From the NCBI GenBank assembly GCA_944350445.1, contig CALVOW010000004.1, forward strand, positions 1,154 to 65,153: DNA of 64,000 nt. The letters run 5' to 3'. Position numbers and translations under genes: made by a program. Positions 1-64,000 of this stretch are shown here, piece after piece. The notes below the pieces were generated by a model that saw only the letters and a program-made list of their open reading frames with translations, searched no databases and was not told the origin of the DNA. Numbering within the stretch: the stretch's first letter is position 1; each line of letters opens with the position of its first letter. The stretch is from an uncultured Bacilli bacterium (GTDB taxonomy: Bacteria > Bacillota_I > Bacilli_A > RF39 > UBA660).

Positions 1-2614
1 TCGAACATAGAAAATAACTCTTCATCTGATACTTGATAATATTCTTTTAAATAATTAATTAATTCTTGCTGATATTTTTGAATAACTGCATCACTTTCTA
101 ATAAATCTTCATTATTTTTACCAACAGGGCAAAAAACAATATATTTGCCACCTTTTTTAATATTATTACCAATGATTTTAGCTATACCATCAGCTTCATT
201 TACTACTTTTCTTAATTTATCAAACTTCTCAATAAATTGTTGCTTTTTTTCTTCATCGTCAAGTGAATTTATTTTTTCAAGTAAATTATCAAGGAAACCA
301 TTTTTTTCTTTTAAAGTATATTCACACTGAACTACTTTGGGATTTACAACATAACCTAATTTAATTGCCTCTTCTAAATCCATATTCATAGATAGATGTT
401 CATGTCTTTGAATTTCTTCTTCTAAATAACCAAAATATCTTGCCCATTCAACTGCCATGTTTTTTCCATCCATATCTCGAAGTGGGGTTGCCGTTATACC
501 TAAAACTTTGGTTTCTTTGGTTTGATTTTTTAAAAGTTCTAATATATGCTTATTCCAATCAGTAGCACCTGATCTATGTAATTCATCAAAGATAATTAAA
601 TCATAAGTATGATCAATTATTTCTTTTTGATTAAAACTTAAAAGAGAAGAATAAGTTTTTAATTTTAAATTTGGAAATACTTCTTCAACTATTTGTCTTT
701 TTGTCTTTTTTAAAGTATTACCATGAATATATTCAACAATATTATTTTCTATTTGATTTAATATTTCATCATTTGGAGCTAAATATAAAATCTCTTTATC
801 TTGATATTTTAACATTTCGGCTAAGGCAACAAAACTTTTTCCAGCCCCAGTTGGTAAAACGGCGGTTGTAAATTGATGAGTTTTAAAAGATTTATCAATA
901 TTTTTAACAGCCGTTGCTTGATAACTTCTTAATTTTAATTTTTTAGTATCTTTAACTTTATAATAGCCAAGAAAATCTTCTAATTCTTCCACTGTAAAAG
1001 TTTCATTGATTGAAAAATTATTTAAATCATTTCCTTTAATAACAGTAGTTAATAATATATTAGAAATATCTTTTTCTTTAATACCTCTTATTTTTAAACT
1101 ATTATAAATATTAACAATATCATATTCTTTTAGTTTATTTATAATATCATTTCTTTGTTTAAAAGAAAACTTTACAATTTCTAATTTACTCCAATCAAAT
1201 ATATCAATAATAGCATTAGCATAATAAGTTTCTTTATCAAGGGAATAATATTCAATAGTTTTAAAATTAGTAAAATAATATTTCAAAGCTTCAAGTGGGT
1301 TATTAATAATATAAATTAAATCACGATGATTTAAACTATTTATAAAATTAAATAATTCTTGATTATTATTGGTAAAATCAAGACTAACTGTTTCACTTAC
1401 TTGGTGTTTATTCCTTGTCATTCTTGAAAAAATTTCTGGTTCGATTCCATAAGTATTTTTTAACATATAATCAAAAACTTGATTATATTTAGGATTATTA
1501 TTAGTAATCTTTCTTAAAGATGCTACTATATTAATAGTTCTAAGTTTTGATTTTGATAAATAAAATGATTTTTTATATAATTCAATTGCATCATAAAAAT
1601 TTATTGTTCCATTCGTTAATTCATACATCTTTTCAATTGTATAATCTAAATCGGTATCTAACTTATATGAATCATATTCGAATTTGTCTAATTTATTTAT
1701 ATTATTGTTTATGTAAATGAGTATTTCTTGTTTTAAATCATTTATAATTGATAATTCACGTGGTAATTGTTGTAGTAAAGAAAAAATATCTATAAATTCT
1801 TTTGGTATGCTAATAATATTTTCTTTTTGAATATCACCATAATGAATAAATTCAAGTGAGGAAAAAGCATTTCCTAAGGTTTGAATTAAAAATTTATTAG
1901 AAACATTTGGAATAATTTCTGTTTTTAATAAATCTAATTTAGCAATTATTTTGTTTTTTTCAAAATTTTGTTTATCATTTAAAGCTAGATAATCAAGAGA
2001 TGTTGTATATCTATTTTCAAATTCAATACCACCTTCAAAAAAATCATTATTAAAAGAATTATCAGCAAAAAAAGTTTTTATAGTTTTTATAGCATCATCA
2101 AGGCCTTTTTGCGTTTGTGAATTTTCAATTAAGGCAAGAAAATATTTAATAATCTCGGAAATTTCATTACTATTTAAAAGATATTCAATTCTTTTTTGAA
2201 TTTCTTTAAGCATATAAATTCCAGCATTAACAACATTAGTCTCATTTGATTTAAATTCTTGTTTAGAAATTTTAACAACAGCATATTTATCTCGATAATT
2301 GCCTCGACCATACATTATAGAAATATTTGCATTACTTGATAAAGAAATACAATTAGTATCTTTTCTATGATGCATTTTAACATGATCAAATATTTCTTCT
2401 AATGATAAAGAACTTTCTTTATTATACTTGGGATGTAATGAATAGCGTTCTCTATCCGTTCTTATCCTAATTATGTTATCATTGTTATCTAATGTTATTT
2501 TGTTTTCTATATCATAATTATCTTCCATATTTAAAGCTCGAAAAAAATAATAGTAATTATCATCTTCTATGATATTAAAACTTTCTAAATTAAATATTTC
2601 ATCTAGCATATTCA
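1..2614 (-). CDS. SF2 (DExH / ResIII-like) helicase; N-terminal part of the protein only, the gene runs off the left window edge
   Basis: Minus-strand frame is open from the ATG at 2614 (GAGG just upstream; alternative ATG at 2608) to position 1. It is absent from the ORF track because it has no stop in the window. My translation gives LRSYQ..VLPTGAGKSFVAL (motif I), LIIFDELHRSG (motif II) and GITATPLR (motif III) at about nt 900-480. About 560 aa of unrecognised sequence precede these motifs. Confidence 0.75.
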
Positions 2615-2717
2615 TAACCTCTTATTTTAATTATATTTTCTAATCTAATTTTAGCAAATTGAAAATTAAAAATCTAGATTATTCAAAAAAAAAACTATAC
2701 TATTTAAAATAATATAG

Positions 2718-3338
2718 TTAATTATTAAAAATTTCTTCTTTTGGTTTTATAACAACATAGCGATTTGGCTCTTCACCAGAACTTTCTGTATACACTTTTT
2801 TATTATTAGTTAAGGTATTATGAATAATTCTTCTTTCGTAGGAATTCATGGGATCTAATTTAGCTTCTACTTTTGTTTTAGCAACTTCTCTCGCTATTTG
2901 TTTAGCCATTTTTTCTAAGTTCCATTCTCTTTTTTGTTTATACTCAGAAACATCTAAAACAAATTTAAAATTTTCTCCAATTTCTTTATAAACACTTTGA
3001 CGAATTATGGTATTTAGAGCATTTAAAGTTCTTGCATTCTTGCCAATTAAAACGGCATTGTTATCAGCATAAATAGTAATATTTAAAGATTCCTCGCGTT
3101 TTTTTACTTCCATATTAATATTTAATCCCATCAAAGTTGTTATGTCTTTAACAAGTTCTTTAATATACTCAATGACATCTGATTTCTTTATTACTTCAAT
3201 AACACTTTTTTTATTAAATAATTTATTAGAATTTAATATTTCTTTTATATATAAATTTTCTTCTTGTTCCATTAAATCAGCCATGGCCATATTCTTAGCT
3301 TCTTCATAAGTCTTAGCTTGGTATGTATGTTTTTTCAT
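2718..3338 (-). CDS. jag: Jag/KhpB-type RNA-binding protein (KH + R3H)
   Basis: 206-aa ORF with an R3H-like C-terminus (MNSYERRIIHNTL...EPNRYVVIKP). It overlaps yidC by 4 nt, as in the conserved rnpA-yidC-jag operon. Confidence 0.85.
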   Translation of the reverse strand: MKKHTYQAKTYEEAKNMAMADLMEQEENLYIKEILNSNKLFNKKSVIEVIKKSDVIEYIKELVKDITTLMGLNINMEVKKREESLNITIYADNNAVLIGKNARTLNALNTIIRQSVYKEIGENFKFVLDVSEYKQKREWNLEKMAKQIAREVAKTKVEAKLDPMNSYERRIIHNTLTNNKKVYTESSGEEPNRYVVIKPKEEIFNN

Positions 3339-4351
3339 TTTAGTCTCCTTTTAACAATTAAATTTTGGAAAATAGTAAATAAATTGGTGGTCATCCAATA
3401 AATATCCAAAGCCGTTGACATGAAGATAGAAGTAATAATAATTATAATCGTAAACATATTTGTCATCATTTTTTGTTGACGTTTCATTTCATCACTTGTA
3501 GATACTTGATCAGAAGTAGTTGCTTTGAAAGAGAAATAAGTAGTAACAGCAACTAAGACAACTACTAAAATATACCAATAATTTCCAGTTTGTACTCCAA
3601 CACTTGGAGTTGTACCTAAATGGAAAAATAAAAACTTTTCTTCAAAAATAGCTGGAACACGATTAATAGCTTCTAAAAAGGCTATAAATAAAGGTAATTG
3701 CAAGAATGATAACAAACATCCACTAATTGGATTAACATTATATTTTTTATAAACCATCATCATTTCTTGACTCTTTTGCATCATAACTTCTTTATCATTT
3801 TGATCCTTATTAGCATACTTTTTCTCAATTCTTGCAATTTCAGGATTAGCTTTTTTCATATACTCTGATTGCATAGCTGTTTTTCTGGTAACTGGATAAG
3901 CAATAAGTCTAATTAATAAAGTTGTAATAATTAATCCTACACCATAACTATTAGTAATACGACCAAAGAATAAAATTACATAGGCAAGGGGTTTTACAAA
4001 AATAGTTGTCCATAGGCCTTCATAACCACCTGATGTTATTTTAAAACTTTCACAATCAACTTCTTTGGTTTCAGTTACAGTTGAACCATCTTCTTGTTCA
4101 ACTTCAACTTCAATCGTAACTTTATCACTTTCACAGGTACAATAAGGAAGGGAGTCAATATCAACATTATTTTCTTCGTAAAGTCTTATTGTTTCTTCAT
4201 CAGTTGGTCTACATAAAATATTTTCGGTTAAATTTTGACCAGTTACTTCATTAACAACCACTTTGTTATCTTCATCTTTTAAAGTTTTAGTACAACCTGT
4301 TAACAAAAGGGGAATAAGTAGCAATAATATTATTTTTTTATTTTTCTTCAT
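3335..4351 (-). CDS. yidC: Membrane protein insertase YidC/SpoIIIJ (lipoprotein type)
   Basis: 338-aa ORF with lipobox LLLTGC and a multi-TM Oxa1/YidC core. It lies between rnpA and jag. Confidence 0.9.
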   Translation of the reverse strand: MKKNKKIILLLLIPLLLTGCTKTLKDEDNKVVVNEVTGQNLTENILCRPTDEETIRLYEENNVDIDSLPYCTCESDKVTIEVEVEQEDGSTVTETKEVDCESFKITSGGYEGLWTTIFVKPLAYVILFFGRITNSYGVGLIITTLLIRLIAYPVTRKTAMQSEYMKKANPEIARIEKKYANKDQNDKEVMMQKSQEMMMVYKKYNVNPISGCLLSFLQLPLFIAFLEAINRVPAIFEEKFLFFHLGTTPSVGVQTGNYWYILVVVLVAVTTYFSFKATTSDQVSTSDEMKRQQKMMTNMFTIIIIITSIFMSTALDIYWMTTNLFTIFQNLIVKRRLK

Positions 4352-4694
4352 TTTTCTTTTCCTTTTCTATTTTTTCTATTAAATATATTAAGTTCTCTTC
4401 TAAGATAGAATATTTTTCTAAAAGACAACTCTTTCTTATTATTATAATATAATCTTTTGATTTTGAATAGAGATTTTTATGATTATCCAGAATATTCTTA
4501 ACAATTCGTTTTAAATAATTTCTCTTAACAGCATTACAAACTTTTTTCCCAACAGATATTCCAAACCGATACTTGCCTAAACTATTTTCTTTATAATATA
4601 AAACAAAATAATAATTCTTAACACAATTACCAGTTTTTATAATATTATTAAATTCCTCATTACTTTTTACAACATTTATTTTTTTCATACTCAC
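4338..4694 (-). CDS. rnpA: Ribonuclease P protein component
   Basis: 118-aa basic ORF with RFGISVGKKVCNAVKRNYLKRIV, typical of RnpA. It lies directly downstream of rpmH. Confidence 0.85.
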   Translation of the reverse strand: MSMKKINVVKSNEEFNNIIKTGNCVKNYYFVLYYKENSLGKYRFGISVGKKVCNAVKRNYLKRIVKNILDNHKNLYSKSKDYIIIIRKSCLLEKYSILEENLIYLIEKIEKEKKNEEK

Positions 4695-4725
4695 CTACAA
4701 GAAAAAAACCACAATTAAAATGTGG

Positions 4726-4851
4726 CTATTTTTTAATAATTTCCTTACGACCTTTTCTTCTTCTAGAAGCAATAACGGAAGTTTCAACTCTTGCAAAAAA
4801 ACCATGCTTTTTAGCTCTTTTTCTATTATTTGGTTGATAAGTTCTTTTCAT
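4726..4851 (-). CDS. rpmH: 50S ribosomal protein L34
   Basis: Too short for the ORF track. Minus-strand ATG at 4851 and TAG at 4726-4728. The translation [41 protein letters not shown] fits L34, and a GGAGGTG RBS lies upstream. Confidence 0.9.
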
Positions 4852-4922
4852 TTCACACCTCCAAAATTAAAATCTACACTATTATAATAGGAAAATGAGA
4901 TAATTGTCAAACAATTTTTAAT

Positions 4923-5939
4923 TTAATTTTTATTTTTTAATTTTTCTTTGACTATCTTTTGATTTTCTTTATTAAATCCTAAAATAATTTCGGGATTTTT
5001 TTCTTTTAGTTTTTCTAAAATATCTTGTAAAACTTTATCTTTTTCTTTATCTAAATATTTGGTATTAGCAATATCATAATATTTATTATTTTTATCAACT
5101 ACTTTAATATTTTTATTTACAAGCATTCCATTATAACGATATTCATAAGGATAAGCCCAAAGAATATCTTGATATTTTAAAATAATAATACTATTTGATA
5201 AATCAACAACATAATCTTTTGATAAATAAAATTTCATTTTTGAATATGGTTTTTCACGAAGTTCATAAATTTCTGCTCCAATTTTTTCTAATTCCTCATG
5301 AGAAAAATTTTTAAATATTTTTTTATTTTTGAAAAAATTTATTAAATATAAAATTATAAGAACAAGAAATACTATAAATAAAACAAAAGCAGCTATATAA
5401 TACATAGAAGAATCATTAAGATTCGTTTCCATATCTAAATAAATTAACCCAACATAATCTTGAAAGTTTTCATTATTTAAATATTCTTCTTGCATTTCTT
5501 CATTATAAGTTTCAATGGCCAACTCTTTAATATCATCATCTATTTTTTTCGTAATTCCATAAACACGAATTGGCTTCTCAACAATTGAATCAATATTTAA
5601 TTTGTTATAATTACTTGTTGACATATATAATATATATAGATAATCATTAGAATCAACAACGAAATAAAATTTATTATCTTCTTCAACCCCATCAGTTGTA
5701 TAAACAGCAAATAAGTATGGTTGCATATTTACATCAACATAAACCGGAATATTTTCAGCATCACTTCCTTCAGTAATTAAATCATTTAAATTAACTGGAT
5801 CAGGCAAATCTTTTTCACTGTTTCTTATTCCTAAATAAATTAACAAAGCTGCTAATATTAAAGCAATAATCCCAAAGATTAAATATCTTTGATTTTTTTT
5901 AATTGAAGCATTAATTTGCACAGAATTTAAATTTTTCAT
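4923..5939 (-). CDS. Hypothetical membrane protein (two predicted TM segments)
   Basis: 338-aa ORF with hydrophobic stretches YLIFGIIALILAALLIYLGI and YYIAAFVLFIVFLVLIILYLINFF and an AGGTAGG RBS. I recognise no family. Confidence 0.6.
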   Translation of the reverse strand: MKNLNSVQINASIKKNQRYLIFGIIALILAALLIYLGIRNSEKDLPDPVNLNDLITEGSDAENIPVYVDVNMQPYLFAVYTTDGVEEDNKFYFVVDSNDYLYILYMSTSNYNKLNIDSIVEKPIRVYGITKKIDDDIKELAIETYNEEMQEEYLNNENFQDYVGLIYLDMETNLNDSSMYYIAAFVLFIVFLVLIILYLINFFKNKKIFKNFSHEELEKIGAEIYELREKPYSKMKFYLSKDYVVDLSNSIIILKYQDILWAYPYEYRYNGMLVNKNIKVVDKNNKYYDIANTKYLDKEKDKVLQDILEKLKEKNPEIILGFNKENQKIVKEKLKNKN

Positions 5940-6046
5940 AACCTACCTAATTATAAAATTAGTCTCCTTTCTTTTCACATGTAAATATTATCATAAATTT
6001 CCTAAAAAGTAAAACTAGTAATAAAGATTATAAAACACTTTAAAAG

Positions 6047-6324
6047 TTTTCCACAATTTCATATCACTTGACAGTGGAAAACGAAAAAATTAAGCGTTTT
6101 TTTTACTAAAAACATGAGTTTTCCACATATATGTGGAAAACTTTATCCACAATGTGGAAAACTAAATTGTGGAAATTGTGGAAAACTCAAACTCTCCTTG
6201 ATATTAAAGGAAATTATATGTGGAAAACTATGTGGATAACTTGTGGAAAACTTTTTTTAAGAAAAACTTATCCACATAGTTTTCCACAATTTTTTACGAC
6301 TTTTCCACAATAAATTGTGGAAAA
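6047..6324. promoter_or_regulatory. oriC part 1: DnaA-box cluster upstream of dnaA
   Basis: About 15 boxes in both orientations. TTTTCCACA/TGTGGAAAA occur at 6047, 6119, 6132, 6153, 6177, 6219, 6242, 6280, 6301 and 6316. TTATCCACA/TGTGGATAA occur at 6143, 6231 and 6268. One-mismatch copies lie at 6073 and 6168. Confidence 0.88.
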
Positions 6325-6413
6325 CTTTAAAGTGTCAAATTAAGAGGTTTCATCTTTACTTTTTAAAAAGAAAAATGTAGAATATAAATACGAAACTGGT
6401 TGGGAGGTGGATA

Positions 6414-7784
6414 ATGAACAATGAACTCTTATGGAAAAAATTCTTAGAAAACATCAAAAGCAGTGTAAATTCAATGGTTTATACAACTTGGTTTAGTAAA
6501 ACTTATTTACTTTCATTGGATAATAATAAAGCAACAATTATCGTGCCTCTTGATATTCATAAAAAAAGATTATCAGAAAGCTATCAAGATTTAATTACTA
6601 GTGTTTTAACTAAATTAACTGGTAATGTCTATGATTTAGAATTCGTTTTAGAACAAGATGTTAAAGAGAAAAAGGAAATTCCAAAAATAGAAATTAAACA
6701 AGAAAATAATTTTCAAAAAAAATTTCATCATGATTCAAATCTAAATCCTAAATACACTTTTGAAACTTTTATCGTTGGAAATAGTAATAAACTTGCCCAT
6801 GCTGCCGCTTTTGCCGTTGCTGAAAGTCCAGGTTTAACTTATAATCCCTTATTTATATATGGTAATAGTGGCCTTGGCAAAACCCACTTGATGCACTCAA
6901 TTGGAAATTATATTCAAAATACATCTAATAAAAAAGTTTTATATGTTACAAGTGAACAATTTATCTCTGATTTTTCAGGTATTGGAAGAAAAGAAAATGG
7001 TGAAACAGATGAGAACTATAATTATGTTGATTACTTTAAAGACAAATACCGAAATATTGATGTCTTAATCATCGATGACATTCAATTTCTAGCTGGGGCA
7101 ACCCAAACACAACAAGAATTTTTTCACACTTTTAATACTCTTTATAATGATAAAAAACAAATTATTATTTCATCTGATAGATCACCAAATGATTTAAAAC
7201 TCTTAGAAGATCGGCTTAGAACAAGGTTTTGTTGGGGTTTAACAGTTGATATTTATCCACCAGACTTAGAACTTAGAATAAATATCTTAAAGAAAAAAAT
7301 TGATGGAGCCAAAATTGATAAAGATATTCCCGAAGATGTTTTAGAATATATCGCTTCCAATATGACAAGTGATGTTAGGCAATTAGAAGGAGCTATTAAT
7401 AGATTGCTTGCTTATTCAACAATTATGGGGGGAGCCGCAATTAATTTAAATCTCGCGATTGATGCTTTAAAAGACTTTATCAATAAAGGAACAAGTGAAA
7501 AAAACAACATTTCCAAAGTCCAAAAGATTGTCGCTGAATATTTTCAAATCTCAGCTGACGATTTAAAAGGTAAAAAGAGAAGTGCTAGTATTGCTTTTCC
7601 AAGACAAATTGCCATGTTTTTATCCCGAGATGTTTTAAACGAATCATATCAAAGAATAGGTTTAGAATTTGGCGGTCGCGACCACTCAACTGTCATGCAT
7701 TCTTGCGAAAAAATTGAAAGTGATATAAAAACCAATAAAAGTATCCGAGAAACGATTGAAAAAATTAAAAAAAATATTTCCTGA
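6414..7784 (+). CDS. dnaA: Chromosomal replication initiator protein DnaA
   Basis: 456 aa with Walker A GNSGLGKTHL, an AAA+ core and a C-terminal DNA-binding domain (..FGGRDHSTVMHSCEKI..). It is flanked by DnaA-box clusters. Confidence 0.97.
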   Translation: MNNELLWKKFLENIKSSVNSMVYTTWFSKTYLLSLDNNKATIIVPLDIHKKRLSESYQDLITSVLTKLTGNVYDLEFVLEQDVKEKKEIPKIEIKQENNFQKKFHHDSNLNPKYTFETFIVGNSNKLAHAAAFAVAESPGLTYNPLFIYGNSGLGKTHLMHSIGNYIQNTSNKKVLYVTSEQFISDFSGIGRKENGETDENYNYVDYFKDKYRNIDVLIIDDIQFLAGATQTQQEFFHTFNTLYNDKKQIIISSDRSPNDLKLLEDRLRTRFCWGLTVDIYPPDLELRINILKKKIDGAKIDKDIPEDVLEYIASNMTSDVRQLEGAINRLLAYSTIMGGAAINLNLAIDALKDFINKGTSEKNNISKVQKIVAEYFQISADDLKGKKRSASIAFPRQIAMFLSRDVLNESYQRIGLEFGGRDHSTVMHSCEKIESDIKTNKSIRETIEKIKKNIS

Positions 7785-7785
7785 G

Positions 7786-8024
7786 TTTTCCACAATAAAA
7801 TCCTTGCTATATAAGGGTTTGCAAAGTTTTCCACAACTAATTGTGGAAAAGTATGACTTTTTTTTGGAAAAATATCAAAAAAAAGACAAAATATTTCCTT
7901 CAAAAAAAGTTTTCAACATTAAATTGTGGATAACTTTGAGTTTTCCACATAGTTTTCCACAATGGAATTTCTTTGGAAACCGTTGATACATAAGCTTTTA
8001 AAAAGTTTTCCACAGTTTTCCACA
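7786..8024. promoter_or_regulatory. oriC part 2: DnaA-box cluster between dnaA and dnaN
   Basis: Eight perfect boxes at 7786, 7827, 7842, 7925, 7941, 7953, 8006 and 8016 (TTTTCCACA or TGTGGAAAA/TGTGGATAA). Confidence 0.88.
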
Positions 8025-8026
8025 CC

Positions 8027-8080
8027 ATTATTATTATTATTATATATATAAATAAAAAGAAAAATAAAAAAAATTTTAAA
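8027..8080. other. Putative DNA unwinding element with a DnaA-trio-like (ATT)5 tract
   Basis: The tract sits 2 nt after the last DnaA box: ATTATTATTATTATT, then ATATATATA, then an A-rich run of nearly pure A/T up to the dnaN RBS. Confidence 0.55.
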
Positions 8081-8091
8081 GGAGAAAAAAT

Positions 8092-9216
8092 ATGAAAATA
8101 AGAATTAAAAAAGAAATATTATTAGAAAATTTAAATAAAGTATCCAAAGCTTTATCTACTAAAAATTTAATTCCCGTTTTAGCTGGTATTAAATTTGACT
8201 TAACTTTAGATGGTTTAACTTTAACAGCATCTGATAATGATATAACTATTCAAAGTTTTATTCCTAATCAAAATGATGATATGGAAATAGATGAAGAAGG
8301 AAGCATTATCATTCAAGGAAGATATATTTTAGATATTGTTCGTAAGCTTCCAGATAAAATGATAAATTTAGAAGTTTTTGATGAACTTAAAGTTATTATT
8401 TCCACTGAAAATAGTGAATATAATTTAAATGGAATTAATAAAAGTGAATATCCAAACATAAATTTAGAATTAAATAAAAATCCTATCTATTTAAATAGTA
8501 AAGTTTTTAAAGATTTAGTAAATCAAACAGCTTTTGCTGCCTCAACTGATGAATCTCGTCCTCCTTTAACAGGATTAAACTTTAAAATAATTGGTGATAC
8601 CTTAGAATGTAATTGTACAGATTCTTATCGTTTAGCTAGAAAAGTTTTAAAATTAAATAATACAGTGGAAACTGATTATAATATAGTTATTCCAAGTAAA
8701 AATATTATTGAAGTATCTAAATTATTAACTGATGATGACTTAGATATTGAACTTCATATCTTTAATAATAAAATTTTATTTAAATATGATAATATCTTAT
8801 TTCAAAGTCGTTTAATTAACGGAACTTTCCCAAATACAGCTAATTTACTTCCAAAAGAAAGTATGTTAAAAATTACTGTTGATGTTAATGATTTATACAA
8901 TGTTATTGATCGAGTTAGTATTTTAACTAGTGATAAAGAAAAAAATGTTGTAACATTAGAAACTAATGGAAATATTTTGACAATGAAATCATCTAGTGCT
9001 GAAATTGGAAGAGTCGAAGAAAAAATGCATATTTTAAAAGATAAAGATGAAGATATAACAATTTCTTTTAGTGCCCGTTATGTAATGGAAGCTTTAAAAG
9101 TATTAGATACCGAAAAATGTGAAATCTCATTTGTTGGTGAGGTTAATCCGATTATTTTTAAATGTCAAGAAAGTGATGATTTAATTCAACTTGTTTTACC
9201 AATTAGAACTTATTAG
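8092..9216 (+). CDS. dnaN: DNA polymerase III beta sliding clamp
   Basis: 374 aa with a three-domain clamp pattern and the canonical position after dnaA. A GGAG RBS is present. Confidence 0.95.
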   Translation: MKIRIKKEILLENLNKVSKALSTKNLIPVLAGIKFDLTLDGLTLTASDNDITIQSFIPNQNDDMEIDEEGSIIIQGRYILDIVRKLPDKMINLEVFDELKVIISTENSEYNLNGINKSEYPNINLELNKNPIYLNSKVFKDLVNQTAFAASTDESRPPLTGLNFKIIGDTLECNCTDSYRLARKVLKLNNTVETDYNIVIPSKNIIEVSKLLTDDDLDIELHIFNNKILFKYDNILFQSRLINGTFPNTANLLPKESMLKITVDVNDLYNVIDRVSILTSDKEKNVVTLETNGNILTMKSSSAEIGRVEEKMHILKDKDEDITISFSARYVMEALKVLDTEKCEISFVGEVNPIIFKCQESDDLIQLVLPIRTY

Positions 9217-9387
9217 ATTAGCTAAAAAATGACTGAATTTTAAAAATTTGGTCTTTTTTTTATTTTTTTCTTTATTTTTCGACAAAATTCAACAAATTTC
9301 GACAAAACGTTTTGCTATTTTAGGAGGCAAATTTGAGTTTTCCACCAAATTGTGGATAAATTTAAATTTTAGTTTGGGGGTGATGAA

Positions 9388-9840
9388 ATGGAAATTGATT
9401 CTTATGAAATTAATAAGGATACTTGTGCTATTTTAAATTTAAATAATGAAGTTACCAAAGTAGTTGAAAACAATCAAGAATATTTAATACCGAAGACAAC
9501 TTTTGAAGTAATGGAAGATAGCTGTGCTTATTATGGAAGTAGTTATGAAGGAAGACTTAAAGGGACAAAAATGATTTTAGGTTGCAATTATAAATTACCT
9601 ATTATTGTTGAAGAAAGCAATGATTTAATCTTTTTTCCAACTAATGGAACATCAAGTGAAAAGTGCTCTTGGATTTCTTTAAAACATGTTTTAAAATATG
9701 AACCATATAAAGGCTATACAAAAGTAACTTTTACAGAAGGAAGAACAGTTGTTGTTAAAATGTCTTATAATTCGTTTGATATGCAAGTTTTAAGAGCAAC
9801 AAGATTGCAAAATTTAATTAAAAATCGCACTGCAAAATAA
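9388..9840 (+). CDS. comK: ComK-family competence transcription factor homologue
   Basis: 150 aa that aligns by eye block by block with B. subtilis ComK: SYEINKDTCAIL, DSCAYYGSSYEGRLKGT, YKLPIIVEESNDLIFFPT...KCSWISLKHV and VTFTEGRTVVVKMSYNSFDMQV. Confidence 0.8.
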   Translation: MEIDSYEINKDTCAILNLNNEVTKVVENNQEYLIPKTTFEVMEDSCAYYGSSYEGRLKGTKMILGCNYKLPIIVEESNDLIFFPTNGTSSEKCSWISLKHVLKYEPYKGYTKVTFTEGRTVVVKMSYNSFDMQVLRATRLQNLIKNRTAK

Positions 9841-9847
9841 AGAAAAG

Positions 9848-9881
9848 GGATATATGGTGAAGACTATATATCCTTATCTTT
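9848..9881 (+). terminator. Putative rho-independent terminator after comK
   Basis: GGATATAT / ATATATCC 8-bp stem with a 10-nt loop, followed by a T-rich tail. Confidence 0.5.
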
Positions 9882-10007
9882 AAAAAAAATGTCTAAAAGT
9901 GTTTTTTAGGGTTGTTTTAAGGCAATTTTATGGTATAATAACACTTGCAAGTATAGGTATATTACTGAATACAAATATTTGTTTTATTAAGGTTTTTGTG
10001 ATGTTTT

Positions 10008-11153
10008 ATGAGATTAAAGAGTTTAAAATTAATAAATTTTCGAAATTATGAAGAAGCAACAATCGAATTCTCGCCAGGAATTAACATTTTAGTAGGGAAT
10101 AATGGAGCTGGAAAAACAAATATTTTAGAAGGAATATATGTACTTTCATTAACTAAATCTAATCGGTATGGAAAAGATGAAGATTTAATAAATATTAATG
10201 CCAATAATCTTAGTATTACTGGGGAAGTAGTATATGATGATTATATAAAAGAATATCAAGTTTTAATGGATAAATTTACGAAAAGAGTTTATATTAATCA
10301 TTTTCAAGTAAAAAAAATAGCTAATTATATATCAAATTTTTGTATTACTTCTTTTTTGCCAAATGATATTGAAATTATTAAAGGATCTCCTAGTATTAGA
10401 AGAAATCTTTTAAATATTCAAATTGGTCAACTTTATAATCATTATTTAAAATATGTAAATGAATATAACAGTCTTTTAAAAATTCGTAATGAATATCTTA
10501 AAAGGCTATATATTAATTCTTTTGCAGATTTTAAATATTTAGAGGTAATTAATCAAAAAATGTTAGATGTTAGTCTTAAAATATATTATTTTCGCTTTTT
10601 TTATCTTGAAAATATTAATAATATTTTACCTGGTATTTATCGAAAATTATCAGGCAAATCTTCTCTTAAAATTGAATATTTTAATAACATAGGTTTATCA
10701 TTTTATGATGAGGAGCAAATTAAAGAAACTCTAATTAGTAAATGGAAAAAAAATTTAAATAAAGAAATGCAACAAGGGATGACTTTAACGGGATTACATC
10801 GAGATGATTTAATTTTTTTAGTTGATGGAAAAGATGCGAGAACTTTTGCTTCTCAAGGTCAGCAAAGATTAATTGTTATAGCTTATAAAATTGCTGAGCT
10901 TTTGGTTTTTAAGAAAATTAAAGGTGAATATCCAGTTTTGCTTTTAGATGATGTATTTTCAGAGATTGATATAAAACGTCGAAATAATATTATTAAATAT
11001 TTAAAACAAGATATGCAAGTTATTATTACAACAACAGATCTTTTGGATATAAACGATGATTTAGTTAATAGTGCAAAAGTATTTTCAATAAAAAATGGAA
11101 AAATAACGAAAAAAGGTGGTGTAAAAAATGCAAGAAGAAAAAATAAAAACTAA
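10008..11153 (+). CDS. recF: DNA replication and repair protein RecF
   Basis: 381 aa with Walker [13 protein letters not shown], an SMC-like signature (SQGQQRL) and Walker B LLLDDV. It overlaps the gyrB start by 26 nt. Confidence 0.93.
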
Positions 11154-13062
11154 TTATGATTCTTCTTCTATCCAAGTTTTAGAAGGATTAGAGGCTGTTC
11201 GTAAACGACCTGGTATGTATATTGGAACAACTGATGTTAAGGGGCTTCATCACTTAGTTTGGGAAATTGTTGATAACTCAATTGATGAGGCTTTAGCAGG
11301 TTATTGTCATAATATTGAAGTAATTATCAATAAAGATAATTCAATTACGGTTAAAGATGATGGTAGAGGAATACCAATTGACATTCATCCCAAAACTGGT
11401 ATATCAACAGTTGAAACGGTTTATACGGTTTTACATGCTGGTGGTAAATTTGGTGGTGGAGTATATAAAGTATCAGGTGGTCTTCATGGTGTTGGGGCTA
11501 GTGTTGTAAATGCTTTAAGTAAATGGGTTGAAGTTACCGTTTATAAAAATGGAAAAATAAATAAAGTTCGTTTTGAAGATGGTGGTCATATTAAAGAACA
11601 TCTTCATGAAGTAGGAGATTGTTCTTCTGATCGAACTGGAACAACTGTAACTTTTAAACCAGATCCAGATATTTTTGATACTGATATTTACGATTATGAA
11701 ACTTTAAAAACAAGAGTTAGGGAATTAGCTTTTTTAAATCGTGGTTTAGCAATTACAATTAGAGATGATAGAGATTTAGAAGATACTACTGGGGAAACTT
11801 TCATGTATGAAGGGGGAATTAGTGAATATGTCAGATTTATAAATCAAAATAAGACTCCACTTCATGAGGATATAATTCATTTAAGTGGAGAGAAAAATGG
11901 TGTCTTTTTTGAAGTTGCCATGCAATATAATACTTCTTATAATTCAAACATTTATTCGTTTGTTAATAACATTAATACTCATGATGGAGGAACGCATGAA
12001 GATGGAGTAAAAAGAGCTTTAACGAGAGTAATAAATAATTATTCAAGAAAGAATAATATTTTAAAAGAAAAGGATGAGAATTTAAAAGAAGATGATGTTC
12101 GAGAAGGACTTACGATGATTATTTCTTGTAAGCATCCAAACCCACAATTTGAAGGACAAACAAAAGGTCGCCTTGGAAATAGTGAAGTTAAAAATTTGGC
12201 TGATAGTGTTTTTGCTGAGGGTTTTGAAAGATTTTTAATGGAAAATCCAGATGAAGCAAGAACAATTATTAATAAAGCCATATTAGCAAGAAATGCAAGA
12301 ATGGCAGCGAAAAAGGCTCGGGAAGCAACTAGAAAAACCGATTTAACAACAACTAATTTCTTTGGAAAATTGTCAGATTGTAAAAGTAAAGATCCAAGTA
12401 TTTCGGAAATTTTTATTGTCGAGGGTGATAGTGCTGGTGGTTCTGCTAAAAAAGGAAGAGATTCCATGACCCAAGCAATTTTGCCACTTCGTGGAAAAAT
12501 TTTAAATGTTGAAAAAGCTCGTCTTGATAAGGCTCTTGGCAATGAAGAAATAAAAACGATTATAACAGCCCTTGGCACGGGAATAGGAGATTATTTTGAT
12601 TTATCCAAATTAAGATATGATAAAATTATTATCATGACTGATGCCGATGTTGATGGTTCGCATATTCGGGTTTTATTATTAACTTTGTTTTATCGCTTTT
12701 TCAAACCAATTGTGGAAGCTGGCCATGTTTATGCAGCTCAACCGCCACTTTTTAGAATCATGCATGGAAAAACGCGAAAATATGTTTTAAATGAAGAAGA
12801 ATTGGAAAGTTATTTAAAAAGTTTACCAGAAAATGTTCGTAATAAAGCGGAAATTGCCAGAATGAAAGGTCTTGGAGAAATGGATGATGATGAGTTAAAC
12901 GAAACAACTATGGATATTAATACGAGAGTTTTAAGAAAAATAACAGTTGATGATTGTGTGTCAGCTGATGCTATATTTGAAAAGCTTATGGGTGATGATG
13001 TTGATCCAAGAAGAAAGTTTATTGAAGAAAATGCTTGGAATGTCCAAAATTTAGATATTTAA
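11128..13062 (+). CDS. gyrB: DNA gyrase subunit B
   Basis: 644 aa with a GHKL ATPase N-terminus ([31 protein letters not shown]) and a Toprim domain ([27 protein letters not shown]). Confidence 0.97.
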
Positions 13063-13074
13063 GGTGGTGAGAAA

Positions 13075-15711
13075 ATGGAAAATGATAATAAAGATTTAGA
13101 AGAATTAGTCAAAAGAGCCGAAGAGGACTTGAAAGATGAAAATTTAAAGACTTCAGATACTACTGAAGCAGAAAGTTTAGAAAAATCATCGAAATTTCAA
13201 AATACACCAAGTGATTTTGGGGATTATTTTCATGAAAGAGATAGATTAGATCATAATAATATTGTTGATGAAGTTAAAACTTCTTTCCTTGAATATTCCA
13301 TGAGTGTTATTAAGTCACGCGCTTTACCAGATTTACGGGATGGTTTAAAACCCGTGCATCGGAGAATTTTATGGAGTATGTATGAATCAGGTTATACTCC
13401 AGATAAACCCCATCGAAAATGTGCAACGACTGTTGGTTATGTTATGGGACATTATCATCCACATGGAGATAGTAGTATTTATGAAGCAATGGTAAGACTG
13501 GCTCAGGATTTTAATCAACGTTATATGTTAGTAGATGGTCATGGTAATTTTGGTAACATTGAAGGTGATGGAGCTGCAGCTATGCGTTACACCGAATCAC
13601 GTTTATCCAAAATTTCTTTGGAACTTTTAAGGGATATTAACAAAGATACGGTTAATATGAGTGATAACTTTGATGTTACAATGAAGGAACCTGATGTTTT
13701 ACCATCAAGATTTCCAAATATTTTAGTTAATGGTTCAATGGGAATTGCTGTTGGTATGGCTACGAATATTCCTCCTCATAATTTAGGGGAAGTAATTGAT
13801 GGCTGTATTGCTTATATTGATAATCCTGATATTGATACCCTTGGTTTAATGCAATATATAAAAGGCCCTGATTTTCCAACTGGCGGAATCATTTTAGGTA
13901 ATTCGGGTATCAAAAAAGCTTATGAAACTGGTCGTGGTTCAATTACGATTCGTAGTAAGGCCGAAATAGAAGATAAAGGGTCTCATAGTAATATTATTAT
14001 TACGGAAGTTCCATATGGTGTAAATACAATGGAGCTTAAAAATAAAGTAGCCGAACTTGTCCACAATAAAGTAATTGAAGGAATATCTGATTATCATACA
14101 GATTTAAAAAATGGTATAAAAATAACAATTACTTTAAAAAGAGATGCTAATCCCCAAGTAGTTTTAAATAATTTATATAAGCATACGAATTTTCAATTAA
14201 ACTATGGAATTATTTTCTTAGTTTTAGATGGACAAACTCCAAAAACACTTGGAATTAAAGATATTATTGCTAAATATATAGAACATCAAAAAGAAGTAAT
14301 TATAAGAAGAACAAAATTTGATTTAAAAGAAGCAGAAGCAAGAGTTCATATTTTAGAAGGACAAAAAATTGCTTTGGATAATATTGATGCTGTTATTAAA
14401 ATAATTCGTTCGGCTCTAGATGATGATGAGGCCAAAGCTAATCTAATTTCTAATTTTGGTCTTACGGAAATTCAAGCTAATAATATTTTACAAATGCGTC
14501 TTCGTCGTTTAACTGGACTTGAACGTGATAAAGTGGAAACTGAATTAGCGGAATTACAAGTTAAAATAGCTGATTTTAAAGATATTTTAGCAAAACCTGC
14601 TAGAGTACTTGGAATTATTAAAGATGAAATGTTAGAAATTAAGAGAAAATATGGTGATGATCGTCGAACAAAAATTGATATGACAGCTATTGATTATATT
14701 GAAGATGAGTCTTTAATACCAGTTGAGAATACTTTGATTACTTTAACTAATAATGGCTATATAAAACGAATGTTAGTTTCAGAATATAAAACTCAAAATC
14801 GTGGGGGAGTTGGAATCAAAGGTATGTCTACTAATGAAGAAGATTTTGCTACGAAAATGCTCAATATGGAAACTCATGATTATATTTTATTTTTCAGTAA
14901 TAAAGGTAAAGTTTACCGCATGAAAGGATATGAAATTCCGGAATATTCAAGACAAAGTAAAGGAATACCAATTATTAATTTATTAGCTATTGAAAAAGAT
15001 GAAAAAATAAATTCTATTATTTCTCTAAGTACTAAGGAGACGGAGTCTAAATATTTAGTATTTATTACAAAAAATGGAGTTGTAAAACGTACATCTTTAG
15101 ATGAATTTGCTAATTTACGTAGTAGTGGTAAAATTGCTATTACTTTAAGAGAAGATGATGAATTAATTTCGGTTAAAAAGACAACTGGTGAAAATGAAAT
15201 TATTATTGGGGCCTCAAATGGTCGAATGGTAAGATTCGTTGAAAATGAAGTACGTGTAATGGGAAGAACGGCCTCAGGAGTTCGTGGTATTGACTTAGAT
15301 AATGCTATTGTAGTTGGTGGCGATGTTATTTGTGAAGGTCAAAAAGTTTTAGTTGTAACCGAAAAAGGTTATGGCAAAATGACTCCAATTGAAGAATATC
15401 GTTTAACTCGTCGTGGTAGCAAAGGTGTCAAAGCCTTAAATGTAACCGATAAAAATGGTAATTTAGTTACGTTGTGTGCGGTTAATGGCCAAGAAGATGT
15501 TATAATGATAACTAATCATGGTATGATTATTAGAATCTCTCTTGATCAAGTTTCAACTTTAAAACGTGCAACTCAAGGTGTAAGATTAATTAACTTAAAA
15601 GATAATCATAGTCTAGCAACAGTTGTAGTTTTAGAACCAGAGGAAGACAAAATAGAAAGTTCTGAAGATAGTCTTGAAGCAACAAATCAAAAAGAAAAAG
15701 ATACTGAATAA
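13075..15711 (+). CDS. gyrA: DNA gyrase subunit A
   Basis: 878 aa with [18 protein letters not shown], a QRDR-type [13 protein letters not shown], the active-site region AAAMRYTE and C-terminal beta-pinwheel repeats. It has an acidic ~60-aa N-terminal extension. Confidence 0.97.
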
Positions 15712-15734
15712 ATCCCAATCAGTATCTTTTTTTT
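15700..15734 (+). terminator. Rho-independent terminator after gyrA
   Basis: GATACTGA / TCAGTATC 8-bp stem with an 11-nt loop, followed by T8. Confidence 0.7.
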
Positions 15735-16035
15735 ATCGTTTTAAAAGTTTTTTACGAAACGGTCTCTATTACATAGTGCACTATGTAATATAAATTAACA
15801 ATTTTATGTAACAAAATAATTGTATCATAAAATCAAGAAAAAAATGCAAAAAATTGCAAAAAAAATACCAATTTGACGTAAAGTTCGTTTGATTTATTCA
15901 TATTTTTATCAAAAAAATATGAATTTTTGGTAAAAATAAAAATAATATTTGATTGTTAAAATTAAGATAAAAAAGATAAAACTTTTATTTTCAAAAAACA
16001 CTTGCTCAAATAAATAAAATATAGTAGAATAATAT

Positions 16036-16110
16036 TCGTGCAATAAAAGAAATGGAACCAGGTCAGGATCGGAAGATAGCAGCCTTAACATAACTCTTTT
16101 ATGTGCACTT
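16036..16110 (+). ncRNA. ffs: Small (4.5S-like) signal recognition particle RNA
   Basis: ACCAGGTCAGGATCGGAAGATAGCAGCC matches the universally conserved SRP helix 8 / domain IV motif with a GGAA tetraloop. It is enclosed by the pairing arms GTGCAATAAAAGA / TCTTTTATGTGCAC and followed by a T-run. A TTGCTC-17 nt-TAGAAT promoter lies at 16002-16030. Confidence 0.82.
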
Positions 16111-16135
16111 TTTATTTATAAAGTGATGTGATAAA

Positions 16136-16609
16136 ATGAATAAAGATGAATATTATATGAATCTAGCTTTAAAAGAGGCAAATAAGGCTTTTAAACGTGA
16201 TGAAGTTCCTGTTGGAGTAATTATAGTATCTGATGATAAAATTGTTGCGAGAGGCTATAATATGCGTGAATTAAAGGGGGATATTACCAAGCATGCTGAA
16301 CTTATTGCTATAAAAAAAGCCAATAAGAAAATTCATGATTGGCGTTTAGAAAATTGTACTATGTATGTTACTTTATTTCCTTGTCCCATGTGTGCTAGTG
16401 CCATTGTCCAATCTAGAATAAAAAAAATAGTGATTGGAGCTAATACTAAAGATTTAACTAATAAGCAAATTGTTGATTTAATATTTACCGATTCATTAAA
16501 AAAGAGAAAATTAGAAATTGTTGAAAATGTTTTAGAAAAAGAATGTTCTTTAATTTTAAAAAGTTTCTTTAAACATCAAAGGGAAAAAGTAAATAAAAAA
16601 GAAAAATAA
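16136..16609 (+). CDS. tadA: tRNA-specific adenosine(34) deaminase
   Basis: 157 aa with the CDA zinc motifs HAELIAI and PCPMCASAI. The neighbourhood with SRP RNA and dnaX matches B. subtilis. Confidence 0.9.
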   Translation: MNKDEYYMNLALKEANKAFKRDEVPVGVIIVSDDKIVARGYNMRELKGDITKHAELIAIKKANKKIHDWRLENCTMYVTLFPCPMCASAIVQSRIKKIVIGANTKDLTNKQIVDLIFTDSLKKRKLEIVENVLEKECSLILKSFFKHQREKVNKKEK

Positions 16610-16675
16610 TTGCTTATTTTCTTTTTAAAATAAAGATTTTTATTATATAATAGTATTTAAGAAGGGTGGTGTTTT

Positions 16676-18376
16676 ATGGAGTATCTTGCCTTGTATAGAA
16701 AGTATAGACCTACAAAATTCAGTGATGTTGTTTCGCAAGAGAGTATTTTAAAAATTTTAACTAATTCAATTAAAGAAGGTAAAATATCGCATGCTTATTT
16801 ATTCTCAGGACCTCGAGGAACGGGAAAAACAACAATTGCTAAATTATTGGCTAAAACGGTTAACTGCCTAAATTTAAATGATGATTTAACAACTTGTGGA
16901 AAGTGTGAAAATTGTCTTGATATATTAAATAATAGTTCTGATATTATTGAAATAGATGCGGCTAGTAATAATGGTGTTGATGAAATAAGAGAACTTAAAA
17001 GTAAAATTAATTTAGTTCCTAGTAAATTAAAATATAAAGTTTATATCATTGATGAAGTTCATATGTTATCAATTAGTGCCTTTAATGCTTTACTAAAAAC
17101 CTTAGAGGAACCGCCTAGTCATGTTATTTTTATTTTGGCAACAACCGAATTTTATAAAGTTCCAGCAACTATTGTATCAAGATGTCAATGTTTATCATTT
17201 ACAAGAATTAAAACGAGTAGTATCGAAGCAAGATTAAAAGAAATTGCAAATCTTGAAAAAATTCCTATTACTGATGAAGCTATTCATGAAATAGCCGTTT
17301 ATTCTGATGGTGGTATGCGCGATGCCCTTGGTATGCTTGACAAACTATCTTCTTATTCCCTTGAAAAAATAACTTTAAACGACTTCTTATCTATCAATGG
17401 TTTAATTTCTAAAACAGATCTTGATGATTTTATTCAAAGTATTTTATCCAAGAACAATGAAGAAGTTATTCAAAAATTAAATCAATTTGATGAACTTGGT
17501 TATGATTTTTCTAAATTGATTGAAATGTTAATGAAAGAGACTCGCGATTTATTAGTAAATAATTATATATTAAAAACTGAAAAATATAATTCCTTAGATT
17601 TATCTAATTTAATAATTTGCTTAAATGAAACCTATAATATGTTAAAAGAAGCAGCTAATCGAAGAATTATTTTTGAAGTTAAATTATTAAGTTTTATGAA
17701 TACCTCTAAAAATACTATAATACCTAAAACAGTTGCTAAAAATGCAGAAGTAGAACCACTTCCAACCGATAAGGAAAAACTTAAAAATATTTCCCAGGAA
17801 ATACCTAAAAAGGAAGAATTTGCATTACCAACACAAAAAACGCCAGGAAATAAAAATAACTGTGAAAAAAAATATCAAATTGATGAACGTATAAAACGTC
17901 AAAGAATTAATAATACATTTGCCTTAGCAAGTAAACTTTTAAAAAATATTGTTTTAACTAACTGGAAAAATTTAAATAATTACTTAACTGATTTAAAATA
18001 CGGTGAAGTAGCTGGTTTATTAAAAGATTGCGAAGTTGGAGTTGTAAGTAATACAAATATGATATTAGTATCAAAATATGAATCAGTTATTGAAAAAGTT
18101 TATGAAAATTATACAATTGTTTTAGAACTTTTGAAAAAAATTCAAGATAATGACTATGTTATTGTGTTATTAAATGAAACAGATTTTCAAAACGAAGTTT
18201 TAAATTATAAAGAACATATGCATGATAAAAATTATTATACTTATCAGGCTGAGGAAAAACCTTTTATTACTTATTTATCCCTTGAAAATCAACCTGATTT
18301 ATGTTATGGTAATTTAGTACAAAAAGCAATAGATGTATTCGGTAAGGAATACGTTCAAATAGAAGAGGAGAGATGA
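16676..18376 (+). CDS. dnaX: DNA polymerase III subunit gamma/tau
   Basis: 566 aa with Walker A GPRGTGKTT, a zinc module CGKCENC, DEVHML and an SRC motif (VSRCQ). Confidence 0.93.
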   Translation: MEYLALYRKYRPTKFSDVVSQESILKILTNSIKEGKISHAYLFSGPRGTGKTTIAKLLAKTVNCLNLNDDLTTCGKCENCLDILNNSSDIIEIDAASNNGVDEIRELKSKINLVPSKLKYKVYIIDEVHMLSISAFNALLKTLEEPPSHVIFILATTEFYKVPATIVSRCQCLSFTRIKTSSIEARLKEIANLEKIPITDEAIHEIAVYSDGGMRDALGMLDKLSSYSLEKITLNDFLSINGLISKTDLDDFIQSILSKNNEEVIQKLNQFDELGYDFSKLIEMLMKETRDLLVNNYILKTEKYNSLDLSNLIICLNETYNMLKEAANRRIIFEVKLLSFMNTSKNTIIPKTVAKNAEVEPLPTDKEKLKNISQEIPKKEEFALPTQKTPGNKNNCEKKYQIDERIKRQRINNTFALASKLLKNIVLTNWKNLNNYLTDLKYGEVAGLLKDCEVGVVSNTNMILVSKYESVIEKVYENYTIVLELLKKIQDNDYVIVLLNETDFQNEVLNYKEHMHDKNYYTYQAEEKPFITYLSLENQPDLCYGNLVQKAIDVFGKEYVQIEEER

Positions 18377-18678
18377 ATATGAATATACAAGCCCTTATGA
18401 AACAGGCACAAAGCTTACAAAAAGATATGATGAAAACGAAAGAAGAAATTGATGCGATGGAGTTTACAGCCACATCTTCTTTTGTTGAAGTTAAAGTAAA
18501 TGGTAAAAAAGAAATTTTAAAAGTAACAATTAAACCAGATAGTGATTTTTCAATTAGTGACATTGATATTTTAGAAGAAATGATTCAAGTTGCTGTTAAT
18601 GATGCTTTAAAACAAGTAGATAAAATTACAGAACAAAAAATGGGCAAATATGCCAATGCTATGCCTGGTATGTTTTAA
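18373..18678 (+). CDS. ybaB: Nucleoid-associated protein YbaB/EbfC
   Basis: 101 aa with N-terminus NIQALMKQAQSLQKDM, typical of the family, lying between dnaX and recR. The start may instead be the ATG at 18379, which is better spaced from GAGGAG. Confidence 0.9.
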   Translation: MNMNIQALMKQAQSLQKDMMKTKEEIDAMEFTATSSFVEVKVNGKKEILKVTIKPDSDFSISDIDILEEMIQVAVNDALKQVDKITEQKMGKYANAMPGMF

Positions 18679-18680
18679 AG

Positions 18681-19277
18681 ATGTATCCTAAAAGTATTAA
18701 TAATTTAATTGAAGCTTTTAAATATTTTCCAGGCGTTGGCGAAAAAACAGCTGAAAGAATGGCTTTTAACGTTTTAAATATGGATTTAGTACAAAGTGAT
18801 TTTTTAGCCGATAGTATAAAAAACGTTAAAAAAAATATTAAAAAATGTGAAATTTGTGGAAATATAACGGAAGATAAAGTTTGTTACATTTGTAAAGATA
18901 CAACAAGAAATTCAGATTATTTATGTGTTGTTGAAGATTCTAAGGCAATTATTTCGATTGAAAAATTAGGAATTTATCATGGTTATTATCATGTTTTAAA
19001 TGGCTTAATTTCAACCCTTGATGGAGTAAATCCAGAAGATATTCGTTTAGATAAATTAATAGAGAGAATTCAAAATGGCAAAATAAAAGAAGTAATTCTT
19101 GCTGTAAAACCTTGTTTAGAAGGAGAAATGACTTCTTTATATATTAATAATGTTTTAGCAGATACTAATATCTTAGTATCTCGTTTAGCATCAGGTATTC
19201 CCATGGGGGCAGATATGGAATATATAGATGCAATTACCCTTGAAAAAGCCTTTGATAATCGTAAAAAAATATCATAA
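18681..19277 (+). CDS. recR: Recombination protein RecR
   Basis: 198 aa with an HhH N-terminus (FPGVGEKTAERMAF), a C4 zinc finger (CEICGN...CYIC) and a Toprim domain. Confidence 0.95.
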   Translation: MYPKSINNLIEAFKYFPGVGEKTAERMAFNVLNMDLVQSDFLADSIKNVKKNIKKCEICGNITEDKVCYICKDTTRNSDYLCVVEDSKAIISIEKLGIYHGYYHVLNGLISTLDGVNPEDIRLDKLIERIQNGKIKEVILAVKPCLEGEMTSLYINNVLADTNILVSRLASGIPMGADMEYIDAITLEKAFDNRKKIS

Positions 19278-19318
19278 TATCCATTTTCTTTTTCATAAAA
19301 TTTTATGGAGGAGTTTAA

Positions 19319-19504
19319 ATGCATATTATTTTAAAATATTTAAAAAGATTTATTTTAGGCGGTTTTCTTTTATATGCTTATAATTTAATAGCAGTTACTT
19401 TTAATATTACAGTACCAATTAATTTCTATACCATTTTAATAACTGGACTTTTAGATATTCCTGGACTTGCTTCCTTAGTTATTTTAAAATTAATAGGATT
19501 GTAG
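19319..19504 (+). CDS. bofA: BofA-family (pro-sigma-K processing inhibitor-like) small membrane protein
   Basis: 61 aa. NITVPINFYTILITGLLDIPGLASLVILK aligns with the B. subtilis BofA C-terminus (GIHVPINLVTTAISGILGIPGIAALVVIK). It occupies the same position after recR. Confidence 0.75.
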   Translation: MHIILKYLKRFILGGFLLYAYNLIAVTFNITVPINFYTILITGLLDIPGLASLVILKLIGL

Positions 19505-19511
19505 GTGAATT

Positions 19512-20384
19512 ATGTTAGATGATTATAAAGACAATAAATTCTATAATTATTTTAAAAATTTAAAAAATTATTATCATGCTTACTTATTTGAAGTTGATAA
19601 TTTAGAATTAAATTTACCATTTATTCTTGCATTTTCGAAAATGCTTATTTGTAAAAATCATTATACTAATAAAGAAAAATGTGAATCTTGTAATATTTGC
19701 CATTTAATAGATAAAAACTATTATGAAGATTTAAAAATAATTGAACCAGATGGTATAAGTATCAAAAAAGAACAAATCTTAAATCTGCAAAAAGAATTAA
19801 GTTTAAAATCATCTAACAATACCAATCAAGTTTATATTATAGAATATGCTGATAAATTAAATCTTAGTGCGGCTAATTCATTGTTAAAATTTATTGAAGA
19901 ACCAATGGAAGGAATAATTGGTATTTTAATTACAACGGATATAAAACAAATTTTACCAACTATTATATCTAGATGTTCTGTATTTTCATTAAAAAGTTCG
20001 AAAAATTTGCAATATAATAACTTAGAAATTCAAGATATGTCGAAGTTTTTAAGTTTAATTATAACCAAAAAAGAAAATAGTCTTCCGTATTTAAAAAAAG
20101 AATATTTAAATAAATATTTGACTAAAAAAGATATTCTAAAAACCTTTAATATTATGGAAAATATTTTTGATTGTTTAATTAATCAAAAATTTTCAATAAG
20201 TAATGACAATTTATATTTTTATGATATAATAGACGAATCTTTAAAAGAATTATTATTAAATGACTTATTATTTTATTTAGAAAAAATAATTGAATTTAAA
20301 AATAAATTAATAAATGTTTCCAATTTAAATATAAACTTATTTATGGATCGATTTATAATAGAAATATCTAGGGTGATGTTATGA
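19512..20384 (+). CDS. holB: DNA polymerase III delta-prime subunit
   Basis: 290 aa, clamp-loader-like, with a degenerate P-loop, a Cys cluster CESCNICH and an SRC motif (ISRCSVF). Synteny places it before yaaT. Confidence 0.75.
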   Translation: MLDDYKDNKFYNYFKNLKNYYHAYLFEVDNLELNLPFILAFSKMLICKNHYTNKEKCESCNICHLIDKNYYEDLKIIEPDGISIKKEQILNLQKELSLKSSNNTNQVYIIEYADKLNLSAANSLLKFIEEPMEGIIGILITTDIKQILPTIISRCSVFSLKSSKNLQYNNLEIQDMSKFLSLIITKKENSLPYLKKEYLNKYLTKKDILKTFNIMENIFDCLINQKFSISNDNLYFYDIIDESLKELLLNDLLFYLEKIIEFKNKLINVSNLNINLFMDRFIIEISRVML

Positions 20385-21181
20385 TAAAAGTTGCAGGTAT
20401 ACGTTTTTTTGATAAAGGAAGAATGTATTATTTTAATAAAAATAACTTAAATTTAAAAGAATCACAGGAAGTAATTGTTGAAACAGAAAGAGGATTACAA
20501 TATGGTTTTGTTTATAAAAGTGATAAAGAACTTCAAGAAAAAGATTTAATTACGCCCTTAAAAAATGTAATTAGAATTGCAACCGAAAGAGATAAACAAA
20601 TTTATAAAAAGAATTTAAAAGATAGTTCTTATGCTTTAATTAAAGCAAGAAATATAGCCAAAGAATTAAATCTTAATATGAATATTATGGATGCTAGTTA
20701 TACTTTTGATAGAAAACAATTACTGTTTAATTTTACAGCCGATGATAGAATTGATTTTCGAAATTTAGCTAAGAGATTAGCTAGTATTTATAAAACGAGA
20801 ATTGAGCTTCGACAAATAGGTATTCGTGATAAAGCCAGAGAAGTGGGGGGACTTGGTCCTTGTGGAAGGTTTTTATGCTGTAATTCTTTTTTAACTGATT
20901 TAAATAGTGTTACTATTAATATGGCCAAAAATCAAATGTTAGCTTTAAATCCTACTAAAATAAATGGTGTTTGCGGAAGGCTTCTTTGTTGTCTTGCCTA
21001 TGAAGATGATAATTATACTTATTATAAAAAAGATTTACCTACTGTTGGGGAGGAGTATATTTATAAAGATAAACCATATAAAGTAGTAGAAGTAGATATT
21101 TTAAATCGCAAAATTAAAATTGAAAATCCGGAACGTAATATTCTTGAAGAGGTTTTTATAGATTATGGAAGTTTTGAATGA
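20381..21181 (+). CDS. ricT: PSP1-domain protein (YaaT/RicT family)
   Basis: 266 aa with a PSP1 C-terminal pattern (IELRQIGIRDKAREVGGLGPCGRFLCC...GVCGRLLCCL). It overlaps holB by 4 nt. Confidence 0.85.
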   Translation: MIKVAGIRFFDKGRMYYFNKNNLNLKESQEVIVETERGLQYGFVYKSDKELQEKDLITPLKNVIRIATERDKQIYKKNLKDSSYALIKARNIAKELNLNMNIMDASYTFDRKQLLFNFTADDRIDFRNLAKRLASIYKTRIELRQIGIRDKAREVGGLGPCGRFLCCNSFLTDLNSVTINMAKNQMLALNPTKINGVCGRLLCCLAYEDDNYTYYKKDLPTVGEEYIYKDKPYKVVEVDILNRKIKIENPERNILEEVFIDYGSFE

Positions 21182-21881
21182 TATAGTAGGGAAAAATTTA
21201 AAAATTTACCAAGATGATGAATACTTTAAATTTTCCTTAGAATCAGTTTTATTACCTAATTTTGTAACAATAAATTTAAAAGATAAAAACATTTTAGATC
21301 TTTGTTGCGGAAATGCCCCTATTCCCCTTATTTTGTCTAAGAAAACCAAAGCAAAAATTTATGGGGTTGAACTTCAAAAAGAAATTTATGATTTAGCTTT
21401 AAAAAGTGTCAAAATTAATGAAAAAGAAGAGCAAATTACAATTATAAATGAAGATGTAAAAAACTTAAAAAAAGTTTTTAAGGGAGATATGTTTGATATA
21501 ATAACAGTTAATCCCCCTTATTTTAAAGTAAATTCTAATTCATCTTTAAATCAAAATATAATTAAAGCTAAAGCTCGTCATGAAAACACTTTAACGCTTG
21601 AAGAATTATTAAAAATGGTAACTTATTTGTTAAAAAATAATGCCTCTTTTTATATGGTTCATCGAACTGAGCGGTTAATTGAAATTATTGAAACTTTAAA
21701 AAAATATAAATTAACACCCAAATGCCTACAATTTATGTATCCTTACGAAGGAAAAGAGTCAAAGTTATTTATGATAAAAGCAACCAAAAATGGGCGTGAA
21801 GGTATAAAAGTATTAGATGCAATGTATATTCACAATGAAGATTTAACTTATCAAGATAAAATTAAAGAAATATTTAAATAA
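21165..21881 (+). CDS. SAM-dependent N6-adenine methyltransferase (YabB/TrmN6-like)
   Basis: 238 aa with the SAM-binding stretch LDLCCGNAPI and the NPPY motif (VNPPYFK). It sits at the B. subtilis yabB position. Confidence 0.75.
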   Translation: MEVLNDIVGKNLKIYQDDEYFKFSLESVLLPNFVTINLKDKNILDLCCGNAPIPLILSKKTKAKIYGVELQKEIYDLALKSVKINEKEEQITIINEDVKNLKKVFKGDMFDIITVNPPYFKVNSNSSLNQNIIKAKARHENTLTLEELLKMVTYLLKNNASFYMVHRTERLIEIIETLKKYKLTPKCLQFMYPYEGKESKLFMIKATKNGREGIKVLDAMYIHNEDLTYQDKIKEIFK

Positions 21882-21928
21882 AAATAATAATAACTTTTTA
21901 GTTTAATTTTTGTAATTTGGAGGATAAA

Positions 21929-22489
21929 ATGAAATTAATTGTTGGACTTGGAAATCCCGGACGTGAATATGAAGATACAAGACATAATATAGGATTTCGT
22001 TATTTAGATTTATTTAGTAAATATATAAATGAGACTAATTTTCATGAAAAATTTAATGGTTTATATATTAAAACCAAATATCAAAGTGAAGACTTAATTT
22101 TATTAAAACCAATGTCTTATATGAATTTATCTGGTGAAGTAATTTTAAAATTTGTTAATTATTTTAAAATTAAACCACAAGATATTTTAGTTATTCATGA
22201 TGATTTAGATATGCCAGTTGCCAAAATTAAACTAAAAGAAAATGGTTCAAGTGGTGGACACAATGGCATAAAAAACATTATTTTAAATTTAAATACGGAA
22301 GAATTTAAGCGTTTAAAAATTGGTATCAATAAAGACTCTTCCATTGCAACCAAAGATTATGTTTTAGGTAAGTTCAATTGCGAAGAAAAAGAAAAGTTAG
22401 ATGCTATAAATGCAAAAGTTATTTCCATATTAGTTGATTATTTTAAGTTACCATTTAATGATTTAATGTCAAAATACAATAGGAGATAA
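21929..22489 (+). CDS. pth: Peptidyl-tRNA hydrolase
   Basis: MKLIVGLGNPGREYEDTRHNIGF is the canonical N-terminus. I prefer the ATG at 21929 (GGAGGA RBS at 21919) to the TTG at 21917 used by the ORF track. Confidence 0.92.
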   Translation: MKLIVGLGNPGREYEDTRHNIGFRYLDLFSKYINETNFHEKFNGLYIKTKYQSEDLILLKPMSYMNLSGEVILKFVNYFKIKPQDILVIHDDLDMPVAKIKLKENGSSGGHNGIKNIILNLNTEEFKRLKIGINKDSSIATKDYVLGKFNCEEKEKLDAINAKVISILVDYFKLPFNDLMSKYNRR

Positions 22490-22491
22490 AA

Positions 22492-25400
22492 ATGAAAAGT
22501 ATATTTAATTTATTCAATATAAAATATCAAGATAATCTTGGCTTATCAGGTTTTACTGATGAGTCTTTTTGCCTATACATATATGAACTTTTTATTAAAG
22601 AAAATCGTAGTATTTTAATAACTACACCGAATTTAACTGATGCTAATAATTTGCTTAATATTTTTTCATCTTTTACTTTAGATGTTTTATTCTTTCCAAT
22701 GGATGATTTTTTAACGAGTGAAGCTATTAGTATTAGTCCTGATTTAATGACAACAAGGCTAGAAACTTTAAATGAATTAATTGCTAATAATAAAAAAATT
22801 GTAATTACTGATCTAATGGGTTATTTAAGATATTTACCTAGTAAAAAAATATATCAAAAAAATATTTTAAATTTAAAAGTAGGAATGGAAATTGATCCTA
22901 AAAAACTAGTTGAAAATTTATTTAATTTAGGTTATAAACGTGAAAGTTTAGTAACAAAAACAGGAGAAGTAGGAGTTCGCGGTTTTATAATTGATATTTT
23001 TCCTGTTTCATTTTTAAATCCGGTTCGAATTGAGTTTTTTGGTGATGAAATAGAATCAATTCGTTTCTTTGATGAAGAAACTCAAAAATCAATCAAAGAA
23101 GTAAAAGAAGTTACAATTTATCCCTACCAAGAATTTTTACTTGCTGATTATAGTAATTTAAAAGAAGAAGAAAGAAAACAAAAATATTTACCTGATTATT
23201 TAGATAGTGTTAAAAATATATGTGATTATTTAAATAATCCAATTGTTGTTGTTAAAGATTATACAGTACTCAAAAATACATATGAAAAATTGTTGTTAGA
23301 AATCAATTCTTATAAAGAAAATGATAAAAACTATCATGGAAATTATATGTTTTCTTTGAATATATTAGACAAAAATAAAGTTTTACATTATCTAAGCATT
23401 GATAATTTAATACCTGGTCATAAATTTAGTAATTATATAAATTTAAATATTAAAACAGCTCCGAAATTTCATGAGAATATTGATATTATTAATAATTATT
23501 TAAAAGATTCTTTTGCTATGAAAAAGCAAGTAATTATTTGTTTAAAAGAATATCAAATTAAAAATTTTGTTAAATATTTAGATTTAAATTTTAATTATTT
23601 ATTAACAGATATTAATAACCTAAGTGATTATTTATTAAATATAGTAACTTTTGATTTTCCAAAAGGTTTTATTTATCAAGATAAAGTAATCTTAACCGAT
23701 AAAGATTTATTTAATATAGCTCCAACTAAGAAAAAATATAAAACTAATTTTAAATATGCAACGAAGATAAATAATATTAATAACTTAGAAGTTGGAGATT
23801 ATATTGTTCATAGTATTAATGGAATAGGTATTTATAATGGTATTAAAACTTTAACTGTTAATTCTTTGAAAAAAGATTATTTAGAAATATTATATAAAGA
23901 TGATGATAAACTTTATATCCCGGTAGAAAAATTTGAATTAATTAGTAAATATTCCGGTAAAGAAGGAGTAATTCCCAAAATAAATGGTTTGGGTAGTTTA
24001 GAATGGAAAAAGAATAAGCAAAGAATTATTAATAAAGTTCGCGATATTGCCGATAAACTAATTAAATTATATGCTATGCGGAGTATGCAAAAAGGTTTTG
24101 CTTTTTCTAAAGATACAAAATATCATGAAGAGTTTTATAAACAATTTCCTTATCAACCTACGCTTGATCAATTAGTAAGTTTCGAAAGTATTAAAAAAGA
24201 TATGGAGTCGTCAGCGCCAATGGATAGGCTTTTATGTGGTGATGTTGGGTTTGGAAAAACCGAAGTAGCTTTTCGAGCTATGTTTAAAGCTGTTTATGAT
24301 GGCAAACAAGTGTTGTATCTTTGTCCAACCACCATTCTTTCTAATCAACAATATCAAAATGCCCTTATTCGTTTTAAAAATTTTCCAGTTAATATCGCCC
24401 TTTTAAATCGTTTTACAACTCCAAGTAAAACCAAAGAAATAATTGCGTCTTTAAAAGATGGAACGGTGGATATTGTTATTGGTACTCATCGCTTATTAAG
24501 TGATGATATAAAACCTAAGGATTTAGGTTTATTAGTGATTGATGAAGAGCAACGTTTTGGTGTTACCCATAAAGAAAAAATCAAACAATATAAAGCTAAT
24601 GTTGATGTTTTAACTTTAACAGCAACCCCAATTCCTAGAACTTTACAAATGTCTATCATTGGTATTCGTTCTTTATCAGTTATTAAAACTCCGCCAGTTA
24701 ATCGTTATCCAGTTCAAACCTATGTAGTTTATGAACAAGAAAATTTAATCAAAGATGCAATTGTTAAAGAAATGCTTCGTGATGGTCAGGTTTTTATTCT
24801 TTATAATCGGGTTGAAACAATTGAAGCCAAAATGGCAGAAATTCAAAAATTAGTTCCAACGGCACGAATTGTTTTAGCTCATGGAAGGCTTACCAAAAAC
24901 GAATTAGAAGATCGGATGCTGAAATTTATTAATCATGAATATGATATTTTACTTTGTACAACCATTATTGAAACAGGAATTGATATTCCTAATGCGAATA
25001 CCTTAATTGTTCTTGATGCTGATCGATTTGGCTTAGCTCAGTTATATCAAATAAGAGGCCGAGTTGGGCGAAGTAATAAAATTGCTTATGCTTATTTAAT
25101 GTACCAAGAAAATAAAGTTTTAAGTGAAGCTAGTATTAAGCGATTAAATGTCTTAAAAGAGTTTACAGAGCTTGGTAGTGGTTATGCGATTGCTAATCGT
25201 GATTTAACAATTCGGGGAGCCGGAGATATTTTAGGTAGTGAACAAGCAGGCTTTATTGATACGGTTGGAATTGATTTATATCTAAAAATTTTAAATGATG
25301 AGATTAAACGTCTTAAAGGAGAAACTGTTATCGAAGATGAAATAAAAGATGAAAAACCATTAATAAATGTTTCAACCCATATTGATGATAAATATGTAAC

Positions 25401-25806
25401 CGATAATGACTTAAAAATTGAAATTCATAAAATGATTAATACAATTGATTCATATGAAAAACTTTTAAGTGTCAAAGCCGAATTTGAAGATCGTTTTGGT
25501 CCATCTTCCGAAGAAATTTTAGTTTATATGCATCAAGAATGGTTTGAAAAATTGGCTAAAAAAGTTGGTATCGAAGAAGTTAAACAAAATCCTAAGGAAA
25601 TTGAGTTAATTTATTCGATGGAAGCTAGTAAAAATATTAATAGCCAAGAATTATTTATGAAAGCCTATAAAATCTCACCTAATTTTAAATTTAGTTATCA
25701 CAGTTTAAGAGTTCATGTTACTTTATCTTTAAACAAATTAGAACGTCATCCAATTTATTATTTAATAGACTTAATAAATGATGAAAATATAAATAAAAAT
25801 ATTTAA
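22492..25806 (+). CDS. mfd: Transcription-repair coupling factor
   Basis: 1104 aa with a UvrB-homology N-terminus, an RNAP-interacting Tudor-like region (VGDYIVHSINGIGIY), SF2 motifs GDVGFGKTEVA and DEEQRFG, and a TRCF C-terminal domain. Confidence 0.95.
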   Translation: MKSIFNLFNIKYQDNLGLSGFTDESFCLYIYELFIKENRSILITTPNLTDANNLLNIFSSFTLDVLFFPMDDFLTSEAISISPDLMTTRLETLNELIANNKKIVITDLMGYLRYLPSKKIYQKNILNLKVGMEIDPKKLVENLFNLGYKRESLVTKTGEVGVRGFIIDIFPVSFLNPVRIEFFGDEIESIRFFDEETQKSIKEVKEVTIYPYQEFLLADYSNLKEEERKQKYLPDYLDSVKNICDYLNNPIVVVKDYTVLKNTYEKLLLEINSYKENDKNYHGNYMFSLNILDKNKVLHYLSIDNLIPGHKFSNYINLNIKTAPKFHENIDIINNYLKDSFAMKKQVIICLKEYQIKNFVKYLDLNFNYLLTDINNLSDYLLNIVTFDFPKGFIYQDKVILTDKDLFNIAPTKKKYKTNFKYATKINNINNLEVGDYIVHSINGIGIYNGIKTLTVNSLKKDYLEILYKDDDKLYIPVEKFELISKYSGKEGVIPKINGLGSLEWKKNKQRIINKVRDIADKLIKLYAMRSMQKGFAFSKDTKYHEEFYKQFPYQPTLDQLVSFESIKKDMESSAPMDRLLCGDVGFGKTEVAFRAMFKAVYDGKQVLYLCPTTILSNQQYQNALIRFKNFPVNIALLNRFTTPSKTKEIIASLKDGTVDIVIGTHRLLSDDIKPKDLGLLVIDEEQRFGVTHKEKIKQYKANVDVLTLTATPIPRTLQMSIIGIRSLSVIKTPPVNRYPVQTYVVYEQENLIKDAIVKEMLRDGQVFILYNRVETIEAKMAEIQKLVPTARIVLAHGRLTKNELEDRMLKFINHEYDILLCTTIIETGIDIPNANTLIVLDADRFGLAQLYQIRGRVGRSNKIAYAYLMYQENKVLSEASIKRLNVLKEFTELGSGYAIANRDLTIRGAGDILGSEQAGFIDTVGIDLYLKILNDEIKRLKGETVIEDEIKDEKPLINVSTHIDDKYVTDNDLKIEIHKMINTIDSYEKLLSVKAEFEDRFGPSSEEILVYMHQEWFEKLAKKVGIEEVKQNPKEIELIYSMEASKNINSQELFMKAYKISPNFKFSYHSLRVHVTLSLNKLERHPIYYLIDLINDENINKNI

Positions 25807-25812
25807 AATAAA

Positions 25813-25864
25813 AAAACAGAAATTCATTAAATATAAATTTTTTTGAAATTCTGTTTTATTTTAT
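25813..25864 (+). terminator. Rho-independent terminator after mfd
   Basis: AAAACAGAAATTC / GAAATTCTGTTTT 13-bp stem with a T-rich tail. Confidence 0.7.
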
Positions 25865-26075
25865 CTTGTTTTGTAAATATCTTATATATCTATTTTGTCA
25901 TTTAATTTATTAGTAGAAATTATTTTTTTATAGTCGCGTCAAAAAAATCTTTATCATTTCTTGACTATTTGCCATCTAAATTTCTCCTTTTTAGATTAAC
26001 ATTAATAGTAAAATTTGACAAATTTGTGTAAAATTGATATTCTTATAATGTAGTAAGTAATAGAAAGGGTTAAAT

Positions 26076-26669
26076 ATGAGTAATTCAGAAGATATAAAAA
26101 AGCAGTTAAAGATAAAAAATAAAGAAATTTATCAAAATAAGCTAAATCTTGATCTAGATAATAATTTAGAAGTTCTTGTATTAACAATTGATAATTACCT
26201 ACAAAAAGTTCAAAATGATTCAACCGAAAAAATTTTAGAAATTGAAGAAAGTTTTTTTAATCAAGAAAAAATTCAGGAAAGTATTTCTATTTTTTTAAAT
26301 TTGTATCGTGAAAATTTAATGATGTTAATTGATTTAAAAAAAGAAAATTTACAAAACATTTTAATTATTCAAGATAATTTAGAAAATTGTCGGGATAATC
26401 TTTTAAGTAATTATAATAATATTAAAACAAATTTATATGAATTTTCTAGTAAAAATATTAAAACTTTAAAAGAGGGTTTAAATGAACAAATGGATTCATC
26501 TTTTAAAAAGAAAAGATTAGAAGATTATTTAGAAAATATATTTTTAAGTAATTTAAATAATAAAGTTTTAGATATTATAAAAACAAGAGATATAATTTTA
26601 TTAAATACTTTTGAAGAAACTTATTTAAAGTATTTAGAATTAAATAAAAATACCGTAGGAGTTAATTAA
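26076..26669 (+). CDS. Hypothetical N/K/E/L-rich, probably alpha-helical protein
   Basis: 197-aa ORF with a weak AAGGG RBS, no TM segment and no motif I recognise. Confidence 0.5.
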   Translation: MSNSEDIKKQLKIKNKEIYQNKLNLDLDNNLEVLVLTIDNYLQKVQNDSTEKILEIEESFFNQEKIQESISIFLNLYRENLMMLIDLKKENLQNILIIQDNLENCRDNLLSNYNNIKTNLYEFSSKNIKTLKEGLNEQMDSSFKKKRLEDYLENIFLSNLNNKVLDIIKTRDIILLNTFEETYLKYLELNKNTVGVN

Positions 26670-26732
26670 AAAATTAATTTCTTTTTTTGTATATTTTTTA
26701 CCTTTTAACAAATAATAAAATTGGGTGATCAA

Positions 26733-27257
26733 ATGAAAGGTACCGGTATGGTAAGAAGAGTAGATGGATTAGGTAGAATTGTAATCCCAAAAGAAATAAG
26801 AAAAGTCTTAAAAATTAAAGAAAATGAACAAGTAGAAATTAATGTAGATGATGATAGTATTGTTTTAAAACGTTATTCAGAATTAGATAAATATGATGTC
26901 TCCCTTACCAATTTAATAGATTGTATTAAAGAAGTTTATAATTTAGATATTTTACTTACTAATTTAAATTCTTTTGTTTTAACATCTAATTCTTATAAAG
27001 ATTTTTTAGGATTAGAAATAAGTCCTTATTTAAATAATATTTTGGAAAAGAGAAAAGAAGTTTATGAACATATTCCAATTGTTTTATCTTTAAATGAAAA
27101 TAAAGAGGATATAAAAGTTTCTTATATAATTAAAACGGTTATTAAAAATGGTGATATAGTTGGTTTATTAATTCTCTTACAAGATGGTAATTTAGAAAAT
27201 AATGATTTAAAAGTATTAGAACTTTTAAATAAATTTTTAGATAAATATCTTGAATAG
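26733..27257 (+). CDS. spoVT: Stage V sporulation protein T (AbrB-family regulator with a GAF-like C-terminus)
   Basis: MKGTGMVRRVDGLGRIVIPKEIRKVLKIKE closely matches the B. subtilis SpoVT N-terminus. The 174-aa length and the position after mfd also match. I prefer the ATG at 26733 to the TTG at 26721. Confidence 0.82.
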   Translation: MKGTGMVRRVDGLGRIVIPKEIRKVLKIKENEQVEINVDDDSIVLKRYSELDKYDVSLTNLIDCIKEVYNLDILLTNLNSFVLTSNSYKDFLGLEISPYLNNILEKRKEVYEHIPIVLSLNENKEDIKVSYIIKTVIKNGDIVGLLILLQDGNLENNDLKVLELLNKFLDKYLE

Positions 27258-27280
27258 AAACTTTGAATATGTTATTATAA

Positions 27281-27483
27281 AGCCGTAAAGCAATGAAGAA
27301 ATGAGTACATTTTTGTCTTATTAAAGAGATGTTTTGGTTGGTGGAAAAAACAATAAGAGGAAATGGAAGATGGTTTTGGAGCTTGGTAACACGCTTTCTC
27401 GCGTTAAAAGAAATGAGACATAGTAATATGTGAAATAAGGTGGTACCACGAAATCTTCGTCCTTTGGACTAAGATTTTTTTTT
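27281..27483 (+). promoter_or_regulatory. T-box riboswitch leader (probable Met specifier) with intrinsic terminator
   Basis: Stem I features are present: AATGAAGAAATGAGTA (GA/K-turn-like), an AGAGA bay and a distal GGTTGGTGGAAA. The T-box sequence AAGGTGGTACCACG lies at 27437-27450, and a terminator hairpin plus T9 at 27451-27483. GAA-ATG-G at 27360-27366 is the candidate specifier. Confidence 0.8.
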
Positions 27484-27554
27484 AATATTATAGGAGGGAT
27501 TCTATGTTTAAACGGATGTTTATCATATTATAAAATTAGAGGGTAGGAGGTATT

Positions 27555-28331
27555 ATGAAAAATAAAACAATACATTTTATTAGTAATAAAAAAATTATAA
27601 TTATTACATTAATTTCTATTTTTCTTTTAATAACTGTTTTTTGCAGTTTTCAAACTATTAAAAGTGGCGAAGTTGGACTTCGGGTTCGTTTTGGAAAAAT
27701 TATTGATAGTAATTTATCCGAAGGATTTAATTTTAAAATTCCTTATATCGAAAAAATCGTAAAAGTAAATATTAAAGTTCAAAAAGTAGAACTAACAACA
27801 GCTGCAGCTAGCAAAGATTTACAAGATATTAATACTAATTTAGCTATTAATTATCGAGTTTTAAGTGAAGAGGCTAGTAATTTATATAAAACAGTTGGTA
27901 ATGCTTATGAAGAAATTATTTTAGTTCCTGTAATAGAAGAGAGTTTAAAAGCAATTATCTCTAATTATACAGCTGAGGAAACAATTACTAAACGAAGTGA
28001 AGTATCAAGTAAATGTTTAGAAGAATTACAAGATAAAGTAGAAAAATATGGAATTGTAATTGATAATTTTAATATTATTAATTTATCTTTTAGTGAAGAA
28101 TATTCAAAAGCTATTGAAGAAAAACAAGTTGCTGAACAAAAATTAGCAACTGCTAAACTAGAAGCTGAAGCTCTGATTGTTGAAGCTGAGGCAACGAAAG
28201 AGGCTAATGAACTTTTAAAGCAATCTCTAACAGATGAATTAATCGAAAAACAATTTATTGAAAAATGGGATGGAAAATTACCTGAAACATATGCTGGAGA
28301 CGACATTTTAGGAATTTTTAAAACCAAATAG
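27555..28331 (+). CDS. SPFH/band 7 (prohibitin-family) membrane protein
   Basis: 258 aa with an N-terminal TM, an SPFH core (GEVGLRVRFGKI...) and an Ala/Glu coiled coil (AEQKLATAKLEAEALIVEAEA). Confidence 0.85.
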   Translation: MKNKTIHFISNKKIIIITLISIFLLITVFCSFQTIKSGEVGLRVRFGKIIDSNLSEGFNFKIPYIEKIVKVNIKVQKVELTTAAASKDLQDINTNLAINYRVLSEEASNLYKTVGNAYEEIILVPVIEESLKAIISNYTAEETITKRSEVSSKCLEELQDKVEKYGIVIDNFNIINLSFSEEYSKAIEEKQVAEQKLATAKLEAEALIVEAEATKEANELLKQSLTDELIEKQFIEKWDGKLPETYAGDDILGIFKTK

Positions 28332-28342
28332 GAGGGAATATT

Positions 28343-29887
28343 ATGGAAAAAGAAAATAAAAAATATTATGTAACTACACCCATTTATTATCCATCAGCTA
28401 ATTTTCACATTGGGCATTGCTATACAACAGTAATAGCTGATAGTATTGCAAGATATAAAAAATTACTTGGTTATGATGTTTATTTTTTAACTGGTAGTGA
28501 TGAACATGGGTTGAAAATTCAAAAAAAAGCTTTGGAAAATGGGGTAACACCACAAGAATATGTTGATGAAATAATTTTAAATGCTAAAGATTTATGGAAA
28601 AGTTTAAATATTAATTATGATAAATTTATAAGAACAACTGATTCTTATCATATAGAAACTGTTCAAAAAATATTTAAAAAATTATATGATCAAGGAGATA
28701 TATATAAAGGTGAATATAAAGGTCTTTATTGTACACCTTGTGAGTCTTTTTGGACAGAAACGCAACTTATCGATGGAAAATGTCCTGATTGTGGACGAGA
28801 TGTTTCCGAGGTAAGTGAAGAAGCTTATTTCTTTAGATTAAGTAAATATCAAGATCGTTTAGTCGAATATATTAATTCACATCCTGATTTTATTCAACCA
28901 GTATCAAGAAAAAATGAAATGATGAATAATTTTATTAAACCAGGTCTTGAAGATTTATGCGTATCAAGAACCAGTTTTAGTTGGGGAATTCCTGTTACTT
29001 TTGATTCTAAACATGTTGTTTATGTTTGGATTGATGCCCTTTCTAATTATATTAGTGCTCTTGGTTATTTAAGCGAAGATGATAGTTTATTTAAAAAGTT
29101 TTGGCCAGCTGATTTACATATAGTTGGTAAAGAAATAGTTCGCTTTCATACAATTATTTGGCCTTGCTTATTAATGGCTTTAGATTTACCATTACCAAAG
29201 CAAATTTTTGGTCATGGTTGGTTAATTATTAATGGTGGGAAAATTTCTAAAAGTTTAGGAAATTATCGTGATCCTAGGGAATATGTAAAAGAATATGGTG
29301 CTGATGCTATTCGTTATTATTTACTTCGCGAAGTGCCTTTTGGATCTGATGGTGTATTTAGTGAAGAATTATTAATATCTCGTTATAATACGGATTTAGC
29401 TAATACGATTGGTAATCTTTTAAATCGAACTTTATCAATGTTAACGAAATATTTTAATGGGGTTATTGAAAAAACAGATGCAAACACAGACTTTGATGCT
29501 GATTTAATTGAATTAGTAACGTGTACTAATAAAAAAGCCAATGATTATATGGATAAATTAGAAATTCCTGAAGCTTTAGACTCTATCCTTTCCATTTTTA
29601 GAAGATGTAATAAATACATTGATGAAACTACACCTTGGATACTTGCCAAAGAAGGAAAAAATGCAGAATTAAAAAATGTTTTATATAATATTTTAGAATC
29701 AATTAGAATTGGAGCAATTTTGTTAAGTCCATTTTTGCCTGATACTTCCAAAGAAATATTACGACAAATAAATACGAAAGAGACTAATTATCAAACAACT
29801 AATACATTTGGCTTATTAGAGAATGGTATTTCTATTGCTGACTATAAACCAATTTTTATGAGGATTGTAAAAACTGATGAAAAGTAA
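28343..29887 (+). CDS. metG: Methionine--tRNA ligase (short form, no C-terminal tRNA-binding domain)
   Basis: 514 aa with the HIGH-type motif NFHIGH, zinc knuckles CTPC...CPDC and the KMSKS-type motif KISKS. Confidence 0.95.
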   Translation: MEKENKKYYVTTPIYYPSANFHIGHCYTTVIADSIARYKKLLGYDVYFLTGSDEHGLKIQKKALENGVTPQEYVDEIILNAKDLWKSLNINYDKFIRTTDSYHIETVQKIFKKLYDQGDIYKGEYKGLYCTPCESFWTETQLIDGKCPDCGRDVSEVSEEAYFFRLSKYQDRLVEYINSHPDFIQPVSRKNEMMNNFIKPGLEDLCVSRTSFSWGIPVTFDSKHVVYVWIDALSNYISALGYLSEDDSLFKKFWPADLHIVGKEIVRFHTIIWPCLLMALDLPLPKQIFGHGWLIINGGKISKSLGNYRDPREYVKEYGADAIRYYLLREVPFGSDGVFSEELLISRYNTDLANTIGNLLNRTLSMLTKYFNGVIEKTDANTDFDADLIELVTCTNKKANDYMDKLEIPEALDSILSIFRRCNKYIDETTPWILAKEGKNAELKNVLYNILESIRIGAILLSPFLPDTSKEILRQINTKETNYQTTNTFGLLENGISIADYKPIFMRIVKTDEK

Positions 29888-30644
29888 TCAACTAACCGAT
29901 ACACATTTTCATCTTTCTTTATCTGATGATATTGAAAAAATTTTAAAAGAAGCCAAAGAAGTTGGTGTTTCTAACTTTATTATGTCTGCTTGTGATTTAA
30001 AAAGTATTGAAGAAGGACTAGAAATTATTAATAAATATGAAGATATTTATTTAACAATTGGTATCCATCCAGATGAAATAACAAGTTTTAATGACAATAC
30101 TATTGCTTATTTAGAAAAACTTATATTAAATAATAAAAAAATAATAGGTATTGGAGAAATTGGCTTAGATTATTATCATAACAAAGAAAATAAAGAGGAA
30201 CAAAGAAGAATATTTAAACTACAACTTGATTTAGCCACCAAACTAAATTTACCAGTAGTAATTCATACTAGAGATGCTTTTTTAGATACTTATAATATTT
30301 TAAAAGAATATTCTTTAAAGGGAACTATTCATTGTTTTACCTTATCACTTGAATGTGCTAATATGTATATTAATTTAGGTTATTTACTAGGAATAGGTGG
30401 AGTATCAACTTATAAAAATGCTAATTTAAAAAATGTTTTAAAAGAAGTTGATTTAAAGCATATCGTTTTAGAAACAGATAGTCCTTATCTTTCTCCTGAA
30501 CCTTTAAGAGGAACAAAGAATAGTCCCAAAAATATTAGTATTATTTGTGATAATTTATGTAAAATTAAAAATTTGCCTCGTGATGAAGTTATTAAAATAA
30601 CAACTAATAATGTCATAAAAAATTATAATAGACTACAAAATTAG
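29877..30644 (+). CDS. tatD: TatD-family metal-dependent hydrolase/DNase (YabD)
   Basis: 255 aa with DTHFHL, GEIGLDY, VIHTRDA and ETDSPYL motifs. It overlaps the end of metG. Confidence 0.9.
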   Translation: MKSNQLTDTHFHLSLSDDIEKILKEAKEVGVSNFIMSACDLKSIEEGLEIINKYEDIYLTIGIHPDEITSFNDNTIAYLEKLILNNKKIIGIGEIGLDYYHNKENKEEQRRIFKLQLDLATKLNLPVVIHTRDAFLDTYNILKEYSLKGTIHCFTLSLECANMYINLGYLLGIGGVSTYKNANLKNVLKEVDLKHIVLETDSPYLSPEPLRGTKNSPKNISIICDNLCKIKNLPRDEVIKITTNNVIKNYNRLQN

Positions 30645-30671
30645 TTTATTATAATTTTTATATAAATAAAA

Positions 30672-30720
30672 AAAACTCTATCTTTAACCATAATAAATTA
30701 TGACAGATAGAGTTTTATAT
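30672..30720 (+). terminator. Putative terminator after tatD
   Basis: AAAACTCTATCT / AGATAGAGTTTT 12-bp stem with a 21-nt loop. A second hairpin, TTGACTGA / TCAGTCAA, follows at about 30721-30752. Confidence 0.5.
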
Positions 30721-30874
30721 TGACTGAAAAATTTAAAAATTCATCAGTCAATTATATTATGTGGAAGTATTTTAACTTTATACATAATATTATTAATTTT
30801 TTAAATATTAAATTTTTAAAAATTTGACTAATTTTTATTTAAGTGATATATTTCTATCATAGAGGTGGTTTACT

Positions 30875-31465
30875 TTGAAATTTAAAAAGAAGCAAATCAA
30901 TTCGTTAGTCTTATATTTTTTTACACTCTTTTATGTAATTAGTTTATTATTTATGATTGGAACTAGTAATAATAAAGATTTAGTAGTTGTTAGTAATATA
31001 CATACAGTTAAAGCAGTAGAATCTTCAAGAGTGGCAATGATAAATGAAAAAATAACTAATAATAATCAAGAAGAATTTATAAAAGTATTTTCAACCGAAG
31101 AAATAAAATTAAATCAAGGTAAGAAATTAGAATTTGTTGGAACCTTAACAGGATATGGTCCAGATTGTGTAGGTTGTAGTGGTAAAGTTGCTTGTGAACC
31201 TTATCAAAATGTAAAAAATGGCAATATATATTATCAAGATTCTTATTATGGAAAAATTAGAATTTTAGCAGCTGATGAAAGTATTCCTTGTGGTAGCATT
31301 ATAAAAATATCTAATTATTTTGATAGTGATTTTTATGGGATAGTTTTAGATAGAGGAAGTGCTGTTGTAGGATTGACAATGGATCTTTTATATGAAAGTG
31401 AAAAAAGTCTTGGTTTGGGACGTGTACATAATATTAATTTTCAAATAGAAAGATGGGGCTATTAA
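30875..31465 (+). CDS. Membrane-anchored 3D-domain (MltA/YabE/YuiC-like double-psi beta-barrel) protein
   Basis: 196 aa with a TTG start and an AGAGGTGG RBS. It has an N-terminal TM, then GTLTGYGPDCVGCSG...RILAAD...GSIIKI...GIVLDRGSAV, typical of 3D domains. It sits at the B. subtilis yabE position. Confidence 0.7.
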   Translation: MKFKKKQINSLVLYFFTLFYVISLLFMIGTSNNKDLVVVSNIHTVKAVESSRVAMINEKITNNNQEEFIKVFSTEEIKLNQGKKLEFVGTLTGYGPDCVGCSGKVACEPYQNVKNGNIYYQDSYYGKIRILAADESIPCGSIIKISNYFDSDFYGIVLDRGSAVVGLTMDLLYESEKSLGLGRVHNINFQIERWGY

Positions 31466-31621
31466 CTCCATTTTTTTATTTGTTAAAAAATATAAAAAAT
31501 AAAAATTAATTATGATAGTTATTTTACTAATTTGTAAATTTATGAATTAAAAAACTTTAAAAAGGTATTGTAAATTAAAAAAATATATGATATATTTTTA
31601 ACATAAGGAGGATATGAAAAA

Positions 31622-32266
31622 ATGGAAAATAATTCTAAGCAAGCCGTTTTATCAATTGTTGGTATAGCAATTTTAGTAATAGCAGTAGTAGGAGTGTCAT
31701 TTGCGTTCTTTACTTATTCAAAAACAGGAACTACAAATAACGTAATTACTACTGGTAAAATTTCTTTTGCATACAACGAAGTAAACAATATAACATTAAC
31801 CAATCAATTTCCACAAACACCAGCTGAAGGAAAAACAAATGAAGCTTTCAAATTTAATGTAACTGGTACATTACCTGCTACTTCAAATGCAGTTAATTAC
31901 ACAGTAACAGCTGTTGCTGGTAATACAGAAGCTGATAAAACGAGAATGCAAGATAGTGACATTAATGTATATGTAACAGCTACTAATGGTGGTACAGTAT
32001 CAGGTCAATATGGTAGTGCAAATGGTGCTGTTGCTGGTAATAGTGCATCTGGATTCCAAATTGCATCTGGATCAATTCCTGCTGATGGATCACAACATCA
32101 ACATGACTTTACATTAACTATGTGGGTAAATGAATCTGTTACTATTTCTGATACTGATACTGGTGCTGATTATTGTGCTAGTGAAGAAGCATGTCAAGGC
32201 GATCGTACAGTTTATAGTGATTTATATTATTCACTAAAAGTAAATGTATCAGCAACTGACCAATAA
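31622..32266 (+). CDS. Secreted/anchored T/S/G/A-rich protein, TasA/camelysin-like (paralogue A)
   Basis: 214 aa with an AAGGAGGA RBS. The N-terminus KQAVLSIVGIAILVIAVVGVSFAFFTYSKTG resembles SipW-type signal peptides (G-T-x-A-x-F-T-D class). It is followed by ITTGKISF...ITLTNQFP, as in the mature TasA N-terminus. The functional call is tentative. Confidence 0.6.
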   Translation: MENNSKQAVLSIVGIAILVIAVVGVSFAFFTYSKTGTTNNVITTGKISFAYNEVNNITLTNQFPQTPAEGKTNEAFKFNVTGTLPATSNAVNYTVTAVAGNTEADKTRMQDSDINVYVTATNGGTVSGQYGSANGAVAGNSASGFQIASGSIPADGSQHQHDFTLTMWVNESVTISDTDTGADYCASEEACQGDRTVYSDLYYSLKVNVSATDQ

Positions 32267-32280
32267 TAAATATAAAATTG

Positions 32281-32302
32281 AAGACCAATTGGTCTTTTTT
32301 TT
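32281..32302 (+). terminator. Rho-independent terminator after paralogue A
   Basis: AAGACCAATTGGTCTT palindrome followed by a T-run. Confidence 0.75.
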
Positions 32303-32572
32303 AAATTTTTTATATATTTCAATTTTCTATATTTATCATTTTGAATTATATATTTTATAATCAAAATATTGTATTTACCTAGAATATTATTTTAATATTT
32401 TATTAAATTTTTTTGATTTAATAAAACATATTAATTTATATTCTTTTTTTAATATTTATTTATGACTTTAAAAATTTATCATTATTGTCAAAAATTAATG
32501 AAAATATCAAAAAAATAGTTGTAAAAATTTTATTAATATGCTATTATCATTATTGTAAGGAGGATATGAATT

Positions 32573-33238
32573 ATGAATGGAAATTCATCAAAGCAAGTTT
32601 TACTATCGGTTTTAGGAATTGCTGTTTTAGTTGTAGCTGTTGTTGGGGTGTCATTTGCGTTCTTTACTTATTCGAAAGCGGGAACTAAAAATAATACTTT
32701 AACAACTGGTTCAATTTTCTTTAATTTTACTGAGGGACAAGCAATTACTTTAACTAACCAATTTCCAATAGATGATACAAAAGGCTCAACTTTAACAGCT
32801 GCTGAGGGAGACAATGCTGTATTAACTTTTAGTGTTGTTGGATACGATGGTTCAGGAACGGGAATTGATTATACTATAACTGCTAATCAAGGTAATTCAA
32901 TTGCTGAAAAAACAAGATTTAAAGATAGTGAAATTAAATTGTTATTAACTACAACAGCAAGCGGTGTAACTAATAATTTTTCATCTGCAAAAGCAGTAGG
33001 CACTGATGGTTCACTTGCTACTGGTGTAACTCTTGCGACTGGAAAAATTACAGCAACTGATAGTGATTCTCAACAAACTGATACTTATACATTAAGAATG
33101 TGGATTACAGAAGATGTTGTAAGTATAGATGACAATGATACACCTGCTGATGGTGATAGTGTTTATACATCAACAGAATTTGGTAATTTATATTATTCAT
33201 TAAGATTAAAAGTAGACGCTAATACATCTGGTGCTTAA
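32573..33238 (+). CDS. Secreted/anchored T/S/G/A-rich protein, TasA/camelysin-like (paralogue B)
   Basis: 221 aa with the same RBS context. The N-terminal ~60 aa closely resemble paralogue A (VGVSFAFFTYSK identical, with a 26-nt identical DNA stretch). Shared C-terminal blocks are LRMWITED / LTMWVNE and LYYSLRLKV / LYYSLKVNV. Confidence 0.6.
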   Translation: MNGNSSKQVLLSVLGIAVLVVAVVGVSFAFFTYSKAGTKNNTLTTGSIFFNFTEGQAITLTNQFPIDDTKGSTLTAAEGDNAVLTFSVVGYDGSGTGIDYTITANQGNSIAEKTRFKDSEIKLLLTTTASGVTNNFSSAKAVGTDGSLATGVTLATGKITATDSDSQQTDTYTLRMWITEDVVSIDDNDTPADGDSVYTSTEFGNLYYSLRLKVDANTSGA

Positions 33239-33244
33239 TAATTA

Positions 33245-33271
33245 GGCTTTGAATTTCAAAGTCTTTTTTTT
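33245..33271 (+). terminator. Putative terminator after paralogue B
   Basis: CTTTGAA / TTCAAAG inverted repeat followed by T8. Confidence 0.5.
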
Positions 33272-33385
33272 GTCTTTATGTGTCAAATTATTATAAATTG
33301 TCAAATTTTTACAAAAAATAATTGCTTTTTAAAAAAAACTAGTATATCATTATAATAGAACATGGAGTTCAAAAGGAGGATACAT

Positions 33386-33679
33386 ATGAAAATAACATCA
33401 GTAGATGTGCGAAAATTTGAAAAAGAAGGATCTCGTATGAAAGGACGTGCAACTGTTCAATTAGATGATTGTTTTGTTGTACGTGATATTCGTATTATTG
33501 ATGGTGATAATGGATTATTTATTGCTATGCCAAGCAAGAAGGTTCCAGGAGGTCATAAAGATATTGCTCATCCAATCAATCGTGAAACTAGAAAAATGTT
33601 TGAAGATGCAATTTTTGAAGCTTATGAAAAAGCTGAACTAGAAGAACCTACTAATAATGATAATGAAGAAGAAGAATAA
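33386..33679 (+). CDS. spoVG: Septation/sporulation regulator SpoVG
   Basis: MKITSVDVRKFEKEGSRMKGRATVQLDDCFVVRDIRIIDGDNGLFIAMPSKK is the canonical SpoVG fold sequence. The ATG at 33386 follows an AAAGGAGGA RBS; the ORF-track start at 33362 is unlikely. Confidence 0.92.
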   Translation: MKITSVDVRKFEKEGSRMKGRATVQLDDCFVVRDIRIIDGDNGLFIAMPSKKVPGGHKDIAHPINRETRKMFEDAIFEAYEKAELEEPTNNDNEEEE

Positions 33680-33701
33680 AAGACCAATTGGTCTTTTTTT
33701 T
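33680..33701 (+). terminator. Rho-independent terminator after spoVG
   Basis: The same AAGACCAATTGGTCTT palindrome plus T-run as at 32281. Confidence 0.75.
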
Positions 33702-33733
33702 ATATATCTTTCATAAAATAAATTGGAGGATAT

Positions 33734-34027
33734 ATGGAAAGAGACAATCAAATACATAGCTATAACCATAATTTTCAATTAATAGAAAGAAAAAATGTTA
33801 GTATTAGTGGAGTAAAAAAAATCGATAGCTTTGACAGTGAAGAATTTTTAATTGAATCAGTTATGGGAATTATGGTTTTAAAGGGTGAAGGTTTAGAACT
33901 TATTAAATTAGATACTATGCAAGGAGTTGTTACGATTAAAGGAATGGTGAATAGTTTAACTTATGTAGATGAAAAATCAACTCAAAAAAACAAAGAAAAT
34001 TCCGTAATTAGTAGGCTATTTAAATGA
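33734..34027 (+). CDS. yabP: Sporulation protein YabP
   Basis: 97 aa. NFQLIERKNVSISGVKKIDSFDSEEFLIESVMGIMVLKGEGLELIKLD fits the YabP family, and yabQ follows with a 4-nt overlap. Confidence 0.82.
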   Translation: MERDNQIHSYNHNFQLIERKNVSISGVKKIDSFDSEEFLIESVMGIMVLKGEGLELIKLDTMQGVVTIKGMVNSLTYVDEKSTQKNKENSVISRLFK

Positions 34028-34302
34028 CTTTAATTATTCAAATTCAAACTATCGCTTATACTTTTTTATTTGGACTTTTCTTTGCTTTATTTTTTAATCT
34101 TTTACATAAAATTTTATTTACTAAAAGTATCTTTATAAATATTATTACTAATTTTTTATTTATTTTTTTTACAAGTTCTTTATATTTTTATTTTTTATTT
34201 AAAATAAACGATGGAATAATTCATATCTATTTTCTTTTAATTTTTTTGATTAGTTTCTTTTTATATAACCGGTTGTTTAAAAAGATTCGGTGGATTGGTT
34301 GA
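34024..34302 (+). CDS. yabQ: Spore cortex biosynthesis protein YabQ-like membrane protein
   Basis: 92 aa with three hydrophobic segments. It is translationally coupled to yabP and lies between yabP and divIC as in Bacillus. Confidence 0.6.
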   Translation: MTLIIQIQTIAYTFLFGLFFALFFNLLHKILFTKSIFINIITNFLFIFFTSSLYFYFLFKINDGIIHIYFLLIFLISFFLYNRLFKKIRWIG

Positions 34303-34379
34303 ATGGTTTGACATATTCTTGAAAAAATGTAAACTTTTTGGTATTATTATTACAATAGATAGATAAAGGATGTGATAAT

Positions 34380-34682
34380 TTGGCCAAAAAGAAAAAAGTA
34401 AAGAAAAAAGCCCGAAGAATGGTTACTTTTGGAGTTGCATCATTTTTATTAATTATTCTTATTAGCATAACTTTATTTAGTGTATTCACAGAAATACTAG
34501 ATAAATATAAAGAAAAAAATGAATTAGAAAATCAGCTAATTGCTTTAGAAGAAAAAGAAAAAGAATTAGAAAATGATGTTAAAAAGTTAGAAGATCCTGA
34601 ATATCTAGCAAGATATGCTCGTGAAAAATATTTTTATTCCAAAGATGGAGAATTAATAATTCGGATACCAGAAGATGAATAA
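34380..34682 (+). CDS. divIC: Septum formation initiator (DivIC/FtsB family)
   Basis: 100 aa with a TTG start. It has a basic N-terminus, one TM, a leucine-zipper-like coiled coil and then DPEYLARYAREKYFYSKDGE, typical of the family. Confidence 0.75.
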   Translation: MAKKKKVKKKARRMVTFGVASFLLIILISITLFSVFTEILDKYKEKNELENQLIALEEKEKELENDVKKLEDPEYLARYAREKYFYSKDGELIIRIPEDE

Positions 34683-34770
34683 TATTTATATTTGTATAGA
34701 TATTATTTTTTTTTATAAATTTCTTGATTAATAAAGTTTAATTTAGTAAAATACTTTCATGGTGAAATAA

Positions 34771-36090
34771 ATGAATTTAGTTTTAGATTTTTTAACTGAA
34801 AAAATAAATTTAAAAAAAGAAGATAGTATTATTGTGGGAGTTAGTGCCGGTCCTGATTCAATGTGTCTTTTGTATCTTCTTTTAGAATTAAGAAAAAAAA
34901 TTGGAATGCAAATTATTGTTGCTCATATAAATCATAATATTCGAAAAGAAAGTGTTCTTGAAGAACAATTTTTGTCTAATTATTGTCGTGATTTTAATGT
35001 TATATTTGAAAGTATGAAAATAGAAAAATATCAACATGGTAATTTTCATAAAGCAGCCCGTGATATTCGTTACAATTTTTATAAAAAACTAGTAGATAAA
35101 TATAATGCATCCTATGTTATGACTGCGCATCATGGTGATGATTTAATGGAAACAATTTTAATGCGACTTACAAGAGGTTCTACCTTAAAAGGCTATCACG
35201 GAATATCTTTAATAACTAATATGGATTATTATCAAATAATTAGACCAATGTTATTTGTTACCAAAGAAGAAATAGAAAAATTTAATAATTTAAAACAAAT
35301 TCCCTATCGAATTGATTCTAGTAATACATCTGATAAATATACAAGAAATAGGTATCGAAAATATGTTTTACCATTTTTAAAGCAAGAAAATGCCAATGTA
35401 CATTTAAAATTTTTAAAATTTTCAAAATTGTTAGAAGAAGCAAGTAATTATATTGAAAAAAATATAGATTTTGCTTATAATAATGTTTATAAGGGAAAGA
35501 GATTAGATATTTTAGCTTTTTTAGAATATGAGACATTTATCCAAAAATCTATTATTAGAAAAATTTTTGAGGTCGAAAGTTCTAATTTAAGTAATATAAC
35601 TGATAAGCATATTGATATTATTTTAGATTTAATTAGAAAAAATAAAACTGGTAGTATGGTTTATTTACCAGATTCTTTAATTGCAATAGTTGAATATAAT
35701 TATTTAAGATTTCAAAAAAATGTCAGCAATTATCAAGATTATTTTTTAGAATTAAAAGATGGCTTAATTTTAGAAAATGGTATGAAATTTATTAAATTGG
35801 ATAAAGAAGAATATGGAAATGATACTATTCATTTAAGTAGTTTAGATATAAAACTTCCTTTATATGTTAGAAATAAAAAAGAAGGAGATTATATTGAATT
35901 AAAAGGAATAGAGGGAAGAAAAAAAGTAAGTGATATATTTATTGATGAAAAAGTTAATAAATTAGATCGGAAAAGTTATCCAGTTGTTGTCGATAGTTTA
36001 GGAAAAATAGTTTGGATACCAAAATTAAAAAAATCAAAATATGATAGTAAAAATAATAAAAAGTGTGATATAATATTTAAATGTTTGTAA
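34771..36090 (+). CDS. tilS: tRNA(Ile)-lysidine synthase
   Basis: 439 aa with the PP-loop VGVSAGPDSMCL, HINHNIR, and a TilS C-terminal domain (GRKKVSDIFIDEKV). Confidence 0.9.
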   Translation: MNLVLDFLTEKINLKKEDSIIVGVSAGPDSMCLLYLLLELRKKIGMQIIVAHINHNIRKESVLEEQFLSNYCRDFNVIFESMKIEKYQHGNFHKAARDIRYNFYKKLVDKYNASYVMTAHHGDDLMETILMRLTRGSTLKGYHGISLITNMDYYQIIRPMLFVTKEEIEKFNNLKQIPYRIDSSNTSDKYTRNRYRKYVLPFLKQENANVHLKFLKFSKLLEEASNYIEKNIDFAYNNVYKGKRLDILAFLEYETFIQKSIIRKIFEVESSNLSNITDKHIDIILDLIRKNKTGSMVYLPDSLIAIVEYNYLRFQKNVSNYQDYFLELKDGLILENGMKFIKLDKEEYGNDTIHLSSLDIKLPLYVRNKKEGDYIELKGIEGRKKVSDIFIDEKVNKLDRKSYPVVVDSLGKIVWIPKLKKSKYDSKNNKKCDIIFKCL

Positions 36091-36101
36091 GGAGAGATTT
36101 T

Positions 36102-38099
36102 ATGAATAAAAAAGAGATAAAAAAAGGTATATTACCTTATGTAATATTAATTATAATTATGTTATTTGTTATTTACTTTTTTAATGTTTTTAATGTAAAA
36201 GTAAATGATTTAACTTATGACACATTTATTAATAATTTAAATAATGATGAAATAACTGAGATTACAATTACCCCAAGTATTGATGGTGGTATATATGAAA
36301 TTACTGGTAAATTAAAAGATTATGATAAAAATGAAAGTTTTCATGTTACTGTTCCTTTATCAGATGAAGTAATGAAACAAATTACCGATGCTAATTTAAA
36401 ATATGATTTTAAGATCAATGCTGAAAAGGATCCTAACAGTAGTATTTGGTTAATTGCTATTATTAACTTTTTACCTATAATTTTAATTGGCATTTTCATG
36501 TTTATAATTATTTCTAGACAGATGGGAGGAAATAATAAATCATTTGATTTTGGAAAAAGTCGTGCTAAGTTAGATGATAGTGCTAAAAAAATTACTTTTA
36601 ATGATGTAGCTGGTCTTAAAGAAGAAAAAGAAGAATTAAAAGAGTTAATAGATTTTCTTAAAAATCCTAAAAGATTTCAAAAACTTGGGGCAAGAATTCC
36701 GAAAGGTGTTTTATTAGTTGGTCCTCCAGGAACTGGTAAAACTTTGTTAGCAAGAGCTGTTGCTGGAGAAGCTAATGTACCTTTTTACTATATTAGTGGA
36801 TCAGATTTTGTTGAACTTTTTGTTGGTGTTGGAGCTAGTCGTGTTCGTGATATGTTCCGTCAAGCTAAGCATAATGCACCTTGTTTAATTTTTATTGATG
36901 AAATTGATGCTGTTGGTCGTCAAAGAGGGACTGGCTTAGGTGGAGGACATGATGAACGTGAACAAACTTTAAATCAATTATTAACGGAAATGGATGGTTT
37001 TGGAGCTAATGAAGGAATAATTATTATTGCTGCAACTAACCGTGCTGATGTCCTAGATCCAGCCTTACTTCGTCCAGGACGATTTGATAGACAAGTAACA
37101 GTTAATTTACCTGATGTAAAAGCTCGTGAAGAGATTTTAAAAGTTCATGCTCGTAATAAAATATTAGATAAAAATGTGACTTTAACAAATTTAGCTAAAA
37201 GGACCCCTGGTTTTTCTGGTGCTGATCTTGAAAATTTATTAAACGAAGCAGCTTTACTTGCAGTTCGTCGTAACAAAGATTTTATTACTATGAGTGAGAT
37301 AGATGAAGCAACCGATCGTGTTTTAATGGGGCCAGCTAAGAAAAGTAAAAAATATACGGATGAAGAAAAAAGACTTGTATCCTATCATGAAGCAGGACAC
37401 GTTGTTCTTGGTTTAAAATTAAATTCAGCTAATGTTGTTCAAAAGGTAACAATTATTCCACGAAGTTATGCTGGTGGATATGCTATGATGGTACCAAAAG
37501 AAGAAAAATACACGCAAACTAAAAAAGAACTATTAGAACAAATTACAGGTCTTTTAGGCGGACGTGTATCCGAAGAATTGAATTTTGGAGAGATTACAAC
37601 TGGAGCTCATAACGACTTTGAAAAAGCAACGAAAATTGCTCGAGCTATGGTTACTGAATATGGGATGAGTGACTTAGGTCCAGTTCAATTAGAACATCAA
37701 TCCGAAGGAGTCTTTTTAGGAAGGGATTACAACAAGAGTCGTAACTTTTCAGATATTGTTGCCCATGAAATAGACGAAGAAATTCGTAAAATTATTGGAG
37801 AATGTTATAAAAAAGCAACGGAAATTTTAAAAGAAAATGCTGATTTAGTTAAACTAATTGCCAATGCTTTATTAGAACGGGAAACTTTAACTAAAGAACA
37901 AATTGAGTATTTAGTTGAAAATAAAAAGTTACCAGAAGATACAACCTTAGAAGATATGACTTTAGATGAGTTAAAAGATCTAGCTAAAGAGAAAAATTTA
38001 AAAGGATATTCTAAACTAAGTAAAGAAGAATTAATTAAATTATTAAAAGAAGAATCAAGTGAATCTGATTTAAAAAATTCTGCGGAAAAAGAGCAATAG
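36102..38099 (+). CDS. ftsH: ATP-dependent zinc metalloprotease FtsH, with a C-terminal Rho_N/HeH-like tail
   Basis: Walker A GPPGTGKT, an SRH region and the zinc site HEAGH. I prefer the ATG at 36102 (AGGAGAG RBS) to 36081. The tail [30 protein letters not shown] lies at 37947-38054. Confidence 0.95.
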
Positions 38100-38115
38100 T
38101 GATATTGCTTTTTTA
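38092..38115 (+). terminator. Putative terminator after ftsH
   Basis: AGCAAT / ATTGCT stem followed by T5; weak. Confidence 0.45.
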
Positions 38116-38173
38116 ATTTGCTAAAAAGATTAGGGTATGATATAATGACTTCATTGAGAAATGAGGTATTTTA

Positions 38174-39673
38174 ATGTCTTTTATTAGTAATTTATTTGAA
38201 GGAATAATAAATTTTTTAGGTAGTTTATATCCGACATTTAGAAATATAAATAATTTTATAGGAACTCTTTTACCGGCTTTGGTTGTATATCAAACAGTTT
38301 ATTTTATTATAGGTTTGTTTTGGACGAGGAAATTTAAGCCGGCTAAGAAAAAACATAAATATGGAATTGTAATTGCGGCTCGTAATGAAGAAATGGTAAT
38401 TGGGAATTTAATTGATAGTATTCATAAACAAGATTATCCCAAAGATTTATTAACAATTTTTGTTGTCGCTGATAATTGTACTGACAAAACGGCCCAAATA
38501 GCCAGGGAAAAGGGTTGTATTTGTTACGAAAGATTTGATGATACAAGAAAAACTAAGGGATTTGCCTTAGAGTATTTATTTGATCGAATTGAAGAGGATT
38601 ATGGAAGATTATCTTTTGAAGGATATTTTGTTTTTGATGCTGATAATCTTTTAAAACGTGATTACATTTCAAGGATGAATGACGCCTTTGATTCTGGAGA
38701 AAAAATGATTACATCATATCGTAATATTAAAAATATTGATGAAAATTGGATAACTTTAAGTTTTGCTGTGCACTGGTTAAGATCAATTCGTCATAATCAT
38801 CGTGCCCGTTCAGTTTTACGACTTGCAACTAACATTCAAGGGACGGGTTATTTATTTGCAAGCGAAGTAGTAGCAAATGGTTGGCATTATACATCACTAA
38901 CTGAAGATAGAGGCTTAACAGCTGATGCTGTTGCTCAAGGTTACCGTATTTCTTATCAAGATGCAGCCGAATTTTATGATGAACAAACCCCAAATTGGAA
39001 AGTTGCTTATAATCAAAAATTACGTTGGTCAAAAGGTCTTTTGATAAATTTCAAAGAATCAGGCTGGAAATTATTTGTTAATATTATTTTTGGAAGAAAA
39101 TATGCTAAAGTAAAATGGAGTAAAGAAGAAACAAAGAATCGACCATGGTGGAAAAAAATATTTATTGGTTTAAAAGATAGATTTATTATGTATGATACAT
39201 TCATGCAATTATTACCTACTAATGTTATTAATTTATTTCGTTGGATTTTAGTAGTTTTAATTCTTCGTTCTTGTTATTGCTATTCAACTGGTGTAAACAA
39301 TGTTGATTTTTTTGCTGGCGGGACTTATCTTGCAATGATTTTAAGACATTTTTTCAATATAAAAATACAAATACCAAGTGGAATTAATTCACTATTTGCA
39401 ACATTCTTAATAGGCGTTTGGGCTCGTTTATTTTATCGAATTGGTGCTTATATTGAGAAAATAATTACCCCTTATTATATTTTGTTTTTAGAACGAAAAA
39501 GAATTAAAAAAATTCCTTTTAAAAAAGTATTTTTATATAGTTTACTATGGCCAATTTTTGATATAGTAGGTCGTTATACAACGTATATTGCTTTATTTAA
39601 AAAAGTAACTTGGAAACCAGTTCCACATACTAGTAAAATTACAATTGATGATTTAAATAAAAATAATAAATAA
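38174..39673 (+). CDS. Processive family-2 glycosyltransferase (membrane-embedded beta-glycan synthase)
   Basis: 499 aa with an N-terminal TM pair, a GT-A core with VVADNCTD and FVFDADN (DxD), a TED motif (SLTEDRGL), QxxRW (QKLRWSKG) and several C-terminal TM helices. A TTGCTA-18 nt-TGATATAAT promoter lies at about 38118-38147. Confidence 0.85.
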   Translation: MSFISNLFEGIINFLGSLYPTFRNINNFIGTLLPALVVYQTVYFIIGLFWTRKFKPAKKKHKYGIVIAARNEEMVIGNLIDSIHKQDYPKDLLTIFVVADNCTDKTAQIAREKGCICYERFDDTRKTKGFALEYLFDRIEEDYGRLSFEGYFVFDADNLLKRDYISRMNDAFDSGEKMITSYRNIKNIDENWITLSFAVHWLRSIRHNHRARSVLRLATNIQGTGYLFASEVVANGWHYTSLTEDRGLTADAVAQGYRISYQDAAEFYDEQTPNWKVAYNQKLRWSKGLLINFKESGWKLFVNIIFGRKYAKVKWSKEETKNRPWWKKIFIGLKDRFIMYDTFMQLLPTNVINLFRWILVVLILRSCYCYSTGVNNVDFFAGGTYLAMILRHFFNIKIQIPSGINSLFATFLIGVWARLFYRIGAYIEKIITPYYILFLERKRIKKIPFKKVFLYSLLWPIFDIVGRYTTYIALFKKVTWKPVPHTSKITIDDLNKNNK

Positions 39674-39768
39674 TTTTTAAACCTGTAAAAAAGATGTTAA
39701 CTACTAGAAATATGTCGTTTTATATGCTAAAATTAAATTGTACATGGAAATTAATATATAGGAGGGTT

Positions 39769-40221
39769 ATGAAATTCTTAAAAATTAATGCCAAGGTACT
39801 ATTGATTTTATGTTTATTTAGTGGAATTTTATTTTTAAGTACAGGTTGTGGAGATGATAGTTCCAATGATTCAAACCCAGGTAATGGAAGTGAAGTAGAT
39901 AATAATCAAGAAGATGATAATGGTGATAATCAAACAGATAATAATTCCGATGATGGTAATGATGAGGAAGGAAATACTGGTACAGATAACAATAACGGAA
40001 CATCTTATAATGACAATGTAGATTATTCTGTTTGGGTTGCTAATACAACTATTAATACTGATAAAGATCAAAGAAGCTATAAAGTTATTTGGGGAGATAC
40101 ATTGTGGTTAATTTCAACAGCATGGGATGTTTCTTACCAAGAAATTGCCACATTTAATAATATTCCAAACCCTGATTTAATTTATGTTGATCAAATAATT
40201 TATAATCCACTTTTTAAATAA
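39769..40221 (+). CDS. LysM-domain lipoprotein with a D/N/G-rich linker
   Basis: The ATG at 39769 follows an AGGAGG RBS; the ORF-track start at 39694 is unlikely. It has lipobox LFLSTGC, a low-complexity acidic linker and a C-terminal LysM (YKVIWGDTLWLISTAWDVSYQEIATFNNIPNPDLIYVDQII). Confidence 0.8.
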   Translation: MKFLKINAKVLLILCLFSGILFLSTGCGDDSSNDSNPGNGSEVDNNQEDDNGDNQTDNNSDDGNDEEGNTGTDNNNGTSYNDNVDYSVWVANTTINTDKDQRSYKVIWGDTLWLISTAWDVSYQEIATFNNIPNPDLIYVDQIIYNPLFK

Positions 40222-40240
40222 ATATCAATATATACCGATT

Positions 40241-40267
40241 AAGAATCAATTTTTGATTCTTTTTTTT
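40241..40267 (+). terminator. Rho-independent terminator after the LysM gene
   Basis: AAGAATCAA / TTGATTCTT 9-bp stem followed by a T-run. Confidence 0.7.
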
Positions 40268-40353
40268 GTAAAAAAACGTAAATATTTTTTGAAAAAATTT
40301 ATTTTTAACTAATTTTATGTTATGATGTTTTATAGAAAGGTATAGGTGATAAT

Positions 40354-40641
40354 ATGATAGGAGCAGATTATAATGAAATTCACTCTGCAGCTAAACAAAT
40401 ATCAAATGCTGCTAATGATTATAATTCTAATGTTCTTGAATTGTATAATATAGTAGATAATTTAGCAAGTGTTTGGAAAGGTGATGATAATGTAGCATTT
40501 ATTAATACAGTAAACAGTTATAAAAAAGATATATTGGCTCTTGGTTCAGTTGTTAATAATTATGCTATATTTTTAGAATCAGCAGCTGTTAATCTAGAAA
40601 ACACTCAAAGTGGAATTCGTGATGCAGCTGGAAGGTTATAA
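40354..40641 (+). CDS. WXG100-family (EsxA-like) protein
   Basis: 95 aa with no signal peptide and helix-turn-helix-like composition. A central W-x-G (LASVWKGDDNVAF) is positioned as in EsxA (ANWEGQAF). Confidence 0.8.
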   Translation: MIGADYNEIHSAAKQISNAANDYNSNVLELYNIVDNLASVWKGDDNVAFINTVNSYKKDILALGSVVNNYAIFLESAAVNLENTQSGIRDAAGRL

Positions 40642-40655
40642 GAAAGGAGATTTAT

Positions 40656-40967
40656 ATGGCTTTAAATATAAGACCAGAAGAATTAAGAAGTAATGCTTCT
40701 TCCATGAAAAATAAAATTGAAATAATGAGATCATCTTTGCAAACAGCAAGTAATGTAATATCAACAACTAGTACTTCATTTCAAGGAACTGGAGCTGATG
40801 CTATTAGAAATAAATATCATTCTTTAGAAGGTAAGTTTAATGATTTCTACAATGCAATGACTAATTATGCTACTTTTTTAGAAACTGTTGCTAATAGATA
40901 TGAAGAAGAAAATGCTAATATAGCTAAAAAAGCTGAAGAATTGTTGACATCTGACTATAATTCTTAA
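40656..40967 (+). CDS. WXG100-like small helical protein (degenerate F-x-G turn)
   Basis: 103 aa starting 14 nt after the previous gene. The central SFQGTGADAIRNKY takes the place of WxG, and it has EsxB-like size and composition. Confidence 0.6.
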   Translation: MALNIRPEELRSNASSMKNKIEIMRSSLQTASNVISTTSTSFQGTGADAIRNKYHSLEGKFNDFYNAMTNYATFLETVANRYEEENANIAKKAEELLTSDYNS

Positions 40968-40983
40968 TTGATATGGAGGATTT

Positions 40984-41826
40984 ATGAATGGATTTAATCC
41001 TATTGATGGGGGATATTCTGATATTGTTAGTGTAAATGATGATAGTTTAGGAAGTGTGGAATCTTCAAAATTTGTATTAAATATTGATTCTTCCATATAT
41101 GCTAATGAAGTTTATACAATAAACTATATAAATGGTTTATTTGCTTCTTTGCAAAAAATATGTGAAAATTGTCAATCAGTTGTTAACTCGGCTAAAAGTT
41201 ATTTAATTAGAAATAATGAAATTGCTGAAATATCTTTACCAGAAATAGTTGATTTTGACTTTTCAATTACGTCATCATCAACGGTTGCAACTGCAAACGA
41301 TTTAACTACCGAAGAATATCAAACAGGTGCTGTTAATATTAGAAGTGGAACTTTAAATATGCGATCAGCTCCCAATGGAACAATAATTGCAGGATTAACA
41401 AATGCTACCCCTTTAAAAATAATTGGTCAAGCAGGAAATAATTCTGAATGGTATAAAGTTCAAACCGAAGATGGTCAAGAAGGATATGTTCATTCTAATT
41501 ATGTTGCATTGTCATCTCCTACATCAACAACTACAACTCAAACGATTAATAGTAATTCGGGAGATATTTCAGTCGAAAGTGTTTCTTTGGCGTCTCCAAA
41601 ATCAACTACTCCGGAAGAAAGTATAAATTCTGTTGGAACTGTTGATATTACAAGTGGAACCTTAAATGTTCGAGCAACACCTAACGGAAATATTATATCT
41701 AGTTTAAATAAAGGTGACTCAGTAACTATACTTGGTACAAGTGATACTGATTCTGATTGGTTAAAAATCTTGACTAGTGATAACCAAGAAGCATATGTTT
41801 ATTCTAAATATATAGATAGGGGTTAA
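40984..41826 (+). CDS. Protein with two bacterial SH3 (SH3b/SH3_3) domains and no signal peptide
   Basis: 280 aa with two repeats: GAVNIRSGTLNMRSAPNG...EWYKVQTEDGQEGYVHSNYV and GTVDITSGTLNVRATPNG...DWLKILTSDNQEAYVYSKYI. The N-terminal ~100 aa are unrecognised and not hydrophobic. Confidence 0.75.
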   Translation: MNGFNPIDGGYSDIVSVNDDSLGSVESSKFVLNIDSSIYANEVYTINYINGLFASLQKICENCQSVVNSAKSYLIRNNEIAEISLPEIVDFDFSITSSSTVATANDLTTEEYQTGAVNIRSGTLNMRSAPNGTIIAGLTNATPLKIIGQAGNNSEWYKVQTEDGQEGYVHSNYVALSSPTSTTTTQTINSNSGDISVESVSLASPKSTTPEESINSVGTVDITSGTLNVRATPNGNIISSLNKGDSVTILGTSDTDSDWLKILTSDNQEAYVYSKYIDRG

Positions 41827-41828
41827 AT

Positions 41829-42203
41829 ATGAAAAAAAGAATTGATCCAGTTGCTATAAAAAGTGTTAGTGATTTTTTAATTTCACAAATTGATTTATTA
41901 AAAAATGCCAAAAATAAATTATTAACTGATATAGAAAAAATAAATACAGTATATAAAGGTATTGATGCTAGTGTAATTGTTGAAAAATACAAAGAAAGAC
42001 TTTCTAAAATCGATGTAATTATTTTAAATTATGAAAATTTTTCTAAATATATGCAAAATGTTTCAATGGCTTATTCAGATAATGTCAATGAATCTAAAAA
42101 TGAATTACAACAAGCAATTCAAACAAATTCTTCTTATTTAGGAAATACTGGTATATCAACTGAAGTTTTACAAAATATGCAAGCAAATACAATGAAAATA
42201 TAA
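41829..42203 (+). CDS. Small helical protein, WXG100/Lap-like (Y-x-G turn)
   Basis: 124 aa starting 2 nt after the previous stop. It has central NTVYKGIDASVIVEKY and no TM or signal peptide. Confidence 0.5.
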   Translation: MKKRIDPVAIKSVSDFLISQIDLLKNAKNKLLTDIEKINTVYKGIDASVIVEKYKERLSKIDVIILNYENFSKYMQNVSMAYSDNVNESKNELQQAIQTNSSYLGNTGISTEVLQNMQANTMKI

Positions 42204-42214
42204 AGGGATGGTAA

Positions 42215-42553
42215 ATGAATATGGCAAATGTTAACATAAATTTAAATACTTTATCCTTAGATAGTTTAATTCAGACACTTGAAAGTGATAATTTGGAACT
42301 AGATAATCTTATAAAAAGTACTAATAATGCTATAAGAAAATTAGATGATACTAGATGGAAATCTAGTGAAAAAGAAAAATTTATGAATCAAGTACTTCCT
42401 TTTTTAGATAAAATTGAAAATAATTTTTATTCTTCACTTAATGAATGTACGAATCTTTTGAAAGAAGCTAATATTAAATATCAAGAGACAAATACTAATA
42501 TTAAAAATACCGTCGATGAAGTAGATGGGTCTATTTCAATTGATATATTATAA
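42215..42553 (+). CDS. Small helical protein, WXG100/Lap-like (W-x-S turn)
   Basis: 112 aa with central DDTRWKSSEKEKF and no TM or signal peptide. It directly precedes the 383-aa gene. Confidence 0.5.
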   Translation: MNMANVNINLNTLSLDSLIQTLESDNLELDNLIKSTNNAIRKLDDTRWKSSEKEKFMNQVLPFLDKIENNFYSSLNECTNLLKEANIKYQETNTNIKNTVDEVDGSISIDIL

Positions 42554-42562
42554 GGAGGAAAT

Positions 42563-43714
42563 ATGAATTATGAAAGTTTTTTAACTGAATATAAAACATT
42601 TTATGATACATATCATGAAAAGATACAATTAGCATGTGATTGTATCAATAGTAATCCTTGTAGCATTTTAGATAATGAAATAACGAATATAAAAAATGTA
42701 ATTTTAAAACCTTTATATTCATTAGATTGGGATGATTCTGTTAAAGATGTTTTTGTTTCTAATTTAGATAATTGTAGTGCTGATTTGGATTTATTATCTG
42801 AAAGTATTCAAACATCTTTTAGACCTTCAGAGGGACTTTATCGTCAAATAAATAATGATTTAGAAAAATTAAATACCAATATACTTAATTTAGAAAGGGC
42901 TATAAAGGCTGAACCAATAAAAAGTAATTATAAAGAAGAAGTTCAAGATGCAAATGGAGCAGTTACATCAGTTACTTATCCTGGTTATCAAACGGCATAT
43001 AATGATTGGCAAGCAGAATGTTCAAATTACAATTCTCTTTGTTTGCAATTAAAGGAATCAATTACTAATAAATTAAAAAGTTTAGAACTTATAGATGGAG
43101 AAGCAGTAAATATATCTGGTCAAATGAATTATTCATTAACAGGACTTGCAAATAGTTCTTCTAATTTTACAACTTATAATTTTCGAGGTAGTGATTATTT
43201 AATTTTAGATATACCAGGTGGTTATGATAGTGTATTTAATGAACTTGGTTCTCAAGCTCCTAATAAATGTTATCATTGGGCCATAGATTATGCTACAAAT
43301 ATTATTGAAAAAACAGGAGCTACTGTATCAACAACGTCTGAATTTAGTACTTCTGATCCAAATGAAGTATTGCAAATAGCTGCTAGTGAATTGCTCCAAG
43401 GAAGACCAGTTTATGTTCAAGTAACTGGAACCCATGTAAGTGGTGATACATATACAAGACATTTTGTAACAATAGCTGGTATAAAAGAAGATGCAGATTT
43501 AAATAATTTACAGCAAAGTGATTTTTTAATTATGGAACCAACTGCGGCAATGCTTAAAGAAATGGATACAAATATGGCAAATTATCGGACTAGAAGTTTA
43601 TTTAGTGCTCAAAATGCAACATATCGTGCAGTTTCTAGTAACCAATACTTAGTTGGTGTATTTACAACTCCAGATGAATATTTATCAGAAACTTGTCATA
43701 CTACAAGTATTTAA
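42563..43714 (+). CDS. Two-part protein: N-terminal helical (WXG/LXG-like) region plus C-terminal papain-fold Cys-His hydrolase-like domain
   Basis: 383 aa with no signal peptide. The N-terminal ~190 aa are helical with SLDWDDSVKD. The C-terminal ~170 aa carry candidate catalytic Cys (APNKCYHWAIDYA), His ~64 aa later (YTRHFVTIAGI) and an acidic residue (DFLIMEP), spaced as in CHAP/NlpC-P60/C39-like folds. Confidence 0.55.
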   Translation: MNYESFLTEYKTFYDTYHEKIQLACDCINSNPCSILDNEITNIKNVILKPLYSLDWDDSVKDVFVSNLDNCSADLDLLSESIQTSFRPSEGLYRQINNDLEKLNTNILNLERAIKAEPIKSNYKEEVQDANGAVTSVTYPGYQTAYNDWQAECSNYNSLCLQLKESITNKLKSLELIDGEAVNISGQMNYSLTGLANSSSNFTTYNFRGSDYLILDIPGGYDSVFNELGSQAPNKCYHWAIDYATNIIEKTGATVSTTSEFSTSDPNEVLQIAASELLQGRPVYVQVTGTHVSGDTYTRHFVTIAGIKEDADLNNLQQSDFLIMEPTAAMLKEMDTNMANYRTRSLFSAQNATYRAVSSNQYLVGVFTTPDEYLSETCHTTSI

Positions 43715-43736
43715 ATATCTTTTTAGATATTTTTTT
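43713..43736 (+). terminator. Rho-independent terminator closing the WXG100-like operon
   Basis: AAATATCT / AGATATTT stem with a TTTT loop, followed by a T-run. Confidence 0.7.
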
Positions 43737-43798
43737 AATTTATGATATAATTTTGTTTAAAGTTTTATTTTCTAATATTTAAATGAAAGAATTTTTAG

Positions 43799-44794
43799 GT
43801 GATTTATATGTATATTGGAAATGTTGAAGTCAAAGGAAAAACTGTCTTAGCCCCAATGGCTGGTATTTGTAACAGTGCTTTTCGAAAAATTATTAAGGAA
43901 ATGGGTTGTGCTTTGGTATATGCCGAAATGGTAAGTGATAAAGCTATTTTCTATCGTAATGAAAAAACTCGCGATATGCTATTTATGGAACAAATAGAAA
44001 GACCAATTGCTCAACAAATCTTTGGCAGTGATAAAGAATCTTTTGTTGAAGCAGCTAAATATATTGAGAAAGTAATGAATCCAGATATTATTGATATTAA
44101 TATGGGATGTCCTGTTCCCAAAGTTGCTCTTAAAAGCCAAGCCGGTGCAGCCCTTTTAAAAAATCCAGAGAAAATATATGAGATTGTTTCTTCGGTTGTT
44201 GCAGCTGTTAAATGTCCAGTTACAGTTAAAATTCGGAGTGGTTGGGATCAGAATAGTATTAATGCGGTTGAAGTGGCAAAAATTTGTGAAAAAGCTGGAG
44301 CTAGTGCTATTACAGTACATCCTAGAACAAGAAGCCAAGGTTATAGTGGTCAAGCTGATTGGTCGATTATCAAAAAGGTAAAAGAAAATGTTCATATTCC
44401 TGTCATTGGTAATGGAGATATTACAGATATTTATAAAGCCAAAGCTATGTTAGAGGAAACAGGTTGTGATTTAATTATGATTGGCCGAGGTGTGCTTGGA
44501 AATCCTTGGTTAATTAGAGAAATAAATGCTTATTTAGAGGATGGGACAATTCTTCCTAAACCAACGGATGAAGAAAAAATAGATATGTGTTTAAAACATT
44601 TAAATTATTTAAGTCAAATTAAACCAGAAAAATTAGCATGTCTAGAAATTAGAAACCATATTGCTTGGTATTTAAAAGGAATAAAAAATGCTAATAATTT
44701 AAAAACAAAAGTTTATCAAATGACAAAATTATGTGATATAATAGATTTAATTAATCAATTTAAGGAGGAATTAAATGAAACCAGTAAGTTATAA
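43799..44794 (+). CDS. dusB: tRNA-dihydrouridine synthase
   Basis: 331 aa with a Dus TIM-barrel pattern (LAPMAGICNSAFR, DINMGCPVPKV, VTVKIRSGW, ITVHPRTR). The start is ambiguous: GTG at 43799 or ATG at 43808. Confidence 0.9.
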   Translation: MIYMYIGNVEVKGKTVLAPMAGICNSAFRKIIKEMGCALVYAEMVSDKAIFYRNEKTRDMLFMEQIERPIAQQIFGSDKESFVEAAKYIEKVMNPDIIDINMGCPVPKVALKSQAGAALLKNPEKIYEIVSSVVAAVKCPVTVKIRSGWDQNSINAVEVAKICEKAGASAITVHPRTRSQGYSGQADWSIIKKVKENVHIPVIGNGDITDIYKAKAMLEETGCDLIMIGRGVLGNPWLIREINAYLEDGTILPKPTDEEKIDMCLKHLNYLSQIKPEKLACLEIRNHIAWYLKGIKNANNLKTKVYQMTKLCDIIDLINQFKEELNETSKL

Positions 44795-45455
44795 AAGAAT
44801 ATTAGCTTATTTAATAGATATTTTAATTGTTACTTGCATAGCTACTATATTAACAATGTTTATTCCTGTAAGTGAGGAATATACTAATCAAATGAATGAA
44901 TTAAATGCAGTATTAGAAGATTATTCTAGTGGTGATATTTCTGAAACAGAATATTTAGAAAAATTTAGTGATATTAGTTATATAGTTAATAAAGAAAGCG
45001 TTCAAGTATCGATTGTATCTGTTGTTTTATCAACTATTTACTTTGTTGTCTTAGCATATTATATGAATGGTCAAACATTTGGTAAAAAAATAATGAAAAT
45101 TCAAGTTGTGTCTGCTAATTCTAAAAAATTAACAATGAATAATTATTTAATTAGAAGTTTACTAGTAGATTCTATTTTAATGAATACAATAAGTATTGTT
45201 ACAATTTTATTTCTTGAAAAATCTTCATATTTAAAAGTTTACGATGCTACTTCAACTATTTTTGGAGCAATTTACGTTGTAATATTTGCTATGATTTTAT
45301 TTCGCCAAGATGGAAGAGGTTTACATGATTTATTAGCAAATACCAAAGTAATTTCTTTAAATGATAATAAAGTTTTAAATGAAGAACCAATTAAAGAAGA
45401 AAAAGAAGAAACTAAAAAAGAAGTAATAAAAGATGCTGAAATAATTGAAAAATAA
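44775..45455 (+). CDS. RDD-family membrane protein
   Basis: 226 aa with KRILAYLIDILIV, GQTFGKKIMKIQVV and GRGLHDLLANTKVI, plus three TM helices and an AAGGAGG RBS. Confidence 0.8.
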   Translation: MKPVSYKRILAYLIDILIVTCIATILTMFIPVSEEYTNQMNELNAVLEDYSSGDISETEYLEKFSDISYIVNKESVQVSIVSVVLSTIYFVVLAYYMNGQTFGKKIMKIQVVSANSKKLTMNNYLIRSLLVDSILMNTISIVTILFLEKSSYLKVYDATSTIFGAIYVVIFAMILFRQDGRGLHDLLANTKVISLNDNKVLNEEPIKEEKEETKKEVIKDAEIIEK

Positions 45456-45500
45456 TAAATGATGATGTTTTTACATTGTCATTTTTAGAAAGGATAAAAA

Positions 45501-46611
45501 ATGGAATTAATAGAAATTAAAAATGAACTTTTAAAATTAAAAGAAAAACAAGAAGAGTTATGGGGGTTACTTTGACGTTTCTTCAAAAGAAGAAAAAATT
45601 CAAGAACTCGAACAAATTACGCAAAATCCTGACTTTTGGTCTTTAAAAGATGAAGTAAATAAAATTATGAATGAATTAAATAATTTAAAAGATATTGTTC
45701 ATAATAATAAAGTATTAAAGGATATGATTACAACTAATTTAGAAATTTTAGAGATTTTAGAACTAGAACCAGATGTAAAGGTTCAAAATGATTTAGAAAA
45801 AGATTTGCAAGTTATAAATCAAAAAATTTCTGAATTAGAATTATATACACTTTTAAATTCTCCATATGATAAATTAAATTGTATTTTAGAACTTCATGCG
45901 GGAGCAGGAGGAACTGAAGCTTGTGATTGGACAAATATGCTTTATAGAATGTATATAAGATATTTAGAAAGACATCATTATAAATATCAAATTATTTCCT
46001 ATTTAGATTATGAAGAAGCCGGAATTAAAAGTGTTTCTTTAAGAGTTGAAGGTAATAATGCCTATGGCTATTTGAAATGTGAGAAAGGTGTTCATAGATT
46101 AGTTAGGTTATCACCCTTTGATGCTAACAACAAACGTCATACTTCCTTTGCTTCTGTTGATGTAATACCAGAATTTGAGGAAGTTGATGATGTAGTAATC
46201 GATGAAAAAGATTTAAAAATCGATGTTTATCGTAGTAGTGGAGCTGGTGGTCAACATGTAAATACTACTGATAGTGCTGTTCGAATTACCCATTTACCTA
46301 CTAAAATTGTTGTCTCATGTCAAAATCAACGAAGTCAAATTCAAAATAGAGAAGAAGCTTTAAAAATGTTAAAAAGCAAATTAAAATTAATAGAAATTGA
46401 AAAAAGAAATCAAGAAATTAATGATGTCAAAGGTGAAAATTTAAATATTGAATTTGGTTCTCAAATAAGAAGTTACGTCATGCATCCATATTCAATGGTA
46501 AAAGATCATAGAACTAACTTTGAAACTAGTAATGTTTCAAAAGTATTAGACGGAGAAATTGATGAATTCATTTTAGAATATTTAAAAATGAATGTAAAAA
46601 ATAAGAAGTAG
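45501..46611 (+). CDS. prfB: Peptide chain release factor 2, with a programmed +1 frameshift
   Basis: Frame 0 runs from the ATG at 45501 to CTT (45570-45572), then TGA (45573-45575). The +1 frame from GAC at 45574 runs in frame with the track ORF 45667-46611. A GGGGG SD-like element lies 3 nt upstream of CTT. SPF and GGQ (SGAGGQHVNT) motifs are present. Confidence 0.93.
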
Positions 46612-46638
46612 AGATTATCTATTTCTTTTTTTATATAG

Positions 46639-47244
46639 GTGATGAATTTGAAAAAAATAAAAAAATATTTATATTTATTAATTATATTATTAATTGCTTC
46701 CTTAAATTTTAATATGTTCTTAAAACCTCTACATTTAGTAACTGGTGGTACCCAAGGATTAGCTATCGTTTTAAATAGCATTACTAAATTAAGTCATTCA
46801 ACCCTTATTTTAATTATCAATTTAACTATGTTAATTTTAAGTTACTTACTTTTATCAAAAAAGGCAACTCTTGGTACAGTTTTAGCAACTTTTTTCTATC
46901 CTTTGTTTGTAAAATTAACCAATAATATTGCTTTTTCTTTTGATATTTTAATATTGAATGTAATTACTGCTGGTATTATTTCTGGTTTTACTAATGGCTA
47001 TATTTACAAATTAGGTTTTACAGCTGGTGGTATTAATACCTTAGGACCTATTTTTAATAAATATTTTCATATTTCGGTTGGAACTATAAATTTTATTATA
47101 AATGGAATTATTCTTTTTCTAGGTTGTTTTATATTTGGATTTAAAGATTTTTTTTATTCTTTGATTGTTCTTTTAATAAATAGCATAATTATTAATTTAG
47201 TTTTATATAAAAAAATTTTAAATTCAAATAAAATTAAAAAATAA
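46639..47244 (+). CDS. YitT-family integral membrane protein
   Basis: 201 aa with five or six TM helices and N-terminal NFNMFLKPLHLVTGGTQGLAIV, typical of YitT. The start is uncertain (GTG 46639, ATG 46642 or TTG 46648). Confidence 0.7.
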   Translation: MMNLKKIKKYLYLLIILLIASLNFNMFLKPLHLVTGGTQGLAIVLNSITKLSHSTLILIINLTMLILSYLLLSKKATLGTVLATFFYPLFVKLTNNIAFSFDILILNVITAGIISGFTNGYIYKLGFTAGGINTLGPIFNKYFHISVGTINFIINGIILFLGCFIFGFKDFFYSLIVLLINSIIINLVLYKKILNSNKIKK

Positions 47245-47352
47245 AGGTATAAAATTGTTGGGTAGTTAAATAAATTTTAAAAATTTTCGTAAAATTTTCT
47301 CCTTTTCAACTTTTTAAAATTATGATATACTATTCTAGATTTTTAGAGGTGT

Positions 47353-50166
47353 ATGATGGATAAAATAATAATTAAAGGAGCAAGAGAAAACAATTTAAAA
47401 AATATTGATTTAGAATTACCAAAGAATAAATTAATTGTCATGACTGGTTTATCAGGATCAGGGAAAAGTAGTTTAGCTTTTGATACTATCTATGCTGAGG
47501 GAGAAAGAAGATATGTGGAATCTTTATCTGCTTATGCTAGACAGTTTTTAGGTGGTTCTGAGAAACCTGATGTTGATTCAATTGAAGGTTTATCACCAAG
47601 TATTTCTATTGATCAAAAAACAACTAGTAAAAATCCTCGTTCAACCGTTGGAACAGTAACGGAAATATATGATTATTTACGTCTTTTATTTGCCAGAATT
47701 GGTGTTCCATATTGTCCTAATCATAATATTCCAATTACTAGTCAAAGTATTGAAGAAATTGTTAATAAAGTTGAAAGCTTTGGACAAGGGACGAAATTAA
47801 TTATTTTAGCTCCGGTTGTTGATTCCGAAAAAGGAACTCACAAAGATACCTTAGAGGAGTTAAGAAAAAATGGTTATATTCGCGTTCGTATAAATGATGA
47901 AATGTATGATTTATCAGAAGATATTCAGTTAGAAAAAAATATTAAAAGTAAAATTGATGTTGTCGTTGATAGAATAGTTATTAAAGAAGGGATTAGAAGT
48001 CGTTTATATGAATCAATTGAAAATGCTTGTAATCTTTCAAATGGAAAAGTCTTGGTAAACATTGTTGGTTCGGAAGAAATTTTATTTTCAACAACTTATG
48101 CGTGTCCATATTGTAATTATTCAATTCCGAGTCTTGAACCACGTATGTTTAGTTTTAATGCTCCTTATGGGGCTTGTCCGGAATGCAAAGGACTTGGGGT
48201 TAAACTAAAAATTGATGTTGATTTAGTAATTCCTGATGATTCTCTTAGTTTAAATGAAAAATGTATCAAAACTTTAAATGATGATCATGATTCAATTGAA
48301 TATAAAAAATTAAAAGCAGTTTGTGATCATTATAAAATTGATATGGATAAACCTTTTAAGAAATTAACTAAAAGAGAAAAAGATATTATTTTATATGGTT
48401 CTCCGGATATATTAACTTTTAATATTGTAAGTCGTAGTGGTAATGTAACTAAGAATAAAGATTATTTTGAAGGCGTAATAAATAATTTAGAAAGACGTTA
48501 CCTGGAAACATCAAGTGAATGGATTCGTGATTGGCTAGAGCAATATATGATTGAACTTCCCTGTGAAGTATGTCATGGTGCAAGATTAAGTGATAGTGTT
48601 TTAAGTATTCGTATTAACAAAAAAAATATTTATGAAGTAACTTGTATGTCAATTCGTGAATTAATTGATTGGTTTAATAATTTAAAGTTAACTGAATCAG
48701 AATTAAAAATATCGGAACTTGTTATAAAAGAAATAAAAAATCGTTTAGAGTTTTTAAAAAATGTTGGACTTGAATATTTAACTTTATCGAGAATGAGTGG
48801 AACTTTATCTGGTGGTGAAGCCCAAAGAATTCGTTTGGCAACCCAAATTGGCTCTCGTTTAACAGGAGTTTTATATGTTTTAGATGAACCAAGTATCGGA
48901 CTTCATCAAAAAGATAATGAAAAGTTAATTAAATCCCTTTTAGATATGCGTGATCTTGGTAATACTTTAATTGTTGTTGAACATGACACTGATACGATGT
49001 TAGCTAGTGATTACCTAGTAGATATTGGTCCTGGGGCTGGGGAGAATGGTGGTTATGTTGTCGCGGCTGGTACCCCAGAAGAAGTTATGAAAAATGAAAA
49101 TAGCATTACAGGTCGTTTTTTAAGTGGAAAAGAATGCATTGAAGTTCCAAAAACAAGGAGAAAAGGCATTGGTAAGTCAATTCAAATTAAAGGAGCTAGT
49201 GAAAATAATTTACAAAATATTGATGTTTCTATTCCGCTTGGAACATTTACTTGTGTAACAGGTGTATCTGGATCTGGAAAAAGTAGTTTAATCATGGAAA
49301 TTTTAGCTAAAGCTTGTATGAGTCATATTTATAAATCCAAAGTAAAACCAGGGCATCATAAAAAAATTCTTGGACTTACTAATTTAGATAAAGTTGTAAT
49401 TATTACCCAAAATCCAATTGGTCGAACCCCAAGATCAAATCCGGCAACTTATACAGGCGTCTTTGATGATATTCGAGATTTATTTACTAATACCAAGGAA
49501 GCCAAAATGTTAGGTTATGGTAAAAATAGATTTTCTTTTAATGTTAAAGGTGGAAGATGTGAAGCCTGTCGGGGAGATGGGGTTAAAAAAATTGAAATGC
49601 ATTTTTTACCTGATGTTTATATTCCATGCGAAGTATGCCACGGTAGTCGTTATAATAGTGAAACTTTATCTATTCGTTATAAAGAAAAAAATATTGCGGA
49701 AGTTTTAGATATGCGAGTAAGTGAGGCTTTAAAGTTTTTTGATAATCAACCAAAAATTAAAAATAAACTTCAAGTGATGGAAGATGTTGGACTTGGTTAT
49801 GTAAAACTTGGTCAAAGTGCAACAACCTTATCAGGTGGTGAAGCTGGACGCGTTAAGTTATCAAAAGAACTTCAAAAGAAAGCAACTGGTAAGACTTTAT
49901 TTATTTTAGATGAACCAACGACCGGTTTACATATGGCTGATATTAAAAGATTACTTGATATATTACAAAGAATTGTTAATAATAATGATACAGTTGTTGT
50001 CATTGAGCATAATTTAGATGTTATTAAATCGGCTGATTATATTATTGATTTAGGACCAGATGGTGGTTCAGGTGGTGGCCAAGTTGTTGCAACGGGAACC
50101 CCAGAAGAAGTTGCTAATGTTAAAAATAGTTATACCGGCGAGTTTTTAAAGAAAATTTTAAAATAG
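47353..50166 (+). CDS. uvrA: Excinuclease ABC subunit A
   Basis: 937 aa with two ABC modules (GLSGSGKSS, GVSGSGKSS; LSGGEAQR, LSGGEAGR) and zinc modules (CPYC..CPEC, CEAC..CEVC). No uvrB lies upstream. The ATG at 47356 may be the true start. Confidence 0.97.
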   Translation: MMDKIIIKGARENNLKNIDLELPKNKLIVMTGLSGSGKSSLAFDTIYAEGERRYVESLSAYARQFLGGSEKPDVDSIEGLSPSISIDQKTTSKNPRSTVGTVTEIYDYLRLLFARIGVPYCPNHNIPITSQSIEEIVNKVESFGQGTKLIILAPVVDSEKGTHKDTLEELRKNGYIRVRINDEMYDLSEDIQLEKNIKSKIDVVVDRIVIKEGIRSRLYESIENACNLSNGKVLVNIVGSEEILFSTTYACPYCNYSIPSLEPRMFSFNAPYGACPECKGLGVKLKIDVDLVIPDDSLSLNEKCIKTLNDDHDSIEYKKLKAVCDHYKIDMDKPFKKLTKREKDIILYGSPDILTFNIVSRSGNVTKNKDYFEGVINNLERRYLETSSEWIRDWLEQYMIELPCEVCHGARLSDSVLSIRINKKNIYEVTCMSIRELIDWFNNLKLTESELKISELVIKEIKNRLEFLKNVGLEYLTLSRMSGTLSGGEAQRIRLATQIGSRLTGVLYVLDEPSIGLHQKDNEKLIKSLLDMRDLGNTLIVVEHDTDTMLASDYLVDIGPGAGENGGYVVAAGTPEEVMKNENSITGRFLSGKECIEVPKTRRKGIGKSIQIKGASENNLQNIDVSIPLGTFTCVTGVSGSGKSSLIMEILAKACMSHIYKSKVKPGHHKKILGLTNLDKVVIITQNPIGRTPRSNPATYTGVFDDIRDLFTNTKEAKMLGYGKNRFSFNVKGGRCEACRGDGVKKIEMHFLPDVYIPCEVCHGSRYNSETLSIRYKEKNIAEVLDMRVSEALKFFDNQPKIKNKLQVMEDVGLGYVKLGQSATTLSGGEAGRVKLSKELQKKATGKTLFILDEPTTGLHMADIKRLLDILQRIVNNNDTVVVIEHNLDVIKSADYIIDLGPDGGSGGGQVVATGTPEEVANVKNSYTGEFLKKILK

Positions 50167-50274
50167 CATGATAATTCATGTTATTTTTATTTCCTGGGAA
50201 ATAATTTATATTTAATTTTTTTCTAAAAGTTGTATTTTTTAGGAAAAAAATATATACTTGTTATAGGTGGTTTT

Positions 50275-51072
50275 ATGAATAAAATTGCAATAGATTTAGG
50301 ATTTGTGCAAATATATTGGTATTCTATTACTATGTTACTTGGTGTAATATTTGGTAGTCTTTTAACTTATACAGAGCTTAAAAGATTAAAAATGAATACT
50401 GATTATTTCTTGAATATGATATTTTATGTTATTATTTTTGGCTTTTTAGGAGCTAGAATTTATTATGTTTTATTTAATTTAGATTATTATTTAAGTAATC
50501 CTACTGAGATAATTGCTATTTGGCATGGTGGTCTTGCTATTCATGGGGCTATCATAGCTGGAGCTTTAACAATTATTTTCTACAGTTTAAAACATAAAAA
50601 AAATAAACAAGAAATTGTTAAATATTTAGATGTTTCAGTTTTTGGTATTTTACTTGGACAAATTATTGGTAGATGGGGAAATTTTTTTAATGGTGAAGCC
50701 CATGGAGGTATAACAACTCGTGCTTTTTTAGAAAGCATCCATATTCCAAATTTTATAATTGAAGGTATGACTATTAATGGAATAATTTATCATCCAACTT
50801 TTTTATATGAATCGCTTTTAAATTTAATTGGTTTAATAATTTTATTGATTATTAGGAAAGTAAAAAAGTTAAAAATTGGTATGATAACCTCTATTTATTT
50901 AATGTGGTATTCTATTGTTCGTTTCTTTATTGAAAGTATGCGAACAGATAGTTTAATGTTAGCAGACTTTAAAATGGCTCAGATAATTTCAATTATTTTG
51001 TTTATTGTTGGGCTTATTGGTTTTATTATTTCTTTTAAATTCGGAAATAATTATAATGGAAAGGAAAGTTAA
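50275..51072 (+). CDS. lgt: Prolipoprotein diacylglyceryl transferase
   Basis: GRWGNFFNGEAHG signature and a multi-TM protein. I prefer the ATG at 50275 (AGGTGG RBS) to the TTG at 50230. Confidence 0.9.
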   Translation: MNKIAIDLGFVQIYWYSITMLLGVIFGSLLTYTELKRLKMNTDYFLNMIFYVIIFGFLGARIYYVLFNLDYYLSNPTEIIAIWHGGLAIHGAIIAGALTIIFYSLKHKKNKQEIVKYLDVSVFGILLGQIIGRWGNFFNGEAHGGITTRAFLESIHIPNFIIEGMTINGIIYHPTFLYESLLNLIGLIILLIIRKVKKLKIGMITSIYLMWYSIVRFFIESMRTDSLMLADFKMAQIISIILFIVGLIGFIISFKFGNNYNGKES

Positions 51073-51978
51073 ATGGAAAAATATGATTGTATAATAATTG
51101 GTGGTGGAATAGCTGGAATTACAGCCAGTATTTACTTAAAAAATGCTAATAAAAAAATATTATTGATTGAAAAAAGTGCTCTTGGTGGCCTCTTAAATAA
51201 GATTAGTAAAATTGAAAATTATCCTGGTTTTAAAAGTATAGCTGGTCCAGATTTGGCTTTTTCATTATATGAACAAGTAAAATCTAATGATATTCCTTTT
51301 TTAAATGATACTGTTATAAGTATTAAACCGAAAAAGAAATATCATGTTGTCTCATTAAAAGATAAAACCATTTCCGCCCGTTTTTTAATTCTTGCAACTG
51401 GAAGAGAAGCCAGAAAATTAAATTTACCAGGTGAAGATAAACTACTTGGTAAAGGTATCAGTTATTGTGCTCTTTGTGATGGTCCCTTTTATAAAAACAA
51501 AGATGTTTGTGTAATCGGAGCCGGTGATTCAGCTCTTTTAGAAGCAATTTATTTAGCCAATATTTGTCATCATGTAACAATTATTAATAAATATTCAAAG
51601 TTTAAAGGAAAAGAAAGTTTATTAAATGAAGTTTTGCAAAAAGAAAATATTTCAATTTTATATGATAGTTTAACTTTAAGTTTAAATACGGAAAATGGGT
51701 TTTTAAAATCAATTACTTATCAAAAAAACGATCAAAAAGCAAATCTTGAAGTTGCTGGAGCCTTTGTTTATATTGGAAGTACTCCAAATATTTTTAGTGG
51801 TTTAAATATAAAATTAGATAAAAATTATATTGAAGTTAATCAAGATATGCAAACAAGTATTGATACTATCTATGCTGTTGGTGATGTTGTTAAAAAAGAT
51901 ATTTATCAACTTATAAATGCTGCTAGTGAAGGAATGACAGCTGCAATTTCAATTATTCAAAGATTAAATAAGGAGTAA
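51073..51978 (+). CDS. trxB: Thioredoxin reductase-like flavoprotein (variant pyridine-nucleotide site)
   Basis: 301 aa with FAD-binding GGGIAG, a redox CxxC (CALCDG), a second Rossmann motif GAGDSA and C-terminal GDV. The canonical HRRxxFR is replaced by NKYSKFK. Confidence 0.8.
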   Translation: MEKYDCIIIGGGIAGITASIYLKNANKKILLIEKSALGGLLNKISKIENYPGFKSIAGPDLAFSLYEQVKSNDIPFLNDTVISIKPKKKYHVVSLKDKTISARFLILATGREARKLNLPGEDKLLGKGISYCALCDGPFYKNKDVCVIGAGDSALLEAIYLANICHHVTIINKYSKFKGKESLLNEVLQKENISILYDSLTLSLNTENGFLKSITYQKNDQKANLEVAGAFVYIGSTPNIFSGLNIKLDKNYIEVNQDMQTSIDTIYAVGDVVKKDIYQLINAASEGMTAAISIIQRLNKE

Positions 51979-51980
51979 AT

Positions 51981-52907
51981 ATGTCTTTTACTACAAAAGT
52001 TAAAAATGAAATAAGTAATAACTATGGAAATATTAGTGAAAATATAGCGGAATTAGCTGCTATTTTTCGAAATTCTTATCAAAAAGCTGATAATATTTTA
52101 GAAATTGTGACTGAAAATTCTACGGTTTGTAAACATATTTATAGGCTTATAAAAGAAATTTATCATGTTAATACGAAAACTGAATATAAAAATACCAAAT
52201 TTAGTAAAAATCGCTTATATATAGTTTCTATTCCTGATAAATTAGAAATTATTTTAAAAGATTTAGGAGTTTTATCCGAAAATTTTAAATATTTAGATAC
52301 TCCACCTTCTTATTTATTAGATGCTGAAGATGAAAAAAGGGCTTATTTAAAAGGAACTTTTTTAATGACAGGGAGTATAAATGACCCTAAAACTTCCATG
52401 TATCATTTAGAATTTTTTATTGACTATTTAGAAGAAGCTAATTTTTTATCAGCTTTATTGAATGAATTTTATTTAAACAGCAGAGTAATTGAACGTGATA
52501 AAGGTTACATGGTTTATATTAAAGAAGCGGAGAAAATTGGTGATTTTTTAAGGATTATAAGTGCTAGTTCAGCAGTTATGTACTTTGAAGATATTAGAAT
52601 TTATCGTGATCATAAAAATATGACTAATCGTCTTAATAATTGTGAACAAGCTAATCTCGAAAAAAGTATGTTAACTTCTAATAAGCAAATACAAGATATT
52701 AATTTAATTAAAGAAAAAATAGGATTAGATGCTTTGGACTTTAAACTTGAAGAAGTATCTTTATATCGTTTAAAATATCCTGAAGCATCTTTACAAGAAT
52801 TAAGTGAAATAATGACAATTGAAACTAATAAACAAATCACGAAATCTGGTCTTAATCATAGATTTCGAAAAATTAAAGAAATTGCTAAGCGAATTAGAGA
52901 AAGCTAA
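51981..52907 (+). CDS. whiA: DNA-binding protein WhiA
   Basis: 308 aa with N-terminus SFTTKVKNEI, LAGLIDADG-like repeats (YLKGTFLMTGSINDP) and a C-terminal HTH (KSGLNHRFRKI). Confidence 0.9.
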   Translation: MSFTTKVKNEISNNYGNISENIAELAAIFRNSYQKADNILEIVTENSTVCKHIYRLIKEIYHVNTKTEYKNTKFSKNRLYIVSIPDKLEIILKDLGVLSENFKYLDTPPSYLLDAEDEKRAYLKGTFLMTGSINDPKTSMYHLEFFIDYLEEANFLSALLNEFYLNSRVIERDKGYMVYIKEAEKIGDFLRIISASSAVMYFEDIRIYRDHKNMTNRLNNCEQANLEKSMLTSNKQIQDINLIKEKIGLDALDFKLEEVSLYRLKYPEASLQELSEIMTIETNKQITKSGLNHRFRKIKEIAKRIRES

Positions 52908-52908
52908 A

Positions 52909-52945
52909 AAGTTATCCATCGTTTAAATGGATAACTTTATTTATT
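52909..52945. terminator. Bidirectional terminator between convergent whiA and the alpha-CTD-like gene
   Basis: AAGTTATCCAT / ATGGATAACTT perfect 11-bp stem with a 7-nt loop, flanked by an A-run on one side and a T-rich stretch on the other. Confidence 0.75.
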
Positions 52946-53155
52946 GGTTTTCTTATTTAAATCAATCCCATGTAATTCTAATTTAATAATAATTTCTTTA
53001 ATTTCTTGATCATTTAAATTAATTTTTTTTAAGTTTTTGCGATTTTGAATCCAAAGATCATAAACACTTAAAATATCATTATCTTTTAAAATATTAATAA
53101 TTTTCGGATTTAAATTTAAATAACTAATATCTTGATCTAATAAAGCACTATTCAT
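52937..53155 (-). CDS. Stand-alone RNA polymerase alpha-subunit C-terminal-domain-like (HhH) protein
   Basis: 72 aa. LLDQDISYLNLNPKIINILKDNDILSVYDLWIQNRKNLKKINLNDQEIKEIIIKLELHGIDL aligns by eye with E. coli alpha-CTD ([62 protein letters not shown]). Confidence 0.6.
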   Translation of the reverse strand: MNSALLDQDISYLNLNPKIINILKDNDILSVYDLWIQNRKNLKKINLNDQEIKEIIIKLELHGIDLNKKTNK

Positions 53156-53639
53156 TTACAACTCCTTCTTCAACCTTTTTAATGATATATTCTTTTGTTT
53201 CTTCAAAAGACATATTTAAAACTATCGAAAATTCTGTATATAAATATATTTCAGCTAGCTCAAAGTAATTTTTATCTTTATCACTTATTTTTTTCTTATT
53301 ATCAAGTCTTGCTTGATTTCTTTTATAAGTTGTTTTTATAATAGTAATTAAATCTTCCCAACTAGCATTATTTAATAATTTTTTATACTCTTGTTCTATA
53401 TTTTTATCATCACATTCAATTGTTTTTATGTTTAAAATATTGTTTATAATTTCATTTATTTTCTCAATCGTAATTAAATTTCTAATTGAATGATTATTAA
53501 CAGGAATATTTAATTTTAAAGAATTATCATTTACTGGGGATAAAATATAATAATCTGTGTCATTCATATATTTCTTTTTTATATCTAAAATTTTACAAAC
53601 ATCTTTTAGATAAACAACATAATCACCAATATTATACAT
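53148..53639 (-). CDS. CarD/CdnL-family RNA polymerase-binding protein
   Basis: 163 aa with a Tudor-like N-terminus (YNIGDYVVYLKDVCKILDI...YYILSPV...LKLNIPVNN..IRNLIT) and a helical C-terminal domain, matching the CdnL/CarD layout. It overlaps the downstream gene by 8 nt. Confidence 0.72.
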   Translation of the reverse strand: MYNIGDYVVYLKDVCKILDIKKKYMNDTDYYILSPVNDNSLKLNIPVNNHSIRNLITIEKINEIINNILNIKTIECDDKNIEQEYKKLLNNASWEDLITIIKTTYKRNQARLDNKKKISDKDKNYFELAEIYLYTEFSIVLNMSFEETKEYIIKKVEEGVVNE

Positions 53640-53845
53640 ACAAACCTCCTTCTTATAAAAAAATAACTATAAAACAGGATTTACGCCGTTTATAGCTACA
53701 CGTTTCAACCATATTATACCATTTTTTAAAAAAATAAGTAAGTAAAAAAATTATTTTTTTAGAACTTAGTTCTTATTTATAATATGTAATTATTAAGTAA
53801 TTTATGAATTTTTTATAAAAAAAATTATCCAACTAATAAGATAAT

Positions 53846-54427
53846 TTATTTTTTCTTTTCTAAAATTTTATCAACTATTCCATATTCCAAGGCTTCTTTG
53901 CTATCTAAAAAATAATCTCGTTCAGTATCGGTGGTAATAGTTTTTAAATCTTTTCCAGTATTTTTAGCAAGAATTTTATTTAATTTTTCTTTTAATTTTA
54001 AAATTCTTTCAGCAACTATTTTAATTTCCGTTGCTTGACCTTGAACTCCTCCAAGTGGTTGATGAATCATAACCTCAGCATTTGGTAAAATATAGCGTTT
54101 TCCTTTTTGACCACAAGAAAGAAGAAAGGCTCCCATTGAGGCTGCCATACCAAGACAAATTGTTGAAACATCACTTTTAATAAAATTCATGGTATCCATA
54201 ATAGCCATTCCTGCTGTAATTGAACCACCTGGTGAATTAATATATAAATTAATATCATCATGATTCAAAGAATCTAAATATAAAAGTTCACTAACAATAA
54301 TATTTGACATTGTATCATCAATTTCTCCTGATAATAAAATAATCCGATCTTTTAAAAGTCTTGAAAAAATATCATAACTACGTTCACTACTAGTATCTTT
54401 ATCAACAATAACAGGAACTAAGTTCAT
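53846..54427 (-). CDS. clpP: ATP-dependent Clp protease proteolytic subunit
   Basis: 193 aa with [16 protein letters not shown], the Ser site [11 protein letters not shown] and the His site MIHQPLGG. Confidence 0.96.
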
Positions 54428-54514
54428 TTCATCACCTATAATTAAAATATGTAAACTAAGTTATTTTATACGTAAAAAAATTAATTTTTATGGTATAATC
54501 ATCTTGGAGGATAT

Positions 54515-56164
54515 ATGTTAGAGAGTATAAAAGTGTGGGTTAATGAAAAAGAAACTATTGTCAAGAAAGGTATTACACTTCTAGAACTTAGTAAAATGTA
54601 TGATGATTTATTTAATCATAAAATAGTTCTCGCTAAGGTTGATTCTGAATATCGGGAATTAAGTGATACAATTAATAAGCCTTGTCATATTGAATTTTTT
54701 GATTTAACAGATTCTTATGCTAATCGAGTTTATTTAAATGGTTTAGTTTATCTGACTAATTATTGTTTTCATGAATTATTTAAAAGTCAAGGTTATCTAT
54801 TAACAAGACATTCGGCTGATAAAGGTTTATATATGGAAGCAACTTGTGATTTAACTAGGGAAATGATTGCTGACTTAGAAAACAAAATGCATGAGGTTGT
54901 TAAAGACAATTTAAGAATTCATAAGGTTACAATTTTAAGAGAAGATGCTATTCATTATTTTGAAGAAATTGGTGATACTAAAAAAGCTGGGCTTTTAGAA
55001 TATATGACTAATACTTATGTAAATTTATATCGCATGGGAAATAGTTATAATTATATGTTTAGTTTAATGCCAAGTGAAACATCATGTTTAAATGAATTTA
55101 AACTTACATTTTTAAATGAAGATGGTTTTATTTTAAGATTTCCAACAATTTATAATCATTTGGAAATTCCAAGATATAAACATCATGCTAAGTTATTTGA
55201 AGTCTTTAAAGAATCAAAAGAAATGTGTCGTTTAATGAATTTAGAAACTTCAGTTGATCTAAATAATATTATTACCTCAGGAAAAATTTCGGATTTAATT
55301 AAAATTACAGAGACTTTATATAGTAATAAATTATTAAATGTAGCTAAAAAAATAGCTAGTGATAGGAAAGTAAAAATTGTTTTAATTGCTGGACCATCTT
55401 CTAGCGGTAAAACAACAACAACTAAGAAGTTATCAATGTATTTACGAAGTTTTGGATTAAAGCCCAAGATGCTTTCGATGGATGATTTCTTTGTTGATAG
55501 AGAGAATAATCCTAAAAAAGAAAATGGCGAATATGATTTTGAATGTTTAGAAGCGATTGATCTTGGTTTATTTAATAAAACCTTGGATAAACTATTAAAA
55601 GGGGAAACAGTTTTATTACCTATATTTAATTTTGTAACTGGTAAAAAAGAATTTCGGAAAGAAATGACTTTAAGTTCGGATGATGTTTTATTAATTGAAG
55701 GAATTCATTGTTTAAATCCAAAAATATTAGAAAATATTGATTCTAGAAGAAAAATGAAAATCTATTTGTCAGCTTTGACAGAGATTAATATTGATAAAGA
55801 CAATCGTATTTCAACAACTGATAATCGTTTAATAAGAAGATTAATTAGAGATTATTATACGAGAGGATATGAACCATCTGAGACTTTAGATTTATGGGAT
55901 AGCGTCAGGGAAGGGGAAGAAAAATATATTTTCCCTTATCAAGATGAAGCTGATATTACCTTAAATACAGGTTTAGTCTATGAATTTCCGGTTTTAAAAG
56001 TTTATGCCTTACCACTTTTATATACAGTTAAAAGTGACAATGCTTTTTATGAAGATGCTAAAAGGTTAATTAGACTTTTAGATATATTTTTACCAGTTCC
56101 TAGTGAGGAAGTTCCTAATGATTCTATTTTAAGAGAATTTATTGGGGGAAGTTATTTTAAATAA
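54515..56164 (+). CDS. Uridine kinase/phosphoribulokinase-family P-loop kinase fused to an N-terminal TGS/ThrRS-SAD-like region
   Basis: 549 aa with the P-loop IAGPSSSGKTTTTKKL at about residue 290, then LIEGIH and a downstream kinase core. The N-terminal 250 aa resemble the ThrRS N-terminal accessory region. A TGGTATAAT extended -10 lies upstream. Confidence 0.65.
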   Translation: MLESIKVWVNEKETIVKKGITLLELSKMYDDLFNHKIVLAKVDSEYRELSDTINKPCHIEFFDLTDSYANRVYLNGLVYLTNYCFHELFKSQGYLLTRHSADKGLYMEATCDLTREMIADLENKMHEVVKDNLRIHKVTILREDAIHYFEEIGDTKKAGLLEYMTNTYVNLYRMGNSYNYMFSLMPSETSCLNEFKLTFLNEDGFILRFPTIYNHLEIPRYKHHAKLFEVFKESKEMCRLMNLETSVDLNNIITSGKISDLIKITETLYSNKLLNVAKKIASDRKVKIVLIAGPSSSGKTTTTKKLSMYLRSFGLKPKMLSMDDFFVDRENNPKKENGEYDFECLEAIDLGLFNKTLDKLLKGETVLLPIFNFVTGKKEFRKEMTLSSDDVLLIEGIHCLNPKILENIDSRRKMKIYLSALTEINIDKDNRISTTDNRLIRRLIRDYYTRGYEPSETLDLWDSVREGEEKYIFPYQDEADITLNTGLVYEFPVLKVYALPLLYTVKSDNAFYEDAKRLIRLLDIFLPVPSEEVPNDSILREFIGGSYFK

Positions 56165-56181
56165 GAAAGGATGATGAAAAA

Positions 56182-57189
56182 ATGAAAGTAGCAATTAATG
56201 GTTTTGGTCGAATTGGCAGATTAGTTTATAGAATAATGGAAGGAGAATATAGTAATTTAGAAGTAGTTGCTATTAATGATTTAACTGATCCAAAGCAACT
56301 TGCTTATTTACTAAAATATGATACTAATCATGGTAACTATAAAATAGATGAAATTAGTTATGATGAGGAAAATATCTACGTTGCAAATAAAAAAATTAGA
56401 GTTTATAAAGAAAGTGATCCAAGTCTTTTACCATGGAAAGAGTTAGGTGTTGAATTAGTCTTTGAATGTACGGGACATTTTACAAGTTATGAAAAATCAT
56501 TAGCCCATATTAAGGCGGGAGCTCGTCATGTTATTGTTTCCGCTCCTTGTAAAGGCGATGTTAAAACCATTGTTTATAATGTAAATGATGATATTTTAAC
56601 AGGTTCAGAAGATATTATTTCCGCTGCTAGTTGTACAACTAATTGTTTAGCTCCGGTTTTAAATATTTTAGAAAAAGAATATGGAATTAGTTCTGGTTAT
56701 ATGACAACTGTTCATGCTTATACAAATGATCAAGTAACTCTTGATGTTGCTCATAAAAAAGGAATTGAATCACGTCGTGGAAGAGCTTGTGCTGCCAATA
56801 TTGTTCCAACTTCAACTGGGGCTGCTAGTGCTATTGGTAGTGTTATTCCAAGTTTAAAAGGAAAAATGCAAGGTCTTGCTATGCGGGTTCCGGTTGCAAC
56901 TGGATCAGTTGTTGATTTAGTCTTAAAATTAAAAACAAAAGTAACTAAAGACGAAATTAATAAAACTTTTGAAAAGTATCAAAATGAAACGATTAAAATA
57001 ACTTATGATCCAATCGTATCTAGTGATGTTATATCTTCATCATATGGTTCAGTTGTTGATGGACTATTAACAGATGTTTTAGAAACTGAGGAAGGGGATC
57101 TTGTCAAAGTAATTGCTTGGTATGACAATGAAATGGGTTATTCTTATCAAATGGTAAGAACAGCTTCTAAATTAGCAAGTAAGGATTAA
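56182..57189 (+). CDS. gap: Type I glyceraldehyde-3-phosphate dehydrogenase
   Basis: 335 aa with NGFGRIGR, the catalytic ASCTTNCLAP and WYDNEMGYS. Confidence 0.96.
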   Translation: MKVAINGFGRIGRLVYRIMEGEYSNLEVVAINDLTDPKQLAYLLKYDTNHGNYKIDEISYDEENIYVANKKIRVYKESDPSLLPWKELGVELVFECTGHFTSYEKSLAHIKAGARHVIVSAPCKGDVKTIVYNVNDDILTGSEDIISAASCTTNCLAPVLNILEKEYGISSGYMTTVHAYTNDQVTLDVAHKKGIESRRGRACAANIVPTSTGAASAIGSVIPSLKGKMQGLAMRVPVATGSVVDLVLKLKTKVTKDEINKTFEKYQNETIKITYDPIVSSDVISSSYGSVVDGLLTDVLETEEGDLVKVIAWYDNEMGYSYQMVRTASKLASKD

Positions 57190-57190
57190 A

Positions 57191-57748
57191 ATGGAAATAA
57201 TTTTGTATTTTTTTCGAGATACAATATCAGGAGTTCATTACTTTATTTATGCTTTTGTTTGTTTATTTTTAATGTTTTCAATAATTGGTTATTTGTTTAA
57301 ACAAAAATATGCTAAAGTAGAAATTAAACTAAAAAGTAGTCAACCAAGTGTTCAAGCTACTACTGAACAAATAGCAACTGTTCAAGGGAAAGCTAAAAAA
57401 CTTAGTCGTAAAGAGAAAAAATTATTAAAGCAAAAAAATAATATTCCTAGCCAATCCCTAAATACACCACCAGTACAAACAAAAGTCGAAGCACCTATTC
57501 CAAATCAAGTTGCATCTCCTCCAGTAACACCACAAGTAACAGTTCAAAATACAGGTCAATCAGTAGTTTCTAATCAACCAAATCAGCAAGTAGTCAAGCA
57601 AGCTAATCAACCTTTAAATGTTGTAGCTAATCAAATACCAACTCAAAGTCAAAATTTAAATCAAGGAACTAATTTACCTAATAATCAAACAGTAACTAAA
57701 AATATTCAACCAACTAATACCAATATTCCTATTCCGGAAATAAAATAA
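57191..57748 (+). CDS. Hypothetical membrane-anchored protein with a Q/N/P/V-rich low-complexity tail
   Basis: 185 aa starting 2 nt after the gap stop. It has one TM (HYFIYAFVCLFLMFSIIGYLF), a Lys-rich segment and then about 100 aa rich in Q, N, P and V. Confidence 0.5.
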   Translation: MEIILYFFRDTISGVHYFIYAFVCLFLMFSIIGYLFKQKYAKVEIKLKSSQPSVQATTEQIATVQGKAKKLSRKEKKLLKQKNNIPSQSLNTPPVQTKVEAPIPNQVASPPVTPQVTVQNTGQSVVSNQPNQQVVKQANQPLNVVANQIPTQSQNLNQGTNLPNNQTVTKNIQPTNTNIPIPEIK

Positions 57749-57763
57749 ATATAACTATTTATA

Positions 57764-57797
57764 AAAGAATATGAAAGCAAATTTTATATTCTTTTTT
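57764..57797 (+). terminator. Rho-independent terminator
   Basis: AAAGAATAT / ATATTCTTT 9-bp stem followed by a T-run. Confidence 0.65.
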
Positions 57798-57876
57798 AAT
57801 ATTAAAAAAAAGTTTATTAAATATTCAAAAAAATATGTTATAATGTTTGTGTATATACTAAATAGGCGGTGATACA

Positions 57877-58575
57877 ATGGAATTTATAAAATTTAAAAAT
57901 GTAACCAAACAATATAAAAATGGTGTTGTTGCTATATACGATTTTAATTTAAGTATTGAAAAAGGCGATTTTTGCTTTATTATTGGTGGATCAGGATCAG
58001 GAAAAAGTACTTTAATTAAAATGCTTTATCGTGAAGAAAAACCAACCAAAGGTGAAATAATTATTGGAGGGTTAAAAGTAAATAAGTTAAGAAATTCGAA
58101 TGTTTATAAATTAAGAAGAAAACTTGGTATTGTTTTTCAAGATTATAGATTACTTCCAAAATCAAATGTTTATGAAAATGTTGCTTTTGCCTTAGAAGCA
58201 ATTGGGGATAGTAAAAAAGATATTCGTCCTAAAGTTTTAAAAGCCATTGAACTTGTTGGGCTTAAAAGTAAATTAAGAGATTATCCTGATAATTTATCAG
58301 GTGGTGAACAACAAAGAGTAGCTATTGCTAGAGCGATTGTTAATGAACCTAAACTTTTAATTTGTGATGAACCAACTGGTAATTTGGATCCTAATATGAG
58401 TATGGAAATTGTTGAACTTTTAGATGAAATTAATAAAAAAGTTGGAACAACTGTTATTATGGTAACTCATGATAAAACAATTGTAAATAACATGAAAAAA
58501 CATGTAATAGCCCTTAAAGAAGGACATTTATACAAAGATTATAAGGAGGGTGAATACATAGATGAGATTCTTTAG
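57877..58575 (+). CDS. ftsE: Cell division ATP-binding protein FtsE
   Basis: 232 aa ABC ATPase (GGSGSGKST, LSGGEQQR, LICDEPTGNLD) overlapping ftsX. Confidence 0.9.
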   Translation: MEFIKFKNVTKQYKNGVVAIYDFNLSIEKGDFCFIIGGSGSGKSTLIKMLYREEKPTKGEIIIGGLKVNKLRNSNVYKLRRKLGIVFQDYRLLPKSNVYENVAFALEAIGDSKKDIRPKVLKAIELVGLKSKLRDYPDNLSGGEQQRVAIARAIVNEPKLLICDEPTGNLDPNMSMEIVELLDEINKKVGTTVIMVTHDKTIVNNMKKHVIALKEGHLYKDYKEGEYIDEIL

Positions 58576-59461
58576 AATATTAGGACGTAGTATAAGAGAT
58601 GCTTTTAAAAGTGTTGGGCGTAATTTTTCGCTATCGTTAGCAAGTATTTCATGTATTGTTATAACTTTAATTATTGTTGGTATTTCGTTAATTGTTTCTT
58701 ATAATGTTGATAATTTTTCTCAAGAATTAAAAGAAGATTTAACTATTATTGCTTTTGTTTCTAATGATGCTGATGAATATACCTTAGAAAAATTAAAATT
58801 AGATATTTCAGAAATTAGTAATGTTGAAACTGTAACTTTTAAAAGTAAAACAGAAATAAAAGAAGAAATGATGGCTGAAGATGAAGCTTTTGAAAATGCA
58901 ATGAGTAATTGGGATGATGAAGAAAATCCTTTACAAAATACTTATATGATAAAAGTAAATGATATTGAAAAAATAACGGAAACGGCAACGGCAATTAGCA
59001 ACCTAGATTCAATTGATGTTGTTAAATATGGCGAAGGAATGGTTGATCAGTTAGTAACAATGTTTAAAGGAGCTGAGAGAATATCAATCATTGCGGTTAT
59101 AGCCCTTGTTTTAATGACGATGTTTTTAATTGTCAATACGATTAAATTAACAATTTTTTCAAGAAAGAGAGAAATTTCCATTATGCGACTTGTTGGAGCT
59201 AGTAATTTTGCTATTAAATTACCATTTGTTGTTGAAGGAATGATTTTAGGTTTTATTGGGTCAATTATCCCAGTTTGTGTTATGATTTATGGTTATTATG
59301 CTTTATATAATTATTTTGGAGGCAGAATATTTACTGATTTAATTAAATTAGTAAGTCCAGAACCATTTATTTATATTGCTTCTCTTATTGTAATTGGTAT
59401 TGGTATTTTAGTTGGTATGTTAGGATCAGGTAGAGCAGTTAAAAAGTATTTAAAAGTATAA
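58562..59461 (+). CDS. ftsX: Cell division permease-like protein FtsX
   Basis: 299 aa with TM1, a periplasmic domain, three TM helices and REISIMRLVGASN, typical of FtsX. Confidence 0.88.
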   Translation: MRFFRILGRSIRDAFKSVGRNFSLSLASISCIVITLIIVGISLIVSYNVDNFSQELKEDLTIIAFVSNDADEYTLEKLKLDISEISNVETVTFKSKTEIKEEMMAEDEAFENAMSNWDDEENPLQNTYMIKVNDIEKITETATAISNLDSIDVVKYGEGMVDQLVTMFKGAERISIIAVIALVLMTMFLIVNTIKLTIFSRKREISIMRLVGASNFAIKLPFVVEGMILGFIGSIIPVCVMIYGYYALYNYFGGRIFTDLIKLVSPEPFIYIASLIVIGIGILVGMLGSGRAVKKYLKV

Positions 59462-59496
59462 AATTAGATTTTATGCTTTTTTTAATTTTAGAAAAA

Positions 59497-59523
59497 TTAG
59501 CACTCTTACTTGACAAGTGCTAA
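59497..59523. promoter_or_regulatory. CIRCE-like HrcA operator overlapping the clpB promoter
   Basis: TTAGCACTC-TTACTTGAC-AAGTGCTAA against the consensus TTAGCACTC-N9-GAGTGCTAA (one mismatch). TTGACA (59510-59515) and TATAAT (59532-59537) are 16 nt apart. Confidence 0.7.
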
Positions 59524-59591
59524 TTTTTGAGTATAATTAGTATTGGAATATGAATTTTAGTCATATTATAAATAGAAAAGGGGATGATTTT

Positions 59592-61682
59592 ATGTATCAA
59601 AATCAAGATGAAAAAGAGAATGTTTTAGAAAAATATGGTCGTGATATAACACAAGATGCTAAAAATGGAAAAATTGATCCCGTTATTGGCCGTGACGAAG
59701 AAATTCGTGGAATCACGCGTATTTTATCCAGAAAAACTAAAAATAATCCCGTTTTAATTGGTGAACCGGGCGTTGGAAAAACAGCAATTGTTGAAGGTCT
59801 TGCTAATCGTATTGTTGCAGGCGATGTTCCAAATAGTTTACGTGATAAAAAAATTTGGGAACTAGATCTTGCTAGTTTAGTAGCTGGGGCGAAATATCGT
59901 GGTGAATTTGAAGAGCGTTTAAAAAATGTTTTAAATGAAATTAAAAAAAGTGAAGGTAATATCATCATGTTTATTGATGAAATTCATATGATTGTTGGAA
60001 ATGGTGCCGAAGGAGCAATGGATACTTCCAATATTTTAAAACCACTTCTTGCTCGTGGAGAAATTCATGTAATCGGAGCTACCACTTTAAACGAATATCG
60101 TAAATATATTGAAAAAGATGGAGCTTTAGAAAGACGTTTTCAAAAGATAAAAGTATCCGAACCATCTGTTGAAGATACTATTACTATTCTTCGAGGTTTA
60201 AAAGAAAGATTTGAAATTCATCATGGTGTATCAATTACCGATAAGGCTTTAATAAGTGCAGCCACTTTATCTAATCGTTATATAACTGATAGGTATTTAC
60301 CAGATAAAGCTATTGATTTAGTTGATGAAGCTTGTGCTACTATTCGTGTGCAAATGGATTCTGTTCCAAATGAATTAGATACAGTAACAAGAAATATTTT
60401 ATCTCTAGAAATTGAACGTCAAGCCATAAAAAAAGAAAAAGACGAATTATCAAAAAAACGAATGGAAGAAATAGATAGAGAACTTGTTAAGTTAAAAGGG
60501 GAAGAGGCTAATTTAAAAACAGCATGGGAACAAGAAAAAGCAATTAATGATCAAATCAAAGCTAAAAAACAAGAACTTGAAAATGCTAAATTTACTTTGC
60601 AAACAGCCGAAAATAAATATGATTTAGAAACAGCAGCAAGATTTAGACATGGAGAGATACCAAGACTTGAAAAAGAATTAGAAGAATTGAATAATAAAGA
60701 GAAAAATCGTATTTTATCAGATACTGTTAATGAAGAAGATATTGCTTATGTTATTTCCAAGTTAACAAATATTCCTTTAACAAAATTAGTTGCTTCGGAA
60801 AAAGAAAAACTTTTACATTTATTTGATAATATGAAAAAAAATGTTATGGGTCAAGATGAAGCTTTAAAATTAGTAAGTGATTGTATTTTAAAAAGTCGAA
60901 GTGGAATAAAAGATCCTAATCGACCAATTGGTTCTTTTATCTTTTTAGGTCCAACTGGGGTAGGTAAAACTGAAGTTGCTAAAACACTTGCTTATGAACT
61001 TTTTGATGATAAAAGTCATATGGTCCGTATTGATATGAGTGAATATATGGAAAAATTTAGTGTTTCTAGATTAATTGGTTCTCCTCCTGGTTATGTTGGA
61101 TATGAAGAAGGTGGCGAATTAACTGAGGCCGTTCGTCGTAATCCGTATAGTATAGTTTTATTTGATGAAATAGAAAAAGCTCATCCTGAAGTCTTAAATT
61201 TACTTTTACAAATACTAGATGATGGCCGTATAACTGATTCTAATGGACGTACTGTTGATTTTAAAAACACAATCATTATTATGACTAGTAATTTAGGATC
61301 AGAATATGCCTTAGAGGGTAAAAATGATTTAGTTTTAAAGGAACTTCAAGAGACTTTTAGACCAGAGTTTATTAATCGTATTGATGAAATTATTATTTTT
61401 AAACCATTATCAAAAGATATAATTTATCAAATTTTAGATAAAATTATTAAAGAAATAGAATATCGTTTAATTGATAAAAATATAAAAATAAGGTTAACAA
61501 ATGAAGCGAGGGATTATTTAGTTAGTATTGGCTATGATGTAAATTATGGAGCAAGACCTTTAAAAAGAGTTGTTTCACGTACTCTTGAAACTATTCTTGC
61601 TAATAAACTTATTAGTGGGGAAATTCATTATGGAGAAACAGTAACTTTTGACTGTGTAAATAATGAGTTAGTAATTAAATAA
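59592..61682 (+). CDS. clpB: ClpB-type AAA+ disaggregase lacking the N-terminal domain
   Basis: 696 aa from the ATG at 59592 (AAAGGGGA RBS). It starts at ...[29 protein letters not shown], just before NBD1. It has two P-loops ([18 protein letters not shown]) and a long coiled-coil middle domain. Confidence 0.9.
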
Positions 61683-62010
61683 TTAAGCATTTAGTTTTCT
61701 CTTTAAATACTTTTTTGCAAGGATATAAAAATATTATTGTAAAAAAGTGTAAAATTTAAAACTTAAAAAATAACTTTAAAACAAGAATTTCGTAATTATT
61801 TAAATTTAATTAAAGAATTTCCTATAAGAAAATTTTTAAAATTAAGTTTAAAATTAATTTAATTCTTGTTTTTTTTGTTATTTGACTATATTTAAAAATA
61901 TTTGTTATAGTTAATTTGGTGGAGAAATTATTTATAAATTAAGTAAATATTATGTATTTTTATTGATTATTAAAATCAATTTCTTTATAATTAATTATAG
62001 GAGGATATAT

Positions 62011-63891
62011 ATGAGTAACATAAACATAAATAAAAATATGCTAGATATAATGCAACAAGAAAATTTAAAACTTCAAAGTGGATCGGAAATAATTATTGAA
62101 AATCCTCATATACGAGTTTTAGAAGATTTAAAAAGAAGAAATAGGGATAATGGTAGTGTTATAGCCGGAGAGTATTTTGGGGGAAAATATACTTATGATG
62201 AAACTTTTAAGATGATTAATGATTACAAAAAAGCTTTTTTAAGTTTAGATGGAAATAATTCACACTCAATAACAGTTTCTTCACCAGCTGTAATTTCTTC
62301 TGTCAATGCCTTTTATGGAGCAATTGACGCTAATAAAATAGTTAATTCTGTTGGACCAGGTTTTCTCTTTGCTTTTCCTGAAAAATATATGAAAGAATTT
62401 GAAAGTGAGACTTTGTTTATCCATGAAGCATTTTTAAATGAAGCTTTTATCAATAGATTAGCTGCATCGGGAGTTAAAAACGTTGTTGTTACATCAACAA
62501 CTGATTATATGAATCCGATGGTAAAAGAATATGCAATTAAAAATGGTTTAGTAAATAAAGAAAACTTTTTGGATAGTTACGTTAAAAGTGGAAAGAAATT
62601 ACCGCAAGGAATGCAATTTATTAAATTAGAAGAATTTGCTAAAACTGGAGCGAAAATTAAAGAAGATGTTGAGTTTCCATATCAAGAAAAACAAATAGCT
62701 GCTCGTTTTTTAACCGGAGCTACAACTAGTCAAATTCCTAAGGCTGTGGAACTTTACGCAGATGGTTTAAATAAAATGGCCCAAATTTATGATAAAACTT
62801 GGTTTGATTTTAAACCTGGTGATCGAAATACAGTTTTTATTCCTTTATTTTATGCAACGGGAGCCATACATGGAGTTCATGCTGGATTATTTAGTGGTTT
62901 AACCAATATTTATAAACCAAAGTATGATCGCTTTGCCTTTGCTAAGGATTTAATGGATTCAAAGGCGAAAATTGCTTTGGTTGCGCCAAGTCATTTAGCA
63001 ACTTTAGTTGATTCTAATTTACCAGATGACTCTTTAAATCATGTAAAATATATTTTTATTGGTGGTGAGGCAATCATGCCAGCCCAAATGGAAAAATTTC
63101 GAGAAGCTTCTAAGAGACTTGGAATTGAATATATCTTAAATGGTTATGGTATGACGGAAACTGGAAGTATGTCAGGAATATCTGATAAGGTTGCTTTAAG
63201 TTTAGATGATGTAACGATTGTTCCAGCTCCAGGAGTTAAATATCGAATAGTAGATCCTATCACAAGAGAAGAACTTGGCGATAATCAAAGAGGTATTTTA
63301 GAAAAATGGACTCCTTGTGCTTGTAAAGATTATACTGATCCTGAAAAGACTAAACAGTTATTTACACCAGATGGTTGGATTAATACTGGAGATGTAGCTA
63401 TTAGATATAGTAATGGTAGATACCGTGTTTTTGGTCGCGGAACCGACTACTTTACAAATAATAAGAAGAAATATGCTATGTTTGATATTGAAGAAGAAGT
63501 TGTTAAACATCCAGGTATTGCGGAAGCTGAGGTAATAAAATTTGATCTTAATGGTCAAGAATATCCAGCAATTATTGTTGTATTAAAACAAGAATATCAA
63601 GATAAAATGCCAGACATTCTTGAATATATTTCACATTTAACAACACCAGGATTAGAATACTTAATAGGAACAAGATTTATTGATAAATTTAAAACTAATC
63701 CCGTTACTGCTAAAAGAGATTATTTATCACTTCCTGAAGAAAAAGATGGATATTATATCTTTGATAATAAAAATAATATTTTCTATCAAACTAATCTTAT
63801 TGGTGATAATGAGGCAAATAGATTTGTTATTTCCTCTAATGATTTAAAAATATTTGCATCTGAAAAAGCTAAGATTTTGATGAAAAAATAA
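62011..63891 (+). CDS. AMP-dependent synthetase/ligase (ANL superfamily, acyl-CoA synthetase-like)
   Basis: 626 aa from the ATG at 62011 (AGGAGGA RBS). Motifs are YGMTETG and GWINTGD..RYSNGRYRVFGR, with a divergent P-loop-like FLTGATTSQIPKAV. Confidence 0.78.
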   Translation: MSNININKNMLDIMQQENLKLQSGSEIIIENPHIRVLEDLKRRNRDNGSVIAGEYFGGKYTYDETFKMINDYKKAFLSLDGNNSHSITVSSPAVISSVNAFYGAIDANKIVNSVGPGFLFAFPEKYMKEFESETLFIHEAFLNEAFINRLAASGVKNVVVTSTTDYMNPMVKEYAIKNGLVNKENFLDSYVKSGKKLPQGMQFIKLEEFAKTGAKIKEDVEFPYQEKQIAARFLTGATTSQIPKAVELYADGLNKMAQIYDKTWFDFKPGDRNTVFIPLFYATGAIHGVHAGLFSGLTNIYKPKYDRFAFAKDLMDSKAKIALVAPSHLATLVDSNLPDDSLNHVKYIFIGGEAIMPAQMEKFREASKRLGIEYILNGYGMTETGSMSGISDKVALSLDDVTIVPAPGVKYRIVDPITREELGDNQRGILEKWTPCACKDYTDPEKTKQLFTPDGWINTGDVAIRYSNGRYRVFGRGTDYFTNNKKKYAMFDIEEEVVKHPGIAEAEVIKFDLNGQEYPAIIVVLKQEYQDKMPDILEYISHLTTPGLEYLIGTRFIDKFKTNPVTAKRDYLSLPEEKDGYYIFDNKNNIFYQTNLIGDNEANRFVISSNDLKIFASEKAKILMKK

Positions 63892-63916
63892 TTTATAAAA
63901 ATAAAGGAGTAGAGAT

Positions 63917-64000
63917 ATGAAAACTTTTATGGCCTTTCCTATATGTAGTTTGGTATTTATTCTGCTTGTTTCTGTTGTATATTTTTATAAACCACGTATT
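63917..64000 (+). CDS. Start of a hydrophobic (membrane) protein, truncated by the window edge
   Basis: The ATG at 63917 follows an AAAGGAG RBS. The translation MKTFMAFPICSLVFILLVSVVYFYKPRI runs off the right edge. Confidence 0.4.
   Translation, partial: MKTFMAFPICSLVFILLVSVVYFYKPRI

Follow-up and report, generated by a model that had tools for sequence, protein, structure and literature searches.

FamA and FamB, the products of two tandem genes in a 64,000-nucleotide stretch of DNA (hereafter the window) from an uncultured Bacilli bacterium, are read here as two conserved types of short subunit from a lineage-specific and very divergent branch of the TasA/camelysin proteins, which would be cut by a SipW-type peptidase and donate a strand to one another; we give this reading a slightly better than even chance. 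Judged from sequence comparisons, famA and famB are an unannotated, very distant TasA branch in a small-genome gut bacterium. That the two proteins form fibres is plausible.

Both open reading frames reported in the first-pass annotation are present on the forward strand. famA (31622-32266) encodes a 214-aa putative secreted beta-sandwich protein of TasA-superfamily-like character (A type), and famB (32573-33238) a 221-aa paralogue (B type). Each gene has a strong ribosome-binding site, read from the sequence as AAGGAGGA in both cases (+ strand, 31605-31612 for famA and 32557-32564 for famB). A consensus scan placed promoter-like sites with a TG extension upstream of famB (TTGTAA-17-TATTAT; 32519-32547, +) and of famA (TTGTAA-17-TATATT; 31568-31596, +), the latter being suggestive only, since the region has no more sites of this type than chance would give. 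Both look like sigma-A-type sites with an extended -10 element. The independent termination claimed for the two genes was borne out by one hairpin and T-run after each, with the stem-loop GAAGACCAATTGGTCTTT behind famA (32280-32297, +) and its counterpart behind famB (33244-33264, +); five terminator-like sites were observed in the region against 0.6 expected from shuffles. As far as promoter-like sites and own terminators can tell, famA and famB are separately transcribed.

The left border of the array is formed by a gene for a 3D-domain (yabE-like) exported protein (30875-31465, +; Pfam 3D, E 0.004, below threshold), a gene that also precedes the array in most of the related loci for which upstream sequence is available. 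The right border is spoVG (33362-33679, +; PF04026, E 6e-31), a position that is shared by close relatives. The placement of the genes between a yabE-like gene and spoVG was thus described correctly, but the idea of an insertion at a junction that is core in other respects was not borne out: the array is conserved lineage-wide, this junction holding one to six family copies, and is no recent insertion.

FamA and FamB are 44% identical over their full length (BLASTP, E 5e-43), and the shared blocks that had drawn attention to them (VGVSFAFFTYSK[TA]GT, TTG.I.F, ITLTNQFP, L[TR]MW[VI].E and LYYSL[KR]) are real. They are old types that have been kept separately. Recent gene conversion was considered as the origin of their conserved 5′ ends and ruled out, since DNA identity there tops out at 77-83%. 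The most conserved mature segment, FFTYSKTGTTNNVITTGKISFAY, covers residues 29-51 of FamA (31706-31774, +) and is a candidate donor strand; column identity amounts to 0.61 at residues 29-45 versus 0.24-0.36 in the remaining mature protein. The first mature residues are near-invariant, and the AlphaFold2 (AF2) monomer models place them poorly. In TasA, the donor strand consists of the first 11 mature residues (PMC9674648).

A motif census predicts a SipW-type signal peptide at residues 1-28 of FamA (31622-31705, +), where AF2 models a helix over residues 5-26, and a signal peptide is likewise predicted at residues 1-29 of FamB (32573-32659, +). In both proteins, cleavage would fall between VSFA and FFTY. 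Across 81 unique N-termini of the family, the box follows the consensus G(P5)-V-[ST]-[FY]-A(P1)/F-[FY](P2′)-[TN]-Y-S-[KR]-x-G, in which the slash marks the predicted cut. Glycine at P5 and alanine at P1 each occur in 76 of the 81, S/T at P3 in 80, F/Y at P2 in all, and an aromatic P2′ (F or Y) in 78. The family box therefore shows the G-x-[ST]-aromatic-A/x-aromatic pattern of the SipW-cognate class, and the suspected resemblance to such signals holds: G-V-S-F-A/F-F-T-Y fits the TasA/CalY box, aromatic P2′ included. The corresponding residue of TasA is phenylalanine, which blocks LepB and is accepted by SipW (PMC10269814). The signal model TIGR04088, proposed as a check, matched neither FamA nor FamB nor anything else in the genome at its cut-off of 19 bits; a protein from a relative (L049:11852-12553), which serves below as a bridging sequence, scores 18.2 bits.

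A single ER-type (SipW-type) peptidase is encoded in the genome, on a separate contig (G000:C21:954-1439), and one bacterial-type signal peptidase is present as well. The first-pass annotation had noted that no sipW lies nearby, which is true of the examined part of the window, and had regarded the absence of such a peptidase from the genome as fatal to its proposal. The C21 enzyme scores 93 bits on TIGR02228 (cut-off 51.85) and carries SMEP, THR and GDN motifs. The gene directly 5′ of it is a member of the FamA/FamB family (hhalign probability 95.5%, E 1.4e-8), and the operon comprises this 254-aa protein with a cytoplasmic tail, sipW, a 183-aa protein, and membrane proteins of 228 and 164 aa. 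The 183-aa product was considered as a further family member and dropped (probability 3%, not significant), and no known family was matched by the 228-aa and 164-aa proteins.

The same linkage is found at the array itself in relatives. Four more distant loci (L041, L048, L058 and L060) have the order 3D-Fam-Fam-Fam-SipW, preceded by tatD in all four and also by metG in three, which places sipW directly 3′ of the array at the same metG-tatD-3D locus. Across the order, at least 25 genomes also have short family genes less than 1.5 kb 5′ of sipW and in the same orientation. The presence of sipW in 75 of 76 family-positive versus 63 of 75 family-negative genomes is by itself weak evidence, because 138 of the 151 genomes of the order carry the gene. 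FamA and FamB are probably cut by this dedicated SipW-type peptidase, encoded elsewhere in the genome.

The relationship to known families is less direct. FamA and FamB reach no Pfam or NCBIfam threshold; EF0750_LPXTG gives E 3.7e-4, far below its cut-off, and Pox_A14 gives E 0.02-0.05 over the hydrophobic helix only. The suggested search with PF12389 fails on the two proteins themselves, no match being returned even at E ≤ 10 (gathering threshold 22.5 bits). A paralogue from the same genome, on contig C31, scores 18-19.9 bits on this model (cut-off 22.5), and 7 of 133 family representatives match it at E < 0.01 (best E 3.5e-4). Aligned directly by hhalign with a PF12389-type family, the FamA/FamB family matched over residues 1-53 only, at a probability of 4.4%; a bridging-sequence test replaced this comparison. 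The bridging protein matches PF12389 with 28.9 bits, above the cut-off, and is joined by hhalign both to the FamA/FamB family (probability 96.9%, E 1.8e-10) and to a PF12389-positive family (93.8%, E 1.7e-7). In addition, a PF12389-type profile run over all open reading frames found a protein of the same genome on contig C15 (E 2.5e-7) and, over its full length, a FamB-type protein (E 8e-4). By these profile comparisons, the homology to PF12389 is remote and transitive, via the bridging sequence. The TasA/camelysin-like identity first put forward is upheld in this form, not in that of direct PF12389 or TIGR04088 matches.

Sequence searches of the PDB with a single sequence and with the family profile returned only archaeal type IV pilins (6nav, 8tib, 6w8x, 8fjs; E 0.06-7). 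This identity was rejected as a match of helix-plus-beta composition, since FamA and FamB have no prepilin box. Searches of this kind cannot decide the TasA question, given that even the PF12389-type family, used as a query, retrieves none of the TasA chains in the PDB.

The body of FamA and FamB is confidently modelled as a beta-sandwich of eight to nine strands (AF2; pLDDT 84-87, pTM 0.73-0.83). The N-terminus up to residue 41 or 43 has a pLDDT below 50, and the next strands are at about 55-75. In both Foldseek runs the top match was AbpA (7ueg; probability 0.94 and 0.97, TM 0.27-0.36, E 1.6e-3 to 6.6e-3, 13-16% identity), followed by the donor-strand pilins of chaperone-usher systems, while the TasA fibre 8aur ranked 18 and 11. 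No match in either run reached E ≤ 1e-3, and the TM range of 0.27-0.44 lies below the usual same-fold level. The monomer predictions asked for in the first-pass annotation thus provide the sandwich, with AbpA on top, but the similarity is weak at a TM of about 0.35.

The family extends far beyond the array. In the 1.34-Mb genome, at least 20 open reading frames have products of about 180 to 860 aa with the module at their N-terminus, and at least 18 larger surface proteins begin with it. Passenger domains among the family representatives include DUF6273, BspA LRR, Ig-like and cadherin-like domains. The occurrence of the module on many large adhesin-like proteins is as compatible with a general role in export or anchoring as with one in polymerisation. 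In total, the family amounts to 4,415 representative clusters without a Pfam model, concentrated in uncultured gut and rumen Bacilli with genomes of 0.6-1.6 Mb.

From these observations we infer SipW cleavage, strand donation, polymerisation and roles for the accessory genes, in the following order of events. Each pre-protein would be exported by Sec and kept in the membrane by its long hydrophobic signal peptide. The aromatic residues at P1′ and P2′ of G-V-S-F-A/F-F-T-Y would make it a poor substrate for an ordinary signal peptidase, and the single ER-type enzyme encoded on C21 would make the cut, freeing a new N-terminus, FFTYSK..TTG.I.F. This strand would then slot into the sandwich of the next subunit, so that a surface fibre or coat of the TasA/AbpA kind would form without a chaperone, and the C21 operon may provide an anchor or nucleator and assembly factors. 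A bolder extension, which we think doubtful, takes the module as a universal polymerisation handle, by whose N-terminal strand some 18 larger paralogues would plug into a FamA/FamB donor-strand shaft. If so, DUF6273, LRR, Ig-like and other passengers would be displayed on one shaft, the frozen signal peptide would reflect recognition by SipW and a platform of two membrane assembly proteins, and small-genome gut Bacilli would possess a modular fibre, free of chaperone and sortase, that shows interchangeable adhesins.

The main competitor, rather unlikely in our estimate and yet to be taken seriously, holds that the module is a lineage-specific domain for export and surface presentation: a SipW-cut signal and, next to the membrane or wall, a beta-sandwich stalk that does not polymerise. 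FamA and FamB would then be abundant stand-alone surface or coat proteins, monomeric or in a loose layer, and the large paralogues adhesins with the same leader. The wide size range of the module-bearing proteins, their adhesin-type passengers and the weakness of the fold matches to fibre subunits all agree with this. It accounts less well for the maintenance of two ancient short types, arrayed in tandem with one to six copies, or for a promoter-like site and a terminator for each gene in this window, a layout typical of bulk structural subunits. The near-invariant first mature residues, badly placed in monomer models, and the enrichment of donor-strand filaments among the top fold matches also speak against it.

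Two further explanations appear very improbable. The N-terminal helix could be retained as a membrane anchor, or as the core of a pilin-like filament as in archaeal type IV pilins. Column identity in the h-region is 0.62, about twice that of the mature body, a pattern seldom seen in signal peptides that are cleaved off and in keeping with a helix that stays in place; archaeal type IV pilins, aligned over helix plus beta domain, are the sole PDB sequence matches of the family profile (E 0.06-0.5), and the genome contains a pilC-pilD pair. These matches are not significant, however, and a class III signal is missing: the leaders MENNSKQ-AVLS and, in paralogues, MKNRKK-IISI show no G/F..E prepilin box, nor do the paralogues have a small residue at the boundary of n-region and h-region. 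Furthermore, a box of signal-peptidase-I type at the C-terminal end of the helix is invariant across paralogues, and the conserved genetic linkage is to the ER-type peptidase rather than to pilD. The other explanation, which we consider marginally less likely still, is that FamA and FamB belong to the spore, as coat or appendage, and not to the vegetative surface. It draws on sporulation-linked neighbours (spoVG, yabP, yabQ and, in relatives, yabG) and on TasA, first described as spore-associated, with its past as a spore component (PMC9674648). Against it stands the sigma-A-like appearance of the promoter-like sites, which have an extended -10, and metG-tatD-yabE...spoVG is a block of housekeeping genes conserved in Firmicutes.

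In Bacillus biofilms, fibres of the TasA type provide the main protein scaffold, and in archaea distant homologues form bundling pili. What is new here is a large unannotated branch of this family, its genetic tie to a SipW-type peptidase and the reuse of its module as an adhesin leader. Should FamA and FamB polymerise, they would probably make up the principal structure on the surface of these organisms and offer a means of attaching to host or particles. A new family model bridging to PF12389 is justified for annotation.

Among known systems, the CoCoPALM clusters combine McrBC-type GTPases with SipW-type peptidases and TasA-like paralogues (Bell et al., eLife 2024, PMC11090510). What the present case has in common with them is that, in Bacillota, genes of the signal peptidase family adjoin those of putative pilus or fibre subunits. 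Membership was rejected because C21 has no McrB-like gene: no McrB/McrC-like gene lies in its first 9 kb and no AAA_5 match anywhere on it, a search that covers the downstream side, since the first gene of the cluster lies 105 nt from the start of the contig. The C21 locus is a minimal SipW cluster. The sipW-bsaA system of Clostridium perfringens, likened here by description only, is also a SipW-linked operon of a Firmicute, whose secreted subunits polymerise into matrix- or pilus-like material (PMC11580942). BsaA-type proteins are reported to use intermolecular isopeptide bonds.

Pyrobaculum calidifontis AbpA (PDB 7UEG) is comparable as a small secreted subunit with a jelly-roll or sandwich fold that signal peptidase I cleaves, and AlphaFold monomer models of it show the donor strand turned back onto the subunit it comes from. 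As for FamA and FamB, its kinship to TasA emerges only from sensitive comparisons (PMC9245690). It differs in being archaeal and in a locus without a dedicated peptidase. Another close counterpart is Bacillus subtilis TasA (tapA-sipW-tasA; TasA/CalY in B. cereus; PF12389; PDB 8AUR). The proteins of both systems are similar in length (about 200-260 aa), and their long signal peptide runs out in G-x-T/S-aromatic-A/x-F with an aromatic P2′ before a strand x-[ST]-G-x-[LI]-x-[LF]. Both systems also have a beta-sandwich body, several paralogous subunits and linkage to a dedicated ER-type signal peptidase, which adjoins a divergent family member in a TapA-like position. FamA and FamB depart from TasA in having V rather than G at P4 and Y rather than D at P4′, and in falling below the PF12389 and TIGR04088 thresholds, with transitive homology only and a TM of about 0.35. 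In contrast to the Bacillus operon, the main subunit genes are here monocistronic and unlinked from sipW, the sipW operon includes two extra membrane proteins without a known family, and many large adhesin-like proteins carry the N-terminal module as well.

The two candidate fibre-subunit genes, famA (31622-32266, forward strand, 214 aa) and famB (32573-33238, forward strand, 221 aa), encode products with 44% identity over their full length (E 5e-43), and every motif block that the first-pass annotation had quoted as shared is present in both open reading frames. Each gene is preceded by the ribosome-binding site AAGGAGGA, carries a TG-extended TTGTAA-17-TAT(A/T)(T/A)T site, and ends in its own terminator (hairpin and T-run); five terminator-like sites occur in the region versus 0.6 expected from shuffles. 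The palindromic hairpin AAGACCAATTGGTCTT, which is the terminator after famA (32280-32297), is reused after spoVG (33678-33697). The locus is bordered by a 3D-domain gene on one side and spoVG on the other. Forty-seven related loci were compared, the majority belonging to MAGs of uncultured Bacilli sampled from rabbit, Hadza, and rumen sources. In about 20, the gene order is metG-tatD-3D-[1 to 6 family genes]-spoVG-yabP-yabQ-divIC-tilS-ftsH, complete or in part. The array therefore belongs stably to this junction and can expand there; it is not a recent insertion into what the first-pass annotation took for an otherwise core region. Two contigs that carry this Bacilli-specific family are probably mis-binned: L029, labelled Bacteroides helcogenes, and L035, labelled Muribaculaceae, on which a FamA-type gene precedes one of FamB type.

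FamA and FamB belong to a divergent TasA-superfamily branch that is linked to SipW. No Pfam or NCBIfam model reaches threshold on either protein, and no paper on this family, nor on a matrix fibre in the lineage, was found in the literature. A word-indexed search returned 334 homologues, all unnamed and Pfam-less; when 1.84 billion representatives were searched exhaustively with a profile, 4,415 clusters matched at E <= 1e-3, and 1,843 did so at E <= 1e-10. PF12389 alone recurs as a Pfam match to the N-terminal module, in 7 of 133 scanned representatives (E < 0.01, best 3.5e-4). Direct profile comparison with A2, a PF12389-positive family from class relatives, aligns residues 1-53 only. As judged from sequence profiles, the gap is closed through the protein L049:11852-12553, which scores 28.9 bits on PF12389 (over threshold) and 18.2 bits on the SipW-cognate signal model TIGR04088 (19 needed), and matches both the family profile (prob 96.9%, E 1.8e-10) and that of A2 (prob 93.8%, E 1.7e-7). 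Nearly all proteins retrieved by the A2 profile from the ORFs of the genome and loci bear the module, and a FamB-type protein matches it over its full length (E 8e-4).

The SipW-type peptidase that the first-pass annotation had not seen near the genes, and had proposed to seek genome-wide, is encoded elsewhere in the source assembly (1.34 Mb, 46 contigs, 94% complete). This single ER/archaeal-type enzyme (C21:954-1439) contains SMEP, THR, and GDN motifs and scores 93 bits on TIGR02228 (cut-off 51.85), 76.6 bits on the Bacillus SipW equivalog model (below that model's own cut-off), and only 20.9 bits on the bacterial-type model. Because a bacterial-type SPase I is encoded separately on contig C15, the C21 enzyme is the specialised one. 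Its operon comprises genes for a 254-aa protein, SipW, a 183-aa protein, and two membrane proteins of 228 aa (single-pass) and 164 aa (multi-pass), for which no known-family match was found. The 254-aa protein belongs to the family (hhalign prob 95.5%, E 1.4e-8) and has a cytoplasmic tail that is long and acidic; the 183-aa protein has a GTYA|WY box, and its similarity to the family is not significant. Among more distant relatives, four loci (L041, L048, L058, L060) read 3D-Fam-Fam-Fam-SipW, with tatD ahead and, in three, metG too. At L060 the whole set is contiguous and runs from two short subunits and the tailed member through sipW and homologues of the 183-aa protein and both membrane proteins to ksgA and yabG; this cluster has been split in the source genome.

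The linkage extends across the order, of which 151 genomes (86 genera, 0.6-1.6 Mb) were sampled. Of these, 76 contain the family, at copy numbers that reach 19 or more, and 138 contain sipW, including 75 of the 76 family-positive genomes; in at least 25 of the 151, short family genes immediately precede sipW in the same orientation. Many of the sampled genomes encode several SipW-type peptidases (up to eight). Many matches are ORFs of about 380-405 aa in which just the first ~135 positions of the model are covered, a pattern suggestive of a conserved, longer fusion protein resembling SipW.

AlphaFold2 models of the full-length protein (pLDDT 84, pTM 0.73) and of the mature domain, the latter built from 53 diverse sequences (pLDDT 87, pTM 0.83), comprise a helix spanning residues 5-26, a linker that is disordered, and a sandwich of 8-9 strands whose pLDDT exceeds 90. 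The anticipated beta-sandwich is thus predicted; a TasA-like same-fold match is not obtained by the usual criteria, since in both Foldseek runs against the PDB no match reaches E <= 1e-3 and TM-scores are 0.27-0.44. Donor-strand filaments are nevertheless enriched among the matches to these predicted models. The TasA-like archaeal pilin AbpA (7ueg) ranks top in both (prob 0.94 and 0.97), followed by CfaB, FimA, PapE, FimI, and CupB6, with the TasA fibre 8aur at ranks 18 and 11. The donor segment of TasA consists of its 11 N-terminal mature residues (PMC9674648); its counterpart here is conserved more strongly than any other part of the mature protein and has the lowest placement confidence.

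On good grounds, we infer that FamA and FamB are cleaved and assembled into fibres. In a maximum-likelihood tree they form separate clades (support 100/98 and 98/96), and both types co-occur in the same genomes with A ahead of B. The two types go back to an old duplication and have both been retained, which suggests distinct roles. A serious alternative is a non-polymerising export or stalk module, because the module also heads at least 18 larger proteins of this genome. Passenger domains of long members in the 133 scanned representatives are adhesin-type (DUF6273, BspA LRR, Ig-like, cadherin-like). About eight closely similar ~860-aa proteins open with the module (C17:18335-20902, C7:33851-36427, C7:42577-45162, C28:5337-7919, C6:44299-46869, C24:157-2724, C27:15243-17609, C16:1-2346); several lie at contig ends, where they probably break the assembly, and a Pfam scan of one full-length copy gave no match. 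A more TasA-like N-terminal domain is found in three 634-654-aa proteins (C15:10733-12694, C1:58380-60281, C9:13152-15083). The 654-aa C15 protein matches the A2 profile (E 2.5e-7), and the C9 protein has a DUF6273 match and a C-terminal repeat sequence common to C15 and C1. A reading of FamA and FamB as type IV pilins could draw on contig C29 (L062 1-1962), where a pilC (GspF-like) gene lies ahead of one for a prepilin peptidase, indicating that this small genome has a type IV pilus or a competence pseudopilus system; the pilin reading is rejected because the proteins have neither a prepilin box nor significant similarity to pilins. CoCoPALM, a class of McrBC-linked SipW fibre clusters (PMC11090510), is excluded at the sipW locus: the first 9 kb of C21 contain no McrB/McrC-like gene, and C21 has no AAA_5 match.

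Across 89 homologues, conservation is 0.62 in the h-region and 0.94 in the cleavage box versus 0.24-0.36 in the mature body. Conservation of the predicted signal peptide (31622-31705 and homologues) is thus roughly double that of the mature protein. Such a pattern is unusual for Sec signals that are cleaved, and it is not accounted for by recent gene conversion. Within the class, one genome carries a small classical cassette (L063: a membrane protein of 167 aa, a SipW-like peptidase, a 221-aa PF12389 protein, and a longer protein whose N-terminus is TasA-like), so canonical and divergent forms coexist. The consensus box over 81 unique N-termini, G-V-[ST]-[FY]-A|F-[FY]-[TN]-Y-S-[KR]-x-G, agrees with that of TasA/CalY at P5, P3, P2, P1, P2', and P3', and it is the aromatic P2' that makes TasA a poor substrate of LepB yet a substrate of SipW (PMC10269814).

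Follow-up and report, generated by a model that had tools for sequence, protein, structure and literature searches.

Results

Six forward-strand genes (P1 to P6, Table 1) in the window, which is the whole 64-kb stretch of DNA that was analysed and comes from an uncultured gut bacterium of low G+C, probably though not certainly form a T7SS-type substrate operon of Lap-Lap-LXG-like design, with the secretion ATPase encoded elsewhere. A first-pass annotation had read them as a WXG100-type cassette in which small partners precede signal-less cargo of an exported type; this core idea stands, while its arrangement in triads and its origin by insertion do not.

Table 1. Coordinates in the window of the cassette genes, their domains and the flanking features
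Feature	Position	Strand	Basis
Membrane GT2 glycosyltransferase, 499 aa	38174..39673	+	Pfam Glyco_tranf_2_3 E = 8.5e-20; TM segments
LysM lipoprotein-like gene, 150 aa	39769..40221	+	Pfam LysM E = 4e-10; hydrophobic N-terminus
AT-rich hairpin AAGAATCAA-ttt-TTGATTCTT then T8, possible LysM gene terminator	40241..40268	+	sequence and fold
P1, WXG100 protein, 95 aa, W41-K-G43	40354..40641	+	Pfam WXG100 30.7 bits
P2, WXG100 protein, 103 aa, F42-Q-G44	40656..40967	+	Pfam WXG100 38.5 bits
P3 conserved N-module, ~100 aa, no known fold	40984..41283	+	alignment across lineages
P3 SH3b (SH3_3) wall-binding repeats, two	41326..41817	+	Pfam SH3_3 E = 1.1e-26, two stretches
P4, divergent WXG100-like helical protein, 124 aa, Y42-K-G44	41829..42203	+	hhalign to P2 family
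P5, small helical protein, 112 aa, W48-x-S50	42215..42553	+	sub-threshold Pfam WXG100
P6 N-domain, aa 1-184, elongated helical bundle	42563..43114	+	AF2 model, pLDDT 92.6
P6 disordered linker, aa 185-199	43115..43159	+	pLDDT <50
P6 C-domain, aa 200-383, predicted papain-fold cysteine peptidase, Peptidase_C39_2 type	43160..43714	+	conservation, Foldseek
P6 putative catalytic codons Cys236, His300, Asp320	43268-43270, 43460-43462, 43520-43522	+	
AT-rich hairpin AAATATCT-tttt-AGATATTT then T7, weak, possible operon terminator	43713..43738	+	sequence and fold

Layout of the operon and its flanks

The coordinates first annotated for the six ORFs were all exact in our ORF check, and the motifs VWKGD, FQGTG, VYKGID and RWKSS were all found in the translations. 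From P1 to P6 the intergenic gaps are 14, 16, 2, 11 and 9 nt, and a GGAG/GGTG-type ribosome-binding site precedes each ORF. Hydrophobicity was evaluated in all six proteins on the Kyte-Doolittle scale (19-residue window, limit 1.6); since no window exceeded this limit, P1-P6 are taken to have neither a signal peptide nor a TM segment, in agreement with the claimed absence of Sec and lipoprotein signals. The same scan returned hydrophobic segments above 1.6 in the neighbouring LysM and GT2 proteins. The cassette had also been described as bounded by terminators. Hairpins with T-runs are present at both sites, but the consensus terminator scan picked up neither, and their folding was no better than that of shuffled sequence (z = -0.56 for the upstream and -0.86 for the downstream hairpin).

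The start of the LysM gene in Table 1 follows the metagenome calls, the longest ORF beginning at 39694. Its product begins with a signal peptide that includes an LSTGC lipobox, and the LysM domain is C-terminal. The gene adjoins the cassette in lineages L011 and L026 as it does in the window, an adjacency held in the closer lineages, and the genes further upstream differ. The GT2 gene keeps its position relative to the cassette in L026, and in L011 this position is taken by GT2-GtrA-YfhO instead. GT2 is counted as a conserved neighbour of the cassette by position.

P1 and P2 are WXG100 proteins

Both P1 and P2 score above the Pfam WXG100 gathering cut-off of 27.3 bits. W41 and G43 are invariant in P1 orthologues, and the best PDB sequence matches of P1 are the EsxA/EsxB-type chains 4lws and 3zbh. 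P2 ends in a conserved ELL(T/S)SDYN and also exceeds the Pfam cut-offs for LXG (29.7 bits) and EspC (24.4 bits); it matches ESAT6_2 in NCBIfam (E = 5e-14), EsxA-like chains in the PDB (12fa, 3gvm, 2vs0) and P1 by hhalign (92.6%). Judged by sequence, both are genuine members of the WXG100 family. Like EsxA/EsxB (PF06013; S. aureus EsxA 2VS0, S. agalactiae SAG1039 3GVM), they are about 100 aa long, match Pfam over their full length, carry a central W/F-x-G and are encoded by adjacent paired genes; unlike EsxA/EsxB, they do not lie beside EssC or other core genes, and their identity to characterised EsxA proteins is low (PDB E 0.01-0.3). The pair is found in most lineages and is missing from L028.

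The conserved unit P3N-P4-P5-P6N

The two SH3b domains first assigned to P3 are upheld by the Pfam SH3_3 match, and lie at about aa 115-175 and 218-278 with a Ser/Thr-rich linker between them. Their number varies, with three repeats in the L018 orthologue and none in L025 and L028. The N-module of P3 had no match in Pfam or the PDB, was not significantly related to any T7SS family, and is common to proteins of 206 aa in L025 and 232 aa in L028 (hhalign 66%, E = 5.5e-5). It lies directly upstream of the P4-P5-P6 genes in every lineage, whether SH3b repeats are present or not. Nothing shows a pairing of P3 as cargo with P1-P2.

P4 has no Pfam match. Its profile aligns to that of the P2 family over 89 columns (hhalign probability 89.5%, E = 2e-6) with YKG set against FQG, and on this profile-profile comparison P4 is a divergent WXG100 relative. 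Its gene lies two genes upstream of the effector in all compared loci. The P5 gene stands immediately before the effector in all loci but that of L028, in which two genes separate them. The W-x-S motif of P5 is kept in 7/7 orthologues examined, and 4 of 6 orthologues match Pfam WXG100 weakly and below threshold (E = 0.008-0.027), and one orthologue matches DUF5344 at E = 0.014; P5 showed no significant link to the profiles of P1, P2 and P4 or to any T7SS family. The earlier description of four WXG100-like small proteins therefore holds for P1 and P2 (by Pfam) and P4 (by profile), but P5 has only its sub-threshold matches.

The unit found across all lineages is thus P3N-P4-P5-P6N, and with P1-P2 missing from L028 it replaces the two symmetric triads proposed before. 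The gene order of the cassette is kept in at least six lineages, with relatedness down to about E = 1e-8. An insertion between ftsH and dusB had been suggested; however, the G+C of the cassette is that of its surroundings, and its place before dusB is kept in relatives whose P6 is only ~30-41% identical. The cassette is an old, syntenic and vertically inherited chromosomal locus, and no recent insertion. A related locus with a WXG100 pair stands beside a DUF4176 module and an ADP-ribosyl exotoxin gene, DUF4176 being an established family of T7SSb toxin chaperones (PMC10801868, PMC12478183). In L028 a signal-peptide protein, a candidate immunity protein, is inserted just ahead of the effector.

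P6 joins a helical N-domain to an exchangeable enzyme domain

In the AF2 model the N-domain of P6 has helices at residues 3-30, 33-53, 59-115 and 142-179 and a hydrophilic beta-hairpin at 125-138; W56 and D58, in a W-x-D-S motif, are invariant. The family built on this domain has 272 representatives and no annotation; many of its members share the N-domain alone and have other C-termini. The domain gave no LXG match in Pfam, no LXG or T7SS model in NCBIfam and no significant structural match among solved structures, LXG entries included, and the L-x-G motif is missing from the family alignment. We propose that it is a secretion-targeting domain. The species of the window has two P6 alleles, of 383 aa and 455 aa, which diverge exactly past the N-domain; the linker is the junction of this exchange, the alignment with the 455-aa allele collapsing there. 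P6 is modular: its helical N-domain is conserved, its linker disordered and its C-domain exchangeable.

Among 56 members of the N-domain family, the Pfam cargo domains were Phage_lysozyme2 (8), Hydrolase_2 (2), Peptidase_C39_2 (2), ATLF (2), Amidase_3 and NlpC/P60, with no nuclease, deaminase or ADP-ribosyltransferase by Pfam. By these assignments the identifiable cargoes are mostly cell-wall hydrolases, of extracytoplasmic action.

In the C-domain alignment C236 is conserved in 72/73, H300 in 73/73 and D320 in 71/73 sequences. Peptidase_C39_2 matches 30 of the 62 members of the C-domain family, P6 itself being below significance against PF13529 so that relatives alone reach it. The best Foldseek matches are IdeS/Mac-1, staphopain, bleomycin hydrolase and phytochelatin synthase, at weak E values of 0.02-0.07. 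The C-domain shares 40% identity with a TM-anchored protein of L026, and C39_2-like domains also occur on surface proteins with Big_2, SLH and dockerin domains. Because the L026 copy lies behind a Sec-type anchor and other copies are on surface proteins, the domain is taken to work outside the membrane, although P6 has no signal peptide. The AF2 model and the conserved Cys, His and Asp bear out the helical N-terminus and papain-fold C-terminus first described, and the C-domain is assigned to the papain-fold peptidases of C39_2 type, with a Cys-His-Asp set.

Secretion core genes

The precomputed Pfam annotation of the 64-kb window lists no FtsK_SpoIIIE/EssC, YukD or EssB, and no EsaA gene lies there either, as had been claimed of the T7SS core genes, and EssC, YukD, EssB and EsaA were all missing within ±10 kb of the cassette relatives in L019, L025, L026 and L028 (the L025 neighbourhood reaches only ~1.5 kb upstream of the effector). 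An EssC-free 64 kb carries little weight, since the LXG toxins of B. subtilis are scattered and distant from the yuk locus (PMC10765036).

Comparison with known systems

Two small helical genes directly 5′ of a substrate gene are a recognised T7SS Lap arrangement (PMC11217815, PMC10801868), exemplified by TelA-LapA3-LapA4 and TelC-LapC1-LapC2 of the Streptococcus intermedius T7SSb (PMC10801868, PMC9600955). As with LXG and Lap1/Lap2 or Lap3/Lap4, the cassette has two small helical genes before a signal-less protein; P6 has a helical N-terminal domain of ~190 aa with a swappable C-terminal enzyme domain, as LXG toxins do, and at least one small partner (P4) belongs to the WXG100 superfamily, as Lap partners do. 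LXG-Lap loci may sit far from the secretion machine, as the cassette might. Unlike LXG, however, the P6 N-domain has W-x-D-S for L-x-G plus a beta-hairpin and no Pfam LXG match, the family cargoes are wall hydrolases and peptidases instead of nucleases, NADases or a lipid II phosphatase, and the locus is syntenic and not strain-variable. P4 and P5 gave nothing above threshold for DUF3130, DUF3958, DUF5344 and DUF5082, which separates them from the Lap families, and the P3 N-module, the SH3b repeats and the WXG100 pair upstream of the unit are additional to Lap-LXG loci.

EssH, a peptidoglycan hydrolase with a CHAP domain from the S. aureus T7SSb locus that is thought to open the wall for the secretion machinery or for what it exports (PMC13059805; Bobrovskyy 2018), resembles P6 in being a papain-superfamily cysteine enzyme, with a functional tie to type VII secretion that P6 would share. 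Yet EssH, which carries a Sec signal peptide, serves the T7SS as an accessory factor and is not among its substrates, whereas P6 has no signal peptide, a helical domain of targeting type and a C39_2-like C-domain in place of CHAP. With Peptidase_C39_2 (PF13529), IdeS/Mac-1 and staphopain, P6 shares Cys-His-Asp, a papain-like model and predicted extracellular action; unlike PF13529 members it is itself non-significant, and its Foldseek E values are weak. The N-terminal T7SS trafficking domain named 'LDxD' by Zhang et al. 2012 (PMC3482391), listed there with nuclease and deaminase cargo, is like the P6 N-domain in being helical, in occurring in polymorphic proteins of Firmicutes and in standing apart from WXG/LXG, a comparison by description only; P6 of the window reads L54-D55-W56-D57 by chance, the family conserving W56 and D58 only (L54, D55 and D57 <70%).

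Alternative explanations

The same operon may serve as a classical antibacterial polymorphic-toxin island of LXG type that kills competitors, which differs from the preferred explanation in biological role alone and not in export mechanism; we regard it as rather unlikely. Immunity would then be encoded elsewhere or come from wall modification, e.g. via the adjacent GT2 or GtrA-YfhO genes, and wall-glycosylation genes do flank the cassette. C-terminal domains are exchanged both within and between species, a related locus lies near the ADP-ribosyl exotoxin gene and DUF4176 module, and the signal-peptide protein of L028 is a potential immunity protein. Typical LXG toxins, on the other hand, are followed by an immunity gene (PMC10765036), and none adjoins P6 in the window; there is no gene between P6 and dusB either in the window or in the loci with the 455-aa allele. 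The LysM and GT2 neighbours do not change with the P6 allele and so are not allele-specific immunity factors. The locus is also syntenic and without island character, and its family has no nuclease, deaminase or ADP-ribosyltransferase cargo by Pfam.

A sporulation-linked wall-hydrolase complex is slightly less likely still. Such a complex would be made in the mother cell and not secreted from vegetative cells, with the small helical proteins as chaperones or inhibitors, and would need no dedicated secretion system to get to peptidoglycan (cortex or mother-cell wall). CwlJ and CwlC of B. subtilis are signal-less enzymes and, with LysM coat proteins, would be its model. It agrees with genes for BofA, SpoVT, SpoVG and YabP in the window and syntenic loci and for YabQ in L026, with a CwlD-type amidase and a SleB-type Hydrolase_2 among the family cargo, with the lack of signal peptides and of an immunity gene, with the fixed place near yabP, divIC and ftsH, and with a secretion ATPase missing from every sampled neighbourhood. 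But the order spoVG...ftsH is the usual conserved one in Firmicutes and gives no evidence of co-regulation, and no sporulation sigma-factor promoter was recognised in the AT-rich DNA. P1 and P2, moreover, belong without doubt to WXG100, the defining trait of which is export by the T7SS; intraspecies C-domain exchange is typical of secreted conflict proteins; and the same catalytic domain is Sec-anchored in L026, i.e. exported by the producing cell.

Least likely, and improbable in our view, is an EssC-less lineage in which the cassette is exported by an undescribed translocase or by its own helical proteins: the lack of T7SS core genes in 64 kb and four other neighbourhoods despite rearranged cassette positions, a targeting domain and partners in families matched by no T7SS model, and an uncultured clade of very low G+C speak for it, but the described T7SS variants, a to j, each retain the EssC/TsxC ATPase and a WXG100 protein (PMC11217815), substrate genes commonly lie apart from the core genes, B. 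subtilis being one case (PMC10765036), the operon encodes no membrane protein, and ~100 kb sampled says little for a much larger genome.

Proposed mechanism and meaning

For a T7SS-type substrate operon, by analogy with Lap-Lap-LXG, P4 and P5 would bind the P6 N-domain to give a three-protein helical targeting complex, which the P3 N-module may join, the SH3b repeats of P3 anchoring it to peptidoglycan. P1-P2 would form an EsxA/EsxB-like dimer, co-secreted with the substrates or required for activating the machine, and export would be driven by an EssC-type ATPase encoded at a distant genomic site. Speaking against this explanation are the sampled neighbourhoods free of core genes, the P6 N-domain that LXG models do not recognise, P5 and the P3 N-module with their lack of significant relation to T7SS families, and the missing immunity gene after P6. 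The exported peptidase may then cut a wall-associated or extracellular peptide substrate, and in sister alleles and species its place as cargo is taken by a lysozyme, amidase, NlpC/P60, SleB-like enzyme or metalloprotease. The wall attacked could belong to the producer, for remodelling or autolysis, or to neighbouring bacteria. The missing immunity gene and the constant place in the chromosome tend to favour a self or housekeeping role; C-domain exchange between alleles of a single species tends to favour conflict. If the preferred explanation is true, the cargo of this operon would be cell-wall-active enzymes and not cytoplasmic toxins, and their targeting domain would be an unannotated helical family.

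Organisation of the operon and its surroundings

The cassette consists of six + strand open reading frames whose positions (see table of coordinates) agree exactly with those of the first-pass annotation. Each is preceded by a GGAG/GGTG-type ribosome-binding site, and the gaps from P1 to P6 are 14, 16, 2, 11 and 9 nt. Terminators had been proposed on both sides; AT-rich hairpins with T-runs do exist at both places, but these are weak, as both were missed by a consensus terminator scan and fold no better than shuffled sequence. Rfam gave no element near the cassette. P1-P6 carry no Sec signals, and no hydrophobic segment fit for a signal peptide or membrane anchor was found in any of them, in agreement with their earlier description as signal-less, unlike the LysM and GT2 neighbours of the cassette, where hydrophobic segments are present. 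The gap between P6 and dusB is 84 nt long and has no ORF, and no adjacent immunity gene is present in the window. Likewise, no immunity gene adjoins the effector in the loci of the 455-aa allele of P6, and the gene 3′ of the effector in the related metagenome contig L026 encodes the peptidase domain again, here with a TM anchor, and not an immunity-type protein.

The cassette had also been taken for an insertion between ftsH and dusB, which we could not uphold. Its G+C composition equals that of the surroundings, and even relatives with as little as about 30-41% identity in P6 have it before dusB, therefore we consider it an old resident rather than a recent insertion. A phage or plasmid origin was rejected, as tblastn against 50,697 phage and 72,556 plasmid records gave no match. 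In one strain (L011) the GT2 gene upstream of LysM and the cassette is replaced by GT2-GtrA-YfhO, a three-component system glycosylating wall polymers, with LysM and the cassette unchanged.

Coordinates of the features in the window and in metagenome contigs (L numbers)
Sequence	Positions	Feature
Window	1-2717	Left end, beside a jag/khpB-like gene
Window	9388-9840	ComK-family gene (PF06338)
Window	27284-27467	T-box leader (116 bits)
Window	27555-28331	Band_7/SPFH-family gene
Window	28343-29887	tRNA-synthetase gene
Window	31622-32266	214-aa paralogue
Window	32573-33238	221-aa paralogue
Window	40241-40268	AT-rich hairpin with T-run
Window	40354-43714	Cassette P1-P6, + strand
Window	43713-43738	AT-rich hairpin with T-run
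L011	390-4821	GT2-GtrA-YfhO replacement
L013	13222-16681	Gene-free gap
L014	13222-17129	Gene-free gap
L019	8797-13139	Sister-lineage locus with WXG100 pair
L021	1-4481	Extra module in one strain
L024	377-1021	Homologue of the 214/221-aa paralogues
L026	11479-12477	332-aa protein gene
L028	9114-11743	Locus of the most distant relative

The conserved unit

The gene order is conserved across the loci, and comparing these orders shows that the unit present in every lineage is P3N-P4-P5-P6N, where P3N is the N-terminal module of P3 and P6N the N-domain of P6, and that this unit is often extended by the WXG100 pair and by SH3b repeats. The two symmetrical triads of the first-pass annotation thus give way to this unit. 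Nothing marks P3 as the cargo of P1-P2. P4-like and P5-like genes lie 5′ of the effector in the window, L018, L023, L024, L025, L026 and L028, so that the paired upstream Lap-type genes characteristic of LXG toxins are also a feature of the cassette. The two SH3b wall-binding domains noted earlier in P3 were recovered by Pfam as two stretches of SH3_3 (PF08239; 93.2 bits against a cut-off of 27, E = 1e-26). P3N itself (~100 aa) had no match anywhere, and a word-indexed homologue search with it returned fragments only. A relationship between the P3 and P6 N-termini was ruled out, the two being unrelated on comparison.

Gene orders of the cassette and related loci (numbers are protein lengths in aa)
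Locus	Gene order
Window	ftsH, membrane GT2 glycosyltransferase, LysM lipoprotein-like gene, P1 (95), P2 (103), P3 (280), P4 (124), P5 (112), P6 (383), dusB
L018	WXG, WXG, 3x SH3b protein (353), 128, 110, 455
L024	WXG, WXG, SH3b protein (311), 122, 112, 472
L026	ftsH, GT2, LysM, WXG, WXG, SH3b (267), 128, 107, 448, 332-aa gene, dusB
L023	128, 108, 387, dusB
L025	206 (P3N without SH3b), 108, 97, 538, clpP
L028	232 (P3N-like, 66%), 104 (P4, 96.6%), 101 (P5, 94.6%), two inserted genes, 580 (P6 N-domain, 99.8%, with HExxH motif); no WXG pair

In L028 the metalloprotease-type motif at the effector C-terminus reads HEFGH, and the two genes between the P5-like gene and the effector encode a 203-aa signal-peptide protein and a DUF1292 protein, either of which could be an inhibitor or immunity factor.

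WXG100 pair and putative Lap-like small proteins

Two proteins of the operon belong to WXG100, and one more is a distant relative. P1 and P2, both of about 100 aa, match the Pfam WXG100 model (PF06013, cut-off 27.3 bits) over its full length (positions 2-83 of 86) with 30.7 and 38.5 bits respectively, and the best PDB sequence matches of both are EsxA-type chains. P2 also exceeds the Pfam cut-offs for LXG (29.7 bits, the only LXG match in the cassette) and EspC (24.4 bits), and matches ESAT6_2 of NCBIfam with E = 5e-14. Judged from the aligned sequences, the central W-x-G turn of WXG100 proteins appears to be retained in the cassette: W41-K-G43 of P1 is invariant among orthologues, and in F42-Q-G44 of P2 the F42 is invariant with G44 changed to Ser in the homologue P0097. 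Y42-K-G44 of P4 is limited to close orthologues, and W48-x-S50 (W-x-S) of P5 was found in 7 of 7 orthologues.

P4 has no Pfam family match. Its profile aligns to that of the P2 family with 89.5% probability (E = 2e-6, 89 columns, Y-K-G over F-Q-G), and the profile alignment of P1 with P2 gave 92.6%; it may be noted that these small-protein profiles were built on 5-6 orthologues per family. P5 scores 15.8 bits (E = 0.017) against Pfam WXG100, which is below the cut-off; of six orthologues, four gave E = 0.008-0.027. Its profile has no significant link to the other small cassette proteins. None of the small proteins matched the Lap models (DUF3130/PF11328, DUF3958, DUF5344/PF17279, DUF5082/PF16888) above threshold. 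Sub-threshold matches of Lap type were P1 to DUF3130 (E = 0.17), P2 to a YwqH-like model (E = 0.0048) and the L024 orthologue of P5 to DUF5344 (E = 0.014); P4 had not even a sub-threshold match.

A word-indexed homologue search for P2 gave 5 clusters. The genome-collection scan yielded one contig only, of 4 kb, belonging to a MAG labelled 'uncultured Bacilli bacterium', and the metagenome scan with the P1 family likewise yielded one short contig, of the same species only. In a sister lineage (L019-L022) an ADP-ribosyl exotoxin gene (PF03496) is followed first by a WXG100 pair with 50% identity to P1 and P2, and next by a gene for an acidic coiled-coil protein of 802 aa and one of 94 aa, with no EssC within 10 kb. 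The 802-aa protein, which follows the pair in L019, has nothing in common with P3. In one strain (L021) an extra module lies nearby, in which a DUF4176 gene accompanies one for a 1038-aa protein. The DUF4176 family is well established as chaperones of T7SSb toxins (PMC10801868, PMC12478183).

The P6 family and its N-domain

As an effector P6 is modular, its extracytoplasmic enzyme domain being exchangeable. The P6 of the window has no Pfam family match. A word-indexed search gave 3 clusters only, one of which is the 455-aa protein, an allele within the window's own species (L008, L009, L018) that has its first ~200 residues alone in common with the 383-aa P6. The exhaustive HMMER search opened up the family, with 272 representatives at E <= 1e-3. 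Some of these are full-length relatives, at least 63 have the N-domain alone (residues 1 to about 190) in common with P6 and at least 58 the C-domain alone. A polymorphic C-terminus behind a conserved N-domain, as in LXG toxins, is therefore seen in P6. The AlphaFold2 model of P6, calculated from a 54-sequence domain-trimmed alignment, has a mean pLDDT of 92.6 (a 3-sequence alignment gave 42). It predicts an N-domain with helices (3-30, 33-53, 59-115 and 142-179) and a hydrophilic beta-hairpin (125-138), then a disordered linker (185-199) and lastly a compact alpha/beta C-domain.

The L-x-G motif is absent from the N-domain, and a motif W56-x-D58-(S/N) is conserved family-wide instead (W in 81/81, D in 78/81). 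P6 had no match to the LXG model (PF04740) at E <= 1, and in 56 N-domain members there were no matches to LXG in Pfam (E <= 1e-3) and none to LXG/T7SS models in NCBIfam (E <= 0.01). Foldseek with the confident P6 model gave nothing at E < 1e-3 in PDB or BFVD, and no LXG structure was recovered. BAR-domain matches of the N-domain were dismissed as generic long-helix matches. Also rejected was a profile match to the MakA/Nhe pore-forming toxins (E about 0.008), since the P6 hairpin is hydrophilic and a long-helix bias is typical of such matches. For the N-domain, the 'LDxD' trafficking domain named by Zhang et al. 2012 (PMC3482391) is a tentative lead, and for membership of that family the conserved residues fit poorly.

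The C-terminal domains that Pfam could recognise among the 56 N-domain-only proteins were Phage_lysozyme2 (8), Hydrolase_2 (SleB-like, 2), Peptidase_C39_2 (2), ATLF metalloprotease (2), Amidase_3 (1) and NlpC/P60 (1), with no nuclease, deaminase or ADP-ribosyltransferase among them. NCBIfam adds a CwlD-type amidase, SleB and RipC to this list.

The C-terminal peptidase domain

A papain-fold hydrolase had been guessed for the C-terminus of P6, and the evidence supports it. The putative catalytic residues are conserved in the C-domain family (C236 in 72/73, H300 in 73/73 and D320 in 71/73). In sequence, 30 of 62 C-domain family members match Peptidase_C39_2 (PF13529) at E <= 1e-3 (best 2.9e-8); the homologue P0093 gives E = 0.014 and the window P6 has no match at E <= 1. 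The modelled C-domain (pLDDT above 90) has as best Foldseek matches the papain-fold peptidases IdeS/Mac-1, IdeC, staphopain, bleomycin hydrolase and phytochelatin synthase, with probability up to 0.96 but weak E-values of 0.02-0.16. The P6 C-domain is thus predicted to place Cys-His-Asp on a papain-like alpha/beta fold.

Other proteins with this C39_2-like domain bear Big_2, SLH, dockerin and Ig-like modules. The 332-aa protein of L026 has an N-terminal membrane anchor, and its C-terminal 190 residues are 40% identical to the P6 C-domain (E = 3e-43). Because the same domain sits behind this anchor, the module acts outside the cytoplasm, by way of either a Sec-type anchor or the helical N-domain. 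Its occurrence on both is the strongest internal argument for the N-domain as an export-targeting device. The effector of L026 bears the C-domain of the other allele (51% identical to the 455-aa protein), and the 332-aa gene directly 3′ of it resembles an orphan cassette available for C-terminal displacement.

Secretion machinery

The T7SSb core (EssC with its FtsK_SpoIIIE domains, EssB, EsaA, EssA, EsaB/YukD) was not found in the precomputed Pfam annotation of the whole 64 kb, as the first-pass annotation had it. By the same annotation the window holds only housekeeping and sporulation genes, including dnaA to gyrA, mfd, spoVT, spoVG, yabP, divIC, tilS, ftsH, prfB, uvrA, lgt, whiA, clpP, ftsEX and a ClpB-type ATPase. 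FtsK_SpoIIIE, YukD and EssB were also absent within ±10 kb in L019, L025 (where the contig reaches only about 1.5 kb upstream of the effector), L026 and L028, and no EssC-type ATPase occurs in any viewed neighbourhood of the cassette or its relatives. The absence of EssC from the sampled DNA has little weight, because B. subtilis has only the core genes at its yuk locus and as many as seven LXG toxin loci outside it (PMC10765036). In the wider literature, an EssC/TsxC ATPase and a WXG100 protein are common to all ten T7SS subtypes described, and one or two small genes related to WXG100 typically lie beside those of candidate T7SS substrates (PMC11217815).

Other features of the window

For about 2.7 kb the left end of the window has no ORF longer than 66 aa; in metagenome contigs L013 and L014 the same stretch is free of genes over 3.4-3.9 kb, in contrast to the otherwise tightly packed genome. 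Its G+C is 19-26% and its GC skew negative, with no Rfam match and no notable repeats. The ComK-family gene lies between dnaN and recF in the origin-proximal dnaA-gyrA cluster. The T-box leader precedes the Band_7/SPFH-family gene, which is followed after 11 nt by the tRNA-synthetase gene, and it appears to control this two-gene unit with an unusual first gene. The 214-aa and 221-aa paralogues have no Pfam match and share an N-terminus (...VVGVSFAFFTYSK...) which we take to resemble a SipW/TasA-type signal; in L024 a close homologue lies directly upstream of the WXG100 cassette.

Proposed mechanism and alternatives

Overall, the cassette is probably a T7SS-type substrate operon with wall-active cargo, its ATPase being encoded elsewhere. 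P4 and P5 would bind the P6 N-domain to give a composite helical signal, as the Lap proteins do with LXG domains (PMC10801868), P1-P2 may form an EsxA/EsxB-like dimer, and P3 may join through its N-module, with SH3b tethering the assembly to peptidoglycan. An EssC-type ATPase encoded elsewhere would export the assembly, whereupon the Cys236-His300-Asp320 peptidase would cut a wall-associated or extracellular substrate. The Lap-Lap-LXG complex of T7SSb is the functionally closest system. The cassette differs from the LXG family in the model match, the LxG motif and the usual adjacent immunity gene, but agrees with it in the polymorphic architecture and the paired upstream helical genes. EssH, a T7SSb-linked wall hydrolase, differs in being exported by Sec and in serving as an accessory factor instead of a substrate (PMC13059805).

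As to the biological role, the locus has a fixed position and no immunity gene, which favours the producer's own wall as the target; the swapping of C-domains between alleles in one species favours conflict with neighbours. A classical antibacterial toxin island, whose export mechanism would be the same as in the T7SS-type reading, is in our view unlikely. A sporulation-linked complex of hydrolases that are not secreted would agree with the sporulation gene content, with cargo of CwlD and SleB type among the relatives and with the want of both signals and immunity genes; the WXG100 membership of P1 and P2, the C-domain swapping and the Sec-anchored paralogue weaken it, and we judge it improbable. 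That the clade, one of uncultured low-GC gut Bacilli, has no EssC-type ATPase, the operon exporting signal-less wall hydrolases by an undescribed route (which would be a new export route for WXG100-type proteins) or delivering them to peptidoglycan without crossing the membrane, seems very improbable to us.

What we rate as new is a family of putative targeting domains that lacks annotation, has a set of partner proteins and is dedicated to wall-active cargo. If the T7SS-type reading is true, T7-like secretion has a further targeting-domain family with partners of its own that current models do not recognise, and this family, with at least 272 representatives at 50% identity, would serve peptidoglycan hydrolases and peptidases and not cytoplasm-acting toxins. 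Annotators of gut MAGs gain a handle on a set of hypothetical proteins. If that reading is true, wall-hydrolase cargo would also bear on how T7SSb substrates and machinery pass the thick Gram-positive wall, and part of the T7SS cargo may consist of housekeeping autolysins or bacteriolysins that function with no immunity gene beside them.
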